Source: a virus (Duplodnaviria; Caudoviricetes). From it: a stretch of 37,580 nt of DNA. Within the stretch, counting starts at the first letter, position 1. The number at the start of each line of letters is the position of its first letter. Positions 1 to 37,580 of the stretch are shown here, piece after piece. A model generated the notes under the pieces. It was given only the letters and a program-made list of their open reading frames with translations. It ran no database searches and was not told where the DNA came from. A program made the position numbers and the translations under genes. The stretch is taken from IMG/VR virus record IMGVR_UViG_3300021560_000038, positions 1 through 37,580 of that record. The stretch is one strand, 5' to 3'.

Positions 1-549
1 GGAATTCCGCCGGGAATTGCGGCGGATGTCGAGTTGGTTGGCGGCGCATTATACATTCCGGGCCGGCAGAATGTGGTGGTGACTTACAAGGCCGGCTACC
101 AAGTCACGGGCGAAGCTCTGACGATTGAGGCGACGAGCTACACGCCTATTGCCCCGTATGGAATTTGGGCAACCGACCAAGGCGTCACCTACACGAGTTC
201 AGGGTTGAGTCTGACGCCGATGCCGGCTGGAACGATTTTGGCTGCCGGACAGTATATTCCGCCGGCGCCCGACATCACCGTGCCGGTTTTGAACTATACG
301 TTCGCCGCCGCCGACATCGGCCAGCAGGTTCTAATCAATTATGGATTTATTCCCGCCGAGGTCGAGCAGCTTATGATCGACTTGACGATGGAGCGCCTTG
401 CCTATCGGGGGCGGATCGGGATACGGTCACAAGCCCTTGCCGGCCAAGAGACGATCACCTACGATACGTCAGGGTTGACGAGTTATATCCAGTCGGAGCT
501 TTGTCAGTACTTTAATCCGATCCCGCCGAATATGGGGTATCCGGTATGA
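1..549 (+). CDS. Head-tail connector/adaptor-like protein, 5'-truncated by the window edge
   Basis: Frame is open from base 1. The C-terminus 'YGFIPAEVEQLMIDLTMERLAYRGRIGIRSQALAGQETITY' resembles phage head-tail connector proteins. Lies upstream of the tail genes. Confidence 0.55.
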   Translation, partial: GIPPGIAADVELVGGALYIPGRQNVVVTYKAGYQVTGEALTIEATSYTPIAPYGIWATDQGVTYTSSGLSLTPMPAGTILAAGQYIPPAPDITVPVLNYTFAAADIGQQVLINYGFIPAEVEQLMIDLTMERLAYRGRIGIRSQALAGQETITYDTSGLTSYIQSELCQYFNPIPPNMGYPV

Positions 550-854
550 GTGACGAAGACAAATCGCCACGCCCGACGGTGCCGAAAGACATTGGGCGGT
601 TCGCGCTGGAGCCGCTCAACCATGCGATTGCCGCCGGTACGCGTCAGGCGCTCGCCATGGGCATCCCGTCGAACAACGTCCTCGACTTGCATATCAACAA
701 TCTCGCCAGTTTGATTGCGATGGTTGAGCCGGCTGAGGCGCGCGCCGAGACGCTTAAAGACATTATTCGCGCCCTGCCGGGTCTGGTTCGTCAGCATCTC
801 GACCTGCGCTATACTTCGCCGGGCGGGATTAAGTTGCCGGGAACGTCGATATGA
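546..854 (+). CDS. Hypothetical protein
   Basis: 102-aa ORF with ATGA overlaps at both ends, indicating translational coupling. Confidence 0.6.
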   Translation: MSDEDKSPRPTVPKDIGRFALEPLNHAIAAGTRQALAMGIPSNNVLDLHINNLASLIAMVEPAEARAETLKDIIRALPGLVRQHLDLRYTSPGGIKLPGTSI

Positions 855-1309
855 TTGATTGTGGCGCGTGCGGATTGTGCTGCCGATTACTGGCCGTGCC
901 GGACATCCAAAAGGCGGCGGGCCATATGTGTAAGTGGACAACGATCCACGGCGGCTGCGAACGCCATGCGGAGAAAACCACCGCGCCGGAACTTCTCGCG
1001 TGCGCTCAGTTCCGCTGTCTTTGGCTCGACTCACAGACTCATCCCGATCCCTCACGGGTTTGGCCGATGGTAATGCGGCCCGATTGGAGTCACGTAGTTT
1101 TCGGCCCGGAAGACCCGGAAGACGACAGATTAATCTACGTCCATGTCGATCCGAATTATCCGTCGGCGTGGACGAAGGAGATGGTCCGGGCGGTTATCAA
1201 CGAAATGCTCGACAAAGGTTTGAGGGTGCATGTTGAAGTGGGGGATGTGGAGTTCACACTCGGGGGCGAAGGTATGCCCCTGGAAGCCGGTTCCGCAGGC
1301 ATACCCTAG
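851..1309 (+). CDS. YkgJ-like CxxCxxCC cysteine-cluster (Zn/Fe-binding) protein
   Basis: N-terminal 'CGACGLCC' followed by further Cys (CKW, GC, CAQFRCLW), typical of the CxxCxxCC family. Confidence 0.65.
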   Translation: MIDCGACGLCCRLLAVPDIQKAAGHMCKWTTIHGGCERHAEKTTAPELLACAQFRCLWLDSQTHPDPSRVWPMVMRPDWSHVVFGPEDPEDDRLIYVHVDPNYPSAWTKEMVRAVINEMLDKGLRVHVEVGDVEFTLGGEGMPLEAGSAGIP

Positions 1310-1786
1310 ATGCTGGTTGTTGACCGCCAACCGATCAAACAAGCCATTTTGAACCTGATCTCGCAGTGCGAGTTCGTCCGGCCGATCAACGGCTTCTTGA
1401 CGTGGGCGCAACCGCCCTCGCGAAGGTTGAAACTTTGGCCGAATGTTGATCCGGGTGTCCAACCCGCCGCCTACCTACTCCAACATCGCGAAAGTTACAC
1501 TACTGGTGGTGTTGGCCGGCTGGTCCGCCGCTATCTCGACATGGGCATTTGGTGCTACGCGCGAACCGACGACGATAGCATCGTTGGGGATGATTTACTC
1601 GACGTGATGGAAATGGCTCTCGAAACCGTCCTTCAGCCCGACGATACGACCCAGAACGAGTTAACTTTGGGGGGCCTGTGCTATTGGTGTCGGATAACCC
1701 GCGAAGATGGCCTGTTCATAAGAGATCCGGGCGATATAGACTCCCAGGCGCTCCTGGTACTTCCAGTCAGAGTTTTAATTCCTTAA
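1310..1786 (+). CDS. Putative tail terminator/tail completion protein
   Basis: 158 aa, upstream of the major tail protein. Contains the 'TLGGLCYWCRI' motif seen in siphophage tail-completion proteins. Confidence 0.55.
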   Translation: MLVVDRQPIKQAILNLISQCEFVRPINGFLTWAQPPSRRLKLWPNVDPGVQPAAYLLQHRESYTTGGVGRLVRRYLDMGIWCYARTDDDSIVGDDLLDVMEMALETVLQPDDTTQNELTLGGLCYWCRITREDGLFIRDPGDIDSQALLVLPVRVLIP

Positions 1787-1803
1787 CCCAAGAGAGGGAA
1801 ACC

Positions 1804-2184
1804 ATGGCCACGTCAACGACGACTTCCGCTTCGACTTCTTCGTCGGATGCGCCCACGCCAACGCCGACCGAGCCGACCCCAACACCGACCCCGGTTGAGG
1901 CACCGGCTGGGACCGGACCGACGCCGGTCGAGGAACCGGAACCGGAACCGGCTCAGCCGGTTCCTCCCGCCACTCTGTTCGCCAACGAACCTGCGAACGT
2001 CCGTTATGGCGCGGCGCCAACCGGGAACAAGATTTCCGACTCGGCCTGGCAGGCCGCCGTAGGGAGTTGGATGGATCGGCACGTGAAAAATTCGCCGATC
2101 GCGCAAAACACCGACGCCTACAATCATCTTTCGTCGATTGCGGATAACCTGCGCGATTTGTTAGAGATCGAGCTTCGGCGATAG
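1804..2184 (+). CDS. Hypothetical protein with Pro/Thr/Glu-rich low-complexity N-terminus
   Basis: ATG at 1804 preceded by RBS GAGAGGG. PT/EP repeats are followed by a short helical C-terminal domain. Confidence 0.65.
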   Translation: MATSTTTSASTSSSDAPTPTPTEPTPTPTPVEAPAGTGPTPVEEPEPEPAQPVPPATLFANEPANVRYGAAPTGNKISDSAWQAAVGSWMDRHVKNSPIAQNTDAYNHLSSIADNLRDLLEIELRR

Positions 2185-2235
2185 CGGGAGTCTGGAGTCT
2201 TGTTGTCTTCTTCCGCTTGATTAGGGAGATTTACG

Positions 2236-2979
2236 ATGGAATTCGGCTTTGGCTCCGGCATCCTGACTGGTATCCGGACCGACATCACCACTTCAACTCA
2301 AACGCCCGTAAGGTTTGGGGCGCTTCAGGACGTTAGTATCGAGTTCTCGGGCGATACGAAACAACTGTGGGCGACCCAGCAGTATCCGATCGACTCGGCG
2401 CGCGGCAAGACCAAAATCACCGGGAAGGCCAAGGTCGCGGAAATTAAGGCCCGCATGTATAATGATTTGTTTTTCGGGCAGACCTTATCCACCGGCTCAT
2501 TAAAATACGCCTACAACGAATCCACTACGCTCGCGACCGGCACGCCGAGTTATACGGTGGCGAACTCCGCCTCGACGCCCCTCGTCGATCAGGGTGTCTT
2601 TTACGTTGCGAATGGCAACCAATTGGTGGCGGTCTCGGCCACGCCCTCTTCGGGGCAATATACGTTCAACGTCGGCACGGGCGTCTATACGTTCGGGTCG
2701 GCTGACGGCGGCTCGGGCGTGTTTATGAACTACACCTACCATTCCGCCTCGGGGTATACGATTTCGGGTCAGAACCCGTTCATGGGCAACACGCCGCGCT
2801 TCCAGGCGACGCTCTTCCAACCTTTCGAAGGTAATCAAGTTGTTCTGGTTCTGAACCAGTGCGTCGCGAGCCGGCTGACCTTCCCGACGAGAATTGACGA
2901 TTACGTGATCGCCGATCTCGATTTCGACGCGTTCGCCGACAACGCCGGGAATGTCTTTAGTTGGTATATGAATAATTAG
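2236..2979 (+). CDS. Major tail tube protein
   Basis: 'MEFGFGSG...PVRFGALQDVSIEFSGDTKQLW...YPIDSARGKTKITGKAK' is a typical tail-tube N-terminus. RBS GGGAG. Directly precedes the chaperone and tape measure genes. Confidence 0.75.
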   Translation: MEFGFGSGILTGIRTDITTSTQTPVRFGALQDVSIEFSGDTKQLWATQQYPIDSARGKTKITGKAKVAEIKARMYNDLFFGQTLSTGSLKYAYNESTTLATGTPSYTVANSASTPLVDQGVFYVANGNQLVAVSATPSSGQYTFNVGTGVYTFGSADGGSGVFMNYTYHSASGYTISGQNPFMGNTPRFQATLFQPFEGNQVVLVLNQCVASRLTFPTRIDDYVIADLDFDAFADNAGNVFSWYMNN

Positions 2980-3016
2980 TTGGGGGTTCCCGCTCCCAAC
3001 TAGGGGAGAACTAATC

Positions 3017-3490
3017 ATGGCCCTTTCCAACCTTTCCAACCTGTCAAATGGACTGAGTAATCATTCTGATCTGCCGCCGACAGAGTACGCGGAATTCCTC
3101 GTTGGCGGCAGGGCGATCAAAGTCAGGGCTCTGTCTCTCTACGACTTGGATGCGTTGAAGTCTGAAATCCGCGGCCTTGATCCGACGAACGTCGACTGGA
3201 TAACCTACGGCGTTACCGTCATGCGGATTTTGGCTTTCTTGACGAGCGGCGATGAGCCGGACATGGCGATGGTTGACGCCAAGGCCCGCGCGATGGCGAA
3301 AACCTGCACCTGGGCCGAAGTCAAGAACCTCCCCACGCAGATCGACCAGTTGCTGCGGATAAGTGGGTTTGACTCGCCGGGGGAAGATCAGGCGGCGAAC
3401 CCTGGGACTGGGACGTCGACGCAATTGTCGCCGAACTCGCCGCAAGAGGCATCTACGGAGCCGACCTCATCCGAATCAAGCGCCGAATGA
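3017..3490 (+). CDS. Tail assembly chaperone (G-like)
   Basis: Lies between the tail tube and tape measure genes. Contains slippery G GGG GAA at 3379-3385. Confidence 0.7.
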   Translation: MALSNLSNLSNGLSNHSDLPPTEYAEFLVGGRAIKVRALSLYDLDALKSEIRGLDPTNVDWITYGVTVMRILAFLTSGDEPDMAMVDAKARAMAKTCTWAEVKNLPTQIDQLLRISGFDSPGEDQAANPGTGTSTQLSPNSPQEASTEPTSSESSAE

Positions 3491-3681
3491 CGATGTATTG
3501 GTATAAGAAGCTGCACGAGGCGTGGCGCGAGCATCCGCCGGCGGACTGGCTAATGGCCGCCCAACTCAAATACAAAGCGCCCGCGACGTTCAAGGGGCGC
3601 ACTTGGCGCGAGGCGCTCGATAATACGGTCGGCATGGCGAAGTTCCTCCTCGGGAGGCCGCGGCCGGAGTCTAAACCTTGA
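3379..3681 (+). CDS. Frameshifted extension of the tail assembly chaperone (GT-like, -1 frame)
   Basis: The -1 frame from 3379 is open (GGRSGGEPWDWDVDAIVAELAARGIYGADLIRIKRR) and continues in frame into ORF 3487-3681 (MTMYWYKKLHEAWREHPP). Confidence 0.65.
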   Translation, partial: GGRSGGEPWDWDVDAIVAELAARGIYGADLIRIKRRMTMYWYKKLHEAWREHPPADWLMAAQLKYKAPATFKGRTWREALDNTVGMAKFLLGRPRPESKP

Positions 3682-4127
3682 TCTCAATCACCGTTCAGGG
3701 CGAAATTGTTGCCCGACTTGACAAAATCCCGCACCAATTGCAGGCGGCGATTGAGGAAAAGTTCCGCAGTTCTATTCTCGACATCTACCATCAGGCGGTT
3801 TTGCGATTTTCCAACGGTAAGTATTCCGATACCGACGAGGTTGTCTACGGGGTCGAGAAGATTAGTCCCTCGATGCTGGTTGGGTATATCGAGCCCGTCA
3901 CGACGAAGGCGATTGTTCAAGAATTTGGCGGCAAGTCATATTATGAGATTTTGCCGGTTAAGGGGCGATTTTTGCGGTTCTTGTCGAAAGAGGGCGAAAT
4001 CGTCTTCGCGAAGCGGGTGTTTCACCCACCGACACCGGCGAAGCACTACATCCTAAGATCGATTGAGGAATACGCGCCGCACCTTAAATCGATGATGGAA
4101 GAGGCCATCCGCCAGGGGATCTCGTAA
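3678..4127 (+). CDS. HK97 gp10-like virion morphogenesis protein
   Basis: 'AIVQEFGG...EILPVKGRFLRF...IVFAKRVFHPPTPAKHYILRS' resembles the HK97-gp10-like neck/tail family. TTG start overlaps the upstream stop. Confidence 0.6.
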   Translation: MISITVQGEIVARLDKIPHQLQAAIEEKFRSSILDIYHQAVLRFSNGKYSDTDEVVYGVEKISPSMLVGYIEPVTTKAIVQEFGGKSYYEILPVKGRFLRFLSKEGEIVFAKRVFHPPTPAKHYILRSIEEYAPHLKSMMEEAIRQGIS

Positions 4128-7100
4128 TGGCGACTGACGATCTCAAAATCCGAATAACTGCGGAAGACCTAGCCAGTCCGCAACTGGCCGGTTTGGTTGG
4201 GAAAATTCGTGAAGCCATCACGAATATGGACCAATTGGAGCGGCGTTGGGGCAGTGACGCGGCGCAACGCTATCTCGCCAATCTTCAGAATAGCCTTCAA
4301 GCTGCGATCAAGACCATTGTCGACTTGAAGTCGTCCCAAGCTAATGTTGATAAGCAGATTGCGGAGATCGTTGGGTCGGCCGCCAAGGCTGGCGGCGCCT
4401 TTGCCGACTTCGGTCAGAAGGCCGAAGAGAGTCTGTTCAAGATCGAGGGCGGCCTGCGCCATACGGTCGCGTTCTTCGACGAGTCGATGCGCCACCAACG
4501 GGGCGCGATGATATCGACGGTCGGTGCGTTCCTTCGCGATACGAATTTGATGAAGCTCGCGATTGAGAACGCGACCAATCCGTGGACCTTGTTTGCGACG
4601 GCGGCTATTGCTGCAGGTGCGGCGGCGGTCTATCCGATCGAACAAGCCTACCAACGCATGCAGGCGATCCGCGAGACCCAGACCGCCGCACTAGTCCATG
4701 GTGGCGCCAGCGCCGGCTCGCAAGCGCAAGCTACCGCCGAAGTTGACTACCTCCAATCGACCTATAAGGAATATGAAGGAACCGTTAGGGAAATCGAGGA
4801 GCAGCTAAATCGTCTACCGTCGGCCGCGCAGAACGCGCGGAAGGCGTTTGCCGACTTGGGCGAGGGCATGTCGGGCCTTAGCCACGAAGACATCGGCAAG
4901 GTCATGAAGGAGCTGACCGACGAGGCCAGGAAGGGGCCGGACGCGCTAGAGAAATATGTCGAGGAGTTTTATCAATTAGATGGCGTCTTGCAGTCGAATG
5001 GAAAGACTGTAGCCGAAAACGTGGCGGCGGCGAGCGGCTGGACGGAGAAAATCCGCGTTTTGCTCGGCGCAATTAAGGAGCTTCGCGGCGAAGTCAACCA
5101 GGCGGGCGTTGCCGGCAAGGTCGCAGCAAATTCCTTCTGGGAAGACGTTACGGCCATTGAGGGGATGGCTGACACGGCGCCAATAGCCGGCGAAGCTCTC
5201 GGCAAAGTTATGGACAACATCGAGAGGGGCGCGCAACCGCTTAAGAACTTGAAGACTGCGGGCGATCAAACCACGCAGATGATGAAGGAGCAGAATGAGG
5301 CCGTCAAGGCGCTCATGGGTCCGGTCACAAACCTAGAGAGTTTGTTCCAGCAGCTTGCGTTGGTTGAAGGAGCGGTCGCGACAAATACGGGTGAGGCCGG
5401 GGCGCGGGCGCGCGAGGCGTTGGAGAATATCCAGGCCAGGATTGAACGGGCGCCAGCGGACGAGGGCGAGCAACTCCGCCATCAGCAAGTTATGGACGAT
5501 ATTTCCGCCGAGGCGCGCGCCCGTCACGCCGATCAGCAGGCCCAAGTCGACGCGGCCCGCAGGCGCGTTCAGGAGATGGAGAAGCTTGGCGTCGACAAAC
5601 TCGTCACGGCCGGCGTTGATCCCGAAGTTGCGGCGACTCAGGTTCAGCAATTTGAGGATGTGAGAAAGGCCAAACAGGACTTAGCTGAAGAGGAGAAAAA
5701 GCTCAGCGATCAGTCGACGGCGTACCAAATCGGCAAGATGAGGGAAGTCGTTGCCGAAGATGCGCGCGGGACGCAGCAGCGGATTGCCGCCCAACAGCAA
5801 ATTATCGCGATGACGAGGAAGGAGGTCGATGAGGGGCGGAAGAGCATCCTCGACCTTCAGAACGAAGAAATTCGCCTGGCGAGTCTGAAGCGCGAGTTGG
5901 CGAACAAGTCCTACCAAGAGGCGCGCGACCAGGCGCAGAACGAAGTTGAGTTGGCGAAGGGCAAAGTCGACCAAATCATCGCCGCATATCAGAAGTTGAG
6001 TCAGGTGGCGGTGGCGACGGGGCAGGCGCCGGCGGTCCAGGCCCAGATCGCTCGCGAACAGACGCGGGCGCTGGAATCGGCCCAAAGTACGGCGTTCACG
6101 CAAATGACGGAATTTAATTCGTCGGCGGAACGCCTTGACGCGATGCGCATTGCGGCGATGAAGGCGAACTTGGCGTCGTGGGTGGCCGTCCACGCCATGA
6201 CGAAAGACCAGGCGATCCAGAAGGAGGAACAATACACCTCGCAGTTGATGGCCGAGGAAGAGCGACGGCTAGAGAATGAACTGCAGATAAACGGCGAGAC
6301 TAACGAGCAGAAAATCCGGCTTTATGATAATCTCGCCCAGCTTTATGAGAAGGATGCGCAAAATCAGCAACAAGCGGCCGAGCGCGCGACGGCAGCTATC
6401 GAGGCAGAAAATAATAAGAAACTCAAGAGCTTCACAACTATGTTTGATGCGATTGGCACCGCGTCGGAGAAGCTCCTTGAAGCGGGAATTATGCGGACGC
6501 AAACCCGCGCCCAGGCCCTACAGCAATTTGGTTCGTCGATCCTGCGGGCGGGACTCGGCGAGGTCGGCCATCTCGGCTCCCAGTGGGCCGGTAAGGGTTT
6601 GGCCGGATTGCTTGGCGTCGATACGAAGGGGATGGAGGACACGGGAATTGGCGCGGTCCTGGGCCGCAAACTCGGCGACATGTTGGGGATTACGAAGGAT
6701 GAGTCGGGACCGCAGCAGATAATGAAGGGCGCGGCGGACAAGATGGAGAAGGCCGCCGAAATGCAAGAAAAGGCGGCGCAGCTTCAGTCCGACGCGATTA
6801 AAAACATGACCGAGGCCGGTCGGGCGCTCAATCAGGGCGCCGATAAGCTTGGCGTCGGCAGCGGGTATAGCAGAGGGGGCGGTGGAGTTTCGTTCAGTGG
6901 TGAGGAGCGTTTCACCACTACTGTCGCGATGAATACGCAAGCCTTGCAGGAACTCCGGGCGATGCTGGCGATGGCGAGCCGCTCCCTCCCGCCCGGTTAT
7001 AGCGTCGAGGCGTTCTCGGGGGTTCGGCCGGGTGCGACGGTGGCAGGGACCGGCGGCATTTCTCAGCACGCACTTGGCGACGCAGTCGATGTGCGGATTG

Positions 7101-7996
7101 TTGGCCCGGCCGGTGCAGTTCCGGGGTCGATGGGCGTTGATACGACCGGCATGTATCAGCAACTTGCTGTCGCAATGTATAAGGCCCAGCAGCAACTCTA
7201 TCCCCAGCTGAGTGGTCAGTTGGCGTCGGGTACGCAATTCGCCAAGCAGGATGCGGGGCATTTCGATCTCGGTGGCGACCGTGGGGCGCAAGGTTCGTTG
7301 GCTAGCCTAGCCCAATCGACTCAGCTCGTTACTTCCGCCCAACAGAGCGAAGCGGCGACGATAAACTCTAGTTCGAGCGCGGTTACGCAGAACACGACCG
7401 ATACGAACCAGGCCGCTGCGGCCGTCACGCAACTCGGCAACTCGGCGCGAACGGCGACGTCGGCGGTCGGCTCGTCCGGCGCGGGCGGCACCGGCGGGGC
7501 GGGACTTGTTGGCGGCTTTCAACAACTGACGGGCGCGCTGGGATCAACAGTGCCGGCGCTTAGAATCTTCTCCTCAGTTCTCGGAACGGTCAAGTCGGTA
7601 TTTAGCGCGGTTGGGTCGATTGGGTCAGGGGTTGGCGGAATATTTAATATGTTTTCGGGGGCGGGCGGCATTGGCAGTCTGTTCGGCTTGCTCGCCTTTG
7701 AGGGCGGCGGCATTGTCCCGTCGGCACAGGGCGGCATGGTTTCGTCGGGCGGCTTATCAATTCTGCACCCGAGGGAGATGGTTCTGCCGGCCCACATCTC
7801 CACGGGCTTGCAGAATATGATCCAGACCGGGCGGAACGACATCGGCTCGAATTCGTTCACGTATAATGCGAACGTGACGGGTTATCATCCCTACGCCACC
7901 CGGTCGAATTTCGAGGCGATGCTCCGCACTCACGGGTCGGCCATGCAATCGTGGGTCGAGAATAGTATGCGGAACGGTTGGAGTCCGGTACGATGA
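4127..7996 (+). CDS. Tape measure protein with an embedded M15-like peptidase domain
   Basis: 1289 aa, Ala/Gln/Glu-rich helical sequence. C-terminal 'FEGGGIVP...LHPREMVLP' is a tape-measure motif. Internal SQHALGDAVD...GHFDL motif. Confidence 0.85.
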   Translation: MATDDLKIRITAEDLASPQLAGLVGKIREAITNMDQLERRWGSDAAQRYLANLQNSLQAAIKTIVDLKSSQANVDKQIAEIVGSAAKAGGAFADFGQKAEESLFKIEGGLRHTVAFFDESMRHQRGAMISTVGAFLRDTNLMKLAIENATNPWTLFATAAIAAGAAAVYPIEQAYQRMQAIRETQTAALVHGGASAGSQAQATAEVDYLQSTYKEYEGTVREIEEQLNRLPSAAQNARKAFADLGEGMSGLSHEDIGKVMKELTDEARKGPDALEKYVEEFYQLDGVLQSNGKTVAENVAAASGWTEKIRVLLGAIKELRGEVNQAGVAGKVAANSFWEDVTAIEGMADTAPIAGEALGKVMDNIERGAQPLKNLKTAGDQTTQMMKEQNEAVKALMGPVTNLESLFQQLALVEGAVATNTGEAGARAREALENIQARIERAPADEGEQLRHQQVMDDISAEARARHADQQAQVDAARRRVQEMEKLGVDKLVTAGVDPEVAATQVQQFEDVRKAKQDLAEEEKKLSDQSTAYQIGKMREVVAEDARGTQQRIAAQQQIIAMTRKEVDEGRKSILDLQNEEIRLASLKRELANKSYQEARDQAQNEVELAKGKVDQIIAAYQKLSQVAVATGQAPAVQAQIAREQTRALESAQSTAFTQMTEFNSSAERLDAMRIAAMKANLASWVAVHAMTKDQAIQKEEQYTSQLMAEEERRLENELQINGETNEQKIRLYDNLAQLYEKDAQNQQQAAERATAAIEAENNKKLKSFTTMFDAIGTASEKLLEAGIMRTQTRAQALQQFGSSILRAGLGEVGHLGSQWAGKGLAGLLGVDTKGMEDTGIGAVLGRKLGDMLGITKDESGPQQIMKGAADKMEKAAEMQEKAAQLQSDAIKNMTEAGRALNQGADKLGVGSGYSRGGGGVSFSGEERFTTTVAMNTQALQELRAMLAMASRSLPPGYSVEAFSGVRPGATVAGTGGISQHALGDAVDVRIVGPAGAVPGSMGVDTTGMYQQLAVAMYKAQQQLYPQLSGQLASGTQFAKQDAGHFDLGGDRGAQGSLASLAQSTQLVTSAQQSEAATINSSSSAVTQNTTDTNQAAAAVTQLGNSARTATSAVGSSGAGGTGGAGLVGGFQQLTGALGSTVPALRIFSSVLGTVKSVFSAVGSIGSGVGGIFNMFSGAGGIGSLFGLLAFEGGGIVPSAQGGMVSSGGLSILHPREMVLPAHISTGLQNMIQTGRNDIGSNSFTYNANVTGYHPYATRSNFEAMLRTHGSAMQSWVENSMRNGWSPVR

Positions 7997-9072
7997 GCCT
8001 GATCGCGATTGACGGCTTCGATCACCAGAACTCGCAGACGGATTTGATTGCGAACTTTGGCCCGTTCGCGTGGCGCGGCGTGTCGAACGTAACGCCATCA
8101 GCCGACGGAAGTGGATTGGGCGGAACGGGTAAGTCGCTCCAGCTAAGTTCCGGCGGACATATGGAGGGAGTTTATACTAACCCGCTCTCGTCGGGATTTG
8201 TGGGTATTCAGGTTTATGCGCCAGCGGCGCCCGAATTCGACGTTTGGTTCTGGAACTCCGTCACGCAGTCTGGCCCCGACCGGCCGCAAATTCAAGTCTA
8301 CGTTCGGCTGATGACGGCGAACGGCCAAATTCAGATTTGGCGAGGCGAGGCGTCGCAAGGGGGCGCCGCTCTCATCGGGCAGACCGGAAACAATTTCTTC
8401 CCAAATAACGCTGCATTTGAACTTGAAGTCGGAATAACGATTGCGCCCGGAACCGGCGGGCGCGTCGAGGTACGGGTTAATACGGTCTCGTATGCAGTTT
8501 CTGGCGTTAATACCTCGATGGATGGGAATTCGGTCTTCGACTCGATCCGCCTCGGTGGGGCGAATTTCTACTCCAACTCCGGCGGGATCATCGACCATTT
8601 CTACACGTGCGATACCGCGACCGGACCGGGCACTAATCCCTTCAATACGTTTCAGGGGATTTGTCAAGTCTATACGCTGTTTGGGGCGAGCGCCGGCGCA
8701 TCGACGGGCTGGACCCCGAACGCCGGGACGAACGTCAGCCAAATCCAAGAGCACGCGATGGATAGCGATACGACGTTCAACTCCACCCAGACCGTAAATG
8801 CGTTAGATTTGTTTAATGTGAGTCCGTTGCCGACGACCGCCGCACCGCTCGCGGTTCAAGTTACCGGGTGTTTCCGTCAAGATACCGGCGGAACCCGCGT
8901 GGTTCAGAACGTTTTGACTAGCGGCAGCACAACGTTTAACGGGTCGACGGAGGTCGCCAACACGGGCTATGCCTATCAGCGCGACGTGCTCCCGCAAGAC
9001 CCGAACGGGAACATCGCCTGGACGCGAGCGAACGTCAACGCGACCCAGATCGGCTATAGGTTGGTTTCGTAG
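7993..9072 (+). CDS. Putative virion protein, beta-rich and possibly lectin-like
   Basis: ATG at 7993 overlaps the tape-measure stop. G/S/T/N-rich beta composition, located in the tail-tip module. Confidence 0.55.
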   Translation: MSLIAIDGFDHQNSQTDLIANFGPFAWRGVSNVTPSADGSGLGGTGKSLQLSSGGHMEGVYTNPLSSGFVGIQVYAPAAPEFDVWFWNSVTQSGPDRPQIQVYVRLMTANGQIQIWRGEASQGGAALIGQTGNNFFPNNAAFELEVGITIAPGTGGRVEVRVNTVSYAVSGVNTSMDGNSVFDSIRLGGANFYSNSGGIIDHFYTCDTATGPGTNPFNTFQGICQVYTLFGASAGASTGWTPNAGTNVSQIQEHAMDSDTTFNSTQTVNALDLFNVSPLPTTAAPLAVQVTGCFRQDTGGTRVVQNVLTSGSTTFNGSTEVANTGYAYQRDVLPQDPNGNIAWTRANVNATQIGYRLVS

Positions 9073-9084
9073 AGGATCGCGCTG

Positions 9085-9963
9085 GTGGTCGCCACTGCTC
9101 GCTCGTCCCAAGTTGTTAGCGAAGTTCTAAACAAGAACAATCGGGCACTGGCGACGCAAGTTGTCGTCGAGGTTCTGTCGGGCCACCCGGTTATACCGAC
9201 GGCGGTTGCGCGGGCCAGCCAGACCGTTGTGGAGGTCCTGTCGTCGGTCGCGACGCCGGCCCGGATGACCCAGATCGCTGAGGAGGTCTTGGCGCAAGTG
9301 TTTACCTATCCCAACCCAGTCCCGATCTATCCGACCACAAATCCGAACTTCTCCTATTCGGTCCATAAGCGGCCCACGTTTGCGACGATTGTTCAAACCG
9401 CAGTCTCGGGACGGGAGGTTTCGTCGGCCCAGCAAGCCTATCCGCTGTGGGAGTTCGAGCTGACGTATGAAGGTTTGCGCGAACAGACGCAAAATCAGCA
9501 GATTGACTCGTATATGGCGCCGCATGTGGAGTTGGAGGCGATTGCGGGGTTGTTTCTGATTGTCAACGGCCAATACGGTCGGTTTTATTTTGATGATTGG
9601 ACTGATGACTCGCGGAAGGGCCAGCAGATCGGAACGGGGGACGGCACAACAACGCTGTTTCGCGTGGTGCGGACGTTTGGCTTCGGCCAGGCAGCGTTTA
9701 CCGAGCCGGTGGGCGGCGTCAACATCTCCCAACCGCTCGCGGTTTATCTCAATGGTGTTGTCGTCCCGTCGGCCAACTACTCAATTACATCGGATAACCT
9801 TAACGTTCAGTTTAATACGGCGCCGGCGAGCGGCGCGGTGATTACGATGGATTTTTTCTTCTACTACTTCTGCCGATTTATCGAAGATGTTCAAGACTAC
9901 GAACAGTTCATGCACAACTTGTGGACGATTAAGGCGATCAAATTTCGGAGCGTGAAGGTCTGA
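9085..9963 (+). CDS. DUF2460-family distal tail protein (GTA-like) with N-terminal peptide repeats
   Basis: Motifs 'PTFATIVQTAVSGRE...YPLWEFELTY', 'IGTGDGTTTLF' and 'FNTAPASGAVITMDFFFYYFCRF' are typical of DUF2460. Confidence 0.75.
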   Translation: MVATARSSQVVSEVLNKNNRALATQVVVEVLSGHPVIPTAVARASQTVVEVLSSVATPARMTQIAEEVLAQVFTYPNPVPIYPTTNPNFSYSVHKRPTFATIVQTAVSGREVSSAQQAYPLWEFELTYEGLREQTQNQQIDSYMAPHVELEAIAGLFLIVNGQYGRFYFDDWTDDSRKGQQIGTGDGTTTLFRVVRTFGFGQAAFTEPVGGVNISQPLAVYLNGVVVPSANYSITSDNLNVQFNTAPASGAVITMDFFFYYFCRFIEDVQDYEQFMHNLWTIKAIKFRSVKV

Positions 9964-10892
9964 TGAAGCCCATTTCACCAACACTTCTTAATCTCCTAAC
10001 CAGCCAGCAGCGCTTTGGCGTGGGCGAGCTTTATCAATTTACTACGGTTTCGAACGTCAGCGATTACTTCACCTCGTTGGATATTCCGATCAATTTTGGC
10101 GGGAATGTCTATAAGGCGAACGCGCTGCGGATTGAGGGGTTGAAGTATAAGACGGCCGTTGGGTGGCAAGTTGACGAGCAGGATTTGAAGATTTCGGCTT
10201 TTCCGGGCGAAACGTTGTGCGGGTCGGAATTTCTCCAGGGCGTTGTCGAGGGCCTGCTCGACGGGGCGACCCTGACGCGCACGCGGGCGTTCTGGCCGGT
10301 TAATACCGGCGTCGCGGCGGTTGACTACAGCCAGACGCCAGAGACCGTTCAGCTATTCATTGGGCAGGTTTCGACGATAACGAAGATTGGCCGAACGTTT
10401 GCGGAATTGAAGGTCAAGTCGCCCATGCGACTTCTAGACATTGAGATGCCGCGGAACACGTATGAGCCGGGCTGTCAGTGGACGCTATTCGACGACTCGA
10501 TCAATACGGGTGTTGCCGGGGATGGGTGTACGCTGTTAGCGTCGAGTTTCCAGGTCTCAGGAACTGTAGCTACGGGATATACGACGGGGATTAGTCCGTC
10601 CGGCGGGGTGAGCCCGGTGACGGGCGGCGATGGCGCGCCGTATTGGGCGCAAGGTCGCATTCAATTCACCTCGGGCCAGAGAAATGGCTTCATGACGGTT
10701 ATCTCGTCGAACGATTCGGTTAATCTTTATTTTGCGTTCCCGCCGATCGAGGGAATATCGGCGGGCGACACGTACATTGCATGGCCGGGCTGTGCTAAGA
10801 CTGGTAAGGGCGGCGCTTGCGAACTCAAGTTTAATAATTTGGTTAATTTCCGCGGGTTCCCGCGCGTGCCGCCGGTTATGGTCTCAGCATAG
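9963..10892 (+). CDS. DUF2163/BR0599-family baseplate hub protein
   Basis: C-terminal 'WPGCAKT...CELKFNNLVNFRGFPRVP' and 'PRNTYEPGCQWTLFD..C' Cys motifs of the BR0599 family. Confidence 0.85.
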   Translation: MKPISPTLLNLLTSQQRFGVGELYQFTTVSNVSDYFTSLDIPINFGGNVYKANALRIEGLKYKTAVGWQVDEQDLKISAFPGETLCGSEFLQGVVEGLLDGATLTRTRAFWPVNTGVAAVDYSQTPETVQLFIGQVSTITKIGRTFAELKVKSPMRLLDIEMPRNTYEPGCQWTLFDDSINTGVAGDGCTLLASSFQVSGTVATGYTTGISPSGGVSPVTGGDGAPYWAQGRIQFTSGQRNGFMTVISSNDSVNLYFAFPPIEGISAGDTYIAWPGCAKTGKGGACELKFNNLVNFRGFPRVPPVMVSA

Positions 10893-10909
10893 AGAGAAAG
10901 AGAGTTCGT

Positions 10910-11113
10910 GTGTCGGACCGCGAACGGTTTATTATCGAAGCGCTTCAGGTTGTGAAGGAATCCACGACCGATGCGGGATTTAACGATTTGATGAGCGAGG
11001 CGATGTTTCGGTTGAGCGGGAAAAATTGCCCGCGGTGCGGCGCGGCGGTAATTCCCGACTTGAAGAGGCCGAAACACAACTGTCGGATAATAGAATGCCC
11101 CTACCTTTTGTGA
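10910..11113 (+). CDS. Small hypothetical protein with a Cys/Zn-ribbon-like C-terminus
   Basis: GTG start after AG-rich RBS. Contains CPRC...HNC..EC and fills the gap between the hub and NlpC genes. Confidence 0.5.
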   Translation: MSDRERFIIEALQVVKESTTDAGFNDLMSEAMFRLSGKNCPRCGAAVIPDLKRPKHNCRIIECPYLL

Positions 11114-11595
11114 ACAAGAATGCGGGACTGTCGGTCGATGACCAGCGACAAATTGTCGTCAACGAGGCCCAAAAGTGGATCAACACACCTTATCTATCTA
11201 ACGCTGACGTATGTGGTGCTGGTGTTGATTGCGGCATGCTCTTGGTTCGGGTTTTTGTAGACGCCGGCTTCGTCGCGCCGTTCGACCCGCGGCCCTATCC
11301 GGCGCAGTGGGCGCTACACCAATCGGCAGAAATTTATCTTTCGATTGTGCAGCAATTCACGACGGAAATTACGCCGCAGAAGCCCCTTCCGGGGGATATT
11401 GCATTATTCAAATTCGGTCGTTGCTACGCCCATGGGGCGATCGTGACGGAGTGGCCGTGGCTAATTCACGCCAACCCAAACGCGGATCGTCGAGCGCCTT
11501 GCCGCGTCGACAATGCGGAGACCAATTCCGACTTGATGTTCCGGCCACCGCGGTTTTTTACGATCTTCGCTGCCACGACGCGGGAACAGCGGTAA
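11095..11595 (+). CDS. NlpC/P60-family tail-associated peptidase
   Basis: 'WINTPY...GVDCGMLL...PGDIALFKFGRCYAHGAIV...LIHA' carries the Cys-His-His signature of phage NlpC/P60. Start codon uncertain. Confidence 0.85.
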   Translation: MPLPFVNKNAGLSVDDQRQIVVNEAQKWINTPYLSNADVCGAGVDCGMLLVRVFVDAGFVAPFDPRPYPAQWALHQSAEIYLSIVQQFTTEITPQKPLPGDIALFKFGRCYAHGAIVTEWPWLIHANPNADRRAPCRVDNAETNSDLMFRPPRFFTIFAATTREQR

Positions 11596-11601
11596 GTCTC
11601 G

Positions 11602-13851
11602 ATGGGGTTCCTTTTCTCTAGTAAGAAAAAGCATGCGCCGCCGGAAATTACCGGACTTCAGCTGCAAACCGCCGTCAACGTTTTGCCCATTCCGATTGTT
11701 TATGGCTCGCCTAGAATTCCAATCAACATAATTTACGCCAATGGGTTTAACGCGAAGGCGATTAAATCTAGTGGCGGGAAGGGGTTGCTGACGGGCGGGA
11801 AGGGCCAAACCACCGGATATAACTACTATTGCTCGTTCATCGGCGCGCTGTGCGAGGGCGAAGTCGGGCCGATCATCGGCATCTTTGACGATCAAATGGT
11901 TTACGATTTGTCGCGCGTGCCGAGCGGCAAGAACTACACGCTTTATAACGGAACGGCGACGCAGACGCCTAATATCTACATTGTAAATAATTGGCCGAAC
12001 GATGCGTTTGCCTACAAAGATACTGCGTATATTTGGTGCTATAACTACCTTCTTGATTCCTCGGCCACGGTGCCGCAGCTTAATATACTTACCTTCGGTC
12101 CGCACGCCGGCTCGATGCCGCTGTTTCCGTTCACGAGTCCTGATGGGGCCTATACGAATGTTTCGCTCGACGCCAATCCGGCAGAATGCATCTATGACTT
12201 CTTGACTAATGAGCGGTATGGGGTCGGGTTTCCAGCGAACTATATCGACACCACCACGCTACTCCAGCAGCCGAACGGAATTGTGGCTGGGGTTGGCAGC
12301 CCCGACGTAGATTGCTACTGCCAGGCGGTGGGGCTGGGTTGGTCGGTAGTTCTAAACACTGCCGAGGCGGCGAGTTCCATTCTCGACCGCTGGTGCAAGA
12401 ATTTGGTTGTGGCGCCCGTATGGACGGGGACGATTTTGAAGTTCTTCCCGTATTGGGACACGTATGCGGATGGTAATCCGGGCTATTATTCCGGCCAGCC
12501 GGTCCCGCGCAAGTACTATAATCCGAATATTGTTGTCTTGTTCGATTTGAACGATGATGACTATATCCAAGCCGCGCAGGCCGAAGACCCGCTGACGGTG
12601 TCGCGAGTTGACGTGGCCGATGTGAAGAACGTGGCGCGAATCGACTTCAAGGATCGGAATAACGAATTTAATGCTAATGTGGCCGAGGCGAAGAACGAGG
12701 TCTTGGTTCAGATGTATGGGCCGAGAGTCGATAAGATGGGCCAGGCCGACGAGTTTACGCTGAATGTCTATGCGCAAACGTCGGTGAACGCACAGCTTCA
12801 ACGCGATATTGCGATCCGCAATACGTTTACCTTCCGCCTCGGGTGGCAATGGTGCATTCTCGACCCGATGGACATCGTTACTGTAACTGATGCGAATTTG
12901 GGTCTTAATAAGCAGCCGGTGCGGATTACGTCGATTGAGGAGGATGAGAAGGGGATTTTGACCATTGTGGCCGAGGAATTTCCGATGGGGAGCGCCACGG
13001 CGACGCTCCACCCGTCGGAATCGAACTCGCCACCGATGAATTTTCAGACAAACATAACGCCACAACAAGTAAATCCGCCGGCGATTTTCGAGCCGACGCC
13101 GGCCGCCCTGGCCGCAGAGAGCGTTTCGAGTCCGCAAGTTGTGGTCGGGTTGTGCGCCGGGCCGAGCGGTGCGTTCGATCCGAACTGGGGCGGCGCGAAC
13201 ATTCTCGCCAGTATTGACAACGTAACTTACGAACAGGTTGCGGTTATTAATGGGCCGAGTCGGATGGGGACGCTGGGCGCCGTTTTGCCAGCGTTTAGCG
13301 GTGCTAATCCCGACTCGACAAACACCCTCAACGTGGATTTGACCGAGAGCGACTCGGTGCTGGAGACGGTTACGTCAGATCAGGCGGCGGCCGCGCTGTC
13401 GGCATGTGTAGTTATTGATCCGAATGGCGATTTTGAAATCCTGAGCTACACCACCGCCACGTTAACCTCTCCGAGCGTTTTTAACCTGACGGGACTTTAT
13501 CGCGGGTTGTATGGGACGATCGCGTGCAGCCACCCGATCGGGGCGATCTTTGCCCGATTGGATGCGTTCGTCAGTCAGATTCCCCTGCCGCCGCAATGGA
13601 TTAACCAACAGCTTTATTTCAAATTTCAGAGCTTCAATATATACTTCACCGATGAGTTAGACTCTAGTATCTTGACGGCATATACGTACACTCCCGTCGG
13701 GAACGGGATTGATCTCTCGACGAATACGATTAATCTTCAGCTTCTGTCGGGCAACCCGGTTGATTTGGATACGGGAAGCGCGAGTTTGGACCTGAGTGTG
13801 GGTAGTAGTGGCGGGTGCGCGCCGATAACGTTCGCCGTCGATCTCAACTAG
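11602..13851 (+). CDS. Tail-tip/central tail protein (host-specificity J / GTA-like phage-tail_3 type)
   Basis: Motifs 'LPIPIVYGSPRI', 'ALCEGEVG', 'DANPAECIYDFLTNERYGVG', 'LDPMDIVTV' and 'LTGLYRGLYGT'. Confidence 0.8.
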   Translation: MGFLFSSKKKHAPPEITGLQLQTAVNVLPIPIVYGSPRIPINIIYANGFNAKAIKSSGGKGLLTGGKGQTTGYNYYCSFIGALCEGEVGPIIGIFDDQMVYDLSRVPSGKNYTLYNGTATQTPNIYIVNNWPNDAFAYKDTAYIWCYNYLLDSSATVPQLNILTFGPHAGSMPLFPFTSPDGAYTNVSLDANPAECIYDFLTNERYGVGFPANYIDTTTLLQQPNGIVAGVGSPDVDCYCQAVGLGWSVVLNTAEAASSILDRWCKNLVVAPVWTGTILKFFPYWDTYADGNPGYYSGQPVPRKYYNPNIVVLFDLNDDDYIQAAQAEDPLTVSRVDVADVKNVARIDFKDRNNEFNANVAEAKNEVLVQMYGPRVDKMGQADEFTLNVYAQTSVNAQLQRDIAIRNTFTFRLGWQWCILDPMDIVTVTDANLGLNKQPVRITSIEEDEKGILTIVAEEFPMGSATATLHPSESNSPPMNFQTNITPQQVNPPAIFEPTPAALAAESVSSPQVVVGLCAGPSGAFDPNWGGANILASIDNVTYEQVAVINGPSRMGTLGAVLPAFSGANPDSTNTLNVDLTESDSVLETVTSDQAAAALSACVVIDPNGDFEILSYTTATLTSPSVFNLTGLYRGLYGTIACSHPIGAIFARLDAFVSQIPLPPQWINQQLYFKFQSFNIYFTDELDSSILTAYTYTPVGNGIDLSTNTINLQLLSGNPVDLDTGSASLDLSVGSSGGCAPITFAVDLN

Positions 13852-13883
13852 ATTTAACCGAGATTTAAGCGAGGATTGGTCCT

Positions 13884-15164
13884 TTGCCGGAAATTCTGCA
13901 ATTCCGCCGCGATAACACGACTAACCGGATGTCGGTCACGCCAGCGGACGGCGAGTTGTTCTTCGATCAGAGTATGCGGAAGCTATTTGTCGGGAATGGT
14001 TCGTTGGCAGGTGGTCAGCAAACTGACGGCATAGTCGATTTCAACTACCAAACCGGAGTGACGAGTTATACGATTTTAACAACTGATGTTGAACATATGA
14101 TTGTGTTCAACACGGCAGTGGCGGTCGCGGTCACGCTCAATCCGCCGACAACGACGTATATTCCGGCCCGATCGAAGTTCTGGGTTGCTAATCTTGGGGC
14201 GGGAACGGTCACGGTTACGGGAGTCAGTTGCGGAATTAACGGGGCAGCGTCGATCGCCCTGCAAACCCACCAGGCAGCCGTGATAATAAGCGACGGGTCG
14301 AATTATTATGCTGTGAGTGGGGGAACTGGCGGCGGCGGCCCATCGCCGGCGAACCCGACCGCCACAGTCGGCTCGACGGTTGTGAATGGTTCTGCGACGA
14401 CGTTTATGCGCTCGGATGCGGCGCCGCCATTATCGACGACGGGTGTTACGGCCGGAAGCTATACCAACGCGAACGTGACGGTCGATGCGAACGGGCGAAT
14501 AACTGCGGCCGCCACCGGAGGCGGTGGATCTGGTAGCGGACTTTGGGCCGCCTCGATCGGTAGCGTAGTTCCGACGCAGGCGAACACTGGATTTACTAAT
14601 TGGTTGAACCAAGGCACGGCGACGGTTGCCAATCGACAGAACGGGTTTTCGCTGACGGCGCCTGCGGGCACCGGCGACAACATGCGGATTTTGTATCAGG
14701 CAGCGCCAGCCCCGCCCTACAGCCTGCGCATGCTAGTGAGCATGACCTATCAGCAGGCAAATTATCAGACTGTTGCATTTGGCTGGGTGGCAGGTTCGCC
14801 GCCCACCCTGTCGAGCCGCATGCACTTTATAAGCTTTACCACTGATAGCGGATTGAATAGTGGTGGGTTGACGATCGGGGTTGCGCATTGGACCTCTCCC
14901 ACTAGTTCGACGGGTGGGATTGATACTAGTGAGTGGGCTAGTGGAAACCCGCATTGGTTTATGATAACGGATGATGGGACAAATTTTTCCTTTAAGGTTT
15001 CGGCATCGGGCGATGCCAATGATTTTGTGACTATATTCACCGCGGCAAAAGCTGGAAGCTGGCTCGGTGCCACCGGGTTTAACCAGGTCGCGTTGTTGGT
15101 AAACCGTAACAACAACGTCGGGGCCACGCCAAATATTGCCACCGTTATGTTTTATGGTCCGTGA
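13884..15164 (+). CDS. Tail fibre/receptor-binding protein
   Basis: N-terminal 'LQFRR...TPADGELFFD...LFVGNG' fibre-attachment motif, 'GVTAGSYTNANVTVDANGRITAA' repeat motif, Gly linkers and a beta-rich C-terminus. Confidence 0.75.
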   Translation: MPEILQFRRDNTTNRMSVTPADGELFFDQSMRKLFVGNGSLAGGQQTDGIVDFNYQTGVTSYTILTTDVEHMIVFNTAVAVAVTLNPPTTTYIPARSKFWVANLGAGTVTVTGVSCGINGAASIALQTHQAAVIISDGSNYYAVSGGTGGGGPSPANPTATVGSTVVNGSATTFMRSDAAPPLSTTGVTAGSYTNANVTVDANGRITAAATGGGGSGSGLWAASIGSVVPTQANTGFTNWLNQGTATVANRQNGFSLTAPAGTGDNMRILYQAAPAPPYSLRMLVSMTYQQANYQTVAFGWVAGSPPTLSSRMHFISFTTDSGLNSGGLTIGVAHWTSPTSSTGGIDTSEWASGNPHWFMITDDGTNFSFKVSASGDANDFVTIFTAAKAGSWLGATGFNQVALLVNRNNNVGATPNIATVMFYGP

Positions 15165-15180
15165 GGGAGGCTCGCCTCGA

Positions 15181-16023
15181 ATGGATTATTTTCTTGGGCT
15201 CGACGCCTTAAGTCCCTTCACGAATTCGGCGCAGCAGATTGCCGACGCGGGCTTCACCTACGTCCTGCGTTATTTGAAGAATCTGACCAGTGACGAAGTC
15301 CGCACCCTGCTCGATGTTGGGGTCGCGATCGGGCTGATCTTCGAGCAAGGTACGGGTAATGCGTTTAATGGTGCGTCGCAAGGCGGGACGGATGGCGCTG
15401 TGGCGCTCGCCCAAGCCCAGGCACTCGGGGCGCCAGACGGAACCACAATATTCTTCACCGTCGATGGTGACCTCGACCCGCAGCATAGCTCGGCGCAACT
15501 GGCGGCGATTGGCAGCTATGGCGTCGCTTTCGCCGCGGCGATAGATCCGTATTTGGTTGGCGCCTATGCGTGCGGAACCGTTCTATATCAGTTCGATTTG
15601 GGCGTCTCGTGGCTTGCGGGGGCGATGGGTTGGTCGGGATCACACAGTTACGATAATGATGGGCTTTGGACGGTGAAGCAGGGGCCGACGCTATCGCATG
15701 GCGGGACATGGTGTGGAGTGCAGTGGCCGGACCTCGGTCGCGAATATGACCCCGATCTTGCAACTAATCTTGAGTGGGCGTGGCAGCCGGCGGGCGGTAT
15801 TTTGCCGCGTCCACAACTTCCAACGCTTCGTAGGGGCGATAGTGGACGGGCGGTGGTAATTCTGCAAGATTTGCTCAACCGCCATCCGATCGTGGTTGAT
15901 GGGGATTTTGGCAAGACTACTGATTATCGGGTTAGGGCGTTCCAAGCTCAGTCGGGTCTGACCGATGATGGCATTGTCGGCCCAAAGACTTGGGACGCCC
16001 TGTTGAAGCCGGTGAGTCGATGA
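15181..16023 (+). CDS. Endolysin: DUF1906/GH25-like catalytic domain plus C-terminal PG_binding_1 domain
   Basis: ATG at 15181 after GAGGGAGG. Catalytic part: 'RYLKNLT..EV', 'AQALGAPDGTTIFFTVD'. Binding part: 'LRRGDSGRAVVILQ...DGDFGKTT..VRAFQ..GLTDDGIVGPKTW'. Confidence 0.85.
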   Translation: MDYFLGLDALSPFTNSAQQIADAGFTYVLRYLKNLTSDEVRTLLDVGVAIGLIFEQGTGNAFNGASQGGTDGAVALAQAQALGAPDGTTIFFTVDGDLDPQHSSAQLAAIGSYGVAFAAAIDPYLVGAYACGTVLYQFDLGVSWLAGAMGWSGSHSYDNDGLWTVKQGPTLSHGGTWCGVQWPDLGREYDPDLATNLEWAWQPAGGILPRPQLPTLRRGDSGRAVVILQDLLNRHPIVVDGDFGKTTDYRVRAFQAQSGLTDDGIVGPKTWDALLKPVSR

Positions 16024-16217
16024 AGCTGGCGCTCTTTCTCGCGCTCGCAGGTCTCGCCTTGAGTTCGTGCAAGATGCTTGAGATTCCGCCGGCGTGCTCT
16101 AATGCGGTTTTTATCATAGTGTCGCATTCTGTTGTCGTGTTTAGGGATTGCGCCCAGAAAGATCCTCCACCTAAGAAGTCTTGGGCGCCGATCGTGAGGT
16201 ATTCGGCGGTTCAATAG
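16020..16217 (+). CDS. Small lipoprotein, candidate spanin component
   Basis: MKLALFLALAGLALSS-C signal peptide with lipobox. ATGA-coupled to the endolysin. Pro-rich tail. Confidence 0.55.
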   Translation: MKLALFLALAGLALSSCKMLEIPPACSNAVFIIVSHSVVVFRDCAQKDPPPKKSWAPIVRYSAVQ

Positions 16218-16234
16218 CGTCTCCCCTGCCGCCG

Positions 16235-16290
16235 AAAAACTCGGAGGAAGGAAGGACTGGACTTAGTCTTTCCTTCCTCCGCTTTTTTTA
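16235..16290. terminator. Bidirectional rho-independent terminator between the convergent arms
   Basis: Stem CGGAGGAAGGAAGGACT / AGTCTTTCCTTCCTCCG (16242-16281), with a T7 run after it and an A5 run before it. Confidence 0.85.
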
Positions 16291-16473
16291 TGTCTGGAGC
16301 CAGTCTTCGCGACCTAGAAATCTTAAGAATTCTAGCGTCATCGGGTTCTTACACCAGCCCGAGTCGAAGGCTTCCCTGTCACGGCCACAGTCGATGCACC
16401 AGGCGCCCGCCCAACGGCAGCGGAGCGTGCCGGGAATGAACGGTTCGAGGAGAGTTTCGCCCCCGTCGCTCAT
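16288..16473 (-). CDS. Small hypothetical protein (CxxC)
   Basis: 61 aa, coupled to the upstream ORF, ends at the terminator. Confidence 0.45.
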   Translation of the reverse strand: MSDGGETLLEPFIPGTLRCRWAGAWCIDCGRDREAFDSGWCKNPMTLEFLRFLGREDWLQT

Positions 16474-16811
16474 AGTTCTGTCTCGGTCTTGAGTTTGAAA
16501 AGCTCCTGTTGATAGCTTTCGATAATGCGTTTGAGGATGAGAACTTGGGTGTTGTGGGCGGCCGCGACGGCCTTAGCGGCGTCTTTATATTCTCTCACCG
16601 AGGCGGCGATCGTCTGATCGTCAGACATAGAGAATATGAGATCGTCGATGGACGTTTGTAGGAATTCGTTCTCGGCTTTGAGCCGCTTGTTCTCGCTGAG
16701 AAGGTCGTCAACCATGGCGCCGATTTTCGCTATGGTCGCCATGGCTTCATCATAGGTTGAGATCGTAGCCGAGGCTTCGTTTTTGGTTTCGTCTTTGGTT
16801 TGGTCTTTCAT
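16470..16811 (-). CDS. Hypothetical coiled-coil protein
   Basis: 113 aa with AGGAG RBS and a heptad-like 'LLSENKRLKAENEFLQ' segment. Confidence 0.65.
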   Translation of the reverse strand: MKDQTKDETKNEASATISTYDEAMATIAKIGAMVDDLLSENKRLKAENEFLQTSIDDLIFSMSDDQTIAASVREYKDAAKAVAAAHNTQVLILKRIIESYQQELFKLKTETEL

Positions 16812-16829
16812 GAGTCGGAATTCTCCTTT

Positions 16830-19745
16830 CTAACAACCTGTTGTCCAGCCGCAGTTTCTACAGACTTTGCATATTCCGCTTATCCTTACGTTAGGGGAGC
16901 CGCACTCGCCACAAGTCTCGCCGGAGAATAGTGTCTCGGGGCGGAGGGTCGGGCCGGGCGATCCGATCGGGAATATCTGGTTATTGGCTAAGTCCCTCCG
17001 TTGGAGATAGTGAATGCCGAGGTCGCGGAAGATATAATCGAAAATGCTGGCGCAGAGTTTGATGCCGTCGTGGCCGAGAACAAGGCCTGCCGGCTCGAAC
17101 CGGGTATTCTGAAACGTTCGCAAGTAAGTATCGAGGGGAACGCCATACTGGAGTCCGATGGAGACGGCCATGGCGAACCCGTCGCCCAAGGCTCGCAAAG
17201 TTGAGCCGGTTCGTGACAGACTTACGAAAATTTCGCCCAGGGTGCCGTCTTCATATTCCCCCGTCCGTAGGTAGAGGTTTTGCCCGTCGATCTTAACCTT
17301 TTGGGTATAGCCGGTTCGGAAGTCGGGAAGTTTGCGGCGGTGAGAGGGAGCGGGACTTAGAGGCGGTAGGTGATTGGCGGGCTGGAGGGGCCGCGCTGGC
17401 GCCCGGAGGGGCGCTCTGGCAGCAGAAATGCCGCCCGCGAGCGGCTGCGTAAGCTTCGACTTATCCCGATAGATAGCTATGGCTTTCACCCCTGACGTGT
17501 AGGCCAGTTTATAGATCCTGGATACGTCTTCGACGGTGGAGTCCGCCGGCATGTTGGCGGTTTTGGAGACGGCGCCGGAAAGAAACGGTTGAACCGCCGC
17601 AACCATCAGGACGTGCGCCTCGGGTCGGAGGGCCGGACCGGATGGCGGAACGGCACAAAGAAATACGTCGCGCTCGGCTTGGGAAAGGCTGGAGAGATTA
17701 GAGACTTCGCCCTGCTTAGAAATGTGTTCTAGGGCAAGGTTTATTCCGTTCTCGTCGAGAGTTTGCAGGCTCCCTAGGGCGGTTTTTAGGACTTGGGGAT
17801 TTTCGAGCGTCAGCTCGCCGCCGCCGGCAAGGGATTTGCCGACCACAAGGGCGAACCAGGGCTCGATGCCAGAACTGGCGTCCATCAACAAACTGATGGT
17901 TCCGGTTGGGGCAATCAGACTTACTTGGGCGTTTCTGAAGCCGGGGGAATGTACGTTACGTCCCCAGAGCTTCTCCGCCGCAGGGAGAATTTCCCTCGTC
18001 AATAGGTCTTTCTTTAGCTTATGATTCGCCTCGCGGTGGAGGGCCATGACGTCGCGCATTGAAGTGGCGTTCGCTTCCCAGCGCGGGAACGGGCTGAAGT
18101 CCTTCGCCAAGTCGGTCGAGGTCGCGTAGGCCCCAGCGGTCATGAGCGATGTTATTGCCGCGATTAGGTTTCGCCCCTTATCGGAGTCATAGGATATTCC
18201 GAGCTTGAGGAGGATGTCGCCGACGCCGCAATAACCTAGACCAAGAGTTCTATAGTTGAAGTTTCCGCGCGCGATCTTCTCGTCGGGACTGCCGGCCATT
18301 TGAGACGAGATGTCGAGGACCGCGGTCCAGAGCCGCGTGGCATATTCAAACTCTTCGACCTTGAAGGTCTGTTTTTCGAAGTTGAAGAATTTGTTTAGGT
18401 TTAAGCTGGCGAGGTTGCAGGCGGTGTCGTCGAGGAACATATATTCTGAACAGGGGTTCGAGGCGACGATTGGGCCGTCTTCTTTACACGTATGCCAGGT
18501 GTTGATCGTGTCGTGGAATTGGAGGCCGGGGTCGGCGCACGCCCACGCGGCCCGACAGATTTTTGTCCAGAGATATGTTGATGAGATTTTCTTGTTTAGG
18601 GTTTCGCCGACGCGGTTTATCAGATCGATTTCGAGATCGTTTTCTAGGGAGTCCATGAAGGAGTTGCTGATGCGGACGGAGTTGTTGGCGTTTTGGGCCG
18701 AGATGGTGCGGATAGCTTCGCCCTCCCAGGCGATTGATAGTTCCGGCATTGGAAAGTTCTCGTGCTTGCGGTCGAATATGGCGTCGGGGATTAGGTTCGC
18801 CAGTTCGACATCGGTTGTCGGGGTCGAGGAGATGATCCTTGACCCGACCGACATTGCCGCGGCTTTGTATTCTTCGCCAACTTTCCAGTCGATGAAGCTC
18901 TCGATGTCGGGGTGGTCGACGTCGACGATGACCATCTTGGCGGCGCGACGGGTAGTGCCGCCGGAATGGATGGCGCCCGCGCTGCGGTCGAAGATTTCGA
19001 GCCAGGACATCAGACCGGAGGATTTTCCGCCGCCCGAGAGGGGTTCGCCCTTGCCGCGTAGGACGGAGAAGTTGCTGCCGGCGCCGCTGCCGAACTTGAA
19101 AATTCGGGCTTCACGCGAGAGTAAGTCGTAAATTCCGCCCTCTTCGACGAGATTGTCGTTCAGCGAGTTGATGAAACAAGCGTGAACTTGAGGGAACTCG
19201 TAAGAATTCCCTGCCTGGATAGGGGTTCCGCCGGTCGGGGCGGTAGTCCACAACCCGGTGTTGTCGCCCGTGATGCCGTAAGCCCACCACAATCCGGTGT
19301 TGAACCACTGCGGCGAGTTGGGCGCGGCGATTTGGTTCGCCAACATGAAATAGATTTCGTTGTAGAAGTTCCGGGCGTCCTCCTCCCGATCGAAATAGCC
19401 GGCGATGAAGCCGGTGTAGGTCCAGTGTCCCGCTAGGCGGTGGAAGACGGAGTGGGCCGAGGTTTCGGGGCCGTAGGCGGTCTTCGGGACGCGCGATGGC
19501 TCGCTCCGGTAGAGCCAATTGGGCAGGCGGGCACCGTCGACGATTGGCTGGGTGATGTTGGGGACGCCAGCTTTGCGCAGGTATTTCTGCGCAAAGATGT
19601 TCGCTGCGTTGTCCGACCAATGGCTCGGCACCTCGATGTCGGACATGCTGAAGTCGGCACCGGAGATTTTCGCCTCGATGATTTTCCAGTCGATTTGGGA
19701 CTTGATCGGCGCGTTGGGATCGGAGAATTTTGTCTTAACCTGCAT
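16830..19745 (-). CDS. nrdJ: Class II (adenosylcobalamin-dependent) ribonucleotide reductase
   Basis: Motifs 'APNSPQWFNTG', 'PQVHACFI', 'GGTTRRAAKM', catalytic 'SNPCSEY', 'CNLASLNL' and 'IAPTGTIS'. C-terminal TSCPD-like domain and CxxC..CxxC. No beta-subunit gene nearby. Likely start MQVKTK at 19745. Confidence 0.93.
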   Translation of the reverse strand: MQVKTKFSDPNAPIKSQIDWKIIEAKISGADFSMSDIEVPSHWSDNAANIFAQKYLRKAGVPNITQPIVDGARLPNWLYRSEPSRVPKTAYGPETSAHSVFHRLAGHWTYTGFIAGYFDREEDARNFYNEIYFMLANQIAAPNSPQWFNTGLWWAYGITGDNTGLWTTAPTGGTPIQAGNSYEFPQVHACFINSLNDNLVEEGGIYDLLSREARIFKFGSGAGSNFSVLRGKGEPLSGGGKSSGLMSWLEIFDRSAGAIHSGGTTRRAAKMVIVDVDHPDIESFIDWKVGEEYKAAAMSVGSRIISSTPTTDVELANLIPDAIFDRKHENFPMPELSIAWEGEAIRTISAQNANNSVRISNSFMDSLENDLEIDLINRVGETLNKKISSTYLWTKICRAAWACADPGLQFHDTINTWHTCKEDGPIVASNPCSEYMFLDDTACNLASLNLNKFFNFEKQTFKVEEFEYATRLWTAVLDISSQMAGSPDEKIARGNFNYRTLGLGYCGVGDILLKLGISYDSDKGRNLIAAITSLMTAGAYATSTDLAKDFSPFPRWEANATSMRDVMALHREANHKLKKDLLTREILPAAEKLWGRNVHSPGFRNAQVSLIAPTGTISLLMDASSGIEPWFALVVGKSLAGGGELTLENPQVLKTALGSLQTLDENGINLALEHISKQGEVSNLSSLSQAERDVFLCAVPPSGPALRPEAHVLMVAAVQPFLSGAVSKTANMPADSTVEDVSRIYKLAYTSGVKAIAIYRDKSKLTQPLAGGISAARAPLRAPARPLQPANHLPPLSPAPSHRRKLPDFRTGYTQKVKIDGQNLYLRTGEYEDGTLGEIFVSLSRTGSTLRALGDGFAMAVSIGLQYGVPLDTYLRTFQNTRFEPAGLVLGHDGIKLCASIFDYIFRDLGIHYLQRRDLANNQIFPIGSPGPTLRPETLFSGETCGECGSPNVRISGICKVCRNCGWTTGC

Positions 19746-19759
19746 CGGAGAGATCCCCT

Positions 19760-20935
19760 TTAGAACATTGGAAGTGGCACCCAGTCGTCGCCAAGCGGAA
19801 GTTGGCGTATTCTGCCCCCGACCTCCATCGCCTTGATTAGGTGTGGGATGCGGTCGGCGGGGCAACGGTCCTCGAACAATTGCCAAAGTTGTTGGTTGGT
19901 AAACTGCCGCTTGTCGTTGTACTTCACCCAGATCATGTGATGAATGTCGCGCATGATTTGCACGTCGGATTTCTGACCTATCGCACGGAAGATGTCGGGC
20001 ATGGTGACTTCGGCCTCCAACATCCAGCCTCGTGCGCGCTCGAAGTCGGCATTGGTGACGATCATGGAATGGCCGGCTGAGGCGGCCGAGACCATGGCGA
20101 GCTTCATTACGTGCGTGTCGCGGCGCGAAGCGTAATTAGATAACCTTGCGTAGGTCGGAACGGGCGCCATGGCCTCGACATTATACCAGCGGGTTAGGTT
20201 GTCTTGGGCGTCAGGCTCCCAGATAACTTCGCCGTGGGATTCTTTCATGATTGATTTGAGGTCTCGTTCGAGAAACCCGACATCGACTTCACTCCGTTTT
20301 TTGAAGATGTTTCGGGTCAGTTGGGGCGCGATGCCGTAGATGAATATGAACCTTGAGGTGAAGCCCTGGCCCCAAGCGACTTCGGGAATTATGTCGCCGA
20401 TGGCGTCGGGTGTGGCGGCGGCGAGCATGTTGATCGTCGGCCCGATCAGTTCGATCGACTTGGCGACGCGCCGGGGCGCGGTGTAAGTGTCGGGGTTGTC
20501 GTAGATTGTCGTCATGTCGGAAATGAATTCTTTGTCGTATTTGGAGATAAAGACGCCAAGCTCCATACATAGGACGCAGATGGCGGAGTAGGTTTCGAAG
20601 CCCATCCCATTCAAATTGACTTTATTCGACTTCTCGATGCAGTCGAGAAAGGTCGCCTTGTTGGGATTGTCGGGACCGATGTAGACGCCGTCGGGCGGCG
20701 TGGCGATGGTCGAGAGGAATTTCTTTGCCGTCGAGACCATGATGGTTTTGCCCGAGGCGGGCAGCCCGGCGAGGATAATATACAGGTTGGGAAACAGTGG
20801 ATCTACGTCGGTCTCAGTCCACACCCTCCGTTCGAGCGTGGACGCGATTATAGATATGGCTGTCCACAGCCGGAACGACCGCGGCGAGCGGACCCCTTCA
20901 GTCGTTTCTAAAAAGCCTTCTATCCAATCGCTCAC
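19760..20935 (-). CDS. DUF3987/YfjI-like P-loop ATPase (putative replicative helicase)
   Basis: Walker A in 'PNLYIILAGLPASGKT', plus 'WGQGFTSRFIFIY' and 'HVMKLAM'. Follows the DNA polymerase. GTG start at 20935 is assumed. Confidence 0.7.
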   Translation of the reverse strand: MSDWIEGFLETTEGVRSPRSFRLWTAISIIASTLERRVWTETDVDPLFPNLYIILAGLPASGKTIMVSTAKKFLSTIATPPDGVYIGPDNPNKATFLDCIEKSNKVNLNGMGFETYSAICVLCMELGVFISKYDKEFISDMTTIYDNPDTYTAPRRVAKSIELIGPTINMLAAATPDAIGDIIPEVAWGQGFTSRFIFIYGIAPQLTRNIFKKRSEVDVGFLERDLKSIMKESHGEVIWEPDAQDNLTRWYNVEAMAPVPTYARLSNYASRRDTHVMKLAMVSAASAGHSMIVTNADFERARGWMLEAEVTMPDIFRAIGQKSDVQIMRDIHHMIWVKYNDKRQFTNQQLWQLFEDRCPADRIPHLIKAMEVGGRIRQLPLGDDWVPLPMF

Positions 20936-21000
20936 GCGACAGGGACTTTCAAAAAACAGGGCATCAAAGGTTCGTGAACGGGTCTTTCTCGCGGAGTTTT

Positions 21001-22512
21001 CTAGTGGATTGTGATGCCGACAAGTCCCTTGGGGTTCCAATCCTCGCGAGTTCCGTCTTCGAGGAGGCGATAACGGTGGGCGAAATTATGGCCGCCCACG
21101 ACTTCGCCTGGAATAGTCATAGATCGGGCGGAACTGTGTTGCGTGACCTGGACGCAATCGACGGCCGACGCCAGCCAGTCGAGTTCCTCGCGCGGAGTGG
21201 TTTCGGGCATTTGGAAGTAGACGGCGTCGTGCAGTTGGCTGAGGAGCGAAACCGGGCCGGCGCCCATCTTTTTCCACAGTCGGTAAAGGCCGAGGTTTAG
21301 GCAGTCGCCGGTTGCGCTCTGAAACAAATAGGCAATGCCGGCCTTTAATGTATCCAGGTCTTCGGCCCGGTCGAAGAAGTCGCGCCGCCGTCCGAACGAG
21401 TTGACGAGGAACCGTTCTCGCTGGAGTTGCTGGGCGACCCATTCGTGCATTCGTCGGATGCAGGGGAAGGCCGAAAAATATCGAACTTGGAATTCTTCCA
21501 CCAGGTTGAGCGGAATACGCGTCTGGCGGGATATTTCTTTCGGCGTGCCGTAGTAGTTAGTGGCGTGCCCCAAACGCTTCGACGCATCTCGGTAAGTAAA
21601 GAACCGATAGAAACGTCGCTCTGCAATACGCCGATCTTTTTTGAGATCGCCAGTCCAATCCCAGTCGGGATAAAGGAGACGTGTAACAGAAGTGTGCAAA
21701 TCGCCTGACTCACAAGCGTCAAGATAACTCCAATCCCCAAACATAATGCCGCAAAACCAACCAACGTCACGTGCTTCAGACTGGGCCTTGTCAATTCCGT
21801 AGAGTTTGTGTCCGGGGTCCGGGATGAAGACACGGCGAAGCTCCTCTGTGACGTTTTGGAAGTTGTTGCCGGTTTGGCGCCAGGCTTGGCGCTCCTCGTC
21901 GAAGATCATAAAGGGCGACTTGGAACTCGACCAGCGGCCGGTGGTTGTGCCGCCGATATTGTACGAACAGCGCCACCGCCAGTCGGAGTCTATGTTCGTC
22001 TCTAGGACTTGGAGGGATTTGGTTACGTCGCGGGAGAGAAGGACGGAATTGATGATGGGGGCGGCGTAGATTGATGATTGTTCGAGCTTTTCGAGGGTTT
22101 CGCGGTTCATCGGGCGCTTGGTTTCGCCGCCAACAACTTTCTCTATTGGTGGGAGTTTCATCCGATCGTAGAATAGGGTCTGGAGTTGCTTGGGCGAGTT
22201 GGGGAATTTGGCGTCCCAAGTCCCGCCCGTGGCAGAAATCAACGACGAAAGGATGTGGTCGATACGGGATTTTTTGTTCTGAAGCATGATGACGGCGTTC
22301 TCGCGCTCGTCGATATCGACGCGGAAGCCCCTCAGCATCATTTCCAGCGCCGGGCCTTGCATGGCCCGCTCGAAATCATAGATTAGTGTGTCGTTCTCTC
22401 TGAGGTTTTGGCGGGCAACATCGACCTCATAGGTCAAACAGTTATCATACCCGTTGTAGATGGCTTGATTGGCGTCGGCTATTTCAAGCTTGTGAGCGGC
22501 GATGGTTGGCAT
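21001..22512 (-). CDS. Family A DNA polymerase, polymerase subunit of a split gene
   Basis: 'TTTGRWSSS', 'NFQN', motif A 'IDKAQSEAR', motif B 'RDASKRLGHATNYYG', motif C 'QLHDAVYF'. ATG at 22512 with AAGGGG RBS. Confidence 0.9.
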   Translation of the reverse strand: MPTIAAHKLEIADANQAIYNGYDNCLTYEVDVARQNLRENDTLIYDFERAMQGPALEMMLRGFRVDIDERENAVIMLQNKKSRIDHILSSLISATGGTWDAKFPNSPKQLQTLFYDRMKLPPIEKVVGGETKRPMNRETLEKLEQSSIYAAPIINSVLLSRDVTKSLQVLETNIDSDWRWRCSYNIGGTTTGRWSSSKSPFMIFDEERQAWRQTGNNFQNVTEELRRVFIPDPGHKLYGIDKAQSEARDVGWFCGIMFGDWSYLDACESGDLHTSVTRLLYPDWDWTGDLKKDRRIAERRFYRFFTYRDASKRLGHATNYYGTPKEISRQTRIPLNLVEEFQVRYFSAFPCIRRMHEWVAQQLQRERFLVNSFGRRRDFFDRAEDLDTLKAGIAYLFQSATGDCLNLGLYRLWKKMGAGPVSLLSQLHDAVYFQMPETTPREELDWLASAVDCVQVTQHSSARSMTIPGEVVGGHNFAHRYRLLEDGTREDWNPKGLVGITIH

Positions 22513-22541
22513 TAGGCGAATTCCCCTTTTATTCGTCGAAA

Positions 22542-23879
22542 TTATTCGTCGCGCTTGAGGTTTTCTGACCGGGTCATTTGCTTCCAGGCTATGTCGTTCG
22601 AATATAGGGAGCCGAGATAGCCGAGGGACTTGGGAAGTTCGGGGTAGCGCGAATGGTGCCACAGCATGGTATCGTGTCGGGCGTTCCGAACTTGAATTCC
22701 CATCTTCATCAAGTGGCTGATGTCGTAAAGCCCGTTTTGGAAGATTTTTTCCGACGGGCCTTCTTGGATTTCCCGAATGAGTTTCCAAGCCAAGGTTTCG
22801 AGTTCCGCCGTCGGCCAGAAATTGATTCCCCCGTCGGCTATTCCGAGCGAGCGAGCGATCTTGCCGACGTCAATTATCCTCCCATCCTTCGTATGCGCGT
22901 CGCGGAACGGGACGACAAGGGAGGAGAAGGAGTCGGGACTGAAACCAACAATAGAAATGGTGCCGCGAATGGTTTCGATGTCGCTGGCGAGTCGGCGGAA
23001 GCGATTGGCTCGTATCCAGGTTCGGATTTCGTCGAGACCGCTGGCGGACGGGTGGGGAACCGTGATGAGGCGCTCGGGGCGACGAGTTTCGCGAAAGGTC
23101 CGCTCGCGAGCGGCTTTCTGATAGTCGGCGATCGTGGTGGTGCGTAGTTTCATGTTGCGGAGGATGGCCGCCGGGTGGAAGACCGGCAGGACTTTGAAGT
23201 CGAGGGAGGTTAGGGCCTGATTGGTGCGGGAGATTGTGCCGCGCAGGACGGATATTTTGGTCTGACCGAGGAGCGCCCAGCATGCCGCGTTGCCCATGGC
23301 GATGACGAGGCTAGGGTTTAGCTCGTCCAGTTCGCGCCAGAGGCGGCGGATGTGGGTGCGGAAGTAGATCTCCTTGACGTGGGTGCCGCGCGTGTTTTGC
23401 GATGCTTTCCACGGCGGCATCTCGGTCTGGCGCTCAGTGGAGAAAAAATGGCCCAGATCGTTTGATCTGACGTCGCGAGAGTTGCACTCGTTGCAGGTCA
23501 TCTTGCCGAAGAGGGAAATGTTGCGCGAGCCGCAGTTGTTGCAGATTTCTGGCGGGTGCTCATTGAAGACGTTGGTGACGTAGATGTTGTGGCGGTCACG
23601 GAGGGTCTTCCAGTGGTGGATGAGGCTGAGTTCGGTCGGCCAGCAATATTCGCCGCAACGGGCGCAATGGCCGTTGGTAAAGTCGGTCTCGTACTTACAC
23701 TTGCGGCAGAGGAGTTGCATGTAGGGGCACAGGCCACTCGATCCGAGTTGGAGGGTGAGTTCGCGGCCGGAGGCGCCGACGAGTGGGTGCTGGTAGTTGG
23801 CTTCGGATCGGCCCCACGCCTCGCCGCACAAAACGACGGAAGGGAGATCGGGACTGAGGTCGGAATGGGTTTCTGTCAT
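22542..23879 (-). CDS. Uracil-DNA-glycosylase-like (family 4/SPO1 pol N-terminal type) domain fused to a DnaQ-like 3'-5' exonuclease
   Basis: UDG-like motifs 'LCGEAWGRSE...PLVGASG', 'IAMGNAA' and 'FHPAAILR'. Exonuclease motifs: Exo I 'ASDIET', Exo II 'FQNGLYDISHL', then 'HDTML' and 'SLGYLGSLY'. ATGA-coupled to the upstream gene. Confidence 0.8.
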   Translation of the reverse strand: MTETHSDLSPDLPSVVLCGEAWGRSEANYQHPLVGASGRELTLQLGSSGLCPYMQLLCRKCKYETDFTNGHCARCGEYCWPTELSLIHHWKTLRDRHNIYVTNVFNEHPPEICNNCGSRNISLFGKMTCNECNSRDVRSNDLGHFFSTERQTEMPPWKASQNTRGTHVKEIYFRTHIRRLWRELDELNPSLVIAMGNAACWALLGQTKISVLRGTISRTNQALTSLDFKVLPVFHPAAILRNMKLRTTTIADYQKAARERTFRETRRPERLITVPHPSASGLDEIRTWIRANRFRRLASDIETIRGTISIVGFSPDSFSSLVVPFRDAHTKDGRIIDVGKIARSLGIADGGINFWPTAELETLAWKLIREIQEGPSEKIFQNGLYDISHLMKMGIQVRNARHDTMLWHHSRYPELPKSLGYLGSLYSNDIAWKQMTRSENLKRDE

Positions 23880-25267
23880 ATTATGATCTTTCTGATTGCC
23901 CTGGCTTGGTTGATTGCGATGTTGGCGCGCGCAACGTAAGTCGGGTCGATGTCGAGGCCAAGAATGCGGCGGGCACCGAGTTCTTCGGCGATCCGTAGAA
24001 CGGCGCCGCTTCCGCAAGTTGGGTCGAATACGTCGGTGACTTGATCGACCAGCATCGAGAGGAAATGGCGCAGCATTGAGTCGGATTTTTGCGACGGATG
24101 GATCGGAGACGATGGGAGCGGCGCCGGCGTGCAGTTGGCGAGAGATTTTAATAGGGGTCGGCGGCCGCGCGAGCAGAGGAATGCGGTTTCGTAGACTCGC
24201 CGCGGATATTGGTTGTCCCGTCCGGGAATTATGCCGGCATTGTCGGACTTGTACCAGATGAGTGGGTGATGATGGACCCAGAGGCCGCCGGCTTCCAGTT
24301 CGTCCTTGGTTTTTTCGTAAAAGTCCATACTGAACCAGAAAACAACATGGGCGGAGTAGGAGAGGAATTTGTCGAGATTGTTCGAGAACGCGGTTAGGAG
24401 GTTCCAATAGCCGCTGAACTCGTAATCGGAGTCGGAACTGGTCGTGATGCTGTTGCCGTAGTCGCGGTATTCGACGTTGTAGGGGAAATCGACGTGGACG
24501 AGGTTGAACTTGGGGCCGGAGTAAGTTTCGAGCCAGGAGATGAAGTCGGATTGGATGACGGCGGGAGGAAGGAGAACTGGCGTGGGGACCGGATCGGCGA
24601 GGACCGGAACCGCGGGACTTAGAAGTGGGGAAGCCGGAACGATCGGGTCGGAAGTTTCCGGGATTGAGATTGGGATTGGAGTTGGAACCGCCTCGGTCGG
24701 TTCCGTCTGGAAGAGGTTCCTTCCTACGTCGGTAATTTCAGAAATAATTTGGGCGGTCTTGCGCTCAGCGTCGAGCTGAAGAATTGAATAGGCTTGGTCG
24801 ATGCTGCCAGCGTCGCGCAGGAGGGGGGAGTTCAAGTTCCGCCAGACCATCAAACACTTCCTGACCCAGCGGCCGGAAGTCGAGACTTCGTGGGCGGTCT
24901 GGTCGGGCGACCAGTCGAGGTGCTGGTTTTTGTAGATGGTGTGGATTTCGCCGACGGCGGAGATATGGTCGCGCCAGAAGAGATTTTCCCGTTTGATGTT
25001 CTCTTCGAGCTCCGCGACTTTGGCCTCGATCGGCGAGAGGTCGTCGATGAAGCGGAAGTGGGTGTTCTCGACGAGCGGGTCGATGTTTAGGGCGCGAAGG
25101 GCGGAAAGTCGCCTGCCGCCGACAACGAGATGGATTTCGTCGTCCTGGCGGCGCAGAACAATGGGATGGAGCAGGCGTTTTTTAACCGAGGATAAGAAAT
25201 GCTCGTCGATATCCATAGTCTGCCGCTGACGATTCCTGACTAGAATCGAACTGATTGGTAGTTCCAT
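23876..25267 (-). CDS. ParB-like N-terminal domain fused to an N6-A/N4-C DNA methyltransferase
   Basis: ParB/Srx motif 'LLHPIVL...LVVGGRRL.A...ELEENIKRENL', then a Pro-rich linker, then MTase motif IV 'VDFPY', 'HPSQK' and motif I 'FDPTCGSG'. Confidence 0.8.
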   Translation of the reverse strand: MELPISSILVRNRQRQTMDIDEHFLSSVKKRLLHPIVLRRQDDEIHLVVGGRRLSALRALNIDPLVENTHFRFIDDLSPIEAKVAELEENIKRENLFWRDHISAVGEIHTIYKNQHLDWSPDQTAHEVSTSGRWVRKCLMVWRNLNSPLLRDAGSIDQAYSILQLDAERKTAQIISEITDVGRNLFQTEPTEAVPTPIPISIPETSDPIVPASPLLSPAVPVLADPVPTPVLLPPAVIQSDFISWLETYSGPKFNLVHVDFPYNVEYRDYGNSITTSSDSDYEFSGYWNLLTAFSNNLDKFLSYSAHVVFWFSMDFYEKTKDELEAGGLWVHHHPLIWYKSDNAGIIPGRDNQYPRRVYETAFLCSRGRRPLLKSLANCTPAPLPSSPIHPSQKSDSMLRHFLSMLVDQVTDVFDPTCGSGAVLRIAEELGARRILGLDIDPTYVARANIAINQARAIRKIII

Positions 25268-25310
25268 CGGTTTTCGAGGTCTCAAGAAGGGAAAAGAGGG
25301 GAAGAGAGTG

Positions 25311-25335
25311 GGAGGGGAGATTTTGTCTCCCCTCC
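25311..25335 (-). terminator. GC-rich hairpin, possible terminator or attenuator after the SSB-like gene
   Basis: Perfect 10-bp stem GGAGGGGAGA/TCTCCCCTCC, followed on the minus strand by a pyrimidine-rich tract but no clean U run. Confidence 0.45.
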
Positions 25336-25359
25336 GAAGGTGCTTAGGTCGGCTAGTTT

Positions 25360-25857
25360 CTACCTACTAACGCCGGCGATCGTGTCGACGTTGCTGAGGT
25401 AGACTCTTCCGTTGTCGGCGGGGGCTTGAGTCTTAATTAAAACGTCTCGCCCCCGGAAGACTTCCTGGGTTTCCATGGTCGGCAGGCCGTCCTTGTCGAG
25501 CTTCATATGAACGCGGGTTGAGACCGAGAGGGAAAAGCCCATAGTTTCGAGAAATCGCCGGAGCATTTTCATCGCGTTCGGCGTCAGGTAGAAATTGGCG
25601 CTGCACTCGTAGTCGGAGATGGCGAAGCCGGTTTCGCGAATTTTGGTTAGGTCTTCCGGCGTTACGTCGCTGCCCGGATCGGTCAGCCGGACGGCGAAGT
25701 TGTAGAGGGGCGTCTTGCGCTGGGTCGATTTGCCAGCCGTGACGCCAGTGATTTTCCCATAGAAGTGTTTTTGGCCGGGAAGGTCTGGGAGATCGGGAAA
25801 ATCCCCCATTGGCTTGTCGAGGAGTTCTTGCAGATTTACGGGATCGTTATCAGACAT
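25360..25857 (-). CDS. Putative DUF669-like ssDNA-binding protein
   Basis: OB-fold-like pattern ('YGKITGVTAGKS..KTP', 'FYLTPNAMKMLRRFL'). Located downstream of the AAA ATPase and nuclease. Confidence 0.5.
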   Translation of the reverse strand: MSDNDPVNLQELLDKPMGDFPDLPDLPGQKHFYGKITGVTAGKSTQRKTPLYNFAVRLTDPGSDVTPEDLTKIRETGFAISDYECSANFYLTPNAMKMLRRFLETMGFSLSVSTRVHMKLDKDGLPTMETQEVFRGRDVLIKTQAPADNGRVYLSNVDTIAGVSR

Positions 25858-26262
25858 GGGGGTTAGATCCTTCAGTGGGTTGACGACTAGTTACTTCCTT
25901 CTAGAAGTGGTGGGCGGCCGACGCAAAGGGCATCGTACTGACCGCCTTACCACAAAGGCGATGGCTACATTGCGACTGAAGCTACTACATACGCACACGC
26001 TACGCACACGCTTACGCTTGCAACGCATTACGAAGGCCCTTTGGCGAGAGTCGCATCGCCTTCACGCGGGACTGAGTCCGATCGTGGGGGCGCCTCAGGG
26101 AGGGTTTCGCGACCGCAGGATGGCGGGCTGCCCGAAGACGTGGCTCGGAAAAACTGGTTCCGTTCATGCCTTCTGTCCTTTCACGGCGAGAAATCCTTCC
26201 TGACTAGGCGCAAAGCTCTTGCTGAAGGTTCGTGGATCGTGAGTCGGAAGATGAACGCCGAA

Positions 26263-27255
26263 TTAGAAGCCGCCGAATTGGCTTTGGGCCGGCCGGTCGG
26301 CTTTGGGATCGGCTTTGGGGTCGGCCTTGGGAAGGATTTCGGCGTCGAAGTCTTCGGGAACGACGGTGTAGCGGAGGGCGGCGAAAATGTGGCCGAGCCC
26401 GGTTTCGAGTGGGTAGCTGGGTTCGAGCCAGACGGAGTTTTTCGCGTTAACGTTGTCGATCGACTTCGTATGAATACGGTGGTTTTTGACGATCATGACG
26501 TCGTTGAATTTTTTGCCGATGTAGGGGCCGACCGCCTGGCCGATCACTGCCGGAAAGCCTTTGATTTCGAGGGGCTTGTCAGCGCGTAAGCGGGCCTCGC
26601 CGGACTGGGGGATGTCGTTCGACATATCGATCCGCTTGATGTGGCCGGTAGCGATCACGTTGCAGAGGACCGATGAGTGGGTCATTTTACTTATCGTTCT
26701 GACGATCATTTCTTGGGCGCCGCCGGTGTCGCGACCGTGATCGTCGATCAGGGCGCCGAGATGGCCGTTCATGTCCTGAACCCAATATTTGGCGATTTCC
26801 GCCAGGGACGACATCGTGTCGAAATCGAGTACGGTGTTGCTGTCCCAGTCGGTAAGGCCGCCCCAGTCTTTGCCGGTGTCGGGATCGACCCATCGCTTGA
26901 GTAGGCGGACGACTTGTGTCCAGGCAGCGGATGAAGTGGGCATGAGGATTTCCGTTGAGACGGTGCCCTTGCCGCGGCGGATTTGGAGGGGTTGCGGCTC
27001 GTAATCGACTTCGATGGGGATGAAGGAGATGTTTTCCTCGGGCTTGATGCCATGTTTCTTCATGTAGTTGGCGTAGGGATATTTGGGATTAGTTAACAAA
27101 CTGCGGAGGATTTTGAAGCCCTTGTCGGTGTCGATCATGAGAAGCTTGTAGCCGAGCGCGACGAGCGCCGCTTTGGCGCCGGTCTTGCCCTCGCCCTGGT
27201 CGCCGATCAGGAGAATTTTGCCGTTTTCATAAATGTTGGAGTAGAGGCTGGGCAT
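26263..27255 (-). CDS. AAA_24/Sak4-like P-loop ATPase (recombination/annealing)
   Basis: Walker A 'LLIGDQGEGKT', 'IDTDKG', Walker B-like 'VLDFDTMS' and 'NVIATGH'. Confidence 0.7.
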   Translation of the reverse strand: MPSLYSNIYENGKILLIGDQGEGKTGAKAALVALGYKLLMIDTDKGFKILRSLLTNPKYPYANYMKKHGIKPEENISFIPIEVDYEPQPLQIRRGKGTVSTEILMPTSSAAWTQVVRLLKRWVDPDTGKDWGGLTDWDSNTVLDFDTMSSLAEIAKYWVQDMNGHLGALIDDHGRDTGGAQEMIVRTISKMTHSSVLCNVIATGHIKRIDMSNDIPQSGEARLRADKPLEIKGFPAVIGQAVGPYIGKKFNDVMIVKNHRIHTKSIDNVNAKNSVWLEPSYPLETGLGHIFAALRYTVVPEDFDAEILPKADPKADPKADRPAQSQFGGF

Positions 27256-27274
27256 GAGTCGGAAGTCCTTCTGC

Positions 27275-27496
27275 TCAGGGGCTTTGGCGGCGAACGGCGC
27301 CGATGAGTCGGCTGGTGTAGGAGTGGAGTTGGGAGAGGTCGTCGAACCAGAAGGTTATGGTCGAGTTGCCGAATTCTTCGCCCTTGCGCTCGCGCAGGAC
27401 GGTAACGATGCCGTAGCGGCCGTCGCTGGCATGGATGATGTAGACGGCCTGGGAACTGCCGGGTAGGAGTTCGAATGAGTCGAATTCGAGGCGCAT
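27275..27496 (-). CDS. Hypothetical protein
   Basis: 73 aa with GAGG RBS. Fills the gap in the operon. Confidence 0.55.
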   Translation of the reverse strand: MRLEFDSFELLPGSSQAVYIIHASDGRYGIVTVLRERKGEEFGNSTITFWFDDLSQLHSYTSRLIGAVRRQSP

Positions 27497-27523
27497 AGTT
27501 CTTCCTCTAGAGTCTAGAGATTG

Positions 27524-28645
27524 CTATCTTGGGATGAGGGGGTCCCATTTGCGGACGGAATAGAAGCTGCTGAGGATTTCGTCGCGCATGGAAGGGGCCG
27601 CCGTACAGACGGGGCGAAATTCGCACGACATGTAGCCGAAGCCGCAGGCCGCGTCGTTCATCGGCCAATGATCCTCGTAAACGCACGCTTCGAGATCGGA
27701 GAGGTAGCGCTTGAAGTCGCGGAGCCATTCTTCGAAATGATCGGGGGTGCGGTCGATTTGGCGCCGACGGAAGCGAGTTCCGTTGACGAGGACTTGCCCT
27801 GCGTCGATTATGAAGCCGCCAACGGGTTCGCCGTCGCCGAAGATGATTTGGGCAGCGAGGGAATAGAGGCTGACTTGGATGTCGGGCGAGAACTGAGAGA
27901 AGTAGCGATCGTCGAGGGGATATTTGGTGGTTTTTTTGTCGAGGACGAAAATTTCGCCGTTGAAACGCACGACGCGGTCCATGTGTCCGCAGAGGAGGTA
28001 TTCTTCGCCGGTAGGTGCGAGGAGTTCGTGGCCGAGTTCCGAGAGGGAGAAGCGGAAGCTAAGTTCGACGGCGGGCTTGCCGCTCGCGAGCGCGAGGGTT
28101 TCGAGCGTCTCGTCCTTGAAGAAGTCGAGATACCAGATGGTGGTTCGCAGGAGGGTCTTGAGCGTTTTGGTTGGCTCGGTGGAAATCCAGGGGCGCTTAT
28201 TCAGGTGGTCGTAGGAATAGTAGGTCAGGAATCGGAGGACGACTAGTAGGTTGGGGTCGTGATCGAGGCCGCGAAAGCGGGAGGCGCGCAGGACGGTCGG
28301 ACTTACGCCGGCCCTCCTGAGTTGGCGGTAGAGGCGCCAGTCCCAATTGCCGATCTTTAGCTTGGTGTAGAGTTCGGTGGCGGCGTGGAAGAGGTGCCCG
28401 AAGAAGATGTGGGGGTTCGTCCCGCCGTCGCCGAGTTGCCGGCCGTCGATGATTTTGTATTTGTAATAGCGCCAGCACTTTTTTCCCGCCTTGATCGAGG
28501 TCGAATCGTGGGCGATTTGTAGCGTGGGGAAGATCGGGCTGAAGCTGGAATTGGGCGCCGGACGGTCGGCGTAGAAGGCGCCGCCGGCGTTGAGATTGGT
28601 TTCGGCTTCGACCGCGTCGACTAAGTCGAGAAGGGATATTGACAT
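27524..28645 (-). CDS. PD-(D/E)XK exonuclease (RecB/AddB/Cas4-like)
   Basis: 'CWRYY', 'FGHLFH', 'VELSF', 'GHMDRVV...VLDKKTT', 'QVSLY' and C-terminal 'C...CEFRPVC' Fe-S-type cysteines. Confidence 0.85.
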   Translation of the reverse strand: MSISLLDLVDAVEAETNLNAGGAFYADRPAPNSSFSPIFPTLQIAHDSTSIKAGKKCWRYYKYKIIDGRQLGDGGTNPHIFFGHLFHAATELYTKLKIGNWDWRLYRQLRRAGVSPTVLRASRFRGLDHDPNLLVVLRFLTYYSYDHLNKRPWISTEPTKTLKTLLRTTIWYLDFFKDETLETLALASGKPAVELSFRFSLSELGHELLAPTGEEYLLCGHMDRVVRFNGEIFVLDKKTTKYPLDDRYFSQFSPDIQVSLYSLAAQIIFGDGEPVGGFIIDAGQVLVNGTRFRRRQIDRTPDHFEEWLRDFKRYLSDLEACVYEDHWPMNDAACGFGYMSCEFRPVCTAAPSMRDEILSSFYSVRKWDPLIPR

Positions 28646-28684
28646 GGGGAGAATTCCTGAGGTCTTGGGTCTTGGGTCTTGGGT

Positions 28685-28975
28685 TTAGAATTCGGGGATT
28701 TCGACGTCGATGACTTGAGCTTGTGGCTTGCGGCGGCGCGTGGTTTTTATTTGTTGCTCTTCTTGCGCCCAGCGGAAGGCTTGCGCGCGAAAGACGTTGA
28801 CGGCCAGTTCGAGGTCCGCGTCGGTGACGCGCTCGGGCATGCCGTCGGCCATGTGCTGGTTGATCCGGTCGAGGAGTTCGTCCACGGAGTCGGGAGTGGC
28901 CTCGCTGAGGGGCGAGTCGGTTTCGAGGAGTTCGAGCGCACCTTTGAGCGCGCCGGTTAGATTGGGGTCGGGCAT
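28685..28975 (-). CDS. Hypothetical protein ending in ...VIDVEIPEF
   Basis: 96 aa with GGGAG RBS. Confidence 0.65.
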   Translation of the reverse strand: MPDPNLTGALKGALELLETDSPLSEATPDSVDELLDRINQHMADGMPERVTDADLELAVNVFRAQAFRWAQEEQQIKTTRRRKPQAQVIDVEIPEF

Positions 28976-29011
28976 CGGAATTCTCTCCCGTCTGGGGATG
29001 TAGGGTCTAAC

Positions 29012-29278
29012 CTAGGCGGTTCGGCGGTCGGGGAGCGTCAGCATGGGCGAAGATGAGTTGTCTTCGAAGCTGTGCCCGCGAAGTTCGATGGCGCGCCAGT
29101 AGTCGTGTAGGTTGAGGAGTTCCTGACGGACGCGGGCAATGCGGGCGGCCTCGGCGGCGTTCGGGCGCATTTGCTTGAGGATTTGGTCGAGATGATCGAG
29201 GCGCCGCGTGAGGTCGGATAGGAACTCGTCACGGAGTTCGTGAACGGAGCGGGCGTGAGAAACGTAGTGGCCGGGCAT
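29012..29278 (-). CDS. Hypothetical helical protein
   Basis: 88 aa with AGGAG RBS. Confidence 0.6.
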   Translation of the reverse strand: MPGHYVSHARSVHELRDEFLSDLTRRLDHLDQILKQMRPNAAEAARIARVRQELLNLHDYWRAIELRGHSFEDNSSSPMLTLPDRRTA

Positions 29279-29298
29279 GGGAGGGTCTCCTTGGGTTT

Positions 29299-29907
29299 TT
29301 ATTCAACGACTGCGATGAAGCGCAGGATGTTGTCAGGGCCGCGCTCAAGTCGGAAGGGTGAAGTCTCCTCGATGGCGCGAATGCTTTCGAGGACGATCTT
29401 GAGGTGCGAGGCGGCCGAGATTGGCGGAAAGACCGCTGGAGGTTTTGGCTCGGGGAGGGACTTGGGCTTAGGTTCGGGGTTCTCGCCTCGTGTCTTGTCC
29501 TGAGTCTCGCCCTGCGCCCTTCTGTCGTCGTTCTCGACGATGGCGATGTAGCGAAGGTCGGTAAAGCCGCCGGGGGCGATGCTGACTGGGTTATTGAAGC
29601 TGTCGGGCCAGAGACTGGTGTCGAAACGGCGGATGGAGAAGACTAGCCAGCCGCGATTGGTGCCGGTGGTTTGGACTCGGGTCTGCCAGAGATCATCCTT
29701 TCGCGACTCGCGAAAGGAGACTGTGGTCGAGGTTAATTCGGTTATGGTGAAGCGGAGGTGGGAGACTGAGTCGGGATCGGTGAACTTGAAGCGAATGGTT
29801 CGGTTGTGGGAACTGTAGCTGAAGGCGATGATGCGGGGGCGAGGCGGCGACGCTGGCGGAACCGGGATTGAGTCGGCGCCTTTGAGGTCGAGAGTTGGAT
29901 TGGTCAT
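29299..29907 (-). CDS. Hypothetical protein
   Basis: 202 aa with AAGGA RBS, co-oriented in the early-gene cluster. Confidence 0.6.
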   Translation of the reverse strand: MTNPTLDLKGADSIPVPPASPPRPRIIAFSYSSHNRTIRFKFTDPDSVSHLRFTITELTSTTVSFRESRKDDLWQTRVQTTGTNRGWLVFSIRRFDTSLWPDSFNNPVSIAPGGFTDLRYIAIVENDDRRAQGETQDKTRGENPEPKPKSLPEPKPPAVFPPISAASHLKIVLESIRAIEETSPFRLERGPDNILRFIAVVE

Positions 29908-29911
29908 TGGT

Positions 29912-30223
29912 TTAGTCCTTCTTTGGGGTTTTCACCCATTGGCGCTCGTAGCCGAGGGCGTGGGCCACCCAGGTCAGGGTGAAGTTCTGAGGGCGGCGGG
30001 TCTTGCCGTTCAACCAGTTGTTTATCGTTGACGGACTTATGGTGATGCTTTTGTTCGAGACGTCGAGGATGCGTTGGGTTATCTCGTCGACGTGGAGGCC
30101 GGATTTCTCGATGATGTCGCAGAGCCATTCCATGTCGGGATCGCGATCGGTGAAGCGGTAGCCGCGGTCACGGCGGAGATGGGCGAGGTTGTTGGCTTTG
30201 GCGACAGTCTTGGTTTGTAGCAT
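29912..30223 (-). CDS. XRE/Cro-like helix-turn-helix DNA-binding protein
   Basis: HTH pattern 'ISPSTINNWLNGKTRRPQNFTLTWVAHALG'. GGAG RBS. Confidence 0.7.
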   Translation of the reverse strand: MLQTKTVAKANNLAHLRRDRGYRFTDRDPDMEWLCDIIEKSGLHVDEITQRILDVSNKSITISPSTINNWLNGKTRRPQNFTLTWVAHALGYERQWVKTPKKD

Positions 30224-30266
30224 TGAGGGTACTCCATTGGATTTTTCCGCTGGATTTGGCTGAGCC

Positions 30267-30467
30267 TTATCTTGTGGTGATTTTGTCGATGGCGTCGCGT
30301 TCGGCCGCGCGCATGCGAACGACGTACGAGTGGAGGATTTCGCGGATGAGTCCGTTGAGGCCGAGCGAGGCGCCGGACGCGGCCAGTTCGCGGATCACTT
30401 CTAGGTCATCGGCCCGGAGCCGGACGCAGATGCGTTCGAGAGTTATGGCGTCGGATGTTTCAGCCAT
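30267..30467 (-). CDS. Ribbon-helix-helix (CopG/Arc-like) protein
   Basis: 'ERICVRLRADDLEVIRELA...GLNGLIREILHSYV' fits a beta-helix-helix pattern. Confidence 0.6.
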   Translation of the reverse strand: MAETSDAITLERICVRLRADDLEVIRELAASGASLGLNGLIREILHSYVVRMRAAERDAIDKITTR

Positions 30468-30747
30468 CGGACGGCTCCATCAGTTCCGCCGGTGCCTTGT
30501 CCAACTCTTTCGTGTTGATGATCCAGAGCCGATTGTCGGGATCGGTAGGGTGGAAGTCGATCTTGAGGTTGTCGAAGTCGTGATTTTCGCGCTTGAAGCG
30601 GTAGAGGACTTGCTTCGCCCGCGATGAGGGGGCGATCATGTTAAGGTCGGGGGCAGTGCAGTGGATTTGGATGCCGTAGCGCGACAGGGCGGCGGCGGTT
30701 AGAATCCGTCGGGCGTTTTCGGCGAGTAGGGAGAAGTTGTCCGTCAT
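30460..30747 (-). CDS. Hypothetical protein
   Basis: 95 aa, overlap-coupled to both neighbours. Confidence 0.6.
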   Translation of the reverse strand: MTDNFSLLAENARRILTAAALSRYGIQIHCTAPDLNMIAPSSRAKQVLYRFKRENHDFDNLKIDFHPTDPDNRLWIINTKELDKAPAELMEPSDG

Positions 30748-31073
30748 GGGGGAAGATCCTCGTTGAGGTCTGTTGCGGGAATTTCCGGGGGAATTTCTTC
30801 GGGAATTTCGATTTCGATGACGCGCCCAACGTCGATCTTGACCCCGATTGCGCGGAGGTATTCCGACCGAGCGTCGGTCTTGGCCTCGACGCGCTGACGG
30901 GCGCGGTCGATGATTGACGGGTCGATCGCCAACAGGTGGGTGATGTGGATGTCGAGTGCGTAATCTTTCGGCAGGGGGAGGTTTTTCTCTTCGAGACGTG
31001 TTTCGATGATTTCCCTGGCGAGGGAACGAGCTTCGCGGTCGACTAGTGTGTCGAATGTCACGCGCTTAGGCAT
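30744..31073 (-). CDS. Hypothetical protein with C-terminal VIEIEIP motif
   Basis: 109 aa, coupled to neighbours. Confidence 0.65.
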   Translation of the reverse strand: MPKRVTFDTLVDREARSLAREIIETRLEEKNLPLPKDYALDIHITHLLAIDPSIIDRARQRVEAKTDARSEYLRAIGVKIDVGRVIEIEIPEEIPPEIPATDLNEDLPP

Positions 31074-31485
31074 AAGGTTCGCCTTTCGAGGGAGGAGGGG
31101 GAGCGTCGGGAGGATCGTCTAGGGGAATTTCTATTTCGATGGCTTGGGCTTTGGCAGGTCTCGTTGGCTTGGATTGTTGGGGTTGGTGGAGCTTTTTGAT
31201 GTCGTGGGCGAGGTCGCGCACTGAAGGTTCGCCGTAGAAGGCGGCCTCGGCGCGCCGGCTATGGGCCGAGAGTTCGAACTGGTAGGCGCTACTCCAGGCT
31301 TGCAGTTCGGCCACGGTCGGCACCTCGTCGAGAATTTGGCGCAGGTTGAATTGGCGATCGAAGACGGCGAGTCGGCCAGAGCGAAGAGGGATGAGGACGA
31401 TCGCCTTGGTCGTATATTTGATTGAGAGGGCTTCTTGTGAGTCGGGATTGATGGCGGGGTCGAGGAAGGGGTCATCGAGGTTCAT
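31066..31485 (-). CDS. Hypothetical protein with C-terminal AIEIEIP motif
   Basis: 139 aa, coupled to neighbours. Confidence 0.65.
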   Translation of the reverse strand: MNLDDPFLDPAINPDSQEALSIKYTTKAIVLIPLRSGRLAVFDRQFNLRQILDEVPTVAELQAWSSAYQFELSAHSRRAEAAFYGEPSVRDLAHDIKKLHQPQQSKPTRPAKAQAIEIEIPLDDPPDAPPPPSKGEPYA

Positions 31486-31714
31486 CGGGAGGCTTTCCGT
31501 CGGTGAGAGGTCGAGGTCGGAAGCTGCTTCGATTATGAAAGCTCTTACATCTGAAGCAGTAGAGATACCTGACGTCGCCGGTGTTGTGGCTGACGGTTTG
31601 GCAAACGAGGCAAGTTATCGACTCGCCGTCGGCGGAAAGTTCGTAAGTGGGGATTAGTTCTGAGTTGGTCATCTTGGGGTTGGTTGAGTTGGTTGGGTCG
31701 GTTGGATGAGTCAT
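31472..31714 (-). CDS. Small zinc-finger-like protein
   Basis: 'ITCLVC...SHN..D...YCFRCKSFH'. Start is either 31714 (near-leaderless) or 31672. Confidence 0.55.
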   Translation of the reverse strand: MTHPTDPTNSTNPKMTNSELIPTYELSADGESITCLVCQTVSHNTGDVRYLYCFRCKSFHNRSSFRPRPLTDGKPPDEPR

Positions 31715-31723
31715 TAGGGTGGT

Positions 31724-31752
31724 ATTGTAGCATGGGGGGCGGGCGAGGGCAA
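31724..31752 (-). promoter_or_regulatory. Sigma70-type promoter with extended -10
   Basis: Minus strand reads TTGCCC-N17-TACAAT, with TG one base upstream of the -10 box. Lies in an intergenic gap and faces the regulatory/replication genes. Confidence 0.65.
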
Positions 31753-31835
31753 GCGGAAAAGGGAAGGCATACATGGAACCCGGTTCCAGAGGCATACCTC
31801 CCCTCCCCCATCTCGACCTTAGCTATCGACCTCCC

Positions 31836-32141
31836 CTACCGACCCTCGCCTTCGCCTTCCTCTTCGGGTTCTTCGGGATTGTATTCGGGTTCGGTAGGTT
31901 CGGGGTGATGGTCCTCGTCGTCATTCGCCATAACGAAGACGTTGTCGATCTCGACGTTGTCGTCTTCGACGGTCCAGTTGATTGAGTCGGGATCGAAGGT
32001 GGTGATTTTGCCGGGTTCGCCGGCGATGAGATGTGACATGTCCCGCATGGCGAGTTCCTCGGCGTGCGCGTCGGACTCGGCCTCGATGAGGATTTTTGTC
32101 GTGTGGGACTGGTAGCGGGTCAATTCGACTTCGTAGTTCAT
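31836..32141 (-). CDS. Hypothetical acidic protein
   Basis: 101 aa with an acidic tail, ATGA-coupled to the upstream gene. Confidence 0.65.
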   Translation of the reverse strand: MNYEVELTRYQSHTTKILIEAESDAHAEELAMRDMSHLIAGEPGKITTFDPDSINWTVEDDNVEIDNVFVMANDDEDHHPEPTEPEYNPEEPEEEGEGEGR

Positions 32142-32443
32142 GGGAGCGCTTCCTTGGGCTTGATGTAGATTTCTTCGGCGATGCTGGAGACGTGGCGGAA
32201 AATGCCGCGCGCCCGTGGGTAGAGGCCGTTGTAGTCCGCGTCAGGGTAGTTCTCGCCGAGGGAGGAGATGACGGCCTCTTTGTAGGAGGAAAAGACCGAG
32301 CCGCCAGCCCGCAAGATTTCCGGCACTTGCCGGCCGTTTATCGAGCGGACTTCGGTCGCCCAGCGGAAGAAATGTTTTTGGGAGGTTGTGAAGCCGCTGT
32401 GGCGGACGAGGGTGTAGCAGATAGAGTCGGATGAAAGGTTCAT
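32138..32443 (-). CDS. Hypothetical protein
   Basis: 101 aa with GGAG RBS. Confidence 0.6.
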   Translation of the reverse strand: MNLSSDSICYTLVRHSGFTTSQKHFFRWATEVRSINGRQVPEILRAGGSVFSSYKEAVISSLGENYPDADYNGLYPRARGIFRHVSSIAEEIYIKPKEALP

Positions 32444-32444
32444 T

Positions 32445-33020
32445 CTAGGCTCCGCTGACGATTTCCAGGTTGGGCTTTGCGTTTTCGGCTTTGAGTTCGT
32501 CTTGACGGGCTTTGGCCTTGTCGCGCGCCCCGTCGATATCGTTCTTGAGTCTTTCGATGTGCTTGCCGTAGTTGTCGGCGCTGAGGCGCCCGTAGGCGCG
32601 ATGGATTGGGATGTTGACGGGTTTCAATTCAGCCTCGATTTCTTTTAGGCGAGAGAATAGGGACTTTTGTTCGGCAAGGCGCGACCTGATCCACTGGAAT
32701 GCGGGATAGAGATTGCCGCCGACGGGCAAAGTCGCTGTGCTGTCGCCGTATTCGCCGCGGGCCTTGCCGTTCTGTCGGTTGATGCCGGTTAGGGTGAAGT
32801 CGCGGCCGGTTTCGTCGATGAGCCTTTCGGTTAGGGTGATGGGATTGAGTCGGATGCGCTCGGCAATGCGCTTGTCGATTTCTTCGCGCGCCGCTTTTGC
32901 CGACTCGAAGATGGTGTGGGACTCGGAGTCGTTGAACTCTGGCCCGATGACGGTGAATTGCCAGTTATCGTTGATGACGACTTGGTGATTGTGATAGTCT
33001 CTGGGTTCGTCGATACTCAT
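32445..33020 (-). CDS. Hypothetical protein
   Basis: True start is probably MSIDEP at 33020 (GGAG RBS). The longer ORF call runs into the satellite array. Confidence 0.65.
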   Translation of the reverse strand: MSIDEPRDYHNHQVVINDNWQFTVIGPEFNDSESHTIFESAKAAREEIDKRIAERIRLNPITLTERLIDETGRDFTLTGINRQNGKARGEYGDSTATLPVGGNLYPAFQWIRSRLAEQKSLFSRLKEIEAELKPVNIPIHRAYGRLSADNYGKHIERLKNDIDGARDKAKARQDELKAENAKPNLEIVSGA

Positions 33021-33059
33021 TTCTGAACTCCGTGGGGTTAGGTTAGGTAGGTGGGTGAA

Positions 33060-33177
33060 TGAGTCGCTCGTCGCTATCGGTCCTCTCACGTACTTCGGCT
33101 CGCTCATGTCACGCGGTACTCTTTCCGTCCTCGGCTCGCTCCAGCAGCTCGGTACTCTCACGCTTTTCGGCTCAGCT
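33060..33177 (-). repeat. Satellite TIGR-like array, 3 units of 36 nt
   Basis: Plus strand reads tgagtcgctc-N8-cggtcctctc-N8-cggctcgctc-N8-cggtactctt-N8-cggctcgctc-N8-cggtactctc-N8-cggctcagct. Confidence 0.85.
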
Positions 33178-33186
33178 TCGGCCTTG

Positions 33187-33417
33187 CTAGACGATCGCCT
33201 TCGCGTTAGGGACTTTCGCCGTCTTGTTCGCCAAGTAGTCGCTGTACTTGGCGCTGAGTTCCTCGTCGGTTAGGGATCGCGCATCGACGTGGATGAATTC
33301 GAGGAAGTCTTGGGCGTCTTCGAAGCTGGCGAAGACGGGACCGAAGGCCCACATGGTGGTTGAGCAGTAGAGGACCGCGCTGTCGCCGTCCAGGTCTATG
33401 AGAATTCTTACGCTCAT
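33187..33417 (-). CDS. Small hypothetical protein between the two arrays
   Basis: 76 aa starting MSVRILIDLDGDSAVLYC, with AGGAG RBS. Confidence 0.7.
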   Translation of the reverse strand: MSVRILIDLDGDSAVLYCSTTMWAFGPVFASFEDAQDFLEFIHVDARSLTDEELSAKYSDYLANKTAKVPNAKAIV

Positions 33418-33479
33418 GGTCTTGGTTCTCCTTCTGGTGCAGAGGATTTTGTCGAGGGTTTTGTCTTGCGTTGCACCCA

Positions 33480-33521
33480 ATAGCCGACGAAATGTTTCTG
33501 GTTGGTTGTTTCGTCGGCTAT
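33480..33521 (-). other. 13-bp perfect hairpin at the 3' end of the main array
   Basis: ATAGCCGACGAAA-N16-TTTCGTCGGCTAT. Confidence 0.7.
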
Positions 33522-33539
33522 AAGCTGCTTTCGCCAGGT

Positions 33540-34878
33540 CGGCGCTCGATCGTATCGGCACTCTCTTCGCCAGCGGCTCACTCACAACTGCCGGTACTCT
33601 CGTCACTCACGGCTGCGCTCTCTATGTACGGTGCTCTCTGAGGATTCGGCTCACTCCTGTCTTGCGGCACTCTCGTCTATCACGGTTCGCTCAGGCGTTA
33701 CGGTACTCTCCCATCTGACGGCTGGTTCGGCTGGTTCACTCTCCATTCACGGTACTCTCGGTTATCGCGGGTCGCTCTGTCGCAACGGTGCTCTCCTTGT
33801 CCGCGGCTCGCTCAAGACCTTCGGTCCTCTCCGTCTTGTCGGCTCGCTCATTCCCAACGGTGCTCTCTCTATCATCGGCTACGCGCGCTCGTCGTTCACG
33901 GTCCTCTCTGGCTGACCGGCTGCGCTCGTCGCTTATCGGTACTCTCCACTCTTCCGGCTGGTGGGCGATGATGGGCGTTCTCAGACTTCGGTACTCTCGC
34001 TTGTCTCGACTTAATTCGCTCCTCAATCACGGTTCTCTCTGTCCCGCCGGCTCGCTCGGCATAGTCGGTACTCTCATCGTCGACGGCTGGAGGCGCTCAG
34101 GACCTACGGTGCTCTCATTTCCTCCGGCTGGAAGGTTCGCCACTCGTCGTTCGTCACTCTCCAGATGCGGTGCTCTCGTCGTCTTCGGTTCGCTCTCGCC
34201 CGGAAGGGGACGCTCTCGTTGTACGGTACTCTCGGTACAACCGGCTGACGCTCGCCGCATTTGGTACTCTCGCCGATTTCGACTCACTCCTTGAACACGG
34301 TACTCTCTTCATGCACGGTTGAAACGCTCAACTGTCACGGTACTCTCATGGGACGCGGCTCGCTCATCATGCTAGGTACTCTCGTTGATCTCGGCTCACT
34401 CTGCAAGCTCGGTACTCTCAATGACCTCGGTTCACTCATTCTTTACGGTACTCTCGTCACTCACGGTTCACTCTGGTTGGCCGGTACTCTCTGCGGACGC
34501 GGTTCGCTCATTATACGCGGTTCTCTCACCGATGGCGGCTGACGCTCATTATACTCGGTACTCTCGTCGATCGTGGCTCGCTCAGTAGTTCCGGTGCTCT
34601 CGCTCATCTCGACTCGCTCATTCCTTACGGCACTCTCGCATCTTGCGGCTCGCTCTGCTCTCCCGGTACTCTCCATGAGCCGGCTCGCTCTCTTCTGACG
34701 GTACTCTCGTCGCTTGTGGCTGTCGCTCCTTCGCTCTGATACCACGGTACTCTTCCATGCCCCGGCTCACTCATATCTTGCGGTACTCTCGCCACTCCCG
34801 GTTTTGGCGCTCAAGCTCTCCGGTACTCTCTCGACACTCGGCTCGCTCATCATGTACGGTGCTCTCGTCCGTTGCGGC
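33540..34878 (-). ncRNA. TIGR (tandem interspaced guide RNA)-like dual-repeat array, ~34 units, predicted ~36-nt guide RNAs
   Basis: Alternating minus-strand repeats GAGAGTACCG (fixed length) and GAGCGAGCCG (length-variable), each followed by an 8-nt variable spacer, giving a 36-nt period. Begins immediately after the stop codon of the Nop-like gene. Confidence 0.88.
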
Positions 34879-35721
34879 TTAGGGGCCGGGAATGAAGTGG
34901 CCGTGGCCGAGGATGGCGATCGGGTAGGGTAATGGCGGCTCGGTTCCGGTCGCCCGGCGCCACCACTCGTCGTGAAGGTGGCTGAGGAAGAGCTTGACGG
35001 CGTAGCGGCGCGCTCGGAGGTCGAGGTGGCCGGGACTGAGGATGCCTTTTTCGTGATAAGGTTTGCGTTCCTTGTTGGGTCGGTCTTTGTTGATGGGTTG
35101 CGCGAGTTTCTTGTCGGCAATGTGTTTGAATAGGCCGGCTTCGTTCCGGCTGACCTCTAATGCCTTGCGCTCGCGGTAGATTTTGCCATAATAGCATTGG
35201 TCTTCGTTAGAGAATTTGACGAATGAGTCGCCGGTCTTCCAGCAGAGGGTCTTGAGGCTGGCGTTCCACGGGCGCTTCGTCTTTTTAATCCAGGGTTTTT
35301 GACCGTCGGCGGCGAGTCCCGCAAAGGCCCAGATGTGGCCGACGGTGGGTGCCTTGTGAATATCTATATTGGCGAGTAAGCCGGCGGTGATGACGGGGCC
35401 GATGCCGTAAATGCCGCGCATCCAATCGCCCATGGGGTGGTGAGTCGTGTAGGCGTCAATAGCAGCGCGGACTTGTTTCTCTAACGTGCTGGTCTGGGTC
35501 GCCAGCCAGGAGATCAGCGAATGGGGTTCGTTGGCCTTGAGGAGGTCGCGCTCCTGACCTTTGGCGCGCTTGCGGTCCTCTTGGGTGATGTAGTAGTAAT
35601 CGACGAGGAAGCGCGCCTCAGCGTCGGTTAGCGTGATGGCCGCATCGCGGAGGTCGCGAGTTAGGCGCACGACTGAGGCGAGGACTTCGGGATCGCGGAA
35701 CTGGAGGTCATCGTCGGGCAT
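34879..35721 (-). CDS. tasA: TasA-like Nop-domain RNA-guided DNA-binding protein (IS110 C-terminal/Nop-related, no nuclease domain)
   Basis: 280 aa from MPDDD with AGGAG RBS. A coiled-coil is followed by 'MRGIYGIGPVITAGLLANID...GHIWAFAGL...WNASLKTLCW...YYGKIY...HLDLRARRYAVKLFLSHL', which resembles the IS110 Transposase_20/Nop region. No N-terminal DEDD RuvC and no HNH. Abuts the dual-repeat array. Confidence 0.8.
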   Translation of the reverse strand: MPDDDLQFRDPEVLASVVRLTRDLRDAAITLTDAEARFLVDYYYITQEDRKRAKGQERDLLKANEPHSLISWLATQTSTLEKQVRAAIDAYTTHHPMGDWMRGIYGIGPVITAGLLANIDIHKAPTVGHIWAFAGLAADGQKPWIKKTKRPWNASLKTLCWKTGDSFVKFSNEDQCYYGKIYRERKALEVSRNEAGLFKHIADKKLAQPINKDRPNKERKPYHEKGILSPGHLDLRARRYAVKLFLSHLHDEWWRRATGTEPPLPYPIAILGHGHFIPGP

Positions 35722-35723
35722 TG

Positions 35724-35930
35724 TTATTCTCCTTGTGGTTCGTTGAATGTTTCGGGTTGGGGTTCGAGGTCGGCGTCCCACCAGGAGAGGAGTTCGGCGA
35801 GGTCGCCGTCGCGGTCGATGTCTTTGGCCGTGTCGATTAGGATGATTTTCTTCTCGGTCCAAGGGACTGGGTCGGCGATTAGTTCTGCTATGGCGTCGAT
35901 GACGCGGGTGTAGATGTTGGTTGACGGCAT
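35724..35930 (-). CDS. Small acidic hypothetical protein directly upstream of the tasA-like gene
   Basis: 68 aa, coupled to both neighbours. Confidence 0.6.
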   Translation of the reverse strand: MPSTNIYTRVIDAIAELIADPVPWTEKKIILIDTAKDIDRDGDLAELLSWWDADLEPQPETFNEPQGE

Positions 35931-36232
35931 TAGATGTCTCCGATTTCAACTTCGATTACGGGGGTGGCTTTTCGCGACGCTCGCGCCTTGGCTGGTTGGG
36001 GTGCCTTGCCTGGAGTCTCGCCTGGCTGTGGTGCCTTGCTCTCGCCCAGCGGTCGGGTGATGTTTTGGAAGCTCTGGCTTAAGACCTTGATTTGGTGAAG
36101 GTAGGCGCTGACTTGGAATTCCGCCCGGTTGCGCTGATCGTAGAGGGACTCGACGAGGGTGAGGATGTTCTCGGTCTCGCCACGAGATATGTAGGATTGG
36201 ATGAGGTCGCGTGTTTCGGTTGGTAGGGTCAT
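35930..36232 (-). CDS. Hypothetical protein ending in ...VIEVEIGDI
   Basis: Start MTLPTE at 36232 (AAGGA RBS, ATGA overlap). Confidence 0.65.
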   Translation of the reverse strand: MTLPTETRDLIQSYISRGETENILTLVESLYDQRNRAEFQVSAYLHQIKVLSQSFQNITRPLGESKAPQPGETPGKAPQPAKARASRKATPVIEVEIGDI

Positions 36233-36519
36233 TTCGAGTCCTTTTTGTGGTCGATGTAGAGATCGCCGGAGAGGAGGCCGACGGTGAGTCGCATTCTTTC
36301 CTCTTCGGGGCGGAATGGGTCTTTCGATGCGTTGTAGATTACGTAGCAGTCTTGTTGGGAGAGTTGGGGCGTGTGGCGATATTCGCGCATTGCCCCGGAG
36401 ATTAGGCAGATGTTGTCGCGATGACGGCGGTATTCGCTGTCGATGTGCAGGGCGACTGTGAGCGCGACGCCGAGTGTGGCGGCCATAACGGTTGGGATGG
36501 CGAGGTGTCGGATTTTCAT
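36229..36519 (-). CDS. Hypothetical membrane-anchored protein
   Basis: N-terminal hydrophobic segment 'LAIPTVMAATLGVALTVAL'. GGAG RBS. Confidence 0.6.
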   Translation of the reverse strand: MKIRHLAIPTVMAATLGVALTVALHIDSEYRRHRDNICLISGAMREYRHTPQLSQQDCYVIYNASKDPFRPEEERMRLTVGLLSGDLYIDHKKDSK

Positions 36520-36530
36520 TGAAAGTTCTC

Positions 36531-36806
36531 CTATTCGACGACATGCCAGAGAAATGACTTCCAGCGGTCGCGGCAGGGGATGATCTCGCGGCGGAACAGA
36601 TCAACACGGTCGGTTATTAATGTGACTGTGCGGATGCGGTGGTGGCCGGTTTCATCAAACAATAAATTGTCGCCGTCGCCGTATTTTGCCGTGATGGCGA
36701 TGGCATTGGTGTCGGATGCGGGGCGGCACTGATCGTAGCGCAGCATGTCGAGAGGGAACTCGCCGGTGCCGCGAACGGTGAAAGTTACACTTTTTTTAAT
36801 CGCCAT
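36531..36806 (-). CDS. Hypothetical phage protein
   Basis: Start MAIKKSVTFTVRGTGEFPLDMLRYDQC, overlapping the upstream ORF. Confidence 0.6.
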   Translation of the reverse strand: MAIKKSVTFTVRGTGEFPLDMLRYDQCRPASDTNAIAITAKYGDGDNLLFDETGHHRIRTVTLITDRVDLFRREIIPCRDRWKSFLWHVVE

Positions 36807-37107
36807 TGTGAGCCTTCCGTAGGCGGGCGAGTTCATCCTGATACTTACAGCGGTGATTGCCCCATTCATCGCCGTAGCCACTGTGGCATTGGTCGGCGGC
36901 AAGAGCGAAATTCTCTTGCTGCAACCGGGCGTTCTCGGCCTGGAGGGCGGTTGTGGCAAAGGCTACAATCTTCGCGCGGTCTGCACATAGTTGGTAATGA
37001 GATTGGGTTGGTAATATACCCTGCGACATACAAGCACACTTTCCGTATACACTTGCGCAAGCTTCCATCGTGAGACGGGCGATATCCTCGGTTGATAGGT
37101 CGGTCAT
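36796..37107 (-). CDS. Hypothetical Cys-containing protein
   Basis: Start MTDLSTE at 37107. Coiled-coil segment plus Cys residues. Confidence 0.5.
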   Translation of the reverse strand: MTDLSTEDIARLTMEACASVYGKCACMSQGILPTQSHYQLCADRAKIVAFATTALQAENARLQQENFALAADQCHSGYGDEWGNHRCKYQDELARLRKAHNGD

Positions 37108-37147
37108 AGTCCTAGGTCTTCCAATGAGGGGCGGATGAGATGGAACC

Positions 37148-37474
37148 TCAGGTTTCGATTTCGAGTTCTCTACGGGCGACGAGCGCGGCCTGAGTGCGTT
37201 CGAGGCCGTCAGGATCATACTCGTCAAGCAGGAACCGAATGAGGGTTTTGTAGTAGAGGGGACTTGGGTTCTGAGTGAAGGTGAAGCCGGTAGAGAACCG
37301 CCGGTTCTCTCTGACGGAGGCGATGGCTTCCAGCGCGACGGCACCGACGATGCCGAGGGCGAAGATGTAGCGGGAGTCGACGGGCCTGGTGTCGCCGATC
37401 GGGTAGGTATCGTATAGGGTTTGCCGGATTTCTTGGAAGAAGGTTTCGACGTCGGAATTGGTTGTTATCTTCAT
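37148..37474 (-). CDS. Hypothetical protein
   Basis: 108 aa with AAGGA RBS. Confidence 0.6.
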   Translation of the reverse strand: MKITTNSDVETFFQEIRQTLYDTYPIGDTRPVDSRYIFALGIVGAVALEAIASVRENRRFSTGFTFTQNPSPLYYKTLIRFLLDEYDPDGLERTQAALVARRELEIET

Positions 37475-37580
37475 GGGGAGTTCCTTCTGTCTCGTGCTTT
37501 GAGTTCGTATTTGCCGACGGGCGGATCGAATACCACGAAGTCGAGGCTTTCGTAGGAGTCGGGCGATTTTGGACGCTTGA

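Follow-up and report, generated by a model that had tools for sequence, protein, structure and literature searches.

A dual-repeat TIGR-TasA locus with a long guide array in a tailed phage from soil

Described TIGR-Tas systems and the position of the locus

In the dual-repeat FpTasA systems (PMC12045711), a solo Nop-domain protein stands beside an array of alternating edge and loop repeats, which has a unit of 36 nt and is followed by a hairpin. The locus described here, part of a 37,580-nt stretch of viral DNA that was analysed whole (the window), shares all of these features and differs in having 37 units where 5–15 are usual, spacers of 8 nt where those of Fp have 9, and 14 junctions that contain linkers. 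The 10-nt repeats and 8-nt spacers are also those of SpTIGR-TasH from Salicola phage CGphi29 (PDB 9W03/9W04/21KL), whose edge repeat differs at 2 of 10 letters and whose protein is the best structural match and possesses an aligned Y/H processing pair. SpTasH, however, carries an N-terminal HNH nuclease and cuts DNA, is only about 25% identical over the Nop part, and is associated with another loop repeat. MbTasA and PlTasA (bioRxiv 10.64898/2026.09.09.750476, 10.64898/2026.08.11.744272) exemplify nuclease-free, RNA-guided DNA binding, which is predicted here, but they use stem-loop guides and are without the Y/H loop, whereas this locus combines dual repeats with Y/H. Both repression and DNA binding have been published for MbTasA under these identifiers; the published TasA repression concerns stem-loop systems and not dual-repeat TasA. 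Finally, IS110 bridge recombinases (IS621, ISCro4) share the Nop-type RNA-binding fold, but the present protein has no RuvC/DEDD domain and a guide array replaces the single bridge RNA. Other TIGR-Tas sources drawn on are PMC13421893 and bioRxiv 2026.07.30.739390.

An original prediction, made from the letters of the window, had proposed a TIGR-TasA system. Its assignment to the dual-repeat class is supported by the Tas fold of the protein, the array, the Y/H pair, covariation within the units and a row in Table S1 of Faure et al. The ProteinInfo sheet of that table (Faure et al. 2025, PMC12045711; cluster node13127node) contains the identical 280-aa sequence at the same coordinates. The locus was therefore already catalogued. 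Not only this protein but also its family, the class without a nuclease and the geometry with 8-nt spacers have been published; the sheet lists Tas proteins without describing this array. Clustered repeats of the same type accompany the gene in 79 of 80 viral loci with 47–61% identical TasA, the remaining locus ending 113 bases behind the gene, and 71 of the 80 have at least three full units of this repeat type. It had also been suggested that the GAG/CCG repeat set and the 10+8 geometry form a distinct subtype. This idea fails because SpTIGR, for which Faure et al. (PMC12045711) give 16 variable letters, has the same lengths, and because the repeats are common in related viral loci. The stem-loop TIGR class was likewise rejected: edge repeats and Y/H are present, and four stretches that include linkers are no more stably folded than their shuffled versions. 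Close TasA relatives occur in named bacterial genomes as well (loci L257–L294; Halomonas, Acidobacteria, Propionivibrio and Alphaproteobacteria), with at least three units of this repeat type in 15 of 38 loci, and these would permit a search for host targets with a known host.

We consider it highly probable that the locus is a dual-repeat TIGR-TasA system belonging to a tailed phage from soil. Its TasA, which has no nuclease domain, likely processes the array transcript to guides of 36 nt with two spacers each and is predicted to bind 16-bp DNA sites that match them, without cleavage. Beyond the sequence-level facts, we infer the mechanism from homologues. The gene and its array most likely form one transcript, in which a TasA dimer would bind box C (CCG) and box D, present in edge and loop repeats alike; Y266/H273 would then cut within the edge repeat and release the 36-nt guide. 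The guide would open one contiguous 16-bp site, spacers A and B pairing to its opposite strands. No PAM would be required, and the site would read as A joined to the reverse complement of B, a geometry that we infer from two published features, the 8-nt 3′ overhang and the C-5 rule. The predicted binding without cutting follows by homology, and TasA may serve as a roadblock that sterically blocks transcription, as for MbTasA. The least certain step is the choice of targets, most likely other phages or mobile elements in the same host, possibly with a bias toward gene starts.

A 2026 TIGR-Tas preprint calls natural targets and array evolution open questions, and the locus offers a test case for both. 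Its array is long, covaries internally, has naturally occurring linkers where processing is predicted and contains guides that resemble gene starts; it would suit a processing assay at once, and the mapping of targets when the host or co-occurring phages have been assembled. The parts of most value for experiment are the gene-start bias and the edge linkers only; the locus as a whole is of a published kind.

Table 1. Positions of the features of the locus in the window
Feature	Position	Strand	Remarks
tasA, solo Nop-domain protein, 280 aa	34879..35721	-	Coiled coil about 31–95, Nop core, C-terminal loop with Y266/H273; row of Table S1, Faure et al.
Main dual-repeat TIGR array, 34 units AGCCG-N8-GAGAGTACCG-N8-GAGCG	33543..34879	-	14 of 33 junctions with 1–25-nt linkers between edge halves
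13-bp hairpin closing the main array	33479..33520	-	Terminator-like or stabilising; without a U-run after it
76-aa ORF between the two array blocks, no known family	33187..33417	-	Pfam, PHROG and fetched loci checked
Second array block, 3 units	33065..33172	-	Unit-by-unit reading

Predicted fold and putative processing residues of TasA

The AlphaFold model of TasA (pLDDT 86, pTM 0.82, with low confidence at residues 269–273) has a Tas-like fold. Among 48,161 chains compared with this model, TasH was at the top (Z 18.2, rmsd 3.4, 222 aligned), followed by TasR (Z 17.9, rmsd 2.7, 192 aligned) and, more weakly, the IS110 recombinase ISCro4 (Z 12.3), the next chain reaching 9.3; with Foldseek, ranks 1–10 of the model's matches were Tas chains only. 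A sequence search of solved structures found TasR (E 1e-12) and TasH (E 2e-9), to which a 35-sequence profile added weak matches to IS621 and ISCro4 (E 3e-4). The coiled coil and the Nop domain of the Tas family are both present by sequence, profile and structure comparison, and the GIGP and WAFAGL...W.ASLK region noted earlier lies within the 280-aa ORF.

From residues 31–34 onward, the model aligns to TasH 66–305 and TasR 112–319, behind their HNH and RuvC parts, and its residue 30 aligns to ISCro4 from residue 125 onward, only about 30 residues standing ahead of the coiled coil. Because these alignments begin at residues 30–34 and skip the HNH/RuvC domains of the matched proteins, TasA is read as a solo Nop protein, and the claim that it lacks HNH and DEDD RuvC domains held up. 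No fused HNH or RuvC domain was found in TasA, nor was the N-terminal DEDD RuvC domain of IS110 bridge recombinases, and a 68-aa ORF upstream has no family match in Pfam or PHROG. The IS110 catalytic serine motif is presumably missing also, judging from the 35-sequence profile alignment and the usual position of the motif.

We give almost no credence to the idea that the gene is a decayed IS110 transposase lying beside an unrelated repeat. PHROG 4285 is labelled transposase, the Pfam Transposase_20 profile matches weakly (E 0.004, below the cut-off), and the IS110 fold is recognizable in the structure comparison. Against this reading, the RuvC/DEDD part is absent from the N-terminus, and the search found 5,127 relatives of the protein, of which the 120 best are 259–383 aa long; arrays adjoin the relatives, and the covariation described below shows selection on RNA structure. 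The conserved link of gene and array, together with the entry in the catalogue of Faure et al., refutes it.

By sequence alignment only, Y266/H273 correspond to SpTasH Y289/H296, reported to process the array. The tyrosine is kept in 79 and the histidine in all of 83 aligned proteins. In the TasAs of three other phages (G017, G015 and G018), the loop between these two residues is longer. Compared with the window, a contig of sequencing run X1 has a three-letter synonymous swap of a serine codon (35209–35211) and one further silent change (35236) in tasA, which suggests a recombined patch in a sister strain.

Array organization, predicted guide structure and edge linkers

The tasA gene reads from ATG at 35721 to TAA at 34879, and array unit 1 begins at the final base of this stop codon. 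The arrangement originally proposed, a 280-aa gene and then about 34 plus three dual-spacer units, was confirmed (Table 1). Each unit is composed of a half-edge, an 8-nt spacer, a 10-nt loop, a second 8-nt spacer and a half-edge. Information content is 0.6–2.0 bits in repeat columns (most above 1.4) versus 0.04–0.29 bits in spacer columns, and nearly all spacers are indeed different (A, 36 of 37; B, 37 of 37; 73 of 74 distinct within class). Matches to the loop repeat with up to two mismatches number 51 on the minus strand, 43 of them inside the array, and 13 on the plus strand, where they are scattered. The expectation of uniform 36-nt units was borne out for the basic unit but not throughout: 14 of 33 main-array junctions are longer, among them those behind units 18, 19 and 23, unit 6 is short by 1 nt, and the B spacer of unit 24 has 9 nt.

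The region of the closing hairpin (33470–33545) folds with −32.7 kcal/mol (z −5.65), a stability equalled by 0 of 200 shuffles. The ORF between the array blocks has no Pfam or PHROG match and no relative among the fetched loci, and a search of Rfam returned no match. A promoter scan of 29000–37580 gave a single site, at 31752, which is within chance and does not lie upstream of tasA.

Evidence that the array acts at the RNA level is provided by positions 2 and 35 of the edge, which within units read 28 G-C, 7 A-T, 1 G-T and 1 mismatch (n=37, two irregular units having been corrected by hand; Fisher p 3.5e-6). All seven units with A at position 2 carry T at position 35, while the letters across junctions show no association (p 1.0). 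The same positions pair in 828 of 828 distinct related units, and an extra edge pair of this type is described in the TasR structure. This covariation shows selection on RNA structure, and its occurrence within units fixes the guide phase, AGCCG-N8-loop-N8-GAGCG, as first proposed. The box C/box D pair is 34 C-G, 2 T-G and 1 T-A in the edge (n=37) and is present in 37 of 37 loops. In a related strain, known from short low-depth contigs, 12 listed within-unit substitutions fall in spacers (8) and at two variable loop positions (4), with none in box C/D. We prefer to assign the G that follows each spacer to the repeat, because it alternates with A as in SpTIGR and because joining A without a gap to the reverse complement of B gives sequences resembling natural DNA. 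Across 725 related guides, this join came closer to natural DNA than did shuffled pairs (z 2.0), the other A/B joins giving z 0.75, −1.8 and −1.7.

Units 12 (34468–34433) and 33 (33614–33579) have an A spacer in common and different B spacers, where about 0.05 such pairs are expected. Half-guides are reused within one array about nine times in relatives (L009, L012, L016, L033, L034, L069 and L075), in which A/B-swapped guides also occur, and in one 151-nt contig of run X2 another A spacer replaces that of unit 31, the switch lying precisely at the loop repeat. Half-guides may be reshuffled through recombination at this repeat.

The array shows 16 changes of length, and 14 of them are insertions that separate two edge halves without damaging either; a p of 8e-13 was computed for 13 of 15. 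Among distinct junctions of relatives, 636 have exactly 36 nt and 34 have 37–70 nt, 25 of the latter coming from two arrays with a constant longer period, and in 50 other arrays measured only that of phage G017 matches the number of long edges seen here. Edge linkers are therefore unusual yet not unique. In the sections and passages searched, the TIGR-Tas literature gives no account of them, and the published array finder allows a maximum of 4–5 bp between intervals, so that such linkers would split arrays. The TasA array of G017, a kin phage (L220 9038–11150), has 45 units and very variable edge repeats, with 14 of 21 measured edges long and internal hairpins in several of the long ones.

Predicted targets, phage context and proposed biological role

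In the window itself, the joined targets had no match with up to two mismatches and 14 matches at three mismatches, versus 9.7 (maximum 20) for shuffled pairs. Self-targeting in four geometries with gaps of 0–4 showed no excess over shuffled pairs, and single spacer 8-mers were seen 87 times against 85 expected. Because the window is a genome fragment, this search covers 37.6 kb only, and the missing part could hold self-targets; kin genomes have 54–93 kb. There was no match with up to one mismatch in 86 kin loci (1.14 Mb) or in 60 kin genome segments (1.14 Mb), and two-mismatch counts in these two overlapping sets (2.3 Mb) were like those of shuffled nulls. The TasA loci (1.12 Mb) yielded one match with one mismatch, about the chance level, for unit 33 at a gene start in L002. 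When 828 related guides and 100 guides from four further phages with TasA were searched in 3.4 Mb, they showed no excess either.

The scans of a virus collection took 4 of the 37 predicted targets, picked for their promoter- or start-like look, and found exact matches in unrelated phages for units 9 (1), 33 (6), 10 (3) and 6 (14). Those of units 9, 33 and 10 lie mostly within genes of lower-GC phages; those of unit 6 are often at gene starts, as the sequence of unit 6 alone predicts. For these four targets the matches were of the chance type, and no target was identified. Three viral contigs (L243, L244 and L255) have in common a hairpin with a ribosome-binding site and an ORF of 7 codons behind it, which may be a small structured leader.

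ATG is present on one strand in 22 of the 37 predicted targets (33 occurrences versus 18.8 in GC-matched phage DNA, p 0.002). A crude gene-start matrix scored the 37 targets at z 3.7 against GC-matched phage DNA, 10 of 37 targets being in the top tenth, and at 3.2 when purines were matched too; against shuffled pairs p was 0.04, and a second matrix gave z 2.6. The gene-start idea is post hoc, having been formed once the spacers had been inspected. GAC is enriched as much as ATG, ATGs that span the junction of the two spacers are not significant (p 0.10), and gene-start bias in 52 + 13 other arrays reached z 1.9 at most. A family-wide −10-box or start-codon bias is absent in 724–725 related targets and in 13 further arrays (z −1.8 to 1.9). 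If spacers share ancestry because units were duplicated, the same pattern could arise. We put forward, as a speculative extension that is probably not correct, that the guides are aimed preferentially at gene starts (start codon and ribosome-binding site, together with a TATAAT box in two cases), forming a natural multiplex silencer of the 5′ ends of rival-phage or host genes, and that the edge linkers let each guide be excised by two independent cuts. If true, such cuts would give dual-repeat arrays a freedom of which the TIGR-Tas literature sections consulted make no mention.

The resemblance to gene starts also bears on the idea that the same RNP regulates the phage's own or host genes, for takeover or timing, instead of rival elements. 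We regard this as possible and distinctly the less likely course. It is favored by the small early-type genes among which the locus sits and by published silencing of E. coli host genes with reprogrammed Tas, but there is no self match within the 37.6 kb. The distribution of the gene fits better with an accessory competition cassette than with a core regulatory part: TasA is found in 3 of 25 kin records (G001–G025, kin being defined by DNA polymerase) and is absent from the closest complete ones, and it has no conserved partner, the 8 ORFs nearest tasA being without a relative in any fetched TasA locus. The genes flanking tasA are common to the kin, and tasA behaves as a cassette in a variable region.

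It is quite improbable, in our view, that TasA is a guided architectural factor, binding and bending DNA for recombination, replication or partition rather than for repression. Roles of TasA as an integrase aid or in connection with ParB were raised by Faure et al. (PMC12045711), and the phage does have a ParB-like/methylase gene, although it lies 10 kb away. Neither an integrase nor a ParB gene adjoins tasA, and 37 different guides suit many targets and not a single att or par site.

The window is a fragment of a tailed phage, with tail genes and an endolysin on the plus strand and ribonucleotide reductase, primase, polymerase and exonuclease on the minus strand. The phage occurs in soil runs, and two other studies contain short contigs of the related strain. 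A relative of the phage polymerase was found in no genome of the bacterial collection searched. By polymerase and exonuclease, the nearest cultured phage is Caulobacter phage Kuura (34–35% identity), which is too distant to name a host. Three other genes of the minus strand were noted: a large ribonucleotide reductase of 1018 aa (16830–19886, PHROG 84); a split family A DNA polymerase (21001–24407) with a separate upstream ORF that has a uracil-DNA-glycosylase-like domain, zinc ribbons and an exonuclease-like C-terminal part; and a DNA methyltransferase fused to a ParB-like N-terminal domain (23876–25285).
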